The translations under genes and the position numbers were made by a program. Shown here in pieces: positions 1 to 64,000 of a stretch of DNA of 64,000 nucleotides (position 1 is the first letter of the stretch; every line of letters begins with the position of its first letter). Source of the stretch: Raja brachyura (taxonomy: Eukaryota); contig OY740785.1 of the NCBI GenBank assembly GCA_963514005.1, forward strand, positions 67,828,001 through 67,892,000, read 5' to 3'. The notes under the pieces were generated by a model. That model worked only from the letters and a program-made list of their open reading frames with translations, made no database searches and was not told the origin of the DNA.

Positions 1-510
1 ATCTGCTCGTATTTTTTTTATTTGTAGTGTGTTTTGATATTTATTTCTTATTCTCAGTATCTTTGACGTGTTATTGGTAGATTAAATTATTTCACTCCCT
101 CTGAAATTACTCTCTATAGCTGTAAACCTCAAGCTCCTTTAAGAATCCATTGCTTTGGCTAAGCTGTAGGATATCACTCCTATTATTTTTTTGTTACATT
201 TTTCTAACTACATTTTGAAGTCATTAGAAATTAATATATGGTAAAAGTGCATAATAATGCATTATATTAATTTTCACCTCAAGTTTTATATAGTTTTAGA
301 GTGAAATTATAAGAATTTTAACATTCTGGAATATTTTCAAAAACATAAACAAAGGTTGATAGTACACAATAGTTCAGTATTAAACTGTTGCGCTTCAGTA
401 TGGAATCACCCAAAATGAAAAGTTAAGAAGTGATGTTCCTTGAGGTGTTAGGAATGACAAAATAAAGTTATTTAATGCTTTAAAATGTGTTTCCTTTTGT
501 TTCTGTCTAG

Positions 511-644
511 GTTAACACTCTATCTCAAAAGCTACAGTCAGAGTTTAGTGAAGTGATGGATGAAGTCTGGGCAAATGATGCAGTTAGAAGTGTTGTCCTC
601 ATCTCATCAAAACCAGGATGTTTTATTGCTGGGGCTGACATCAA
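511..644 (+). CDS. HADHA: HADHA coding exon (human exon 4 equivalent), enoyl-CoA hydratase domain
   Basis: AG/GT flanks; 134 nt; [44 protein letters not shown]; frame continues into the next exon. Confidence 0.96.
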
Positions 645-867
645 GTAGGTTGGAATTTTTTAATTTACTTCTAGCCATTACTCAAGGGCTTTGAGAATAA
701 AAGTTGGGATGTTATATCATAGATGTACAAGTACGATGCCATACTTGCAATATTATGTTCAGTTTTGGTCATCCAAATATTGACATTGAACACCAATAAA
801 GTTGTGTTATAGCGGGGTTACATTAATGTTAAATATAGTCATGTTAAATCTTTTTTTTTGTTTGCAG

Positions 868-1006
868 TATGATACAGGACTGTAAAACTGTTGAAGAGGT
901 GGTTCATTTATCTCAAGAAGGGCAAAAAATGTTTGAGAAGATTGAGGAATCCACCAAACCAATTGTAGCTGCTATCCATGGCTCTTGTCTTGGAGGTGGT
1001 CTTGAG
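868..1006 (+). CDS. HADHA: HADHA exon 5 equivalent
   Basis: 139 nt, AG/GT; [46 protein letters not shown] contains the first hydratase catalytic Glu. Confidence 0.96.
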
Positions 1007-1286
1007 GTATGGAATGTGTTCTAATTTTATAAACCTCCATTATTTGATAAGAATTTATTATCGGCAATGAAGAGCTCAATGTTGACCGCAAAACACATCT
1101 TGCAAGAACATCCCCGCATCTTGTGTCTTCAATCATATATGCAACAGGAACACCAGTATTTACAAACTGTGATGTCACTAACCTGGCTAACCAGTTAATT
1201 CCATTGAAGAATTGTCAGACAGTATATTAAAACCCAAATGCATAGTTTTCATTAGCATCTTGAACATAAGGCATATACGTGATTTA

Positions 1287-1360
1287 AGGGCCTGTCCCAC
1301 TGCGGGGACCTAATTCGCAAGTTTAGAAGAGTTTATGAGAGTTTAAAAAGTGTCATGGTC
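1287..1360. mobile_element. Single end of a MITE-like DNA transposon (same TIR as 32961-33175)
   Basis: TTA-AGGGCCTGTCCCACT terminal motif; partner end not seen. Confidence 0.5.
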
Positions 1361-2430
1361 ATGTTGTATCGCCGAATCAATCTTTCTCAGGTCGGGGGTG
1401 CGGCGGCGTCGGAGGAAAGTTCTGGAATCTTTTTTGTAAAACGTCAATCAATCCTTCCCACGTGAATACTCCCACGGTGTATTGCTCCAAAGTTCTGGAG
1501 ATGAAACCACGCCCCTATTTGCTCCCCCACAATGAAACCATGAAAACACCAGGGGGAGGAGGGGACACACCCGACTGAAATGAAACCTCTCCCTTATCCC
1601 ACGCCCCCCCCCCCCCCACCCCAACACAGTGAAAACCCATATCTCACCACCCCCAGGAAAATTCTGGAAATGAAACTTCTCCCCTAATCCCCACCCCCCC
1701 CAACAATGACACGAGGAGCTCCCCCCATCCAACCCCCCTACCCCCCCAACATCTCCTCCCACAAAATCAAAATGAGATTCCATTGTGATGTACCCATTCC
1801 CCCAACGCAACCTGTTCCACCAACTATAGCCCCCAACTGCACAGGCGAGGTGCATGCACTCCCTCCCCCTCCCTCTTTACCCTCTCCTCCTCCACTCCCT
1901 CACCTCTCCCTCCCTCTTATCTCCCTCCCTCTCCTTTTCCCTACCCTTAGTCATTCCCTCCCTCACCTCTCTTCTTTCGTACTCCCGCACTAAACACAAT
2001 GTTTAAATAACATTTCTTTTCCTCCCCTCCCCCCACTCCTTACAACAATGTAAGAACTTATCCCAACACTTTTGATTGGCAGCTGAGATCCCATTGTGAT
2101 GTTATTGTCGGACACGGCAGCTTATGTAAATGAGATGCCATTGATTGGAGGACTGTGAGATCCCATTGTGACGTCATGGGTACAAACTGCCAGAATCTCC
2201 CATCAACTGTTAGAGCATCTGTCAAGTTTTTGCTCTCAAAGTGGGTTTTTTAAACTTTTAAATGTCAATAACTTCTGAAATATAAGATCAATCTGAACAA
2301 AACTTTATAAGAATGTCCACGAGACAAAGGTGAGTGTCGGTGTGCAAACATTTTAGTGCTATCGTGTACCGTTTTGGCATATGTCCCGGATCACATTAAA
2401 TCACATAGATAGATAGACAATGACAGTTGT
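1360..2430 (-). mobile_element. Helitron-like non-autonomous element, partial
   Basis: 2230-2430 is the reverse complement of the 5' region of the 6171 and 56912 copies (GCCAAAACG..ACGATAGCRCTA); C-rich interior; boundaries approximate. Confidence 0.6.
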
Positions 2431-2515
2431 ATCTATCCACACTCGCTCTCTCTTTTTTTTGGCCTAGTAAGGAATTAAAGAATGATTTTTAATTTGTCAC
2501 AAACTAAATTATTGA

Positions 2516-2665
<150 letters not shown>

Positions 2666-3039
2666 TAAATTTGATTGCAGCATAAACTGAAATGACAATT
2701 CAAAGGCACTGTCCTTTTTTGTTAAAATTTATGATGGAACAGTCAGGGATAGCTGAAGTAACTTGGAGGAAGGTTTTGATGTCGACTTGATGGGTCTATG
2801 CAGCATTATATTATAATGCATTCATTCATACTTTAGAAAATATATTGAACTCCAGAAGAAGTAATTTAACGTGAAAGTCCGATCAGCTTTCCGGAAAAAA
2901 TAGTCACACAGAACAAGTAGATTTATTTGGATTTTAAGATCTTTAAAGAACGTTTTTGCAATCTTGCAATCCAAACACATTAAAAAAAAAGTTGATTGTA
3001 GAAGCACATTAACATCTATACATTAACAATAGATTAGAA

Positions 3040-4050
3040 AAGGAAGCAAAAGACTGGTGGAGGAATAGCGAATCAGGTAGCATCTGTGGGGGGAATGGAT
3101 AGGCGATGTTTTGGATTGGACTCTTCTTCAGAATGATTCTAGTTGGGTGGTGGGGGGGAGGTTGGGTCAGGACAAAACCTGGTAAATGATAGGTGGATAC
3201 AGATGGGGGGGGGGGGGTTGATTGCCAGATGGGTGGGCAAAGGTTGGAGTTGAAAAGGAGACAAAAATATGTCATAAGGAGAGAAGAGGAGCGAAATGGA
3301 AAACCAGGAGGAGGGGTTTAGGTGGAAGGGGATGGGGAGGAGGCGAGAAGAGTGATAGAAATGGGTGGGTGAGGGCAGAGGAAGGAAAAGGGGGAAGGGG
3401 AGTTAATCAAAATTAGGGAACGGTTGATATGGGAGGGGGAGTTAAAATGGTTAGCAACCGTGTGATTCAGAGGGTCTTGGTGAACCGAGCGCAAAAGTTA
3501 GGCAAAACCTGGTTTTGCCAATGTAAAGGGGGCCAGATGTTATGTATACTGCGGTTGTTGGGGAAAGTAGTTGCGAAGGAAGTGGTATCTGCGGAAAGCA
3601 TAAAGGGATGGGGATGGGAAGATGTAACTGTTGGTGGGATCACATTGAACATGGTGGAAAAGTCTGAAAATTATGTGTTTGATGCGGAGGCTGTGGGGTG
3701 GTGGAAGGTGAGGACCAGGGGAATGTTATCCTTGTTCTGCCTGGGGAGAGGAACCTCAGCAACCCTTCCAGCTGAGACGGAGGTTCGCATGCACCTCTTC
3801 TAACCTTGTCTACTGCATCTGGTGCTCCTGTCGTTGTCTCCTTTACACTGGCGAGACCAAGCGTGGGCTAGCTGAACATTTGCGAAACGCACTCTGTCCG
3901 CTGAGGCCTGTTGTTTCTCCTCGTTGCTAACAATTTTAACTCCCATTCCCATTCTGACCTTCCTGTCCTGGGACGACTCCTCCATTGCCAGCGTGCTGCC
4001 CGACCCGCTGAGTTACTTCAGCACTATGGATTTTGCTCGATTCCAACATT
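3040..4050. mobile_element. Penelope-like retroelement remnant with inverted structure
   Basis: - strand terminal repeat and coding remnants 3040-3750; + strand GIY-YIG-like remnant (FACTSSNLVYCIWCSCRCLLYTGETKR) near 3780-3870, then terminal sequence. Confidence 0.7.
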
Positions 4051-5685
4051 TGCAGTTCCATTAGTAAAGTCATCAAGGAACAAAGGAAAACTGTAGTTCC
4101 TATATTTAAAAAGTGCATACAAATCCAGGACTGTGCATACATATTTACTTGAAGCAGAATGGAATTTTTACACATACATAATAGATTAAAAAAATAAGGA
4201 AAAGCTGCAAATACATTTCACAGAGAGGTTATTGAGTTATTTGGACAAACAAATGCTTTATGACAAATACAATGTGTGCTGAAATACCTTGGGGAAATGC
4301 CAACAGTTCAGTGCCAAACCTGATATTGCTTCATGTATTTATTCCTACTTCAGGAATCTTAAGCTAATGCACAAATCTACAACTTCAGGACAATTTCCAT
4401 TCTGTGATCTGACATGACATTTTATGTTGCCCGTTGGTCCAATGCACACTTAAGTAAATTCCCCACCAGAATGGTAAAAAAGTAAAGTAAAATCAGCAAG
4501 GTTAAGAAAAAGAACTATCATCATCTTCCTCTCCAGAATGATTGGAAAGCAGGGACATTTTATTGAACACAGCTAACTATGATGAGACAATACAGAATAT
4601 CATGTAGTGTTCTGGTCAAAGTGAAAAGGATATTGGGGTGTCCTGGAAAATACAAAAACACAATAGAAGCTTGGTTTATCAGACACTCCTTTTTCTTCTC
4701 TCCTGCTATTGGTACCTCGGAGGGATTGTCAAGCTAATATTGGAGTAGTGGTGAGGCAATGTCCAGGCCATCATCTGCAGAGCGCTACTTGAGCCTACAA
4801 CAGATTAAAGGACATCAGTCAAATACAGCATGTGCAGATACCAGAGCCTTTATCGCACCAACAGTGATGTTACTGGAATTAAGTTTGCTTACAAAACAGG
4901 AGCTGACTCACTGGCTAACCTGATTGAAGCCTTTAAAATAATTGAGTTGAATAGATTGGTGAAAATTATTGCATTTGAAGAGATTCCAAAATGAAAGATC
5001 ATAATATAATTAAAGCTTGAATTTGCTCAGTTTTTATCAATTTTAATAAGCAAGTGGAAATTAAAATCTGAATGGCTCTTGGGGATTTTTTTAATTGATA
5101 AGTCTTTAAATTATGCACGCAAGACATTAACGTTTATGCATTTGCTTTATTAATGCTGCATATAATGTGGCTTTTAAACTGACTAATCCTATCACTCTGC
5201 GCATTACAGAAATATTTGTAAAGTTTTGTTTGTTAATGAAATTGTGGATGCATGTGCATTATTATTACCAATATGTGCTCACTAGAGACTCGGGTTTTGT
5301 TTAATATAGCCACCAACACCTAATTTTGCTGAGCATTAAAGCCAAATCAAGCAAAACCCAAACTGATTCGAAAGTAAGAAAACAAGTTGCAAGCCTTCAA
5401 TGTAGGACAAACTCAAATAAATTTAACAAGGAATTAAGGAAAGATTTTCAGGCCAAAAGATGATAAGACTACAAATTATGCTCCCAGAGTGGTAAATGAA
5501 ATGTATGCACTCAAGACAAAACTGAATGAACAATGAAGGACAATTGAAGTGATGGAATGAATGAATTACATGGCAACGGCTTGACGGGAACAAAAACTGA
5601 CATAAACCATTTGGCCATATGGTTTTCTGTATTGCTTGTTGAACGTAACTGAATGTCCCAATTCCATGCATTGGTGTATCCTCAG

Positions 5686-5788
5686 ATTGGTGTTCCTAAT
5701 GCTCTTGACATCATGTTGACTGGGAAAAATATTCGTGCTGAAAAAGCCAAGAAATTGGGTTTGGTGGACCAGTTAGTTTCTCCCCTTG
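5686..5788 (+). CDS. HADHA: HADHA exon 7 equivalent
   Basis: 103 nt; [34 protein letters not shown]; CAG acceptor, GTAAGT donor. Confidence 0.96.
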
Positions 5789-6170
5789 GTAAGTCATTTC
5801 TAATATTTCCTAGCCATATATAGTCATATCTACCATCAAAAAATGTTTTTGTTTACCAACAGCCTAAACCTTGAACCGGATCATGCTTGTAATTCTCATT
5901 GATTTAGACAGCCTGTAATGGATCTACAGGTCTTTTTTCTTAAGCAATTGCACAAAGTGGTGATGTCCACAGTTGACAATTAGGTATCAACACCTGAGCC
6001 CTATTCCTGTCCCTGAAGACATTTTGACAACTTGTGTATCTGTTTAATCTTATTATCACGTCATTGAAAAACAATTTGAATATATTTAAACGATTAAAAA
6101 CATTCAGAAGATTCAAATAAAAAAATCAGATGTATTTTAAAACATTTGTCTGGTGTAAATTAAATGTAAT

Positions 6171-7813
6171 TCTATATACTACTAAAACTCTCATCTTGTC
6201 TGTGAGTGAGCATATTTGTTTGTTTGTCAGCTTTTAGTGATTTGAACTACGCCAAAACGATATACGATAGCGCTAAAAAATTTTGCGCCACCTCACTCAT
6301 AATTGTCTTGTGTAGTGTATCACGTTTCATTCAGATTGATGGTATAGTTTACAAGTTATTAACATTTTTTAATTTACAAAACCCCAATTTTAGAAAAATG
6401 TCTTCCCTGTGCTTACACAGGCATGAGATTTCTCCGCGGACCCACGGATTTCCGCGGATTTTGAAATTCGTTAAAAATCTAAATCTCTATAAATCTATAA
6501 ATGGCTTTCCGCGAGGGCGCCGATTGGACGAGAGGGTCATCGTCAGCAAGCAATGTGGGGGCGGGGCAAGATTCGGGGCGATGATTGGTGGAGGGAGGCA
6601 TCAGTCAGAGGTGGAAGTGGGGGGGGGGGGGGAATTGAGGATAGAGAGCGGTGATTGGAGGAGGGAGAAGTCCGGGTGGGACAAGGCGCGGCCTGGTGGA
6701 GTGAAGCGCAGGTAGCGGCGGCCCCGGGGGAGGGCAGCGGGAGAGTGGGCACTGGGTTGGGAAAGGCCGGGGTCTTGTCAGTGTCAAAAAGCATTTTAAA
6801 GCAAGTAGAGGAAGGATGTGTGGGCCCTGGTGAGCAGAGGGAGGAGTCTGTAAATGTGAACATAGGTAAGGGGGGGGGGGGGGAGAGAGTCCCTGTGAGT
6901 GTGAGCAGTGAAGGGTTCCCTGTGAGTGAGCAAAGGTGAAGGGTTTCCTGTGAGTGTGAGCAGTGAGGAGGTCTCTTGAGTGTGAGCAAAGATAAGGCGG
7001 GTGTCCCTGTGAGTGTGAGTGGGGAAGACCCTGCGAGAAATTAAGGGTAAACAAGCAAGAAAATTGTGTCATTGCAAGGTACAAATATCAAAAAAAATCT
7101 GCATATCATACCAGGGGTCAAAGTCCCATGGACCCCCATCTCTCATCCTCTTTTTTCAGGTTTTTCCTGTCTCATGCCTGTTACAGCTATGATGTCGCAA
7201 TGGGATTGTAGCCCTGCTTACATCATTGTTGATATCCAAGTACACTGAGTCCTGCTAGCCCTAGCCTGTGCAATTGCATTTTTTTTATTTAAAATGAGGG
7301 AGAGTGAATTAGGCAAAAATGAGCAGCCCCTGCGCAGTTGGGGGCTATGGGTGAGTGGTGGAATTTTGCATTGGAACGGGTGAGTGGTGGAATATTGCCT
7401 TGGGGAGTGGGTTGCATTTGGGGACCAGGCCTCCCGTGGGAGTTTGGATGAGTGGTGGAATATTGCGTTGGGGCAATGGTTGCATTGGGAGACCAGGCCT
7501 CCCGTGTGCCAGGGACCCAACGTGTCCCAGTTGGTAGACAAAAATGCTGGAGAAACTCAGCGGGTGAGGCAGCATCTATGGAGCGAAGGAAATAGGCAAT
7601 GTTTCGGACCGAAAGCCTTCTTCAGACACATCAGTCTGAAGCGGGTAGTGGGAGGGGAGGGTGGGAAGCGTGAAGAAGAAGGGAAGAGGTGGAGCCAGTA
7701 GGCTGAGGGAGAGCTGAGAAGGGGAGGAGAAAGTAAGGACTACCTGAAATTAGAGAAGCCAATGTTCATACCGCAGGGGTGCAAACTGCAGACCCGTGTC
7801 CCAGCTGGTCTCG
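6171..7813 (+). mobile_element. Helitron-like non-autonomous element
   Basis: 5' TCTATATACTACTAAAACTCTCATCTTG; 3' hairpin GGGACCCAACGTGTCCC; degenerate CTCG-T end; interrupted by a Penelope-like fragment. Confidence 0.72.
7536..7794 (-). mobile_element. Penelope-like terminal fragment inserted in the Helitron 3' end
   Basis: Same repeat as 16270-16755; flanked by a 15-bp duplication CGTGTCCCAG(T/C)TGGT at 7521-7535 and 7795-7809. Confidence 0.75.
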
Positions 7814-8039
7814 TATTAAACTAAAATTTACTAAAGAAAACACAGCTCATTTTGTCTCTTCCACCTAGATTGGCAAATGTGCTCTCTCAAAAATTTAGCC
7901 ATGGCTCCCATGAACATAGATAATAAGTAGGACCTTCAGTGCTTTCTACCATTCAATATAATTGTGGGAGATAATCTACTTCAATACCCATTTCCTGCCT
8001 TTTCCCCATATCCAGATTCCATTTGGCATTAAGGGATGG

Positions 8040-8787
8040 GGTGTGTGTGCATGTGTCAAACTCGGCGCAAACTGCTCGGCCACCCTGCAATCCAACTCTC
8101 CTTCTGCCCACTCCGCTCAGCCGCAAGGCGGGGCCTGTCCCTGCCCACCCGCCTACCTGCTCGATGCCGGGGGGGGGGGGGGGGGGGGGAGTTGGTGTTC
8201 GTCACGGTGGGCACCACGTATTTTGATGATCTCCGAGAAGGCCATTAGGGTGAGTTACTGCAACGGTTGCGGCGAAGGAGACAGACCTGGAGGGACAGGT
8301 AGATAGGACCGCCATTGCCGCAGAGGGGGAGCGGGGAAGAGGGGTGAGTGATGAGGGAGAGAGAGACCAGAGAGAGTCCACTGAGGCCTCCACTATCTAT
8401 CGTCTCCCCCCCCGGCGGTGGGGGAGACGATAGATAAGTTACTGTGAGAAGGGGAGAGAGGAGTTTGTGAGTGAGGTAGGACAGGCCCCCGCCGGTGGGA
8501 CAGGAAGGGGCGTCGCCATACCGGCCTCACTCCCGGAGAAGAGACCAATCTGCGGGGCGATGACTGAAGGAATCTGCGCACGCGTGGTTTTTAAGATTTT
8601 TAAACCTCGATAACTTTTACAATATACCACCAATCATAACGAAACTTGGTGCACTTGCAGCACAGGAGAACGCTGAGTAACCTGCCGTGAAATCGTAACT
8701 CTATCTCGTGCCGTTTTTGTGCAAATAGAAAAAGCCCGCAAACCGGAAGAGCACAAGATCAGTTTTAGTTATGTATGGATAGATAGA
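8040..8787 (-). mobile_element. Helitron-like element (5' part) carrying captured GC-rich DNA
   Basis: - strand begins TCTATCTATCCATACATAACTAAAACTGATCTTGTGCTCTTCCGG, homologous to the other copies' 5' ends; 3' terminator not seen. Confidence 0.65.
8190..8255 (+). pseudogene. ALG13: ALG13 first-exon fragment with intron donor (frameshifted, no start codon)
   Basis: LVFVTVGTTYFDDL matches the ALG13 N-terminus (human MKCVFVTVGTTSFDDL, from memory); after a short deletion SEKAIR then GTGAGT. Confidence 0.75.
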
Positions 8788-9525
8788 TGGCCCGAAATGA
8801 AACAATAAAATTCTTGCTTGCTGCAGCACAACAGATATGTAAGTATGGTACTCCGTACCACAAACCTTGTATTTCCCAATCTGTCACCCAGTGTATCCAA
8901 CCCCTTAGCTCAAAATATGAATGCTATGAGCCAGGACTGGGTGCCAAGTCCAGTGGTGGAGAGGTCAGTAACTCACCAAGAAGACCCGGCTGGTAGAACC
9001 TACTGATTAATTTTTACTAATTTGAATTTATGTCATCGACTGATGAGACATTATTGCTCTGAAGACTAGCCTAGATGGGGCGTCTTGGTTGGCATGGATG
9101 AGTTGGGCCGAATTGTGCTGTATGCCAAGATACTGGCCCGCAAAGTCAGTTTTGGAAGTCAGCTATGGGAACCGATCTGCCGCCTCTGGCCAGGCTGGAG
9201 TTCCAGAACTCCGTTCCAGTTGCCGAAAAAGTGGTGACTGACGTACTTTCATTACTGGAAAGGGAAGAAGATTGGCATGAATGTACCCGATCAAGAATCA
9301 AGATTGTTTAATTGTCACATGTACCAGCAACAGAGCAATGAACATTTTACTTGCTGCAGCTTAACAGGCCTGTAAAACACAATAAACACAGATGAAATAT
9401 AATAATCAAAAATGCAATAAATGAATAGCTTTAATGGGCGGAACTTTAGCCATATTCCAGTGCTGAAACATGATAATTAAAACTTTGTCTGTAGTTAAAA
9501 TTGCAATAATTTTTAATTTTCATAG

Positions 9526-9648
9526 GGCCTGGGTTGAAAAGTCCAGAAGAGAGGACAGTGGAATACTTGGAAGAAGTTGCAATTGATTGTGCCAGAGGAA
9601 TAGCAAATAAACAGATCTCCCTCAACAAGGACAAGAAAATGATGGACA
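9526..9648 (+). CDS. HADHA: HADHA exon 8 equivalent
   Basis: 123 nt; [41 protein letters not shown]; GTAAGT donor. Confidence 0.95.
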
Positions 9649-9719
9649 GTAAGTTAGGAATCAAAATTTAATGTATTATATGTTGCAGTAAATGATTTTC
9701 CTTCTCTCTCTCTCTCTTT

Positions 9720-10419
9720 TAAAAATCAAGTCTGCAATTTCTCCCCTCAGATATAGAATAAAAAGCTTAATATGACACCTAATTCACTTTCCTATCTTCA
9801 GTATTAAAAAGGTTAGTATAATAATATTGACTATGGATAGACCATAGCACAAAATATAGACGATTTAGATGCTCTTATGACATGATTGTCCAAAAAAAAG
9901 AGCATTTAAATCATCTTGCAAGTGGGTTTTTCTGGAACACGATTGATTGCAACGTTGCATTTGCGGTGACTTTTAACTCCATATCGGCAGGAAAAACACT
10001 GCCGGTTCGTATGGGGCCCAAATCAAATTTTCGCAACGTAAAATTAGATCAAAGCCATCCCAAGAAGCAAGATTATATGTAAAATAGACGACTTACCCTT
10101 TGTTTTGTCCCGTTCATGCGATTCGTCACGTTATACGCGTTGTGGGCATTAGAAGTTGCTTTTTATTTTAATCTAATTATTAAATTGTCTCGCGACTTTA
10201 AAAATAAATTTTAAAAAATCAGGGACGGAAGTCGGATCGATTATTCTTCAGCAGATAGCAGCCCGAGGAAATCCGACTCGGACAGGTGGTAGAAAAATGG
10301 ATTTGAATCCTCCCACCCCACCCCACCCCACCCCCCCCCACCCAAAAGGCGCCAAAGTCGCGCACACGGCCAGTGGCAGAACTGCAGCGCCGCTGAAGGT
10401 AGGTTTTGTAACATCGTTA
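9720..10419. mobile_element. hAT-like non-autonomous DNA transposon, copy 1 (deleted)
   Basis: Homologous to 20133-21318; ends in TIR TTGTAACATCGTTA. Confidence 0.7.
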
Positions 10420-10589
10420 CTCTATGGCAGCATTGGCCAGGCCCACTCATAGATGAACTGAGGCCCAGGCCAATTTCAATTTTAGAGGCCCCCAAACCAA
10501 GATCAAGCAGAGGCTCCTCAATTTTAGAGGCCCCCAAATCAAGATCCCTTTGAAGCAGTGAGGCATGAGACTCTTGCCAAATGGCACTC

Positions 10590-11956
10590 ATTGCTCTTCC
10601 ATTGACTCAGCACAAAAGCTGTGATCCAGGACATTCAAAAGCTCATAACTTTCTTAAAAATTACGAGAACTGAATGAAATTTTCAGTTATTATAGATTGA
10701 ACCATTCTGAAACAAATATAAAACATCTTACTTGGATGACGTGCAATTAAAGCATATAATTAGTTAATTACCTAATTGTAGCTAATTACAAAATTGACCG
10801 TTGTGACGGAAATAGTAATAAACACCCAGACTGCCTTGAAAATTAAAAAAATTGATATTCTCAAGATCAGAACTTTAATATTATTGTATTATATGCTGTA
10901 AGTCCGTAACAGATAGGTAAATAAATTACAATTTCTAGCAATAGACCAAGTCTTTATGGAGAAGATCAATTGCTAGCTGGTACATTAGCATATCATAATC
11001 AGTAGCATCATACTCCTCATTGTAACCAATAAGCAACTCTGTACACCTTGTTTTCCTCAACTTTTCAATTTTGGCATTGTAAACTACAAGTTTTTGCTCT
11101 TCAAACCATGCATGACATGCCTTTCTGCCCACTACTTTCCCATTAAGAATGTCCTGTAGATTCAATTTCTTACGAAAGTGATATTTTTTTTAAATAGCCT
11201 AAGTATCCAAATAACAAACTAATCCCATTCACACAAGAATTCACAATATAACATGATTTTAAAATCTCATTGTCATGAATTTATATGCCAGATGGAAGGA
11301 ATTTAATGTTTAATTCCCATAAATTAATCAAGAAACATCCACTCAAAATATAATAAAAATTATTGTTTTTTGCACAATACATCTGACTCAAACTGTTGTG
11401 AATAATTAGTTTAAAAATAATGATCATGGAGAGAGAATAACACAAAATATAGACAATTACATGATTGTTAAAAAAAACGGGCATTTTAATCATCTTGCTA
11501 CTGGAACGCGATCGATTGGAACGTTGCATTTGCGGTGAATTTGAAGCCCATATCGGAGGAAAGACACTGCAAATCGTATGGGGCCCAAACAACATTTTTG
11601 CAATGTAAAATTAGATTAAAGCCATCCCATGAAGCAAGATTATATGTAAAATAAACGACTTACCCTTTGTTTCGTCCCGTTCTTGCGATTCGTCACGTAG
11701 GCGTTGAGGGCGTTAGAAGTCACATTTTATTTTAATCTAATTAAATGGTCTAGCGATTTAAAAAAACAAAACAAACCGGGAACGGAAGTCCGATCGATTT
11801 TTCTTCCACAGCTAGCAGCCCAAGGAAATACCTCTCCGACAGGCAGTACAAAACTGGATTTTATTTCCCCCCCCCCCCCCAAAAAATCAACAAACCGTGC
11901 ACACGGCCAGTGACAGAACTGCAGCGCCACTGAAGGTAAGTTTTGTAACATCGCCA
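10590..11956 (-). mobile_element. hAT-like DNA transposon, copy 2, retaining a coding remnant
   Basis: Homologous to 20280-21318; right TIR TTGTAACATCGCCA; extra internal segment with a - strand ORF at 10935-11165. Confidence 0.7.
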
Positions 11957-12461
11957 CGCACGCACGCATGCGCACGCACGCACACACACTTGTATAGAGA
12001 TGGTATTTATTTATAATGTCATGGTTATGACATTATTTATCCATAGCTGTTCACGAAGGATTAGTTGTCAAATTCAAACCATTGCAAACACTTCGATGTT
12101 GACATTAAAGTATGCTGTTGTGTGGAAGAAAACTCTTGTGGAAAGTGGCTCAGCAGTAAGTAGCTGAGCTAAATTTTAATTTTTGTTTTTTGTTGTTAAT
12201 TTAATATTTGAGTCATAATAATGGGACTACAGATTGGTATTTTTATACTATTAGATTAGAATCTAATGCTACTATTAGATTATGTGAGACGAATTTAGCC
12301 AAGATCATTGTTCCTGATTATTGCTCATTGATTCCCGTTGAAAATGGTCACATGCATTTCTCAGGTTTTTAATTCATCTTAGCACCAGCTAGGACATAGT
12401 AAAATTTACAGTTATACTTTACTGTTGTTGTTAGATGTGCTTTTAATAGGCAATATATTAT

Positions 12462-14261
12462 ATGAACCGAGTCATCAGGCTGGCCAAGTGTGCCCATGGT
12501 CAGAAAATCCAGAGCTTTTTTCATGACCCCAAGAACACCAGGCGCATGTGGCAGGGAATCAAAACAATCACGGACTATAAGACTGCTCCACCACCCTGTG
12601 ATGACAACATTGAGTTCCTCAATGAACTAAACAACTATTTTGGATGGTTCGAGGCATTAAATAACACACTTGCAAGTAAAGGTATTCCTCACTGTGATGA
12701 ACAGGCACTCAGTCTTGACATAGTGGATGTACGGAGGACCCTAAAAGGAGTGAACGCACGAAAGACAGCAGGCCCTGATAACATACCAGGGCAGGTGCTC
12801 GGGGAATGTGCTGATCAGCTGGCACATGTCCTTCCGGACATATTTAACACCTCGTTGAACCAGGCTGTCCTCCCATTATGTTTCAAGACTGCCACCATCA
12901 TACCAGTGCCAAAAAAATCCAGCATACAATGTCTCAATGACTACCGCCTTGTAGCACTCACCCCCATAATGATGAAGTGCTTCGAGAGGCTGGTCAGGGA
13001 CCATATTACCGCCAGACTCCCCTCCACACTTAACCCATACCAGTTTGCTTACAGGCCAAACTGCTCCACAGAGGACGCTATATCCTCCGTACTCCACCTG
13101 AGCTTGGAACATTTAGAGGAGAAGAACACCTATGTGCGAATGCTGTTCGTGGATTTTAGTTTAGCATTCAACACAATTATCCCTCAGCACCTGATAAGCA
13201 AACTGGTTCCATTGGGCCTCAGCACCCCCATGTGTAACTGGCTACTGGACTTCCTCACTGACAGACCCCAGTCTGTGAGGGTTGGAAATAACACCTCTAA
13301 CACCAACTCTCTGAGCACCGGCTCCCCTCGGGGCTGTGTCCTGAGTTCACTGCTGTTTACCCTGATGACCCACGACTGTTGTGCCAGGTTTAGTACAAAC
13401 CACATCATGAAGTACGCAGATGGCACAACAGTGGTGGGCCTCATCAGGGATGACAATGAGTTGGCTTACAGGGAGGAGGTGAAACAACTGGTGGACTGGT
13501 GCAATACGAACAACCTGATCCTGAATGTCGAAAAAACAAAGGAAGTCATCGTGGACTTCAGGAAAAACCAGCACAGACCCATACCACTTCACATCAATGA
13601 CAGCGATGTGGAGGTGGTCAGTAGCACTAAGTTCCTGGGGGTGCAGATCACTAACAGTCTGACCTGGTCAAATAACATCTCATCAACAGTTAAGAGTTGC
13701 ACTTTCTGCGCCGGATGAGAAGAGCTCACCTCCCCCATCCCATCCTCACCACTTTCTACAGGGGCACCATAGAGAGTATTTTGACCAGCTGTATCTCTGT
13801 CTGGTTTGGGGACTGTAAAGCCTCTGACTGGAAGTCCATGCAGAGAGTGGTGAGAACAGCGGAAAAAATAATCGGGACCTCTCTCCCCTCAATCGGGGAT
13901 ATTGCGAACAAATGTTGCGTGTTTAAGGCCAGCAGTATTATAAAAGACCCCACACATCTCCATCACGGACTGTTCACTCTGCTGCCCTCGGGCAAAAGAT
14001 ATCGTAACATAAGGAGCAGAACATCAAGGTTCTGCAAAAGCTTCTTCCCATGAGCCATCAGACTCCTGAATGCCATGTAATGGGCTGCCACCATTGTCTA
14101 TTTATCCTTTTATCCTTTTTATCCATTTTATCCATGTTTATCCTTCTGTTAATTATCGTGTTGCACAGGGAGCCAAATGCAACAGAATTTTGTTTGGAAC
14201 TGCATATATTGGTGTATTTCTAAATGACAATAAAGTTTGTTTGACTTGACTTTTGACTTGA
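12462..14261 (+). mobile_element. Rex1/Babar-type non-LTR retrotransposon, 5'-truncated
   Basis: 418-aa RT ORF (GPDNIP, NDYRLVALT, QFAYR, FVDFSLAFNTI, GSPRGCVLS, KYADG); frameshift near 13700 into the C-terminal region; AATAAA and (TTGAC)n tail. Confidence 0.9.
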
Positions 14262-14917
14262 TATTGAGAACTGCTGGGGTATTCTTTCTCAGGATGAGGG
14301 TGTCTAGCAGAATATTTAATTGTCATGGCATCTTTTGGTCAAAACATTCCCAGGATCTGAGTGTTGCTGATTCAGACATCATTCCTAAGTGCATTTGAGA
14401 GGCTGTCTTCTTTAACCTCTGTAGTTTATGCAAGCATAATGGCAACTCCACAATGCTGATGTGGAGGATGTTCAAGTTTTTGACAATGAAGGACAGATGA
14501 TATGTCCAAGATAGTATAGTCTATGACAGATTGGAAGTGATTCTGTTTCCCAGGTACTTATGACCTGTTAGGGATGTTTTATATTTGAATTCAAAATAAG
14601 CTTTCAATAACTTTTTTATGTACTGTCAAAGATCGTCCATTTCATTTTAACCTTATTACACTACTCAACTCCATTTCTCCCTCTGCACATTTATTGCTGA
14701 AACTGCGCCTTTGTCAGCTGTAGACAACATTTTTTAAGCAATTTTGGATGGTCCTATTTGTTCCATACTCCACATTGGTAGTCAAAATCTCTGGTCTATC
14801 CCTTGCTCGAGCTGACCTACATGGCTTCTTAGCTGACAGAACTTATAAGAACTGATTATGACCTGAAACTATCTATCCATGATCTCCAGAGATGCTACCT
14901 AACCGTTAACTTAAGTT

Positions 14918-15891
14918 AACTTTTTTTTAAATTTTAATTTTTATTTTTATTAGAGGTAAATACATCAGTGTACATCCCGTATATATTGTTACAATCATAC
15001 CTCTTAATTTTAAGGCTTTTATAGAAAAGGAATAGAAACAGAGAAAGTGAAGAATGTGAAGAGTTGTGAGAGTGAAAAAGCATGCCAAAGGAAAAGAAAA
15101 AGAGCCCTTGGTCAGAGTTAGAGAAAGGAGATTAAGAGATAGACCCGAGAAAAAAAAGAGAGAAAAGAAAAAAGGAAAAGCCAGTTATTATATTATAAAC
15201 ATCACGCAAAAGGAATTTACCAACTCGATAGTTTTTCATCTCTCTTTACTAAGACCCGACGCCGGTATCTTTTTGAGGTACTCTTGCACCCTATCCTTGT
15301 AGCAAATCTATAAATGCAGACCACGTCTGATAGAAACAATCTGATTTTCCTGCCATGTTTCCAGATGTAGTGTTTCAAACATAGTTGAAATCCACATATT
15401 TACGGTTGGTATAGGGGTATTTTTCCAGAATTTTAAGATTAGATTTTTTCCTATTATTAAGCCATATTCAAATAGATTATTTTGAAACGCATTTAATTCA
15501 AGGCTACCTTCCGTTATTCCAAAAATAATCCAATCTGCCTTTGGTGTCAGTTTTATTTTAAATAATTTTGTGAAGATTTCAAAGATTTCAATCCAAAAGT
15601 TTTGAATTTTTGTACAAAAGACAAATGAGTGCGCTATAGTAGCTTCTTGAGACTGGCATTTATTGCAAATAGGTGAGACATTGGGAACTAGTTTACTTAA
15701 TTTAGTTTTTGAATAGTATAATCTGTGTAAGATTTCAAATTGTATTAAAGTGTGTCTTACGTTAATTGAACATTTATGCACATTTAATAAGTGTTCTTTC
15801 GACCTTTCTTTGGAAATGTTTATACTTAATTAATTTTCCCAATCTCTTCTGATGCCTTCAGTTGTTGGTATTTCTGCATTTAGAATGATAT

Positions 15892-15924
<33 letters not shown>

Positions 15925-16135
15925 GAGATTAGATTTGCTGATTCAGCCTTTGTATTCATTGCTTCATCCAGTAAATCTGATGGCATATTGTGATATTCTT
16001 GTGCATATTTTTTCAGATAGTCACATATTTGGAAATATTTAAAATACTGATTGTTACCCAAATTGTATTTTAGTTGTAATTGTTTAAATGGTAATAATTT
16101 TCCCGTTTCATACAAATCTCCCAAGGTTTTAAGTT
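14918..16135 (-). mobile_element. L1/Tx1-type LINE 3' fragment
   Basis: zf-RVT-like C-terminus (IQFEILHRLYYSK...CNKC...HSFVFC...FW); A-rich tail near 14918-14950; (TA)n/(TG)n microsatellite at 15893-15924. Confidence 0.8.
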
Positions 16136-16269
16136 AATGTTTCACTTGTGAAATTATAGAAACTGGTAAAAATAGTGATCTCGTGTTGAGAGAGACAATT
16201 GTCCTTATTACTTCCATAGGGTATCAAGTGACATGCCGATCAAAAAAACTCTAAGCCAAGGTTTAATAC

Positions 16270-16755
16270 TAAGATAGACACAAAATACTGGAGTAACTAA
16301 GCAGGACAGGCAACATCTCTGGAGAGAAGGAATGGGGGACGTTTCGGGTTGAGACCCTTCTTCAGACTGAATGTTTAAGAAGGAACTGCAGATGCTGGAA
16401 AATCGAAGGTAGACAAAAATGCTGCAGAAATGGCATTTATGGAGCGAAGGAAATGGGCAACGTTTCGGGTCGAGACCCTTCTTCAGACTGGTATCAGGGG
16501 AGTGGGAGGTACATAGATAAAGAACTGTAAGGTGTGAAGACAGGACAAATGGAATGGGGATCAAGGAAAATGTAAAATAGATCATTGTTAGTTGGGAGAA
16601 GACAAACAGATGAAAAGTAGTTTGAGACAATAAGACTGGTCGGTGAACTGGGAAGGGGAAGGATGGAGAGAGGAAAGCAAGGGTTATTTGAAGTTAGAGA
16701 AGTCAATGTTCATACCACTGGGGTGTAAGCTGCCCATGCAAAATATGAGGTGCTG
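16270..16755 (-). mobile_element. Penelope-like terminal repeat, tandemly duplicated end
   Basis: Two tandem ~120-bp units, each containing CTGAAGAAGGGTCTCRACCCGAAACGT on the - strand; related copies at 3040, 7536, 40014 and 63785. Confidence 0.75.
16338..16490 (-). ncRNA. Two tandem minimal hammerhead-ribozyme-like cores
   Basis: CUGAAGA, stem II (GGGUY/RACCC), GAAAC-GUH with loopless palindromic ACGU stem III; stem I pairing is weak. Confidence 0.45.
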
Positions 16756-17699
16756 CGGTGCTACTACTTAATCTTTACTAGCATTCAAGTTACTTAAACA
16801 TGCATGCAAACCACTAACTTCTAATAATTTCTCAGTTGCTTCACTATTCCAGCTTATCACTTCTTGCACTAAAACATAAAACTCATGGACTCAGATATTA
16901 CTTATATAATGAATAGGCCAGATTCACTCTATTGAACTCTTATCTGAGCTTCAGACTCGGGTCCCTCCTTCTACGAATGCTTGTTCCTGGGTTGTTACTG
17001 CTGATGTCTTTGACTGCCCTTCGTTTATACTATTTTTTCCTTCAACCTTCTTAAGGAAGCTTTTGTTCTAATCAAAGGCTATCAAGACCCTGATCATTTA
17101 TTTTGTGTCACTCATCCAAAGATTGGATAAAGAAAACACATCTTCCTTCCTTATCAGGCTAGAGAAATCTTAATTATGTAATTCTATTTTCATTCTCACC
17201 ATAATCCCTTTGCAAAATGGCTGTTCCCAGCCACCTTATCTTCTCAAGGCCACACAGCCTTGCCATGAAGTTACCTTCAGTTTTGCTCTCACCAGATGTC
17301 AATCGCATGACCGTTTTCACAGTGCTCCATTGTTTTTGTGGGTCCAGGATTTCTCACTCTCTAGCTAACAGCATCCTCCCAAAGCCTATCGGGATACTTG
17401 ATACTCTTGCTTTTCATTTCATCTGTCTTTTTTTTTAAACTTGGATGTATAATTGTGATCAAGATTAAATCTTCCCCACCATTATTCCCCTCCCCAAATT
17501 TTTGACTTGATTTCAGTTTAGTTTGTTGTCACGTGTACCACTTAATTTTTTTTACACCACACATCAGTGAAGCTCTGCCATAGTTGGTGTTCTTTGCAAA
17601 TGTAATTCCTTTCAAAACATTAGAATATTGTTGGCACAACAAGGAAAATGTGTTTCTGCTGTTATCATGGGATGTGATAACCACTTGTAAAGGTTGTAT

Positions 17700-19560
17700 A
17701 TAATAGACAATAGATACAGGAGTAGGCCATTTGGCCCTTTGAGCCAGCACCACCATTCAACGTGATCATGGCTGATCATCCCCAATCAGTACCCCATTCC
17801 TGCCTTCTCCCCATATCCCCTGACTCCGCTATTTTTAAGAGCCCAATCTACCTCTCTTTTGAAAGCATCCAGAGAACCCGCCTCTACCACCCTCTGAGGC
17901 AGAGAATTCCACAGACTCACCACTCTCTGTGAGAGAGTGTTTCCTCGTCCCCATTCTAAATGGCTTACTCCTTATTCTTAAACTGTGGCCCCTGGTTCTG
18001 GACTTGCCCAACATTGGGAACATGTTTCCTGCCCCTAGCGTGTCCAAACCCTTAACAATCTTATATGTTTCAATGAAATCCCCTCTCATCCTTCTAAACT
18101 CCAGAGTGTACAAGCCCAGCTGCTCCATTCTGTCAGCATATGACAGTCCCGCAATCCCGGGAATTAACCTTGTAAACCTACTCCCTCAATAGCAAGAATG
18201 TACTTCCTCAAATTAGGGGACCAAAAACTGTACACAATACTCCAGGTGTGGTCTCGCTAAGGATCTGTACAACTGCAGAAGGCCCTTTTTGCTCCTATAT
18301 TCGATTCCTCTTGTTATAAGGGCCAACATGCCATTCGCTTTCTTCACTGCCTGCTGTACCTGCAAGCTTACTTTCACAGACTGATGTACAAGGACCCCCA
18401 GATCCCGTTGTACTTCCACTTTTCCCAACTCGATGCCATTTAGATAGTAATCTGCCTTCCTGTTTTGCTACCAAAGTGGATAACCTCACATTTATTTGCA
18501 TTAAACTTCATCTGCCCTGCACTCTCATAGCATCCTCCTCACAGTTCACACTGCCACCCAGCTTTGTGTCATCTGCAAATTTGCTAATGTTACTTTCAAT
18601 CCCTTCATCCAAATCATTGATGTATATTGTAAATAGCTGCGGTCCCAGCATCGAGCCTTGCGGTACCCCACTAGTCACTGTCTACCATTCTGAAAGGGAC
18701 CCGTTAATCCCTACTCTTTGTTTCCTGTCTGCCAACCACTTCTCTATCCATGTCAGCACTCTACCCCCAATACCATGTGCCCTAATCTTGCCCAATAATC
18801 TCCTATGTGGGACCTTATCAAATTATTTCTGAAAGTCCAGGTACACTACATTCCCCTTCGTAAATTCATGCTGACTCGGACCAATCCTGTTACTGCTATC
18901 TAAATGTTCGGCTATCTCATCTTTTATAATTGACTCCAGCATCTTCCCCACCACTGATGTCTATAATTCCATGTTTTCTCTCTCCCGCTTTTCTTAAAAA
19001 AGTGGGATAACATTAGCTATACTCCAATCCACAGGAACTGATCCTGAGTCTATAGAACATTGGAAAATTATCACCAATGCATCCACGATTTCTAGAGCCA
19101 CTTCCTTAAGTACCATGGGATGCAGCCCATCAGGCCCTGGGGATTTATCAGCCGTCAGTCCCATCAGTCTATCTAACACCATTTCCTGCCTAATGCGGAT
19201 TTCCTTCAGTTCCTGCATCACCCCAGATCCTCTGGCCATTACTCTATCAGGAAGATTGTTTGTGCCTTCCTTAGTGAAGACAGATCCAAAGTACCTCTTT
19301 AACTCATCTGCCATTTCTTTGTTCCCCATAATAAATTCACAGTTTTCGGTCTTCAAGGGTCCAACTTTGGTCTTAACTATTTTTTTCCTCTTCACATACC
19401 TAAAGAAGCTTTTACTCTCTGATTTATATTCTTGGCTAGCATAACTTCGTACCTCATCTTTTCTCCCCGTATTGTCTTTTTGGTTATCTTCTGTTCTTTA
19501 AACATTATCCAATCCTCTTGCTTCCTGCTCATCTTTGCTACGTTGTACTTCTTTGCTTTA
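17700..19560 (-). mobile_element. CR1/HER1-type LINE, 5'-truncated and degraded
   Basis: [39 protein letters not shown] remnants; CTATTG-type tail. Confidence 0.9.
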
Positions 19561-20132
19561 ATTTGCCTGTTACCTTGTTCTCAAGCGCATAATAAGCTGC
19601 CGCATTGAACTACTGTATATCATAAAGATGAATTTTGACTCGACAATGATAAAAAGACAGTAAGGTGTTTCCAAATGCGAGATTTGGAGGGGAACTGCTG
19701 CCTTGTTCTAGATAGTCGTTGTGGTTTGGAAGGGGTTCCTGATGAGTTAATGGAGATTGTCAATAGGACACATTGCACCACAGAATGCTGGTGAAGGACG
19801 TAAATATGTAACAAGATTGTCTTAACTGCACAATTTTTCCAGGATGATGTGGAGAGTCTCAAGTGTTTCTTGAGCTGTATCTATCCAGGAAGTTAGCAAG
19901 TAAGTTAAGTCGCTGCAGGTGTGCCTTAAAGATCACGGGAGGTCTTTGGGGAATCTGTCTAGCCTTTGCAGGTTCCTTCATGTGTTCTTGAATATTGCTC
20001 AGTTTTTAGCATCGAAGTTTTACCTCGCCAAATCTTTCAAACTTAAAAAAAATTCTCTCCTCGTTTAATCTCATCCCCAAAGCTTTTTTTTTCAGCCATG
20101 CTTTCCATTCATTCTTTTGAGGTGCTTTATGT

Positions 20133-21318
20133 TGTAATGTTACAACATTTTGAGATTTAAAGATCAAGTCTGCAATTTATCCCATCAGACAAAGAAGTTG
20201 AATTTGATCCTAATTCACTTCAGTATTAAAAAAGTTATGGCCATTTTCATACTCGGAAATTAGCATCTTGTTCCCTATTGCTTTTCCATTGACCTAATTC
20301 AAAAGCTGTGATCGAGGACAGTCAAAAGCCCATAACGTTCTTAAAAGTTAAGAGAACTGAATGAAATTTTCAGTTATTATAGATAAAGTTAAACGCTAAA
20401 ACAAATAGTAAATACCCAACGATAAAATTCATATTCATCAGCTTCATCCAATCAATGTAATCAATTAAATTAATCTAAATTCAATTACTAGACTATCTAA
20501 ATTGATCTAAACTATCAATTTCTTAAGAAAAGGTTAACATTTTTAAATAGCCTAAGTGTCCAAATAACATTCACACAAGAATTCACAATATAACATGATT
20601 TTTAAATCTCAGTCATGAACATAGGCCAAATGGAAGGAATTTAATGTTTAATTCCCATAAATTAATCCAGACACATCCACTCAAAATATAATAAAAATTA
20701 TTGTTTTTGCACAACACATGTGACTCAAACTGTTGTGAATATTTAGTTTAAAAATAATGATCATGGAGAGAGAATAACACAAAATATAGACAATTTAGAC
20801 GGATTATGACATGATTGTCCAAAACAAAAGAGCATTTTAATCATCTTGCGAGTGGGTGATTCTGGAACGCGATTGATTGGAACGTTGCATTTGCGGTGAA
20901 TTTGAACCCCATATCGGCAGGAAGGACACTGCCGGTTCGTATGGGGCCCAAATAACATTTTCGCAACGTAAAATTAGATTAAAGCCATCCCAAGAAGCAA
21001 GATTAAATGTAAAATCAACGACTTACCCTTTGTTTTGTCCCTTTCTTGCGATCCGTCACGTTGTAGGCGTTAGAAGTTGCTTTTTATTTCAATCCAATTT
21101 TTAAATTGTCCATCGAATTAAAAAATAAAAAATAAACCTGGAACGGAAGTCCGATTTTCTTCATCTGCTAGCAGCCCGAGGAAATCTGTCTCCGACAGGC
21201 AGTACGAAACTGCATTTTAATACATCCCCCCCCCCCCCCCCCCCAAGGCACCAGAGTCGCGCACACGGCCAGTGGCAGAACTGCAGCACCGCTGAAGGTA
21301 AGTTTTGTAACATCGCTA
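20133..21318. mobile_element. hAT-like non-autonomous DNA transposon, copy 3 (both ends)
   Basis: TIRs TGTAATGTTACAA / TTGTAACATCGCTA; 8-bp TSD CTTTATGT (20125-20132) vs CTTTATGC (21319-21326). Confidence 0.78.
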
Positions 21319-21409
21319 CTTTATGCTATTATCTATGTTAAGTTCGGTGAGCAAATGCAGTTTTCTGTTGTCACAACATTTGTATATATTATACAATTGT
21401 TTTTTGCAG

Positions 21410-21528
21410 AGATTCAGTCTTGGGCTATGAAATTCCCTTTCATCAGGGAACAGATTTACAAAATGGTAGAAAAAAAAGTGATGGCACAGACCAAAGGCCT
21501 TTATCCTGCTCCACTGAAGATCATTGAG
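21410..21528 (+). CDS. HADHA: HADHA exon 9 equivalent
   Basis: 119 nt; [39 protein letters not shown]. Confidence 0.95.
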
Positions 21529-21577
21529 GTAATTATCAGACCTATTTGAGCTCACCCAAGCCTTTCGGTTTTAATTG

Positions 21578-21856
21578 TGGAGTTTAGAGATACAGCGCGG
21601 AAACAGGCCCTTCACTCCCATGAGTCCGTGCCGACCAGTGATCGCTGCACATTAACCCTATCCTACACACACTAGGAACAAATTACAATTATACCAAGCC
21701 AATTAACCTGCAACCTGTACATCTTTGGAGTAAGGGAGGAAACAGGAGATCCCGGAGAAAACCCACACAGGTCAAGGGGAGAATGTACAAACTCCATAGA
21801 GACAAGCACCCATTGTCTGGATCGAATGTAAGACAGCTATTTACCGCTGTCCCACC
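21578..21856 (-). mobile_element. tRNA-derived SINE (HE1/V-SINE-like)
   Basis: Reverse complement of the 32796 SINE; CR1-derived 3' end GAAGGGCCTGTTTCCGCGCTGTATCTCTAAAC. Confidence 0.8.
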
Positions 21857-21895
21857 TTTATTATGTGTAATTTCAATTGTTATCTTTCAATAAAG

Positions 21896-21952
21896 GTTGT
21901 GAAGACTGGATCAGAGCAAGGATCGGATGCTGGTTATTTGATGGAATCACAG
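21896..21952 (+). CDS. HADHA: HADHA exon 10 equivalent
   Basis: 57 nt; VVKTGSEQGSDAGYLMESQ; AAG acceptor, GTCAGT donor. Confidence 0.93.
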
Positions 21953-22663
21953 GTCAGTGAGACATATTTTGTATTTTATGTAAAATTAGGAGATTCAGAG
22001 AAAGTAATGGTATAATGGGGCAAATCAAATTATGCAAAAGATGTAGCTGTCACCTCTAATTTCCATTTGAAAGATGCTGGTAATTTTGAGTATTTATAAA
22101 AATAATACCATTGACTAGTTTTGAAAGCGAATTATGAGTTTTTCAAACCTAATTATCACTGTATCCTGTGAAAATCCTGGTTTCAGTCTTCAGCCTAGAA
22201 TGTTTTGGAAAAAATCTGTGAAAATTTGCTTCTACCCACATAATCCTTTTTTGTCATCCATTACCTTTTGTCTTGGGGCACTTATTGGCTCTTTCTCTGA
22301 TTAATGTCATGTATTACTGTTGCAGCCTCAGGTTTTTCTATTAACCATATTTAAAAGTTTTAAATTGAAGTTTAAATTTAACTTAGTTTGAATTCTCTAA
22401 TAGAGTAAATACAATAGGTAGCTCAGTGACAGCAGCAAATGTGTTGTATGTAAACTAATCCAAATTGGGTCATGCAAGTTGCAATATAAACTTTTCAGCC
22501 TGTCCTGACCTTATAATGTTGCAGAAGCTTGATCGACACATTCACTTTTTATTCCCACCTATGCTTTCTTCATATGCAGCATTTAGAAGTTTGCAATCAT
22601 CCTCGTGGCAGTCAGTAAGAATTGATATTCTGTACTCAAGAAATATTCTAATTTTGTTACCAG

Positions 22664-22773
22664 AAATTTGGAGAATTGGCAATGACGAACGAATCAAAAG
22701 CTCTGATTGGACTTTATCATGGTCAAGTAGAATGCAAGAAGAACAAGTTTGGAAAGCCACAGAAAGAAAGCAA
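22664..22773 (+). CDS. HADHA: HADHA exon 11 equivalent
   Basis: 110 nt; [36 protein letters not shown]. Confidence 0.95.
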
Positions 22774-24541
22774 GTAAGTATATTTCTTGAATAAAATTGT
22801 TTTCTGTTTGCCTTTACAGATTAAAAATATTCCATATATATGCAGTATCTGCCATATACATTTAAAGTGATGCAAGATTAATCAAATGTGAGATTTTTAA
22901 AAAAATGATTATGGCATTTTTCCAGTTGTAGACAAATGGCATGATCAAAATATTGCCAAAGAGCAAAGCTTTATTTAAAAATAGTAGTTCAAGTCATGTG
23001 TTTGGTCAGCTTCTTTATTATTCACTATCAAAAAGTCTGGTTGTTTCTCTAATGTCTTATGATTATTTTAAAAGCTAACCTTTGAACCCTCCACCGTGCA
23101 AATTATCTCTCCATCCACAATCATCCTTCCCTTGGCCAAGTCTTGAACATGTAGTGCCTCCATTTAATATCCCTTATTCCCTGTTCTTTATTTGAATTAC
23201 TCTTATCAGATTTCTGCCTTGCCACAATGTCAAAACAGCTTTAATAAGTGTCACTATGAAATTGTGATTATGATAAACCTAACTTTCCAAGATCTGTCCT
23301 CCAAAGCTGCTGCAGCTCCCTCCAGCTGGGTTGTACCATTATGAATCCAATAAGAGCTAATGAATCACTTGCAATAATTTCTTGAACAGCTCTTGTGACT
23401 CTACCTCTGTTTTCCCTGCTGGTTTATCCATGGACCCTTCCTACACCAACCACTTGATTAATTTTCTTTATCATGCTGAGTTTCACTGCCACACCTCTTG
23501 CTCCTTATTCTTTACTGGGCATGTGTCGTCAGCGGAAAGTGGTCTGATGTACACTTAGTTTTAATCACAACATTGAAGATTGTGTAATTTGTAAATGCGT
23601 TACAGTTTATGAAGAGTGTAATGGTTCTCAACTGTGTTTGCAATAAAACAGGTGGACAATTTATTCATACTGAATTTTCACAGTATTCCAAATCGAAGTA
23701 CAAGAAGGAGCTAGAGAAGGCCAATTGGTCTTTTTTAAGCCCATTTCATTTTTCAGTAAAATCATGGCTCTTCCGTTTGTAACCTCAACCCTGCACTTCT
23801 GCCTTCCCATGGTAGGTTCTACCTTAAAAATACTCAAGGACTCTTCTTCCAATGCCTTTGGATAAAGAGTTCCAAAGATTGAGAAAAGGCCTGCTTTGTC
23901 TCTATCTTAAAATAGGCAACTTTGAACCCTAATTTTAGATTCTCCCACACAAGGAACCATCCTCTTCAAATCTTGCCATCAAGACACCAATGGATCTTGT
24001 AAATTTCAATCATGTCCCCTCTTGCTTATCTGAGTTCCAGCAGAATGGGTCATCATTCTGTTAGAATTAAAAAGTAGAAAATGTGTGGATGCGCAAGGCC
24101 AGAAACCACTAGGATGAGAGAAAAAGTTAATGTTTTGAGTCATAGAATCATATCCCTTCATATCCATGCACCTGTCCAAATGTCTTTTAAATGTTATTGT
24201 ATTTGCTTCAACTACTTCCTGCGGTGAAGTGTCAGTGACTTTTTAACCTGTGTTGTAATGGCATAAAGTCACTGGGCATCTTCAGCAGCATATTTCCAAG
24301 CCCAGAACTAAGCAGGCATGTTTTAAGTAGTCATTATTTTTGATCAATAGATTTGTATAGTATAAATTTGATGCACACCAATGTCAATAAATGATTTGCT
24401 ATACTTTTTTTCACATGGGTTAAAATACATTCTAGTGCTGCGCTCTATTTCCCAATTCCCTCAGGTAGGCTAGAGAAATATAAGATTTACATGTCTTAAT
24501 AGTTTGTGATTTAATGTACTGTGATTTTTACTTTTTGACAG

Positions 24542-24676
24542 GAGAATTGCTGTTTTAGGTGCTGGACTAATGGGTGCTGGAATTGCACAAGTCACAATAG
24601 ATAAAGAGATTTCAACCATCTTAAAAGACACTACGTTGGAAGGACTTGAAAGGGGTCAACAACAAATCTACAAAGG
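24542..24676 (+). CDS. HADHA: HADHA exon 12 equivalent, NAD-binding Rossmann motif
   Basis: 135 nt; [44 protein letters not shown] (GxGxxG). Confidence 0.96.
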
Positions 24677-24945
24677 GTACAAAGCAGTTGAACTATGTTT
24701 TCTGTGGATATTTTGCGTGCTCCATTCATTTAATTAATGTAGCTCTTCAAAATCTAGTATATATGCCCACTTAAATTAAAATCTGTGCATTATATTGGAA
24801 TGGCACATTATCAGAATATTTTAAGTTTGAGTAAAACTAGGGGATTTATACATGGGTGATATGTAGTTCACAAAATTTAATGTCTCATTGTGACCACTAT
24901 GCTTGTATGTTTACAATAATTGTGACCTCTGTGGAATCCCAACAG

Positions 24946-25117
24946 ACTGAATGACAAGGTAAAGAAGAAGACTTTAACAACATTTGAGCGTGACAGAATC
25001 CAGTCAAACTTGACTAGTCAGTTAGACTATTGTCAATTTGATAAAGCAGACATGGTAATTGAAGCAGTATTCGAAGATATGAAACTCAAACACAGTGTCC
25101 TGAAGGAAGTAGAAGCT
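24946..25117 (+). CDS. HADHA: HADHA exon 13 equivalent
   Basis: 172 nt; [57 protein letters not shown]. Confidence 0.96.
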
Positions 25118-25206
25118 GTAAGTTTCCAAAGAAAAACAATACAAATTAATTCAAAGTATGCATATTGCTCAGTAAAATATATTGTACTGTGTTTCTCTAC
25201 TGACAG

Positions 25207-25293
25207 GTTATTTCCCCTCATTGTATCTTTGCGAGTAATACTTCTGCTCTTCCGATTTCTGAAATTGCTGCTGTCAGTAAAAGACCAGAAAAG
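25207..25293 (+). CDS. HADHA: HADHA exon 14 equivalent
   Basis: 87 nt after an 89-nt intron; [29 protein letters not shown] (ASNTS motif). Confidence 0.96.
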
Positions 25294-25879
25294 GTAGGTT
25301 ATCATTATCTGGCTGGTCTATTCACTCCAAATGTTGGCAAAGGCACAGGCATTTAAAAATGAAATGTTTTAAATAAAAAATAAATTGTAAACATAAGTTT
25401 TAATCATGAGGCTTACTGCTTACTGACTATTTTTAAATATCAAACTTTAAGGTTGATAAAATGTTGCAAGTATGTAATTTGGCCTTCATCAATACTAAAT
25501 ATTATACTTGTTGCCTTTGGTATTTTCCCAGCTAAAATGTTTAATTGCCTGAGCCTTGCCCAAGGCCAGCACAATACTGTCTTTAAAGTGGTAACTTCAG
25601 AACCAACCCCTCCAATCCCACAAGTTTACTGTCTAGAACAGGACAGTAGATCCTCTCCAAGTCTCACACTTGGAAATACCTTTTTGCCCTTTTATTGTTG
25701 CCTGTCAAAATTCATCTTCATGACATGGATTGCAGCAGTTCAAGGCAACTGCTTCTTATTCTTCCTTGAGAACAATGTAACAGTCAGTATATACCACTCA
25801 GCCATCACATCCCACTCAGCCAGTGAGTTCTTATCACACTTGTTTATGTCCCTTCAACTCCTTAACCTTCATACTCTGT

Positions 25880-26064
25880 CCAATCAACCTAGAAATTGTG
25901 CCTTCCACCACAGTGAAGAATGCTGTGGTGGATGTTTGTGTTTAATTTTATTATGCATTGTGTGTTCTTTTTTGATTCTACCGCTGCTGGCAAATTCATT
26001 GCACTGCACTTTTTTATGTGTATGTGATGAATACAATTGATTGATTGATTGATTGATTGATTGA
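25880..26064 (+). mobile_element. LINE (Rex1-like) 3' end with (ATTG)n tail
   Basis: TG-rich 3' UTR-like sequence followed by a perfect (ATTG)n array. Confidence 0.55.
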
Positions 26065-27146
26065 GAAGTGAACTCCAAAAGCTCAACTTGCCAAGAAAGT
26101 TTTCAATGGTTTTCATTCAATTACCTCCATTATCTCGGCCCCTCTGCGACTTGTGTTTACCTGAATTTTATACACCAATTACATCTCTCCATTATGTTTT
26201 CTATTTTTAAAACAAAATGATCAAATTGTACAGGGTTTTCCCTATGTTATATTTATAACTACTTTACTATTTTATGTCCTTCTCTGAAACCATAATCTCA
26301 AGACTTTTCTTAACCTGTGAAGTCCATGTGCATATTAATGCTATATGCACTAATCTAATTGATTAACCACTGCCTCTTATATGTGGTAAGATGTGTTTTT
26401 TTTTTTTACCTCAACTGTATCCATCTAAGTTGCCCCTTTGGTCTTTTCTGAATTCAACTTTAAGATTACTCCTGTTCAGAATAATTACTGTAGTTACTTG
26501 TGTATTAAATTTTAGCAACTGATTTGGCTAAATGGTTCTAAATGACTACATCCAAAATATTTCCAAGTAATAATTTACCTCCTTGTTATCACTGTTATGA
26601 TTTACCCACCTTTCATCGAAGACCATGTTTCCAATTTGTCAAGTCTCTCTGAAAGTCTTAGCTGTTTTCTGCAGTTATATTTTGCAAATGCTCCTTAAAC
26701 AGTTTATTGTATAGGCAATACAACTGCATTCAATCAACAAGTCAATTTTCAGTCAAAAAATGTGCGTGTTAACCCACATATAAAGTGCCAAGATTACCTG
26801 ACACAAAGACCTTTGTCAAATGTTTTCTTGAAATCCAAGTAAACACATAATTTATTTTTCTATTAGATTGGTTCATAAGAGAACTTACATAATATTAATT
26901 TATTAAATAAATAGTCCTGCTTCCCAATAGCAGTATAGTGTCAATCATTTGTTATTACCGAACCATTCTTACACCATGATGTGAGGTTAATTGGCCATTA
27001 TTGAAAAGAATTGTACACTGCTTTTTGAATGCTGTAACTATTTTTCAAAAACTCTGGATAAATGTTAAAATATAAAACAGGTGCCATCCTTTTGGGTTTA
27101 CTAGTACGAGTTTCTAAATATTTCCCCTTCATATTCTCATGCACAG

Positions 27147-27287
27147 GTAATTGGAATGCACTATTTCTCACCTGTCGATAAGATGCAGTTACTGGAAATC
27201 ATCACCACCGATAAAACCTCAAAAGATACAACTGCAGCAGCTGTAACAGTTGGCCTTAAACAGGGAAAAGTAATCATTGTAGTTAAG
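27147..27287 (+). CDS. HADHA: HADHA exon 15 equivalent, dehydrogenase catalytic His/Glu
   Basis: 141 nt; [47 protein letters not shown]. Confidence 0.97.
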
Positions 27288-28009
27288 GTAATTCTTGTTT
27301 GGTTTGCATCTTAAGGTTTGGTATCATCAGCTGTTTCAAATCTTAAACTATGGGGTAAGCTTATGCTCTGATATGTGGTAAATGTTTCCTTCTATGAGAG
27401 TTTTTGATTTTTTTTTTTAAGGTTTTCAGTTTGTTGGAACACGTGACAATAATAAATCAATATAATGCCAATAAAAGGACGATAATTGTTATTTGGATTG
27501 CACCCCAAATTTTCTTTTCATAAAATAGGAAATAAAATACATCATTTTCAGGTGTGTCATTTATACTCGTTAATCATTGGAAAGTGAATTCCAACCAACA
27601 AAGTAGTTTTGAAATGTAAGAAATGTTGACCAATTTGTGTTCATTGCCAGAAGCAGCATTGCCGAAAAGAAGTGGTAATTTACATTTTGTTAAGTGAAGG
27701 CCAGATATTGATCATGACACCAGGGTGATCTATGCGAGGGATGTCACTCATCCACTTTGCAAGGGAAATACTCAAAAGATGACACACAGGTTACACTCTT
27801 TCAGTACTGCATTGGTATGTCAGCTTGAATTTATGCTCAGAGGTGGAACCTGAACCCAATAACTTTCTCATTCTGAGGCATGGTTAACACAAATAATTTC
27901 CTGGTTTAAAAAAAATTCAAATGTTGCAGCTTGTGTTTTGAAAACCAAACTTGTTGTAAATACCCAGTTGTTCAGACAGTATCGTTTTGGATTGTTGACC
28001 TTATGAATT

Positions 28010-28172
28010 TTAAATTGAATTGAATAAATTTGATTAGCCAAGTATGTATACATACAAGGAATTTGCCTTTGTGCTTTGCTTGCAAGTAACATTACGATAT
28101 ACAGTAGACAATAAAAAATAAAACATTATTATTTAAACATGTGAAGAATGAAATAAAATAACAGAGCAAATG
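28010..28172 (-). mobile_element. Rex1-like 3' UTR fragment
   Basis: Reverse complement resembles 53960-54143 (AAGGCAAATTCCTTGTATGT..TACTTGGCYAAT) with a (TTCAA)n tail. Confidence 0.65.
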
Positions 28173-29374
28173 TTAAATAGTTATGTTCTGTTTCTAATTT
28201 ACCAGCCATTCCAGTCACAAATGCAAATGAGAGAGTACCAAGTGAAGCAGTGTTAGTGGGGTTGCAGGGGTGTGCAACAAGAAGTCAAATTTGGCAGATC
28301 ATGTAGAACATTATATTCCTTATACTGTTTGGCTCCTATGGTGCATGTGAGTTTAACTTATCCCTAAAATTGTATCATTTATCATTACTATTCAAATTCA
28401 TTCTAAATTATCTACATGCCAGGGAAAAAAAGACATAAAATGGCATAATCTCAATGTCCATAGTTGCGATCCTTGCTGCAGGTTGAAATAACTTGGGGTG
28501 ATTTTGAATCCGTAAAATTAATGCCAGTTTTCCACATCAATATTTTCTTTGGGCAAGATATTGCACTGTTATATTTCTATTGGTCATTTTGTAAACTGGT
28601 TGGATCATAATTTTTAAGGACATGATATTTATAGTAATTTAATGTAAATGTGCTTCAATTGCCGTGTGGAGGAATATTTTTTCAACTTGTTGTAGCAATG
28701 AATAGTTTCAAGATTGATTCTTAACTCCTGATAGGAAGAATAATTTATCGTTTAACCCATTTTACAGTGAGGTTTCGACTATTAATATATTAGGTTTGTG
28801 TCAAGTAGTTCCTGTCAACAAATTATTAATTGACAACTTTATTAAGAGAACCGAGTCAGAGAGATTTGGAATATAAGATAAATGGCCAATTCTTTCAGAA
28901 TGTCAGTAGAAGTGTGCTAAAGTGAACATAGTGTGCATTTCAAACTGATTCCTTTCACTTTGTGGAAAATAGTTTGGACTGAATAGACATGATTGGGTCA
29001 TAAATGGTGCACATGTAAATCTAGCAAAAACCACCATTAGCTGTTGACACTTTTTATTTGTTTATCGGTTTGCATGTCTGAAGCTACTTGTTGATAATGG
29101 TCCTGCTGCTTTTTGGACCTGATTGTCATGTGACACTCGGAGGATTTCTCCCATGCCAGATGTGATTAACAATATGATGAAACTATCAATGTAACAAAGA
29201 AGAAAGAAATGTAAATTACCATGGCTCAAGTCAAAATACAATGAATTAGTTCTAGAAGAATTGGCAAGTGTGACATTTTAAGTGTTTCTTTTTCCTCAAA
29301 CCACTAAAGAAGGACATGCTGAATTGATTGATTATTCATGAAATCATAGTCTGTGCATGTTGCAATGGTCAAAG

Positions 29375-32015
29375 TGGCAGGTTTGCTGGTGAGTTTAAAC
29401 TAAATAGTGGGGTGGAGGGATTGACAAATCGGGAGTATAAAGATGGAGTTGAAGGGGAAATGAGTACAGGAAAAATTACGAAAGACTCCCGAATTAATGG
29501 GAAGGAAAGTACGACAAGGGATAAGAGACTAAGGTCTGGGCCAATTACGAGCGGTACGAGAGGGGAGGTGGAAGTGTTATATATGAATACGTGAAGTATA
29601 AGAAATAAAGTGGACGAGCTTGAAGCTCAGTTAGAAATTGGCAAGTATGATGTTGTGGGAATTACAGAGACATGGTTGGAAGAGGGCCAGGGCTGGGAAC
29701 TGAATATTCAAGCACAGAGGGGCGGGCAGAGGGGGTGGGGTAACTCTGTTGGTGAGGAATGAAATTCAGTCCCTTGCAAGGGGTGACATTGAAACAAGGG
29801 ATGGATAGAAATAATTTAATCCACAATTGGAGAGGGAGTAGGGTAAATCGGAGATGTCGGTGTTACAGTTGAATAAAGGGGGCTATGGAGTCATGAGGGA
29901 GGAGCTGGCCAAAGTTGACTGGAAAGATACCCCAGCAGGGATTACAGTGGAACAACAATGGCAGGTATTTCTGGGAATAATGCAGAAGGTGCAGGATCAT
30001 TTCATTCCAACGAGGAAGAAATATTCCAAGGGAAGCAAGGGGCGACCGTGGCTGACAAGGGAAGTCAGGGACAGTATAAAAATAAAAGAGAAGTACTACG
30101 TAGCAAAGATGAACGGGAAGCAAGAGGATTTGGTAATGTGTAATGAGCAACAGAAGATAACTAAAAAGGCAATACGGAGAGAAAAGATGAGGTACAAAGG
30201 TAAGCTAGCCAAGAATATAAAGGAGGTTAGTAAAAGCTTCTTTAGGTATGTGAAGAGGAAAAAAATAGTTAAGACCAAAGTTGGACCCTTGAAGACTGAA
30301 AAAGGTGAATTTATTATGGGGAACAAGGAAATGGCAGAGGAGTTGAACAGATACTTTGGATCCATCTTCACTAAGGAGGACGCAAACAATCTTCCTGATG
30401 TACTAGTGGCCAGAGGATCTGGGATGCGGAGGAACTGAAGGAAATCTACTTTAGGTAGGAAATCGTGTTGGGTAGACTGATGGGACTGAAGGCTGATAAT
30501 TTCTCAGGGCCTGATGGTCTGCATCCCATGGTACTTAATGAAGTGGCTCTAGAAATCGTGGACGCATTGGTGATATTTTTCCAATTTTCTATAGATTCAG
30601 GATCAGTTCCTGTGGATTGGAGGGTAGCTAATGTTATCCCACTTTTTAAGAAAGGCGGGAGGGAGAAAACAGGGAATTATAGACCAGTTAGTCTTACATC
30701 AGTTGTGGAGAAGATGCTGGAGTCAATTATAAAAAATGAAATGGCGGAACATTTGGATAGCAGTAACTGGATCGGTCCGAGTCAGCATGGATTTACGAAG
30801 GGGAAATCATGCTTGACTAATCTTCTGGAATTTTTTGAGGATATAACTAGGAAAATGGACAAGGGAGAGCCAGTGGATGTTGTGTACCTAGATTTTCAGA
30901 AAACATTTGATAGGGTCCCACATAGGAGATTAGTGGGCAAAATGAGGGCACATGGTATTGGGGGTAAAGTGTTGACATGGATAGAGAAGGCAGGACAGGA
31001 ATCAAAGAGTAGGGATTAACGGGTCCCTTTTAGAATAGCAGGCAGTGATTAGTGGGATAGTGCAAGGCTTGGTGCTGGGACCACAGCTATTTACAATATA
31101 CGTCAATGATTTAGATGAAGGGATTCAAAGTAACGTTAGCAAATTTGCAGATGACACAAAGCTGGGTGGCAGTGTGAACTGTGAGGAGGATGCAATGAGA
31201 ATGCAGGGTGATTTGGACAGGTTGGCTACGTGGGCAGATGCAGTTTAATGTGGATAAATGTGAGGTTATCCTCTTTGGTTGCAAAAACAGGAAGGCAGGT
31301 TATTATCTAAATGGTGTCAAGTGGGGAAAAGAGGAAGTACAATGGGATCTGGGGGTCCTTGTTCATCAGGCAATGAAAGTAGACATGCATGTACTGCAGA
31401 CAGTGAAAAAAGGTAATGACATGGTGACATTCATAACAAGAGTTGAGTACAGGAGCAAAGAGGTCCTGGAGTATTGTGTGCAGTTTTGGTCCCCTAATTT
31501 GAGGAAGGACGTTATTGCTATTGAGGGAGTGCAGCGTAGGTTTACAAGGTTAATCCCCAGGATGGCGGGACTGTCATATGCTGAGAAAGTAGAGCGTACA
31601 CTCTTGTACACTCTGGAGTTTAGAAGGATGAGAGGGAATCCTAGTGAAGCATATAAGATCATTAAGGGTTTGGACACGCTAGAGGCAGGAAACATGTTTC
31701 CGATGTTGAGTGAGTCCAGAACCAGGGGCCACTGTTTAAGAATAAGGGGTAGGGCATTTAGAACTGAGACAAGGAAACACTTTTTGACGTACAGAGTTGT
31801 GAGTCTGGAATTCTCTGCCTTGGAGAGCGGTGGAGGCCGGTTCTCTGGACACTTTCAAGAGAGAGCTAGATAGGACTCTTAAAGATAGCGGTGTCAGGGG
31901 ATATGGGGAGAAGGCAGGAACGAGGTACTGATTGTGGATGATCAGCCATTATCACAAGGAATGGCGGTGCTGGCTCGAAGGGCCAAATGGCCTGCTCCTG
32001 CACCTATTGTCTATA
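29375..32015 (+). mobile_element. CR1/HER1-type LINE with AP-endonuclease and RT remnants
   Basis: YMNT*SIRNK..DVVGITETWL endonuclease start; internal deletion near 29810; [23 protein letters not shown]; stops and frameshifts. Confidence 0.92.
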
Positions 32016-32344
32016 AGTGAAACAATCGATTACCTTTTACAAGATATCACCTAGCTCCATTTTGTAATGCATAGTTTAGATTTGTAAGATTGAAGAAAAT
32101 CAAAATTAATGATCAATTCTGTTAATTTGAACAATTGTTTTGTTCATGTGCTAACCCGGACATGGGAGCTTTTCTTCTTTTTTATAAAACAGTTGGATGT
32201 TTAAAAATTAATGTGGTAAGTTTGTTTTTGTTTTGAAAGAGGTTGATTATTGAAGAATATACTTCAAGTGTACCATTTTGTTGGAAGGGGTAGTTTTTAT
32301 AAAAAAATTCTTCTATAATTGAAAATTCACTTTATTTTCTTTAG

Positions 32345-32413
32345 GATGGCCCTGGATTTTATACAACAAGGTGTCTTGCACCTACATTGGCAGAAGCACT
32401 CAGAGTCTTGCAG
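32345..32413 (+). CDS. HADHA: HADHA exon 16 equivalent
   Basis: 69 nt; [23 protein letters not shown]. Confidence 0.95.
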
Positions 32414-32795
32414 GTTTGTTTAGATTGTGCTGGCTTCATTTAAAATTGGTGCTCTCCATAAGAGATTTCTTCATAATTTTATATTAGTGTGTTGTTAAGT
32501 TTATGACTGTACAAAAATTATGGAGAAGACTTTTAATTAATTATTGATAATGAATGGAACTTTGTTTTAAACGTGAAATGATTTTGTTTTAACTTTCAAA
32601 CTATGCATTGCCTAAGAAACCCAGTACAGTTCGATTGTGGAGCAGTTAGATGAATTCATCACCATAGAGGTTCTTTTAGATATAATTTACAAAGTAATGA
32701 TTGTGCCAGTTGATATTTAAGACCGACTGGAAATTGATTTAAGACCGATGCAAAAATGGTTCAGTTAAGATTTTATTCTTATTGGGTCCCCTTAA

Positions 32796-33291
32796 GGGTG
32801 GTATGGTGGCGCAGCGGTAGAGTTGATGCCTTACAGCACCAGAGACCTGGGTTCGATCCTGACTAGTGGGGCTGTCTTTACAAGTTTGCACATTCACCCC
32901 CGAATGCATGCGTTCTCCGATTTCCTATCACATTCCAAAGACGTACAGGTTTATGGGTAAAGTGCCTGCCCCACTTGCCGCTTTTTTTTTTTTCGGCGAC
33001 TGCCGGCTTTATATCTGTGTCGCCAAAATATTTTGAACATCCCTTGTTTAGACACTTGAAAAAACACCACGCGTCAATACATCATCACGTCACGCCACAA
33101 ATTTTTTGGTGACCTGGTACGTCAGTCAATGATGCCGGCAGTCGTCGAAAAAAATCGCCAAGTGGGACAGGCCCTTTAATTGTTTTGGTAAAAATTGTCT
33201 TTAGTCTACAGGATAGTGCGGGGATCAGTGGTCGTTGCGGACTTGGTGGGCCGAAGGACCTGTTTCTGCGCTGTATCTCTAAATTAAACTA
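32796..33291 (+). mobile_element. tRNA-derived SINE (HE1/V-SINE-like) interrupted by a MITE
   Basis: A box TGGCGCAGCGG, B box GGTTCGATCC, CR1-like tail CTGTATCTCTAAATTAAAC. Confidence 0.85.
32961..33175. mobile_element. MITE-like DNA transposon with TTAA-like target duplication
   Basis: TIRs AGTGCCTGCCCCACTTG / CAAGTGGGACAGGCCCT; flanks GTAA and TTAA; splits the SINE. Confidence 0.75.
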
Positions 33292-33407
33292 TTTGTCAGA
33301 ACAGATTAGTGTCTATTACATAAACTTCACTGATTTTGCTCATGAGCAAAGTCTAGTAGCCAGTCTGCATTCTATGGTTAATAATCAACAGCATCCAAAG
33401 CAGACCA

Positions 33408-33747
33408 AAGGCAGTATAGTGTTATGGCTAGTGGAACTACTATCTTGTATGTTCTAGTGATCTGAGTTTAAACCTGACCTCCAGTGCCATCTGTGAGGAA
33501 TTTACACACTTTTCCTCCAACTCCACGGATTTCTACCAGATTACTCCCACATCCCAAAGATACAAAAGTTATTTGGTCACTGTTAATTTTGGCTAGTATG
33601 TAGGTGAATGATAGAATCTTATGAAAGTTGATGGGAATGTGGGGAGAAAATAATTGAATTAGTATTGGGTTAATGTAAAATGAGTACTTTATGGTCAGCA
33701 GGGACAGTCGGTGAAGGGCCTTTTTTCATGCTGTATGACTGTCTATG
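33408..33747 (+). mobile_element. Older, diverged tRNA-derived SINE
   Basis: Degenerate parallel of the 32796 SINE, ending GAAGGGCCTTTTTTCATGCTGTATGAC. Confidence 0.6.
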
Positions 33748-33824
33748 TGTGTCCATGTGTGGAGTGGTAATATTGGCACATTATTCAAGGGTCATTGGCA
33801 CGTTGGCCTATACTCTCTAGCATG

Positions 33825-36800
33825 ATTGTTCATATATCATGAAAGGAATAGATCGGGTAGATGTAGAAAGTCTCTTTCCCATAGGGGAATCGAGAACCAG
33901 GGGTCATAGGCCATAACAAGATTCTAAGTGGAGTAGGAGGCAACTGTAGCTGTCAAGAAACATAGAAAATAGGTGCAGGAGGAGGCCATTCTGCCCTTCG
34001 TCCCAGCACTGCCATTCATTGTGATCATGGCTGATCACCCCCTATCAATAACCCATGCTTAGAAGAGAAGTTAGGGATAGAATAAAACTAAAAGAAAAGA
34101 TGTATAACACAGCATGAAGTAGCCGGATGCCAGAGGATTGGGAAACTTTCATAGGGCAACAGAAGGAAACAAAACTGGCAATACGGGCTGAAAAGTTAAT
34201 TACGCGGGGAAGCTGGCCAGGAATAAAAAAGGACAGTAAAAGCTTCTTTAGATATGTTAAGGAAAAAGAATAGCAAAGTCAAATGTGGGTCCCTTGAAGG
34301 CAGACATGGGTGAAATTATTATGGGGATCAAGGAAATGGCAGATGAGTTGAACAGGTACTTCGGATCTGTCTTCACTAAGGAGGACACAAACAATCTCCC
34401 AGAAGTGCTGGAGAACACAGGATAAAAGGGGTAGAGGAACTGAAACAAATTTTCATTAGACGAGAAATAGTATTGGGTAGGCTAATGGGACTGAAGGATG
34501 ATAAATCCCCTGGGCCTGATGGTCTGCATCCCAGGGTCCTCAGGGAGGTGGCTCTAGAAATAGTGGACGCATTGGCGATCATTTTCCAATGTTCAATAGA
34601 TTCAGGTTCAGTTCCTGTGGATTGGAGGATAGCTAATGTTATCCCACTTTTCAAGAAAGGAGCGAGAGAGAAAATGGGGAAATACAGACCACTTAGCCTG
34701 ACTTCGGTGGTGGGAAAGATGCTGAAATCAATTATTAAAGAGGTAATAATGGGGCATTTGGATAGCAGTAAACGGATTGGTCTAAGTCCGCATGGATTTA
34801 TGAAAGGAAAATCATGCTTGACTAATCTTCTGGAATATTTTGAGGATGTGACAAGTGAAATGTATGAAGGAAAGCCAGTGGATGTAATGTATCTAGACTT
34901 TCAGAAAGTCTTTGATAAGGTCCCGCATAGGGGACTGGTGACTAAAATTAGAGCACATGGTATTGGGGGTAGGGTGTTGGCGTGGATAGAAAATTGGTTG
35001 GCAGACAGGAAGCAAAGAGTAGGAGTGAACGGGTCCTTTTCGGAATGGCAGACCGTGGCGAGTGGAGTGCCGCAAGGCTCGGTGTTGGGGCCGCAACTGT
35101 TTACCATATATATTAATGATTTGGAAGAGGGAATTAGGAGCAACACTAACAAGTTTGCAGACGACACAAAGCTGGGTGGCAGTGTGAACTGTGAATCATA
35201 GAATCATAGAAAATAGGTGCAGGAGTAGGCCATTCGGCCCTTTGAGCCTGCATTGCCATTCAATATCATGGCTGATCATGGAACTCAGTATCCTGTACCT
35301 GCCTTCTCTCCATACCCCCTGATCCCTTTAGCCACAAGGGCCACATCTAGCTCCCTCATAAATATAGCCAATGGACTGGCCTCAACTACCTTCTGTGGCA
35401 TAGAATTCCACAGACTCACCACTCTCTGTGTGAAAAAAGATCTTCTCATCTCGGTCCTAAAAGACTTCCCCCTTATCCTTAAACTGTGACCCCTTGTTCT
35501 GGACTTCCCCAACATCGGGAACAATCTTCCTGCATCTAGCCTGTCCAACCCCTTAAGAATTTTTTAAGCCTCTATAAGATCCCCCCTCAATCTCCTAAAT
35601 TCCAGCGAGTACAAGCTGAGTCTATCCAGTCTTTCTTCATATGGAAGTCCTGCCATCCCAGGAATCAGTCTGGTGAACCTTCTCTGTACTCCCTCTATGG
35701 CAAGAATGTCTTTCCTCAGATTCCTCATGAAGAGGATGTTAGGAGGTTACAGGGTGACCTAGACAGGTTGAGTGAGTAGGCTGATTCGTGGCAGATGCAG
35801 TATAATATAGATAAATGTGAGGTTATCCACTTTGGCGGCAAAAACAAGGGGGCAGATTATTATCTCAATGGGGTTAGGTATGGGGGAGGTACAGCGAGAC
35901 CTGGGTGTCCTTGTACACCAGTCACTGAAAGCGGGTGTGCAGGTACAGCAGGCAGTGAAGAAAGCTAATGGAAGAATAATGCTTAGCCTAATAAGGATTG
36001 GCCTTCATAACAAGAGGATTTCAGTATAGGAGTAAAGAGGTTCTTCTGCAGTTGTATAGGGCTCTGGTAAGACCACATCTGGAGTATTGTGTACAGTTTT
36101 GGTCTCCTAATTTGAGGAAGGACATCCTTGTGATTGAGGCAGTGCAGCGTAGGTTCACGAGATTGATCCCTGAGATGGCGGGACTGTTATATGAGGAAAG
36201 ATTGAAAAGACTAGGCTTGTATTCACTGGAGTTTAGAAGGATGAGGTGATCTTATAGAAACATATAAAATTATAAAAGGACTGGACAAGCTAGATGCAGG
36301 AAAAATGTTCTCACTGTTGGGCGAGTCCAGAACCAGGGGCCATAATCTTACAATAAAGGGGAGGCCATTTAAGACTGAGGTGAGAAAAAACGTTTTCACC
36401 TAGAGAGTTGTGAATTTCTGGAATTCCCTGCCACAGAGGGCAGTGGAGGCCAAATCAATGGATGGATTTAAGAGAGAGTTAGATACTGCTCTCGGGGCTA
36501 GTAGAATCGAGGGATATGGGGAGACGGCAGGCACGGGTTATTGATTGGGGACGATCAGCCATGATCACAATGAATGGCAGTGCTGGCTCGAAGGGCTGAA
36601 TGGCCGCCTCCTGCACCTATTTTCTATGTTCCTATATTTAAGGAGAGGGCGGAAAGATTAAATAGGAATTTGGGGGATTAAAAAAAGGGTGATGGGTGTA
36701 TGGAACAAACTGCCAGAGGAAGTAGTTGAGGGAGGTACTATCGCAGCATGTAAGAAACATTTACACAGACACATGGATATGACAGGTAGGTGACGCATGT

Positions 36801-36858
36801 TGGTCGATGTGGGCATGTTGAGCAGAAGGTGCTATTTCCAGGCTCTATGACTCCATGT
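33825..36858 (+). mobile_element. Nested CR1 complex: old CR1 3' end split by a younger CR1 (34060-36635), itself split by an antisense CR1 tail (35196-35727)
   Basis: Host halves GAGAACCAGGGGTCATAGG (33910) and TTTAAGGAGAGGG (36637) join; 242-aa RT ORF 34473-35201; inner insert has a TGAA duplication and (TTCTATGA)n tail. Confidence 0.85.
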
Positions 36859-37493
36859 CACTATATCAAAGTTAATTCAGGTAGTTTTATTACTTTTATA
36901 ACGTAACATAAACAATTGAAAATATATGCAAGGTCTCACTATATACCCTGCTGTAACAGAGTTCCTTGCTTTAAGTGATTACATGCATCTATTCTTAAAT
37001 TAAAATATCTTTCTATTTACCTTTTTTTTTAATTTATCCAAAGCCATAATTAATATGACCAAACATTAAATGTTCAGACAAATTAAATCCTGTGACTTTT
37101 GTTCTGTACTGGGTGTTTCCACTTAGGGATTGTATCAAAAAATAGGATATGTACTCGATTACATGTGACTAAATATAATAAACTGTAGTAGCTAATGTCA
37201 TAAACAATATAATCTTATTTTAATATTGATAGTAACATATTTGTTCCAGCAAATAATGGAAAATTATCACATTTAAATTGACAAAAATTGGGGAATTTTG
37301 ATGATACATTTTTCTTGAAGACGGTTTATGTTATTTCTCTATATTAGTTCAACTGAAACTGTGTGGAATTGAATTGATGAGCCTAGTATTTCCATCTGGT
37401 AAAATGTTATGCAATGCAGCAAATATATTGTATGCATTAATCGTGACATTCTCTTGAATGTGCACCTGATATGCTAACTATGTACATTTCTAG

Positions 37494-37689
37494 GAAACTG
37501 GTGATCCAAAGAAACTGGATAAGCTCACAACTGGCTTCGGGTTTCCTGTAGGCACTGCCACACTGATTGATGAGGTTGGTGTGGATGTAGCAGCGCATGT
37601 TGCAGAGGATTTGGGGAGCATCTTTGGCTCTCGAATGGCAGGTGGAAATATTGAAATACTAAAAACTATGGTCGAGAAGGGATTTTTAG
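37494..37689 (+). CDS. HADHA: HADHA exon 17 equivalent
   Basis: 196 nt; [65 protein letters not shown]. Confidence 0.96.
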
Positions 37690-37711
37690 GTAAGTGAAAT
37701 CAGCTATAATA

Positions 37712-38440
37712 CAGTGCCCTCCATAATTTGTTGGATCTTTATTCCACAGTCTGGAACAAAGACCCATCATTTATTTATTTGCCTCTGTACTCCACAATTT
37801 GAGATTTCTAATAGAAAGAAATCTAATTTGGTTAAAGTGCTCGGTCAGATGTGCCAAAAGGCCATTTTTATACATTTTGATTTCACCATGTGGAAATTTC
37901 AGCAGTGTTTATACATAGTCCCCCCCCCATTTCAAGGCACCATCTTTGGGACACAGCAATGTAATGTAAATGAATGGAGTCACGTTTAGTATTTTGTTGC
38001 ATATCCTTTGCATGTAATGACTGATTGAAGTCTGGATTCATGGACATCACCAGTTGCTGGGTGTCTTCTCTGGTGATGCTCTGCCAGGCCGGTATTGCAG
38101 TCATCTTTAGCTTATGCTTGTTTTGGCCACTCAAAAATTGACAATTTTTAGCTTTGGAAAAACACCTTTGGTGCTTTAACAATGTATTTGGGATCATTGT
38201 CTTGCTGTAGAATGAACCACCGGCCAGTGAGTTTTGAGGCATTTGTTTGAATTTGAGCAGATAGGATGTGTCTATACACTTAAGTATTCATTATGCTACT
38301 ACAATCAGCAGTTGTATCATCAATGAAGTTAAGTGAGCCAGTACCTTCAGCAGGCATACATGCCCAGGCCATGACACCCCCACCACCGTGTTTCACAGAT
38401 GAGGTGGTATGCTTTGGATAATGGGCAATTCCTTCTCTCC
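37712..38440 (-). mobile_element. Tc1/mariner transposon, one end plus transposase remnants
   Basis: TA-CAGTGCCCTCCATAAT TIR; - strand remnants SVKHGGGGVMAWACM and FILQQDNDPK. Confidence 0.85.
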
Positions 38441-39338
38441 TGCTTGGTGTCTATTTAACAATTGATTGATTCCCCCTGTACCTAACTGTGTCAGTGTACA
38501 GTCAAGTTCTAGAGTTGAGGTTCTGTTTTGTATCCAGAATAAATCTGGGGCTTAATATCAGCAGATTCTTTCATAATTGACCAGCTGGTTTATTTTCCAG
38601 TATACTTTGCTGTTGCTTTTGTAACTGATTTTTTGCATCTATTGTTTGCATCTGTTGTTTTTGGGAGAATCTGTTATCTATATTCAGCCTTAAATATGTC
38701 ACTGCCATTCCAATGAAAATCATACTGGTCCTGATATCCTGAATTGATTCCAGTGTCCTTACATTGATATCAATGCTCGGTTTACACTAATACTTTAATG
38801 CAAGCTATCAAATAATTTTTTTTGCACTTTCCTTTGTTATCATTTTGCAATGTTAATCCTCTACCTTCATCTCAGCAGCTTATGATGTACTCAAATGATC
38901 AAATAGTTTATTTGCCTTCTATTTAAAACCTTTTGTTCATACAACAAAAATAAGTGTTCGATCAGTTTTTTTCCCTAACAACACAATCTTTCACTGCTTA
39001 TTCATGAAAAAGACTGACTACGACTCTCTTGGTGCTTCTACTAGCTCTGAGAAACTGTTGTCAGAGCTACATCATTCCATGGCTTTCCTCTCTGTTGCTT
39101 TTCTCCATTTCCTGTAATCTCCTTTCACATAGAGAAAATTATTAGGTGACTTTATTAATTTATAATTAGGTTTATTATGAAGAGGAATTATTCATGTTAG
39201 ATGAGTGGTATACGAAGATGCTCAATTTAAAAATTAAGAAAATGTAAAGTAGTACCATTTATGTTCATAAACGATCGCTGGTTCATATATTTATTGGAAA
39301 CAATGGATTCAAATCCACTTTTAACTTTGCTTTTTCAG

Positions 39339-39453
39339 GTCGTAAAACTGGCAAAGGTTGCTATCTTTACCAGCCAGGTGTAAGGGCCAAAAATGTGAAT
39401 CCAGGTGCTAAGGAAATAATGGAACGTTTCAAACTCCCATCAAACCCTGAAAC
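39339..39453 (+). CDS. HADHA: HADHA exon 18 equivalent
   Basis: 115 nt; GRKTGKGCYLYQPGVRAKNVNPGAKEIMERFKLPSNPE. Confidence 0.95.
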
Positions 39454-39499
39454 GTAAGTAAAATGCAACATATTTTATGAATCCTTCAAATATATTAAA

Positions 39500-40860
39500 G
39501 ACACCTCACACACCCTTCAACTCTTCAATTCCTAGACTTCCATCGCCTTATCTTTATCATGGATGTCCAGTCCCGTTACACCTCCGTCCCCCACCAGGAC
39601 TCGATGCCCTTGAGTTCTTCCTTGAACAGAGATCCAATCAGTTTCCCTCTACTAACACTCTCCTCCACCTAGCGGAACTTGTCCTCACACTTTTGACTCC
39701 TCTCTTTAATATAGGCAGTACCTCCTCTTTGGTATAGTCATGGGCACTCACATGAGCCCCAGTTCTGCCTCCCTTTTTGTTTGTTACATCAAACAGTTTA
39801 GTATTCATTATTCTCCTTGTTCCAAATGTATATTGGCACCATCCCCAACTCATATATCAATGACTGCATCGGGGTTGCCTCCTGCACCCTGACAGACTCG
39901 TTGATTAATTAATTTTACCACTGACTTCTACCCTGCCCTCACATTCACTTATTCCATCTCGGACATCCTTTCTTGATCTCTCTGTCTCCATCACGTGGAC
40001 AGAGTATTGACTGAAGATAGACACAAAATGCTGGAGTAACTCAGTGGGACAGGTAGCATCTCTGGAAAGAAGGAATGGTTGGCGTATTGGGTCGAGACCC
40101 TTCTTCAAACTGAGAGTCAGGGTAGAGGAAAACACATAGATAACAAAGGGTAAGGTGTGAAAATGAGACATCAAGTTGGGAGTAAGGGATAGAGTCCTTG
40201 CAGGAGGCAAGGTGGGAAGAGGTGTAGGCTAGATCGCTGTTGTAGTCAGAAGGTTTATAATAGATGTTAGTCGATAGTCTATCTCCTGTGGTGGAGACGG
40301 TGAGATCAAGAAATCGGTGGGCGATGATCCAAGTGAATTTAAGTGCAGGATGAGAATTAGTAGTGATGTTTACTACAAATCCACCGACTTCCAGTTATCT
40401 GGACTACACTTCTTCCCACCCTGCCTCTTACAAAAAAAGTTCTCCTGTACTTTCTCCATCCCCATCACATCTGCTCCGAAGATGAGGCTTTCCATTCGAG
40501 AACATCCCCTTTCTTCAGTAAAGATGGTTTTCCCACAATGCCACAAATGGATCCCACACCCGTCTCCTCTAGTTCTGCTCTCAGTTCCATCCTCCGAGAC
40601 TGAACAAGGATAGAGTTCCTCTGGTCCTTACCTTTCACCCCACCTGCCTTTGCATCCAATGAATAATTCTCTGACATTTCCGGCATCTTCAACATGACGC
40701 CACCACCAGTAACATCTTCCCAACCCCTAAACTGTTCTGCCTTCTGCAGAGCATGCTCCCTCTGCAACTCCTTGGTTCGCTCATTCCTTCCCACTCAAAA
40801 CATCCCCTCCCCAAGTACTTTCCCCAATAATCGTAGGAGATGTAATTTGTCCCTCTACCT
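39500..40860 (+). mobile_element. Penelope-like RT remnant interrupted by an antisense Penelope-like fragment (40014-40365)
   Basis: Remnants LLHLAELVLTL, GIVMGTHMSPSSASLF and HINDCIGVA (YIDD-like); the insert carries the common terminal repeat. Confidence 0.7.
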
Positions 40861-41062
40861 TTTCCCTCTCATTATATTTCAATCCTATTTTGTGGGTTTC
40901 TAAATTTTTCCCCATCTTGGGGTCTGCCTCTAATTCTGGAAATATTATATATTTTCTCTCAATTTGGTATTGTCCTTAATTTCATCAGTTCGCATCAGAG
41001 GAATCATCCTTATAGGGTCTTTATTTTGCAAAGAAGTGTACTAATTTTGTTTTTCACCATAG

Positions 41063-41208
41063 TTCCACAGATGAAGATATTCAATTGCGTTTGGTGTCGA
41101 GATTTGTGAATGAGGCAGTAATGTGCCTTCAAGAAGAAATATTAAGTAATCCAATTGAAGGAGATATTGGAGCTGTTTTTGGCCTGGGGTTCCCACCGCG
41201 CCTTGGAG
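41063..41208 (+). CDS. HADHA: HADHA exon 19 equivalent
   Basis: 146 nt; [48 protein letters not shown]. Confidence 0.95.
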
Positions 41209-42236
41209 GTAAAGTTATTATTTTTCTTAAATCAGACTTTTCTGGGGTAGTGTCATTTTGAAAAAAAGAATGCTGGCAATGCGTGAGGTCTGGACAACTT
41301 TGTTTTCAACTGCTCGTCAAATATTTTATTTGTCATTTCAAAATATTTATTGATTACTTTAGATTCAGATTCAGATTAGATTCAGCAAATTCATTTTGGT
41401 TGATATGCAAACTGTTTGATCTTTAGATTTTTTTTTCCAAATGCAAAATTTTACTTAATGTTTAAAAATATTGTAGGCAAATACTGTTGGAAATAAATTT
41501 TAATAAATCATTGCATCAAAATTGGAATCTAAACATCAATTCATAATAACATGATTTGTATTGACCATTCCCAATTTGAATAGATGATGCCATAGAATTG
41601 TATATAATTCTATTGGAGTGGAAGAAACAATGTGACAGCTATGGGGAAAAAACTCAGCTACTACAAAAGACAAATAATAGGACTCGTCTAAATGCAGTCA
41701 CATCTGCAATTAACGTTTTGTTTTAAAGAAGAAAATTAATGTTGGTTTTAACATGCCAATTTTAACCTGACGAGTTTCCCTGGGGGAGCTTCCCCACAAC
41801 TCATAATTATCTGCCCTGCCAAACTACACAATTTAAGGCAAGGGGTCTGCCTGTGAATCTGAACCAGTGAGAAAGACACCATCCCTCTCCTCTTCCTCTC
41901 TCTCAACTGGCTGCTTGGTCGTCTTCTGTAAAACAAATATCCAATTCAGTTAAAATCATTATAGTGTAAACTTGGTTGTGAGTAAAACTAAACTCTTTTA
42001 TGATGGACAAAAGGAAATCAGGGATCCACAAGATGAGGAATGGTAGATTTGAGGGTTATAAACTTGGTAAGAGTTTTAATCTATTTTTGTAAGTAAAATT
42101 AATTTCATTGGAAGTTCATGACTGATGCATAATAAATCATCATTTATTCTATTGAATAATAATAGCATAAAATTAATTATCAGCCCTGATATTATTCATA
42201 ATGCAATTAATTGTTATGGAATTTCATTCTCTTTAG

Positions 42237-42382
42237 GACCTTTCAAATTTTTAGATTCCTATGGAGCAAGCAAACTGGTTGACAAGCTGTTAAAATATGA
42301 AAATGTTTATGGTGCTGAGTTCACACCTTGCCAGATGCTGCTGGACTATGCCAAGGACGAAAGCAAGAAATTCCGTCACTAA
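42237..42382 (+). CDS. HADHA: HADHA last coding exon (exon 20 equivalent) to TAA stop
   Basis: [48 protein letters not shown]; the 17 exons sum to 2112 nt in one open frame. Confidence 0.96.
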
Positions 42383-42710
42383 AAGAAGTTTCTACTTTTA
42401 TTTACATAACAAAATTAAATCATTAAACATGTACATAATTGCTGAATGTGACAGCTCTCAAAACGTTGCAATTAGGCTTCTCTTGTATACATGATCTAGT
42501 TTTATCTGAACTATTGATTTCTTTCATATTAAATGACGTGCAGTCTAAACTCGTGGATGTTTCAGTCAGTTTTGATTAGTGCCTTCAATCACAATTTATT
42601 AGGTATTATTTCTACATATACACTGCTGTTCAATTTTGTACTTAATTTAAAATGTTTTTCTGTGGAGCTAGGTACATTCATAACAGATTTTACCAACTTT
42701 TTAAGGTAGC

Positions 42711-42716
42711 AATAAA
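42711..42716 (+). terminator. Probable HADHA polyadenylation signal
   Basis: First AATAAA about 330 nt after the stop, followed by TGTTTT-containing downstream sequence. Confidence 0.6.
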
Positions 42717-43178
42717 GCCATTCCAATGCAATGTATTAACAATCTAAAAAAAAACACAAATGTTTTAATAATCTTTAAAAAAAACACAAATGTTTTGCCC
42801 CTTGGTAGCTAAATTGGCATAGTCATGTTTAGAAGTAACATTTTGAGTTGGTTATCTCAGTTGAAGATAATCCTCTTCTCTTACTAACCAGTAATAACAG
42901 TAATATTCCAATTTAGCAAATACCATTTGAATTTAAATAAGAATGTTTAATTTATATTGAGCAGACAAGCTGCAAAAAGCTTATCCATTTATTATTTTGA
43001 GGTGAAGTAGATATGGCAAGATCTGATCCTATCATTGAATTAAAAACATTCCAAACCCAAAACGGTGGTTTAGCCTAATTATAAACCCCAGTTTTACCAT
43101 GATTACAACTTTAAGAGAAAATGGCATTAATTAACATTCCCACCTTTCCTGGAAAATGTGTACTGTTATTAGTTATTG

Positions 43179-45203
43179 TGTGGCGTCAGCCTAAACACGG
43201 GCCGCTTATGCTCGAACCCTCGTCAGGAGATATGAGGGCGGGCACGTGATGTCTCACCTTGAGACCTTAAAGGAGTCAACAGGTAGCTGAGCCCGAGAGT
43301 ACAACCTCGCTCAATTACAGCAACATTGTAATATGGTTAGCGCACCAACTTAACGCATCACCACTGAATAAACAACAGTTTGAACTGGCCTGAAGTCTCA
43401 CCCTTATTCACCACGTTTGGTGCCCCCCGACTGTTCGAATTAAAATTTGGACTCACCTGAAGCATGCAGCCTCGGGAGACCTGATGTCTGCAGCCGGCTG
43501 CCCAGCCCTGCAGAACTATGTTGTCGCCAACCCGGCCCTGCAGTGAGGTATGCTGCCTCTTCCCCACCAGCTGCTGCTCACTGGAGCTGAGAAGCCGCGG
43601 CTGCCGCCGCTCTCTCACTCCCGGCAACGGGGCAGGCCCCGCTTCTAAGCCCCACACCGCTCCAGGCCTTGTGTGATGGCCGCCGAGCTCCTCCGCATGA
43701 CCTGCCCGGAGCCGACCAGCGGAGTGGAGAGGTTATACCAGCTGCCGCTGCCCCACCAGCTGCTGCAGGAGCTGTGAGTGTAGCAGCCTCCTGCCCACAG
43801 CAAGGCCAACACACGCCTGACGGCTCTGGGAGCAGAAAGAGAGCACCTGCCGCTCTCCCGCTCCCGACAACGGACCCGGGCCTGGCCTCGCACCACGAAC
43901 AAGGCTCCAGGCCCCGCACTGCACCGGGCCCTACAGCTCCGGGCCCTGCACCGGCCACACCTCACCCGCACCAGGCCTCACCGCTCCAGACCCGGCACCG
44001 CAACAGGCCTCACCGCGGCTCCGCGCCATGCCCTGCACCACGCCTCGCCCCTCCGGCTGCTGCCCAGGGCCTAGCCACCCGATGGGGCGGGCTTACCTGG
44101 GGCGCCTGCCAAAGAAGCCCTTCTGTTCCTCACCGGTCTTGAATCACTGGACCAGTCCGCTTCAGCTGGCCGGCAAAATGGCCGCTTCTGCTGGCCGGCA
44201 AAATGGCCGCTTCAGCTGGCCAGCAAAATGTCCGCTGCAGCCTCCTGAACAAGCTGCCGCATGACTACAAAAATAGCCGCCGCAGCCGGCTGGAAGAGAA
44301 ACTCGGACTTACCGTGCACAGCGCCACCTTCCGGCCGGATGCCGTCACTACAGCCCGACCACCGGCAACAGCGCCACCGTCAGAGCGGCTGCTTTCACTG
44401 CAGCCTCACCGCCGTCCACAGCGCCACATCCTGACCGGATGCTATCACTGCAGCCTCACCGCCGTCCACAGCGCCACCTCCTGACCGGATGCAGTTCCTG
44501 CAGCCTGACCACTGGCAACAGCGCCTCATTCAGGCCAGAGGCTGTCACTGCAACACTGGACAATTTGAACTTTGGACACTGATTGCACTGTAATTTGTCT
44601 TTTTACTGTTAATTTTGTTTTCACTGCATTTCCACGCCCGGTTCAGAAATTAGTTTATTTATTTTATTTTGTTTGTTTCCCCTCATTGTTGCTGTGGGCC
44701 GTATTTCACAGGACACTCTCCCTTAGCTTGTCGAGGAGATGCAATCGTGTCTCTTCCATCCGGCGGCTTCTGCATCGGTCTCCTCGCACCCCTCGGTACC
44801 TCAGGATCGCCCACGCAGAGCGTCACTGCGCCCATTGAGCCCTCCGTCCCGACCCACGCCCGGGATGTCCCAGACCCACATGCAGGAGCCGCCCTCGACG
44901 ATGCTATTCCTTCCTCCGGTTCTGGGGGGGTCCTGTGGCGTCAGCCTAAACACGGGCCCTCGTCAGACATACAAGGGCGGGCACGTGACATCATGGGCTA
45001 GGGAGTGTCCTGGTACTTAAGGTCTCTCACCTCGAGACCTTAAAGGAGTCAACAGGTAGCTGAGCCCGAGAGTATAACCTCGCTCAGCTACAGCAACATT
45101 GTAATATGGTTAGCGCACCAACTTAACGTGTCACCACTGAATAAACAACACTTTGAACCGGCCCGACGTCTCACCTTTATTCACCACATTTGGTGCCGCT
45201 ACA
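43179..45203 (+). mobile_element. Non-autonomous LTR retrotransposon (Gypsy-derived, TRIM/LARD-like)
   Basis: LTRs 43179-~43424 and 44934-45203 (TGTGGCG...CGCTACA); ATTG 4-bp TSD; PBS-like TGGTGCCCCCCGAC; PPT TCTGGGGGGG; no recognisable pol ORF. Confidence 0.88.
44150..44550 (+). repeat. Internal tandem repeats of the LTR element
   Basis: ~25-bp CTGGCCGGCAAAATGGCCGCTTC units (3-4 copies), then ~50-bp CACAGCGCCACCTCCTGACCGGATGC... units. Confidence 0.75.
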
Positions 45204-45534
45204 ATTGTCACGAATGTTGAGGTATACTGATTTTTTTCATGTTTACATGCTACCTAATTAAATTACATCATACTATACACGAGCACGATCACACTGTACA
45301 CCAGTTCAATAGGGAGTGCAAAGAGGAAAATACCAGAGTGCAGAATATAGTTTTACAGCATTGTAGCTTTTCAGAGAAAAAGCCCAGTGTCTGCAATGAA
45401 GACAAGTTGGAAGATCAGACTGACCACTAACTTATGGGAAGACTGTCAGTTGTCTAATAAGGGGAAGAAAGTCTTGCTGGCAGAATGTACTCTCCTGTTG
45501 CACTGGGACTTCTCTAGGACCAATATGTCTCTGA

Positions 45535-46070
45535 GTGTCTCCGAGCTTCCTCCAGTGCTTCTACTCTGCAGCTGTGGAAAGCATCTTGTCCGGAAACATT
45601 ACAATTTGGTTTGGGAATTGCTCTGCCCAGGACAAGAAGGCTCTGCAGGAAGTAGTGCGTTCAGCCGAACGCACTATGGGAACTTCTCTCGACCCTCTGC
45701 AGGAACTATACATCAGGAGGTGCAACTCCAGAGCCAATAAGATAATGGGAGACCCCTTCCACCCCTGCAACGGACTGTTCCAGCTCTTACGGTCAGGCAA
45801 ACGCCTCCGTTGCCATGCTGTGAGAACGGAAAGGATGAGAAGGAGTTTCTTCCCAGAGGCCATTTGGACTGTAAACTCCTATCTCACCAGGGACTAACTC
45901 TACTAACTTACTGTACCACAATACCGCCCACAATATTTAATATGAAAAAGAACATGTGATTCGGTTTGTAGTTTGTTGGTTGGTTGTTTGTTTTTTGCAC
46001 AAAGTCCGCAGGCACTGCCACTTTTCATTTCACTGCACATCCCATATGTGTATGTGACGAATAAACACCT
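45535..46070 (+). mobile_element. Rex1/Babar LINE 3' fragment
   Basis: FYSAAVESILSGNITIWFGNCSAQDKKALQEVVRSAERTMG...SFFPEAI; AATAAA near 46060. Confidence 0.85.
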
Positions 46071-46087
46071 CCCATTGTCTCTTCTAA

Positions 46088-46580
46088 AGTCAAGTCAAGA
46101 GTCAAGAGAGTTTGTCATGTGTCCCAGATTCAGAATATAGAAGACATGAATACAGAACAGATCAGTGTGTCCATATACCATTGTATAAATATATACACAC
46201 ATGAATAAATAAAACAGATAAAGTGCAACTAAACTGATAATGGGCTATTAATGTTCAGGGTTTTGTTTGAGTTGAGTTCAATAGCCTGATGGCTGTGGGG
46301 AAGTAACTATTTCTGAACCTGGACGTTGCAGTCTTCAGGCTCCTGCACCTTCTACCTGAAGGTAGCGGGGAGATGAGTGTGTGGCCAGGATGATGTGCGT
46401 CCTTGTTGATGCTGCCAGCCTTTTTGAGGCAGCGACAGCGATAGATCCCCTCAATGGTAGGGAGGTCAGAGCCGATGATGGACTGGGCAGTGTTTACTAC
46501 TGTTTGTAGTCTTTTTCGCTCCTGGTCACTCAAGTTGCCGAACCAAGCCACGATGCAACCAGTCAGCATGCGCTCTACTG
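46088..46580 (-). mobile_element. Rex1/Babar LINE 3' fragment, tail-to-tail with the previous one
   Basis: MLTGCIVAWFGNLSDQERKRLQTVVNTAQSIIG...SYFPTAIRLLN; (CTTGA)n tail. Confidence 0.85.
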
Positions 46581-47044
46581 TAGAAGTAAACCATCTATTT
46601 CAAGTGCAAGTCAGACTGCTTTGTTACAAAGTCTGAGAAATACTTTTTTGACTCAAGGCCAACATTGCTAATTTCTGATTTTGAATTTTTTATGCTTTCC
46701 TCTTGTCTTTGATCTCCCAATGTCACACAACTTCCTTCCCGCACTTGCATGGAATTTTCTCCTGAACTGCTAAAGTTACTTTCAAAACTGCCATTCTTGA
46801 CTCTTCCCCCAAAAGCCCAACATTTGCAAATTACCATCCCACCTTGAACATATTGTCATTTCCCAAATCTACACATCTTTCATGTGACTATCTGTCTCCA
46901 GAATACTCTCCAGCTGTGAGAGGGATTAATTTGTTTCTACTCTCATGGCCATTATCTCTGTCACTATCCATTTTTCTGACTGACACATCTTTGCCCCCCT
47001 ATGATCTATCATGAGACCCTTACTCATTCACTTGCTATCCTTCA

Positions 47045-47635
47045 GCATGGAATATAGATGAGAAAGGGCCTTTCTGTCCACAATGTTTGTGCCAAGTCAA
47101 ACTAATCTCCTCTGCCTGCACGTGATCCATATCACTCTATTCCCTGCATATCCATCAGCCTATCTAAAAGCCACTTAAATACTACTCTCGTATCTGCCTC
47201 CACCACCACGACCTATGGCAGTGCCTTCCACTCTGTTAAAAAAAAAAATACTTGCCTCATGCATATTTTTTAAACTTTCCCACTCCAACATTAAAGCAAT
47301 GCCCTCAAGTCTTCAACCTTTACACCCTTGGAAAAAGATGCTGTATACCCTATCCATGCCTCTCATAATTTTATAAAATGTTATCAGTTCTCCCCTCCGT
47401 CTCTGATATGCAAGAGAAAACAATCCAAATTAGTCCAATCTCTCCTTATAGCTAATACCCTCTAATCCATGCAGCATTCTGGTAAACCTCTTCTGCACCC
47501 TCTCCAAAGCCTGCACATCCTTCCTGTCATGAGAAGACCTGAACTGCGCACAATACTCCAAATCAGCCTAATCAATGTACTATAAAGCTGCAACGTGACT
47601 TACTGACTGACCCCTGTGGCACACCACTCCATTTT
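47045..47635 (-). mobile_element. Older CR1/HER1 3' fragment
   Basis: - strand LEYCAQF and RVQKRFTRML remnants; 3' UTR shared with the SINE tails. Confidence 0.75.
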
Positions 47636-48318
47636 CAGGGAATGACAGACTTGGACCCCACTACCCTGCTGTACATCATTGCTGTTAAGGATGTTGTATT
47701 AACTGGAGACTATTCCACTTCTCATACTCCATCTGCCATTTCTACATTTGTATACTTTGACAACCTTTCTCACAGTTTACAACTCCACCAATTTAGGCAG
47801 TCTAAAGCGGAAGCCTGCAGGAGCGGGGATGCAGACCTCTACGGATAGGCTAAGTACAAGCTGAGAAGAGGAATCAGAGCTGCCAAAGAAAGGTACTCTG
47901 AGAAGTTGAGGAGCAAGTTCTCAGCTAGTGACTCTACTTCAGTTTGGAAGGGCTTGCAAAAAATCACCAGCTACAAGAGGAAAGCCCCCTGCTCTTTGGA
48001 CAATGGTCGGCTGACCAACGACCTGAATGAGTTCTACTGCAAGTTTGACAAGCAGAAACGTAACCCTGGTACCCCCTCCCCAACCAACACAGCCAGACCC
48101 CAGTCTGCAAAGACTTGATACTTCTACACCCACTCCTCATCAATCACTACTTCACACCTACATAAAGCAAGACTCCAGTCTGAAAAGACTGGACCCTTTC
48201 CCGCCCACCCCTCTCCAATCACCACTTAACATCCAATTACAGCCTGACTGCAAAAGATTGCGGCTACGTCCATTACCCACTCCCTCCGTGCTGCGCAACA
48301 TCACTTCTTCATAATTCA

Positions 48319-50725
48319 TCTATCTATCTATATACTTTTAAAACTCTGTGTGTGTATGTCTGCCGACCGACCGGGTGTGTGTCTTGTGGGTGTATGTCAC
48401 ATTCCATTTTTTTTTCAGATAGGATCTTTGGCCTTTGATTCCATGGTCTGCCAAAACCAGACCCTCAAACGCCGTGATTTTTTCCATTTTGCTAGAGATT
48501 ACGCTTTTACATTCACTAATGCACTCCTCATTACATTTAGACATTTTTACGTACACATTTTTAATACAACTCTTCCCCCCCCCCCCCCCAATATTTCAAA
48601 ATCTTAAAAAAAATGAAACTGCCCTCACCCAGAGAATGTTGGTGAACGTTCCATTGTGTGATGTCACAATGCCCAATGCTCACAGATGTCCAATCGGAAT
48701 GGATCTCATTTACATCTGCCTTTGCACCAGCCCCAGCCCCCCCTCCCCCGCCTGATGTTCCAGCACATTCCATTGTGTGATGTCACATTGTCATCCCTCA
48801 CAGGTGTCCAATTGGAATGGATCTCATTTACATCTGCCTTTTCACAAGCCGCAGCCCCGCCTCCCCATAGCCTGTGTCGAAGCGCATGATCACGTGTGTG
48901 AGAATAGAGAAAGAGGATTGGGGGTGATAGGGAGTGGGGAACAGATGGACTGCCCCAGCCCCTCCCCCTCCCTCTCTACCTCCCCACTCTTTCTCTCACC
49001 CCACCCCTCTCACCCTCCCTCCACACTCTTCCCCCTCCCTCCCATACCCCATCCCCTCCCCATCCCTCTCTCCCCACCCCCCTTCCCTCTCTCCCCCGCC
49101 TCTTCCCTCTCTCACCCTTCCCCCTACCCCTCTGTCCCTCTTCCACCACTCCCCCTACCCCCCTCCCCTCCCTCCTCTCCCACTCCATCCCCACTCTTCC
49201 ACTTCTCTCCCCCCTTCCCCCACCCCTCTCCCATCCCACCTCTCACCCTCCCCCACCCTCTCTCTCCCCTTCCTCCCTATCTCCCCCACCCCTTTCCCCT
49301 ACCCCTCTCCCTCTCCCACCACTACCCCCTCCCCTCCCTCTCTCCCACTTCCACCACTCCCATCTACACCTCTCCCCCTCCCTCTCTCCCACTCCCACCA
49401 CTTCCCCTATACCTCTCCCCCTCCCTCCCCACTCTTCCACTTCTCTCTCTCCATCCCCCATCCCCCATCTCTCCCCATCTCCCACCCCACCCCCACCCTC
49501 TCCCCCCTCCTACCTCCCCACTCTTCACCCTCCCTCCCCACTCCTCCCCCCCTCCTTACCACTCTCCCCCTCCCTCCACATTCTTCCCTCTCCCCCTCTC
49601 CCTACCCCTCTCCCCTTCCCTCCACACTCTTCCCCCTCTCTCTCCTCCCCCTTCTCCCTCCCCTCCCTCTCTCCCCCTCCCCACCCCACTCTCACCCCCT
49701 CCCTGAACCCTCTCACACCCTCTCCATCTCCCTCTCCTCACCCCTCTCCTTCCCTCCCACCCCTCTCTCCCCCATCCCTCTTCACTCTAATCTTCCCCAT
49801 CCCCTTCCTGTCTATCTTGCACCACTCCCTGTTACCCCTCCCCCTCACCCCCCACTCTTCCCCTCCCCCTCCCCACCTCTCTCCCTCTCTCACCCCCTCC
49901 TCTCTCACCCCCTCTCTCTCCCTCTCCTTTCTCTCTCTCTCCCTCCTCTCTCTCCCCTCCACTCTCTCTCCACCTCTCCCCTACCCCTCTTCCTCCACCT
50001 CTCCCCTCCCCCTCCCTTTCGTCCTCTCTTTTCCCCACTCCTCTCTTCTCACCTCCCCCTCGTCCCCTCTCCCCTCCCCTTTCCCCACCCCTCTCTACCC
50101 CTCACCCCCCCCTCTACCACACCGCCCCCCCTACTCTTCTCTCCTCCTTTACCCTCCCCGCTCTCCTCCCCTCCCCCATCATCCCAACTCTCTCCCTTCC
50201 CCCTCCCCTCTCCCTCCCCACTCTCTCTCAATCTCCCCCTCCCCACTCTCTCCCCATCTCCCCCTCCTCACTCTCTCCCCATCTCCCTCTTCCCTCCTCC
50301 CCACCCTCCCCCTTCCACCTTCCCTCTCCTCCCCTCCCCACTCTCTCCCCATCTCCCCGCCCCTTCCCCACTCTGTCCCCATCTACATCTCCCCTCCTCC
50401 TCACACTCCCCCCCCCTCACCCACCCTCCCATCCTCCCCTTCACCCCCCTCCCTCTGTCCCTTGCCCTTCTGTCTCTGCCCCTCTCTCTCTCTGTCTCTC
50501 CCCACTCTCTCTCTCTGACCTCACTCTCTAACCCCTCTCCCACTCTAGACGCGCCTGCGAGTTGGGGGCTATGCGTCAGTGGATAGGGAGATTATGGGGT
50601 AAAAGGAGCAAATTAATATATCAAGGGGGGTAGTTAGCGTGTGTGACGCCACATGCTGCCCCCCCCCACCCACCCCGCAACCGCACGTTGGGGGAACAGA
50701 CCCAATGGGTCTGCACTTGGTCTAG
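48319..50725 (+). mobile_element. Helitron-like element, tandem unit 1
   Basis: A|TC start; 3' hairpin CAGACCCAATGGGTCTG, then ACTTGGTCTAG. Confidence 0.8.
48955..50545. repeat. Polypyrimidine (C/T) low-complexity tract
   Basis: About 1.6 kb almost devoid of G on the + strand. Confidence 0.95.
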
Positions 50726-52627
50726 TATACTTTTAAAACTGTGTGTGTGTGTGTCTGCCGACTGGGTGTGTGTCTTGTGGGTGTATGTCACATTCCATTT
50801 TTTTTTTCAGATAAGATTTTTGGCCTTTGATTCCATGGTCCGCCAAAACCAGACCCTAAAACGCTGTGATTTTTTCCATTTTGCTAGACATTATGCTTTT
50901 ACATTCACTAATGCACTCCTCATTACATTTAGACTTTTTTACGTATTTTAAATAAAATCATTTACATCTGCCTTTGCACCAGCCCCAGCCCCAGCCCCAA
51001 CCCTGCCCCCCCGCAGCCTGTGTCGAAGCGCATGATCACGTGTGTGAGACTAGACAAAGAGGATTGGGGGTGATAGGGAGTGGGGAATAGATGGGCTGCC
51101 CCTACCCCTCCCCTCCCACTCTACTGCCCCACTCTTTCCCCTCTCTCCTCCCACCCCTCTCCCCCTCCCCCACACCTTTCCCCCTCCCCTCCCCACTCTT
51201 CCCCCTCCCACTCTTCCCCCTTTCTCCCCTACCCCATCTCCCTCCTCCCCCTCTCCATCTCCCTCTCCTTACCCCTCTCCCCACTCCTCCTCCTACCCCC
51301 ATCCTTCTCTCCCCACCCCCTTCCGTCTCTCCCCCACCCCCTTACGTCTCTCTCCCTCCCTCTTCCCCCTAGCCCTCTGTCCCTCTTCCACCACTCCCCC
51401 TACCCCCTCCCCTCCCTCCCTACTCTTCCACTTCTCTCCCCCTTCCCCCACCCCTCTCCCTCCCCCACACTCTCTCTCTCCCTCCCTCCCTATCTCCCCC
51501 ACCCCTTCCCCCTACTCCCTCTTCCACCACTCCCCCCTCCTCTTCTCCATCCTTCTCTCCCACTTCCACCTCCCCCCTACACCTCTAAACCCTCTCCCTC
51601 CTCCCCTCCCACCCCCTCTCTCACCCCCCACCCCCCTTCACCCTCATCTCCCCTCCACCCCTTCCCTTCTCTCTTGCACCACTCCCTGCTACCCCTCTCC
51701 CCCTCACTCCCCACTCTTCCCATCTCCCTCCCCCTCCCCACCCCTCCCCTTTTTCTCTCTCTCCCCCTCCTCTCTCTCACCCTCCTCTCTCGCCCCTCCA
51801 CTCTCTCTCCACCTCTCCCCTCCCCTTCCCTCTTCTCTCCACCCCTCTCCACTAACCTCCCTTCCCCTCTCCTCTCCACTCCCGTTCCCCACTGCTCTCT
51901 ACCCCCCTCACCCACCCTCCCCACCTCCCCCCTGCCCTCCTACCCGTCTCCTCCTTTACCCTCACCACTATCCTCCCCTCCCCATCCTCATCCCCCTCTC
52001 TTTCCCTTCCCCTACCCTCTCCTCCCCCTCCCCACTCTCCCCATCTTCCCCTCCCCACTTTCTCCCCATCTCCCCCTCCCCACTCTCTCCCCATCTCCCC
52101 CTCCACCTCCTCACTCTCTCCCCATCTCCCTCTCCCCACCCTCCCCCCCCTCACTCACCCATCCTCTCCACCCCTCCACCCCCCACTCTCTCTGTCTCTT
52201 GCCCTTCTGTCTCTCTGTCTCTCCCCACTCTCTCTCTGCCCTCACTCTAACTCCCCGCCCCCCCCCCCCTCCCCCCAGACGGGCCTGCGAGTTGGGGGCT
52301 ATGCGTCAGTGGATAGGGCGGTTAGGAGCAAATTAATAATATTAATATAATATCAAGGGGGGGTAGTTAGTGTGTGTGACGCCTCATGTGACGCCTCCGC
52401 CACACACCCCACTTCCCTCCCCTCCCATACATGAAGAGGAAGGGGAGGGAGTTCTCGGGGTTGAGGGGGAATGAGCCGCGCCTGCGCAGTTAGGGTCTAT
52501 GGGTGAGTGGTGGAATATTGCGTTGGGGGAACGGTTTGCATTGGAAGAACGGGTGAGTGGTGGAATATTTTGTTGGGGGGCCAGGCCTCCTGTGTGACTG
52601 GGACCCAACGGGACCCACTGAGTCTAG
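50726..52627 (+). mobile_element. Helitron-like element, tandem unit 2
   Basis: Starts TATACTTTTAAAAC immediately after unit 1's CTAG; ends GGGACCCAACGGGACCC-ACTGAGTCTAG|T; host LINE rejoins at A|T with no TSD. Confidence 0.8.
51098..52276. repeat. Polypyrimidine (C/T) low-complexity tract
   Basis: About 1.2 kb, paralogous to the tract in unit 1. Confidence 0.95.
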
Positions 52628-54169
52628 TCAACAATAAAAATAGAGGAGGTGGAGAGGCTGTTCAGAACACAGAAAAGCCGGAAATCTCCAGGACCAGACA
52701 ATGTTTCCCCCTCTACTCTCAAGCCATGTGCCGAACAACTGGCATTTTCAATCAGTCCCTGCAAACCTGTACTGTCCCTGCCTGCTTCAAAGTCTCCACT
52801 ATTGTCCCTGTACCCAAAAAGGCAAGGATTACTGGTCTTAATGACTACAGGCCTGTCGCACTGACCTCTGTAGTCATGAAGACCCTTGAAAGACTTGCTG
52901 GCCAAGCTGAAAAATATCACAAACTCTCTGCAGTTTGCATAGCGGGGTAATAGATCTGTGGATGATGCAGTCAACCTGGGCCTGCACTTCATCCTACAGC
53001 ACCTAGACCGCCAGGGGACCTATGCGAGGATTTTGTTTGTTGATTTTAGCTCTCATTCAACACCATTGTGCCAGAGCTACTACACTCCAAACCTTCCGAG
53101 TTGACTGTGCCTGAACCCCTCTGTTGGTGGATCACACCTTCCTGATAGACAGGAAGCAGCATGTGAGGCTCGGAAAGCACATCTTAGACCCGCAAACCCT
53201 CAGCATAGGAGCACCGCAAGGCTGTGTATTCTCCCCTCTCCTCTACTCACTCTACACCAATGACTGACTCCTCTGTCCAGCTTCTCAAGTTTGCGGATGA
53301 CACAAACCTGATTGGACTGATCCAGGATGGGGAGGAATCTGCCAACAGACAGGAAGTGTCACAGCTGGCGTCCTGGTGCCATTGCAACAACCTGGAGCTC
53401 AATGCTCTTAAGACAGTGGAATTGATTGTAGACTTTAGGAGAGCTCCCCCTTCCCTCACCCCACTCACCATCAACAACACCACAGTCACATCTGTGGAGT
53501 CCTTTAAGTTCCTGGGAACCATCATCTCCAAGGACCTTAAATGGGGGGCTACCATCTATTCCACAGTCAAAAAGGCACAACAGATGATGTACTTCCTGCG
53601 GCAGCTGAGGAAGCACAATCTGCCACAGGCAATGATGGTCCAATTCTATACGGCCATTGTAGAGTCGGTCCTCACCTTCTCCATCAGGGTCTGGTTTGGC
53701 TCAGCCACCAAGCACGACATCCGGAGGCTGTAACAAATCATCCGATCAGCTGAGAAGGTTATTGACTGTAACCTTCCCTCCATTGACGAACTGTACACTG
53801 CAAGGGCCAGGAAGCGAGTGGGTAACATCATCGCTAACCCTTCTCACCTTGGCCACAAACTCTTTGAATCATTTTCCCCTGGAAGGTGACTCGGGACAGC
53901 TTTTAAAAACAGCTTTTTTCCACGAATAGTAGCTCTACTCAATAACAAAAATATGTAGCCTCCTTTTGCTCTTGAATTTTATTTAATTCACATGTTTAAT
54001 CAATAATGTTTTATTATTAGTGTTTAATGTTATATGTTTCATTCCTAACTGTCACTGTATGTCATGTCACTTGTGGGCGGAGCAACAAGGCAAATTCCTT
54101 GTATGTGTATACTTGGCCAATAAACGTATTCATTTATTCATTCAAATTTATTACATCCAACTTGTTTAT

Positions 54170-55630
54170 GTTTGTCAGAAACAACAAAGGTCCTAGCACA
54201 GATCTCTGTGGAACTCCACAGGTTATAGACTGTCAGCGAGAATAACACCCACCAATATGCTGTGTCTTCTTGGAGTAAGCCAGTTGTGAATGCAAATGAC
54301 ATGGATATGACATCTTAATCTGGATCAGCCTACCAGGAGAGACTTTATCGAATGCCATACTAAAATCCATGTAACAACATCCACTGCCATAGTCTCACGA
54401 ATCACCTTTGCCACCACCTCAAAACAAAATCTCACTGAAGTCCATTAGACATTACCTGCCGTGTACAAGCCACGCGACTCCTTAATTAGACCATTCTCAT
54501 CCAAATGAGAGCAAATCCTATTCTGAAGAATTCTCTCCAATAGCTTCCCAACCACTGACATGAGGTTCACTGACCTATAATTTTCTCAAGTATAGCTACT
54601 TCCCTTCATAAACAAAGGAACAACCTAAGCTACTCTCCAATCCTCCAGGATCTCGCATGTGAATAGAGAAGATACAAAGATCTTCAAGACTTCTGCAATC
54701 TTCTCTCTTGCCTCTCAATAAACTGGGATAGATCCCATCAGGCACTAGGGATTTATCCAATTTAATGCTCTTCAGGAGTTCTAACACCACCTCCTTTTTT
54801 ATCTCAAACTGCTCCAGCGTATTTAGTATTCTCTACACTGATCTCACTGTGGTCCATGCCCTTCTTCATGATGAATATAGGTGCAAAGTACTCATTTGGT
54901 ACCTCATCCGCAACCACTGACTCCATGCACATATTCCCTCCTTTATCTTTGAACAGCCCTACTTTCCCTGTGGTTAGCCAGAACCTTGTATTTTTTAAAC
55001 AATTATATTCCATGGCCTCTTTTGATCACTTTAGTTATTTCATGCTTGCTTTATGTTCCTTAAAGACTCCATACGATTTAATCTTTCTAAACCTGATACA
55101 CTTTCTTTTTGTTTATGACCACATTTACAACCTCAGATCATCCAAGGTTCCCTTACCTTGCATCCTTATCCTTCCTTCTTAATAGAACATGCCGATCCTG
55201 AACTCTGATCAGCTGGCCTTTAAATAATTCCCACATATCAGGTGTGGACTTACCAAATAACATCTGCTCCAAATTTACTTTCCCTACCTCCTGCCTAATA
55301 ATACTGCAATCTGTCTTACCCCAATTTAGTACCTTCTGCCAAGGTCCAGACTTGTCCTTATTCATAATTATCTATGGAGTTTATGGAGTTCTGATCACTG
55401 TTCCCTTAATACTCTTCCATTGAAACACCAGTCACCTGGCTTGTTTTCCAACACAAGGTCCAATATTATCCCTTCTCGAGTTGGACTATCCACATACTGT
55501 TTCAGGATACCCTCTTGGATATGCCTAACAAATTCTGCTCCATCTAATGCACTATGCATTCATCCATTCACTATGTCCCAGTCAGTGTCGGTGAAGTTAA
55601 AGATAACCACTATGACAAACCTGTAGCTGT
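54170..55630 (-). mobile_element. Older CR1/HER1 LINE, heavily deleted
   Basis: - strand remnants DKSLVPDGIYPSLLR, EYFAPIF, KVLNWGKTD and GVPQRSVLGPLLF. Confidence 0.8.
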
Positions 55631-56171
55631 TTAATCTTTCTACAATCCGTCTCTATCACGTCTGAAACATCATAACCCTGGAAACATGCAATCACATCTC
55701 CAGATATGAGTTCAACTTTACTTACATGTATACTGCAAACTTCCAGCTAATTATCCCATTTGGTGAGAAGCCACTTTACACTTTATTCTTTCCTGAGTTT
55801 CATATGATCTGTAAACTCAAACAAACCTGGTGAATAGAAACCTGAAGTTGCATGTGAGGAGCCAGTGGATGGTGCTGTTTCATGCTGTATTCACAGATTC
55901 ATCCATTGCAATGTATACATCTGGTGCTTTAAAACATTTGCACCATATTAGGTGCAAACTATTTCACTATAAATATTAAAGTCAATGGTAACAAATTTAA
56001 GAAAGAGAACAGCAGCCATTGTTATTTCACATTTATTGTTACCCCACCCCTCTGGCATTTTATATAGTTTAGAAACGTCACTATTTCTTTGGTTGATTTT
56101 GTTGGCATTGCTATATTTCTTGATTCTCATGGTTTCCTAATCTAAATTTTATAATTGATCACTACACCAGA

Positions 56172-56570
56172 TTAGTTTAGTTTAGGGATACCGCATGGAA
56201 TTATATTCCATGGCCTCTTTTGATCACTTTAGTTATTTCATGCCTGCTTTATGTTCCTTAAAGAGTCCATACGATTTTATCTTTCTAAACCTGATACACT
56301 TCCTTTTTGTTTATGACCACATTTACAACCTCAGACCATCCAAAGCTGTGCCGATCAGCAATCCCCACGCACAGGCACTTTCCTACATTCAATCTTTACC
56401 ACAGCCAATTAACCTACAAACCTGTACGTCTTTGGAATGCGTGAGAAAACCGGAGACAGGGAAAACCCACGGGGAAAACGTACAAACTCTGCACATACAC
56501 CACCTGTAGTCAGGATCGAACCCGGGACTCTGGCGCTAAGGCAACAACTTTACCGCTGCGCTTCCGTGAC
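56172..56570 (-). mobile_element. tRNA-derived SINE with a 145-bp templated insertion
   Basis: B box GGTTCGATCC on the - strand near 56512-56523; (CTAAA)n tail; 56199-56343 copies 55001-55145. Confidence 0.8.
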
Positions 56571-56911
56571 ACTGCTGAAGTGAATATTTAAATGTTTGAC
56601 AGATCAAAGATTGGATGTGCGCATGCAAGAGAGAGTGATAGCTTTATAATACTCCATTTATGAACCAGGCAAAAAGATTAGCAGAAGCATTGAAAACGCA
56701 AACTCTAAAGACAAATGTTTACAAATTCTCTCTCCACTAATATAGCCCTGGCCAGCTGAATACATCCAGCATTTTCTTTGTATAAGGAATCTTATAAAGT
56801 AACTGGTAGGGCATGTCATTTGAGATGACGAACTCCAAACATGTGTACGACCCTGTTGAACTTAATGCGGCATAGCTAGAGCCTGATATTGAGCATTCAT
56901 CACTTTGACCA

Positions 56912-58255
56912 TCTATACACTTACAAAACTCTCATCTTGTCCTCTTCTGGTTTTTGTTGTTTTCAAATTTGTGCAAAAACGGTACCCGATAGCGCTACGA
57001 TTTTGCACAAGTGCATCAAGTTTTGTGAAATATTACAAACGTTATTGGTCTTCTGTCTGTCATTCGCCGGGATGGCGTCGCCCCTTCCGGTACCCGCTGT
57101 CAAGTACCGGCGGCAAGAATAAAGCTGAAGGAGCGGAGCGAGCAGAGTGTGGGCTGGGGCTGTGTTCGCGGGCGGGGAGGGAGGGCTGTGTTCGCAGGCG
57201 GTGGGAGGCTGTGTTCGCGGGCGGCTGGGGCTGTGTCCGCGGATGGCGGTGGCAGAGACCACCACTACAAGCCGGGAGCCGCTGAGTGCAACAGGGGCCG
57301 GGGACGGGAGCCGCTGAATGAGTCCAGAGCTGGGTCCTGGTATTGATGGTGTGGTGAGAGCCCGGAGCCCACACACCCCCCTCCCACACCACACACATGC
57401 TCCCCACCACACACACTCCGTCCCACGTACACCCCCCCAACATACACCCCCTCCCCTACCCCCACCCCCACAACCCTCCCTCCCCGCCCACAAACCCCTC
57501 TCCCCTCCCACCCAGGCACCCATCCCCTCTCCTGCCCACACACCCATCCCCTCTCCTGCCCACACACCCATCCCCTCTCCTGCCCACACTGCTACCCCAC
57601 ACCCCCTCCTCATCACCCCCCTCCCCCCTACATGCCTACCACCCACACACCCTTTCCCTCTCCCGCCCACACCGCTCTCCCACACCTCGCCTTCCCCCAC
57701 ACCCCGCCTTACCCCACACCCCCCCTCCCCCACACCCCACCTTCCCCACACCCCCTCCCCCCCACTCCTGCCCCCACCCCCCCCCCACTCACACACCCCC
57801 ACAACCCTCCCACCCCACACCCCCTGCCACAACCCTCCCACATCACACCCCCTCGCCACAGCGGTAGGCCGCGGCAGGGGCAGGCAGGGGTAGGCAGCGG
57901 CACTGGCAGGCCATATTTTAAGAGTTATTCACATTTTAAGCTTTAATAAATCCCTTTGCCACTTGTCGTGCCCATCAGCTGCGCCTGCGCAATAATACCT
58001 GCATGTTCTACGTTACAATGGGTGAGAATAGCTGTGCTGCCGCAGAGCTGCCAATAGTGGACGGAGGGGGGGGGGGGGGGTTGAAGGGGGATGGAGTGAG
58101 TGCGTGGGGGGGAAGGGCAATGGGCAGAGTGTGGGGAGGGTGAGGGGAGGAGGGGGGATCAAGGGCGTCACAATGGGAACCTGTCAGCCGCGTCTGCACT
58201 GTGGGGGGCTATGCGCGAGTGGTGGAATATTGCATTGGGGGACCGCTTAGTCTAG
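56912..58255 (+). mobile_element. Helitron-like element with CpG-rich interior
   Basis: A|TCTATACACTTACAAAACTCTCATCTTG start; ends CTTAGTCTAG|T, no TSD; 3' hairpin partly deleted; GGCTGTGTTCGCGGGCGG minisatellite and C-rich tract inside. Confidence 0.78.
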
Positions 58256-59806
58256 TCACTTCTAAAATCCTTTACACAGTCCATACAGAAGGTTTCTTGT
58301 TTCCCTGTGCACAAGAAAGCAACAATTCTCTCTGTTCTCCATGGAAGCTGCCAGTAGTCTGCAAATTATTTTTTCTCCCATTCTGTGCCATGTCTTCTAC
58401 TAACATAGTCATCTCTAAAATGACTCTTAACTCTAACTTCTGTGGTTTCCCCAAAGTGCAGTTGAAGCCCACTGGTAAAATATTCCTCTACCATCATGTA
58501 CATTTCTGAGGGATTGTAGCCCTTAATATGGATTGACAAGACTTTTAACATAACTTATTTTGCTAATGAGGGAAATGACACAATGAATTTGCGCCTCTGG
58601 AGGATCCTCGCTCAGTTATTCCACTCCTACATTTTAAATGTACCATTAACAGTACAGGGAAGGATGGCTCTACCTTATCCATCTGACTTCTTGCCTTGGG
58701 AGGATCCTTGGTGCATATCACAGAAAATGTTGATCTATTTATGTTCTGCAAACTCTGCTGCAAGTAAACCAGACGGGAATAAATGGTATTCTCAGCTATT
58801 TCAGGAATGAATCCCCTCTATTACTTAAGGGTTGACTGTACTACTGGTTGTTCCAAAAGGTTCGGACTGGCTTCAAGCAGAGCAAAATTAGACCCTCTGC
58901 TGACAAACCAAAGCTTCAAGTGTGCATTGTTGGATGCTGAAATCAACATAATGAACAAATAGCTGATGTTCCACAGGCAGATTGCAAATCATTGAGTTAA
59001 TTTGAACTACAGTCCTCATGCCTGCTTTCTGCTCCTATCCAAATTAGTCCTCTGTGACAGTCAACTCAAAGCAACTTTATCTCCAGCCACTGACAATACT
59101 TCAGTACGAAAAATAAATTGAAGGTTATAAGATATTCATCGTGATTTGTGGGAAATAAATCAGATATTAAGTATTCTCAGAAGCAAAAAACAAAACTTAT
59201 TGTGCAAATAGAAAGCTTCAGACAGTAAAATAGCAACATTAGTTTGTTTTTTTGTCATGTATTATCTGTATTGGTTTGTATAGATTAAATTATGCATAAA
59301 TGGGCATTTCCGTACAGTTATAGTATTATCTACCTTCATTGTTAAAAAAGAAAACTATATCAACATGAACATCTACAAGGAGAACATTTGCTTGTCCATA
59401 AATATACAGAATTTTTCCAAAAAATTAGTTGAAAAAACCAAAGCCATTAAACGTATAATTAATTGTCTTCCACAAATAACAGACTATACAGATTTAAGAC
59501 AGTAGTGATTAGACGATACATTTTTAGATCAAATTACTGGCTTAAACAATGTACTAAATTATAGGCGTTTGTAGTGCACTACAGCAAAGGGCAACTGCAC
59601 TTTGCCTCACAGATATGTGCCTTATTTTTTCCTCCTGACTTTCAGTAATAACTACATGCTGCACAAGATCCACTTTACCAGCTATGAACATTTTCCTGTG
59701 CTTTCTATTTTTGTTTGGTAGGGGGGGGGGGGGATTATGGAATCCACACGTTCGTAAAAATAAAGGTAGGTAACACAAAAATATTTATTTAATTGAATCC
59801 CACAGT

Positions 59807-59812
59807 TTTATT
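59807..59812 (-). terminator. Candidate GAREM2 polyadenylation signal
   Basis: AATAAA on the - strand about 525 nt after the stop (second copy at 59784-59789), with TTTTGTGTT downstream. Confidence 0.4.
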
Positions 59813-60336
59813 AGTATGTTCTGTAAATGTTAGAAATAATTTATCCACCATTAATCTAATTCATCCTTAGTAACACAAACAGTAGTAGTTAAGTGATTAA
59901 AAAATTTTTTTTAATGGAAATTGTGTTTCAACATTCCACCGTTGAAGCACTTTAAACTTTTATGGAAACAGGCTGCGTTTGGATAAACAGAGACTGAAGG
60001 TTCCAAACTTGAAGACTATTATAGTCCCAATAAGGCAGCATTAACTGCAGTTCAACAATAATTTAACTCTTTAACTCATATTTGTACCTACTAAATTATG
60101 CAGTTAATACTTTTGATAATTTGAAGGGAAAGGGTAGCAAAGAGTCCAACAACAGATACTACAATTTGATAACACATTCTTCACAGTACATAACATAAAC
60201 TGCCAACAAATACATTGGATCATTTTAAACATCCGGAGGTGCTGTTCACAAAGTCTTCCAAATTATTAGAAGGTTCTTCTACAAGTTAAAGAGTTAAACC
60301 TTTACCCACTTAAAAAAACAAGGATTTGCCGGTAGG

Positions 60337-61348
60337 TTAAATCTTAGGTCTCCAGCCTTTGATAAACTGCATGATCTTTTTCATTTGTAGTTTGGTGAGT
60401 TTAAAATCATCAGACAGAATCTCCTCAGTCAGCTGAACGAAAATATTCCCATCAATGCGCTCACGAACGAAGAATGTCACCACATCCTCTGAAAGGCCAA
60501 TAAATCTTAGGCATCTGGAGACTTCTTCCATAGAAAGAGTAGATAGGTCAGATGGTGGGTGCCAATACAAGTCACTACCATTTAATCTGGGCATACCCGA
60601 TGTATTAGATGAAGGGAGGGAGACAGCTATCTCTGCATTACTCCGAGATGATGCTGGAGGAACTTCAATAACACCCTGGGTGAGATAGACCCTTGTTACA
60701 CCACCCTCAGCACCTCTTACAACAGTGGGAGAAAGAGACGCTGTACTTTGGATGATGATATTGTCTGAATCACAAACCTTTGGAGGCCGTGGTGGTGGGA
60801 CAGGGCAAGATATGCTCTCAGACTGCTTGTACAATGAATCCTGCACGCAGTGTCGGTATTCCTGATTGTACCTTATATCTCCGGAGACTGGATCAGGAGA
60901 AGAGCTACGGCTGACAGTAAGACCAATTGAATCAAAGTGCTCTGACGTAGCAGATGGGGATTTGTAATGATCAGAAGATTCTAACCAATCTGTTGCTGAT
61001 GGACTGGATGTGTAGGTAGAGTTGGCAAATGGATTTAATGCTCCAAAGGGTGCAAACCGCTTCTGAGAGCTCGGTGGCTTCAGTCGAGGACAACTATAAT
61101 AACTTCTGAAGGAAGTGTCTCCAGATAGTTTTGGTGTGGATCGCCCACTAATCACACTTTGAACACTATTTGAATATCCCCATGGATCCGACCAGGAAGT
61201 CTGTACATTCTGGATATTCGACGAAATATTCCCTGATAATGGACGATTGGAAGAATCTGTAGCCTTGCAGTCTCCCCAGGTGCACGGATAACAGTAAAGG
61301 GAGTACGAGTCTGGGGATGGTGAACAGCCGCCACTGCGGGTTCCAGAG
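60337..61348 (-). CDS. GAREM2: GAREM2 (GRB2-associated regulator of MAPK1 subtype 2) last coding exon
   Basis: Polypyrimidine tract plus AG acceptor at 61349-61350 on the - strand; Ser/Pro-rich ORF with PVPPPRPPK; ends in SAM domain ...EEVSRCLRFIGLSEDVVTFFVRERIDGNIFVQLTEEILSDDFKLTKLQMKKIMQFIKGWRPKI*; position convergent with HADHA favours GAREM2 over GAREM1. Confidence 0.92.
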
Positions 61349-63784
61349 CTGAAAATAGAAATAAATAAATGAAGGATACACTGGAGCCGTGGGTGGTAAT
61401 ACATATTAATCTTACAAAATAACAGTAAACACTATAACTTGTCCTGCAGAGAAGGTGGAAACTATTTTTAAAAAGCAATCAAAAATACCATGTTGTTGAG
61501 AAGTTATCAAAGCAGTTGATTTTAAGACAACTTTCCATGGTGAGTTCAAGGGGTAGATGGTAGATACTGTGCAACAACATCATGACACTCAAAGGGAAGT
61601 TAATGTGAAATTAATGATGAGATGTTGGAAACCAGCTAGCAACCTGTGGCAATTCCGTTCTTCATCATAAATTGCTGGCAATTATGGTAGGAATCTTTCA
61701 GAAAATATCAGCTCAAATTTGGGAACATAATAAATTGAGAAATTCTGTTGAATATTGATTGGGCAGAACCATAAAAATTACTTGGCTTTATTTTTGTCTT
61801 AAACTCTCCAGCTTCTGTTGATGTCAGATCTCCTCTCTCTTTAACTAATTACCAGGACATTCTGGAATTGTTTCCAAATTGGGCTTTATCCCCAGATTTC
61901 TCAACAAATCTTCACTATTGTTATGTTAAGGAGCCTTTAAACATTTGTACCAATTGTTTGTTTATTGATGGAGAGAATTATTACAGATGCATTAAGGTCT
62001 GCTGCTCATTTTTTCACACTAGTTAACCATAACAGTCTTTATCACATTAAAGGTAGACTGCCATTTCTTGGAAGAGACATTCCATTTATTAGCATCAGGT
62101 GGTAAATATCCTACAATGAAAACTATGACAGTAATTGTCAAAGATTCAAAGGTCTATACGCAGCTAAAGAAATTGCTCGTCATAATAAAGCACTTATAGG
62201 AAATAATTAATGTATGTAGCAGGAAGCGCAACTGCAGAAAATACTGGTCTTAAGCATTTTAAAATTGAATTTGTGATGTTAAGGAAAGCCCATTTGTCAT
62301 TAAATTGACCATCTGCACTTTGCATTGTGCTAAGTGACTAACTTAGTACAGTGTAATAGTGTATTATCATGAGGCATTTTCTGATTTACTACTACAATAA
62401 TTTATATTGTACATTTACTACTACAATCATTTATATTGTACATAACTGAATACAAAATGTTCTTCAACAGTGTAGGATTTGACATTCCAATAACCAATTT
62501 CTTCTTAGATTTAAAGAAGTGAATAAGATGACCTGAGATGTTGGAATACCTTTAACGTGTTGTACATATACCCATGCTGAGACGCCAGTGTCAATGACAA
62601 AGTGTGTTAATAAGGCAATAATCCCACATCTGCATTGATTTTATACAGAAAAATAGCAAGTCCCTACTTCTAAACCTGATTATTTGTTGCTGGAATCTTG
62701 CTTGAACTGATATTATTATTGGACAACTGATTTGTCATATGTGGGTCAGCCATTTGTCTGAACCTTTTGCTGAATTCATGCTCATTCTTGGGGACCTTTG
62801 CTGGTTAATCATCTGTGGCAAATCCACCTTCCTTGGGTTTCTTTGAGACAGCAGCATTTCTGCCTGCAAGACTCCAGGACACTGGAGTCCACTTTTCTAC
62901 ATATTCTAACAGCTTTTAATCAATTCCATTTAGATTGTGCATGGCCCTAATAGCAATAAATGTCAAATACATTTAGAACAGACCCAGCATGTCCATGTTA
63001 TTACAGCTATTTTTGATTAAATGAAACTTCCCCAACAGTTCAGTTAATTGGAAAATTCAACTGATCCATAAATATGAATAAACAGTGAAAATGCTAAATT
63101 ATCAAATCACAAAATTATTATCCACTAACCTACATCTTTATGTGAATCAAAAAATTAAGCTGTTGGAAAATAAATTTCAAATCTGTGGACAATAGCAAAG
63201 ATAGGCTGGAAAGTAACCTAAAAAGGTTAATATACTGCCATGATATTACTCTGTCATACCCAGATTATCTGTTCAACATAAATGTTCATATCTCTGCTAT
63301 GTAGTTGGAATGTCATCTAACCACACCCAAGATATGTTGAGAGAGATATTTCCCAGATTGATGGGGCTTATTGTACACATGTTCTCTATGCACAAATTGT
63401 GCAGGAACCTCAGACTAGGGACAGATAAATGCTGAAATGCCAATACCTTGAAAAACCTGTACGTCAAAAGGAAATTACCAGTTTAAATAACCCTTTAATT
63501 ACCGACAGTTAACCTTTCTGGCACTAAAAATAAACTATCAAAGTGTTGAGTCCCAAGTGAAAGGTTTTAAAATACTGTGTTTAACATTATTGTTATCCTC
63601 TCTGCAGTGGAAGTCAATTGATTAAATAGAGAAATGCCACTATAAATTATTTATTTTTACTGTTGACAGAATAGCTGCACCAAAGATGGTGACAAGAGGA
63701 AGTAAAAATTGGTGGGCAGGAAATGCATATATATGCAAGAATTATAATAACATATGGATTGGAGATAGACTTTTACATTAACAT

Positions 63785-63912
63785 GTGTAAGAAGGAACTG
63801 CAGATGCTGGTTTAAATCAAAGATAGAGACAAAATGCTGGAGTAACTCAGCGGGACAGGCAGCATTTCTAGAGAGAAGGAATGGGTGCCGTTTCGGGTCG
63901 AGACCCTTCTTA
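63785..63912 (-). mobile_element. Penelope-like terminal repeat fragment
   Basis: AAGAAGGAACTGCAGATGCTGG...GTTTCGGGTCGAGACCCTTCTT; same family as 16270-16755; ribozyme core truncated. Confidence 0.75.
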
Positions 63913-64000
63913 CATTAAAGTCCTTTTAAAGATGAGTCAGAAAAGGAAGATTATTTGCTCCTGAACGGAGATGGACTATATTACATCTTAAAAAAATAGG

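What the first reader, a model, noticed from the sequence alone, without database searches (positions are those of the whole stretch)
8190..8560. ALG13 first exon and intron start captured inside a Helitron-like element in HADHA intron 7
Seen: 8192-8233 reads LVFVTVGTTYFDDL. After an apparent small deletion the frame shifts to SEKAIR, followed at once by a consensus donor AGG|GTGAGT (8250) and ~300 bp of GC-rich sequence. This runs into a Helitron-type 5' end on the opposite strand at ~8787. Known (from memory): ALG13, the UDP-GlcNAc transferase subunit, begins MKCVFVTVGTTSFDDL and has a short first coding exon. Helitron capture of promoters and first exons is documented in maize and Myotis bats. 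Inference: this is a DNA-level capture, since the intron is retained, rather than a retrocopy. I am not aware of it being described in cartilaginous fish. The fragment and its donor are in the HADHA sense orientation. Caveat: this copy's 3' terminator is not visible.
Basis: partly seen in the sequence, partly recalled or inferred. Interest (0 to 1): 0.8.

Follow-up and report, generated by a model that had tools for sequence, protein, structure and literature searches.

The report
Rolling-circle transposon carrying ALG13's first exon
In a skate-like fish, a jumping gene picked up the start of an essential sugar-processing gene and copied it to hundreds of places in the genome, much as already seen in bats; the copy here is a decayed half-piece with no sign of a function.

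Summary
Confirmed. Window 8041-8787 (minus strand) is the 5' half of a non-autonomous Helitron of about 1.5 kb. Its family carries about 505-530 bp of the host ALG13 gene: 5' flank, the whole 27-codon exon 1, the GT donor and about 105 bp of intron 1. The native gene lies on another chromosome (G000:C13:8803051); the family consensus matches it at 77.8% over 555 columns. The exon-donor 25-mer occurs at 379 sites against 0 for the control. Full-length copies have A|TC and CTAG|T ends, a 3' hairpin, no long target duplication, and empty sites. The window copy has lost its ATG, has a 17-bp deletion and lacks its 3' half; its left junction is shared by three other organisms. Captured exons evolve near-neutrally (pN/pS 0.75-0.89). 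Correction: only about 115 bp after the donor is ALG13 intron, not 300. The architecture is that of bat HelibatN3/NUBPL, so this is a new member of a known kind. My literature searches found no report in cartilaginous fish. Promoter or splicing activity was not shown.

The parts
8041..8787 (-). 5' half (consensus positions 40-919 of about 1,640) of a non-autonomous Helitron that carries ALG13 sequence; breaks off at the family's GT microsatellite, 3' half absent
   Evidence: 77 of 747 aligned bases differ from the 15-copy consensus, 49 of 625 outside CpG
8495..8787 (-). Helitron's own 5' region: A|TC terminus at 8787 and internal sequence related to sister subfamilies and to a RepHel-coding element
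   Evidence: consensus 250-335 beat all 200 shuffles in 4 of 6 sister elements
8366..8494 (-). GC-rich spacer of the family (consensus 335-465), source not identified; holds a small local inverted repeat at 8394-8436
   Evidence: no match above shuffles in 6 of 6 sister elements; no clear match in 50 kb around native ALG13
8250..8365 (+). captured start of ALG13 intron 1, beginning with the intact donor GTGAGT; corresponds to about G000:C13:8803132-8803236
8190..8249 (+). remnant of ALG13 coding exon 1: ATG lost into a G run, 17-bp deletion after 8229, TAG at 8246-8248 in the ALG13 frame
   Evidence: native exon at G000:C13:8803051-8803131
8041..8189 (+). captured ALG13 5' flank (5' UTR and probably proximal promoter; start site not mapped), shortened by internal deletions
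   Evidence: 73.5% over 136 columns to C13:8802795-8802927
8121..8249 (+). possible cryptic cassette exon (pyrimidine-rich CAG acceptor to the captured donor, 129 nt, in frame with HADHA, stop codon at its end); hypothetical, and the frame depends on the length of a 21-G run
   Evidence: sequence and conceptual translation only; use not shown
5686..5788 (+). HADHA exon upstream of the element (exon 7 by recalled human numbering)
9526..9648 (+). HADHA exon downstream of the element (exon 8 by recalled human numbering)
6171..7815 (+). separate sister Helitron on the opposite strand, without ALG13 sequence; its 3' end is split by a high-copy SINE-like insert at about 7533-7790. Not the missing half of the ALG13 copy

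Best explanation
Once, in an ancestor of this skate-like lineage, a non-autonomous Helitron took up about 505-530 bp of genomic ALG13 (5' flank, exon 1, start of intron 1), antisense to its own direction. A RepHel protein supplied in trans then copied the element by rolling-circle transposition into AT sites, at least 379 times. The HADHA intron copy is one old insertion that later lost its 3' half, its ATG and 17 bp of exon, and is most likely neutral. Shown: source locus, element ends, AT target, copy number, shared derived states across copies, decay, presence in related organisms. Inferred: the capture route (I put 0.55 on 3'-end bypass ending at a second Helitron's 3' end, 0.35 on internal insertion during gap repair, 0.10 on other routes), the identity of the mobilising element, and neutrality of this copy.
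For: Native ALG13 exons 1-4 on C13; exon 2 is 93% identical to Leucoraja ALG13 P0001, whose first 27 residues match exon 1. Consensus 465-998 matches C13:8802732-8803236 at 77.8%, E 2.7e-127, with no family terminus in that 50 kb. Majority exon differs from native at 4 of 81 bases. Among 20 full-length copies with clean ends, 16 have A before TC, 19 have T after the end, 14 have no target duplication and 6 have 1-4 bases; 2 give clear empty-site matches, 91% over 90 nt and 82.5% over 63 nt. 3' hairpin folds in 4 of 4 tested ends, z -0.6 to -3.6 (one is a sister element). At 63 non-CpG columns where native and consensus differ, each of 90 copies shares the native state at 12 or fewer, which fits one capture (some columns are alignment noise). 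A decayed Rep plus PIF1 element at about C13:50163900-50170740 has a 5' end 70% alike and a related CTAG|T 3' end. pN/pS 0.75, 0.89 outside CpG, in the two copy sets not chosen on the donor. Left junction at 8041 bridged by contigs of organisms C, D and E.
Against: The window copy itself has no 3' terminus, so its Helitron status rests on its 5' end and family membership. The RepHel element found is only related (70% at the 5' end), not shown to be the partner; 5 other RepHel loci examined gave no such paired ends. No parental element lacking ALG13 but holding both flanking segments was found in 30 of 30 loci, and no Helitron end remains beside native ALG13, so the route is undecided. The hairpin was not significant against shuffles in 2 of 4 ends. 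The right junction at 8787 was not bridged by any listed contig. Neutrality is shown for the family's coding remnant only, not for promoter or splice function.
Confidence: 0.92

Rival explanations
1. Same origin, but the HADHA copy is functional: it acts as a weak alternative promoter or as a cassette 'poison' exon (8121-8249) that sends HADHA mRNA to nonsense-mediated decay.
For: Sense orientation, intact consensus donor, a pyrimidine-rich acceptor at 8120, 129-nt length in frame with HADHA and a stop just before the donor. The insertion is shared with three other organisms. Bat HelibatN3 copies splice into downstream exons (PMC4778049, passages read).
Against: ATG lost; much of the 5' flank deleted. 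Divergence from consensus (7.8% outside CpG) is about the family median (8.4%), so no sign of extra constraint. The frame depends on a 21-G run. GT is kept in 84 of 90 copies anyway (28 of them were chosen on the donor). One run holds the normal exon 7 to 8 joint at depth 748.
Confidence: 0.06
2. Processed pseudogene (retrocopy) of ALG13 that landed in or beside a Helitron.
For: Retroposed mRNAs inside Helitrons occur in bats (PMC4224331, passages read).
Against: The exon is followed by the genomic donor and about 105 bp of intron 1, not by exon 2; 5' flank of about 320-350 bp is carried as well; no poly(A) or duplication around the insert in the consensus.
Confidence: 0.01
3. Direction reversed, or chance: the native ALG13 5' end was derived from the repeat, or the peptide likeness is accidental.
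For: The native locus has changed since capture (Ala at codon 2 where the family, Leucoraja and several sharks have Glu or Asp; an expanded minisatellite in intron 1).
Against: The 27-residue exon is the normal ALG13 N-terminus in 7 of the 10 homologues listed and follows an N-terminal extension in an eighth. The family piece ends inside a high-copy repeat remnant that continues at the native locus. Control pattern count is 0.
Confidence: 0.01

Closest known systems
HelibatN3 of Myotis lucifugus (NUBPL capture; PMC4224331, PMC4778049)
   Same: Non-autonomous Helitron holding promoter/5' UTR, first exon and part of intron 1 of a host gene, amplified to high copy number (a thousand copies there, at least 379 here); TC/CTAG ends, hairpin, AT target.
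   Different: Different gene and lineage; 27 codons here against 6; promoter and splicing activity were shown for HelibatN3 and are untested here.
HelibatN217.1 (TMBIM4), HelibatN211 (SRPK1), HelibatN539 (KCNQ5) in bats (PMC4224331)
   Same: Captures biased to the 5' end of genes; for N539 a compound of two Helitrons, which is my preferred route here.
   Different: For N539 the parental Helitron ends were still visible beside the gene; none is visible in 50 kb around this ALG13.
Heli1Xen1 of Xenopus laevis (PMC12001565)
   Same: Non-mammalian vertebrate Helitron capture, 17 of 19 fragments from gene 5' ends.
   Different: There each capture spread little (64 insertions in all, 17 for the example given as most copied), and that paper says captured fragments are generally oriented with the Helitron; here one capture reached hundreds of copies and is antisense.

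Membership tests
Helitron (canonical, non-autonomous) | 5' end begins TC after a host A | tested here: met
   A before TC in 16 of 20 full-length copies; window copy A|TC at 8787
Helitron (canonical, non-autonomous) | 3' end CTAG followed by host T (family level) | tested here: met
   TCTAG|T in 38 of 71 terminal matches in 92 loci, sister elements included; T follows in 19 of 20 full-length copies
Helitron (canonical, non-autonomous) | 3' end present on the window copy | tested here: not met
   copy stops at consensus 919; no terminus on that strand in the window. It is a truncated member
Helitron (canonical, non-autonomous) | GC-rich hairpin shortly before the 3' end | tested here: met
   6-8 bp stem in 4 of 4 ends folded; z -2.8, -3.6, -0.6, -1.35
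Helitron (canonical, non-autonomous) | No target-site duplication; precise insertion shown by empty sites | tested here: met
   0 bases in 14 of 20, 1-4 bases in 6; clear empty sites for L086 and L118; three further hits lay in microsatellite or Helitron-end sequence and were not counted
Helitron (canonical, non-autonomous) | RepHel-coding partner sharing the ends | tested here: inconclusive
   96 Helitron_like_N matches in the genome; 1 of 6 loci examined has related 5' and 3' ends on the right strand, 70% at the 5' end
HelibatN3-type 5' gene capture | Host 5' flank, first exon and partial intron 1 inside the ends, with parental gene elsewhere | tested here: met
HelibatN3-type 5' gene capture | Amplification to many dispersed sites | tested here: met
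   142 sites within 1 mismatch, 379 within 3, control 0
HelibatN3-type 5' gene capture | Captured promoter drives transcripts that splice from the captured donor | tested here: inconclusive
   no RNA holder on record; only assembled contigs could be laid, 15 of 377 joints shown
Processed pseudogene | Exons joined without introns | tested here: not met
   donor and intron follow exon 1; GT kept in 84 of 90 copies
Helentron / DINE-1 type (features recalled) | Insertion into TT targets | tested here: not met
   target is A|T
Helentron / DINE-1 type (features recalled) | Subterminal inverted repeats; endonuclease domain in the partner | not tested
   no search made

The most novel reading that the evidence does not exclude
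The family works as a portable promoter, first exon and splice donor in skates: a fair share of copies still read ATG to GT without a break (10 of 30 and 4 of 25 in the two sets not chosen on the donor), so some of the several hundred copies may start or truncate transcripts of other genes, or act as poison exons, as HelibatN3 does in bats. With about 17,460 sites bearing the same 3' end, skates may be a second vertebrate lineage with large-scale Helitron promoter shuffling. The HADHA copy itself would be a poison exon at best (about 0.06).
Probability: 0.3. Interest if true: 0.72.

Novelty: new member of a known kind. Interest (0 to 1): 0.48.

Why it matters
It extends Helitron capture of gene 5' ends from bats and frogs to what appears to be a cartilaginous fish, with one capture reaching hundreds of copies. 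That supports the idea that captured housekeeping-gene 5' regions favour amplification or are favoured in capture, a bias whose cause the Xenopus paper calls unexplained. It gives a directly testable set: copies with and without intact ATG and donor, in both orientations, shared among several related species. Practically, these copies can mislead read mapping, primer design and annotation at ALG13. For HADHA itself nothing functional is shown.

Tried and rejected
Pfam scans of the 22-26 aa exon peptides found 0 families; PDB searches with native exon 1 and exon 2 found 0: too short, no evidence either way. Chimeric proteins starting with the captured exon: 6 hits among 14 candidates, all annotated ALG13; 3 hits among 1.84 billion representatives, two unnamed ALG13 exon-1 read-throughs of 38 and 84 aa and one repeat protein; weak searches. 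No RNA holder listed for the region. In one search no joint from 8249 or to 8121 appears among the 15 of 377 joints shown; contigs show presence only, so this is not evidence of absence; run X18 is labelled 'RNA? (probably DNA)' though it holds a spliced HADHA contig. The idea that the 6171-7815 element is the missing 3' half was rejected: opposite strand, own 5' end. The idea that consensus 250-335 is a second captured gene was rejected: sister subfamilies carry related sequence. A parental element without ALG13 was not found in 30 of 30 loci (28 with the exon hit or flanks, others deletion forms); 0 of 30 loci picked by the 3' end carried ALG13. A younger subfamily closer to native was sought in 7 copies with the native-like Arg codon: they share 12 or fewer of 63 native states, so none shown. 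The first pN/pS (0.81) used a consensus with one CpG-decay site and donor-selected copies and was replaced. No tree was built. Earlier scan findings: three look-ups returned nothing.

Full report
Setting. The window is G000:C5:67828001-67892000 in a 2.70-Gb assembly. It holds HADHA on the plus strand: 9528-9647 matches residues 227-265 of the human trifunctional enzyme subunit alpha (E 2e-10), and exons of 134, 139, 103 and 123 nt lie at 511, 868, 5686 and 9526. By human exon sizes that I recall, 5789-9525 is intron 7. The host is inferred to be a skate or close relative, because exon 2 of its ALG13 is 93% identical to the Leucoraja protein and 74-83% to the shark and sawfish proteins listed.

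Observation. The peptide, the frame shift, the donor at 8250 and the minus-strand 5' end at 8787 are all present. The deletion is 17 bp; the ATG has been lost into a G run; the ALG13 frame ends in TAG at 8246-8248.

Native gene. A Pfam PF04101 search gave 37 matches, two of them exon-sized on C13. In the 50 kb fetched there lie exon 1 at 8803051-8803131 (27 codons, phase-0 GT), exon 2 at 8808926, exon 3 at 8811494 and exon 4 near 8813500. Exon 1 matches the start of 7 of 10 listed homologues, and an eighth after an N-terminal extension. The window matches the native 5' region at 73.5% over 136 columns and 66.3% over 255.

Family. The query 8190-8400 gave 501 candidates, of which 40 were scored (76-85% identity apart from self). 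The exon-donor 25-mer occurs at 142 sites within one mismatch and 379 within three, with 0 for the reversed control; a neighbouring internal 25-mer occurs at 485 sites. Of 68 copies examined, 41 showed the 5' motif, 35 the 3' motif and 24 both within the fetched flanks. A consensus from the 15 copies of 1.4-1.7 kb reads, in element orientation: Helitron 5' region (40-335), spacer of unknown source (335-465), ALG13 piece antisense (465 to about 1010), purine-rich spacer, Helitron 3' region with hairpin and CTAG. Consensus 465-998 matches C13:8802732-8803236 at 77.8% over 555 columns (E 2.7e-127), and nothing else of the consensus matched in those 50 kb at the cut-off used. So about 320-350 bp of 5' flank, the 81-bp exon and about 105 bp of intron were taken. 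The start site of transcription was not mapped, so 'promoter' is an inference from position and GC content.

Helitron features. Among 20 full-length copies with clean ends, 16 have A before TC and 19 have T after the end; 14 have no target duplication and 6 have 1-4 bases. Joined flanks of L086 and L118 match uninterrupted repeats (91% over 90 nt; 82.5% over 63 nt); three other hits lay in microsatellite or Helitron-end sequence and were set aside. The hairpin folds in 4 of 4 ends, clearly above shuffles in 2. These are the features given for Helraiser in PMC4778049 (passages read). The genome has 96 Helitron_like_N matches. Of 6 such loci examined, one (C13, about 50163900-50170740) has a 5' end 70% alike over 194 columns, a PIF1 frame and a related CTAG|T end on the same strand; it is a relative, not a proven partner. 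The 3' 25-mer occurs at 17,460 sites (control 1), and 0 of 30 of these loci carried ALG13, so the ALG13 family is roughly 2-3% of a large Helitron population.

One capture, old, near-neutral. At 63 non-CpG columns where native and consensus differ, none of 90 copies shares the native state at more than 12 (part of these columns are alignment noise). The majority exon differs from native at 4 of 81 bases; at codon 2 the family keeps Glu like Leucoraja while the native gene has Ala. Median divergence from consensus is 8.4% outside CpG; the window copy is at 7.8%. In the two copy sets not chosen on the donor, pN/pS is 0.75, or 0.89 outside CpG (95/41 and 61/18 changes, indel-free copies only), and 10 of 30 and 4 of 25 copies are still open from ATG to GT. 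Contigs from runs of organisms C, D and E span 7760-8085, 7762-8115 and 7761-8115, bridging the break at 8041, with 13-20 differences in 326-360 bases; a contig of C covers 8204-8590 with 9 gap letters, so it shares the 17-bp deletion. Insertion and truncation therefore predate these splits. The 8787 junction was not bridged by a listed contig.

Mechanism. Rolling-circle copying by RepHel in trans is inferred from the ends and from established Helitron biology. For the capture, the 3' end is shared with thousands of sister elements, so a terminator newly recruited from host DNA is unlikely. I favour bypass from an element in intron 1, reading through exon 1 and the flank to a second Helitron's 3' end (0.55), the compound model described in PMC4224331 section 15 (read), over insertion during gap repair (0.35). 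Against both, no Helitron end survives beside native ALG13 and no parental element was found in 30 loci. Native intron 1 now has a long minisatellite right after the captured part, which may have erased the evidence.

Function at HADHA. An intact copy would splice out of frame into exon 8 and stop after three codons. The window copy has no ATG. A 129-nt cassette 8121-8249 would be in frame with a stop at its end, a possible poison exon, but this is sequence inspection only and depends on a 21-G run. One run holds a 5,027-nt contig joining exon 7 to exon 8 at depth 748, a joint absent from the three DNA-type runs. I give a function here 0.06.

Comparison. [quoted passage not shown] PMC4778049 (passages) shows splicing from that donor. 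PMC12001565 (passages) reports 19 fragments in 64 insertions in Xenopus, 17 from 5' ends, and does not mention sharks or skates. The present element has the same architecture, so it is a new member of a known kind.

Not found in print. 'Helitron' with 'ALG13' gave 0 papers; with 'skate' 2, one the whale shark paper, which lists Helitrons as present in one sentence (passage), the other seen in the listing only; with 'chondrichthyan' 7 and with 'cartilaginous fish' and 'capture' 9, seen as listings, with passages read for PMC4350176 and PMC5381603; broader searches showed nothing on this. The little skate genome paper has 0 occurrences of 'Helitron' in its main text. Supplements were not read and may list Helitron content; the library lacks most subscription papers; Repbase and Dfam were not searchable.

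Verdict. Real and well supported; mechanism class known; the lineage, the gene and the scale are new as far as searched; no function shown. Interest 0.48.

Noticed in passing
G000 genome-wide; L147-L176: About 17,460 sites carry the same Helitron 3' end. Several sister subfamilies have an internal promoter-like stretch (GC box and TATAAAA-like motif, names recalled) followed by tandem repeats. Other gene captures were not surveyed.
   Followed up: partly
window 6171-7815 (+), 1792-2378 (-), 52432-52628 (+), 56910-58241 (+): At least four more Helitron pieces of sister subfamilies lie in HADHA introns of this window, none with ALG13 sequence.
   Followed up: partly
L053:3270-4270 (G000:C13:8803270-8804270): Native ALG13 intron 1 holds about 1 kb of a GC-rich minisatellite of roughly 35-45 bp units directly after the captured part.
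   Followed up: no
L053:3051-3056: Native ALG13 starts Met-Ala here, where the Helitron family, Leucoraja and several sharks have Met-Glu or Met-Asp; the family keeps the older state.
   Followed up: partly
L099 (G000:C3:132638304 and 132641713); L116 (G000:C3:49647992 and 49649244): One inverted pair and one tandem pair of ALG13-carrying copies lie within a few kb of each other.
   Followed up: no
L064, L084, L097, L098, L025 5' ends: Several copies begin directly behind the 3' end of another Helitron, suggesting head-to-tail insertion or arrays.
   Followed up: no
L114:5904 to L115:2739 (G000:C13, about 50163900-50170740): A decayed RepHel-coding Helitron of about 6.8 kb with both ends related to the family.
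   Followed up: partly
L032-L050 (C17, C21, C36): Clusters of single-exon frames of 475-600 aa match PF04101 weakly; probably UDP-glycosyltransferase gene arrays (my inference).
   Followed up: no
window 9892-10426, 11574-11963, 20822-21325: Three related copies of another interspersed repeat, 73-93% alike.
   Followed up: no
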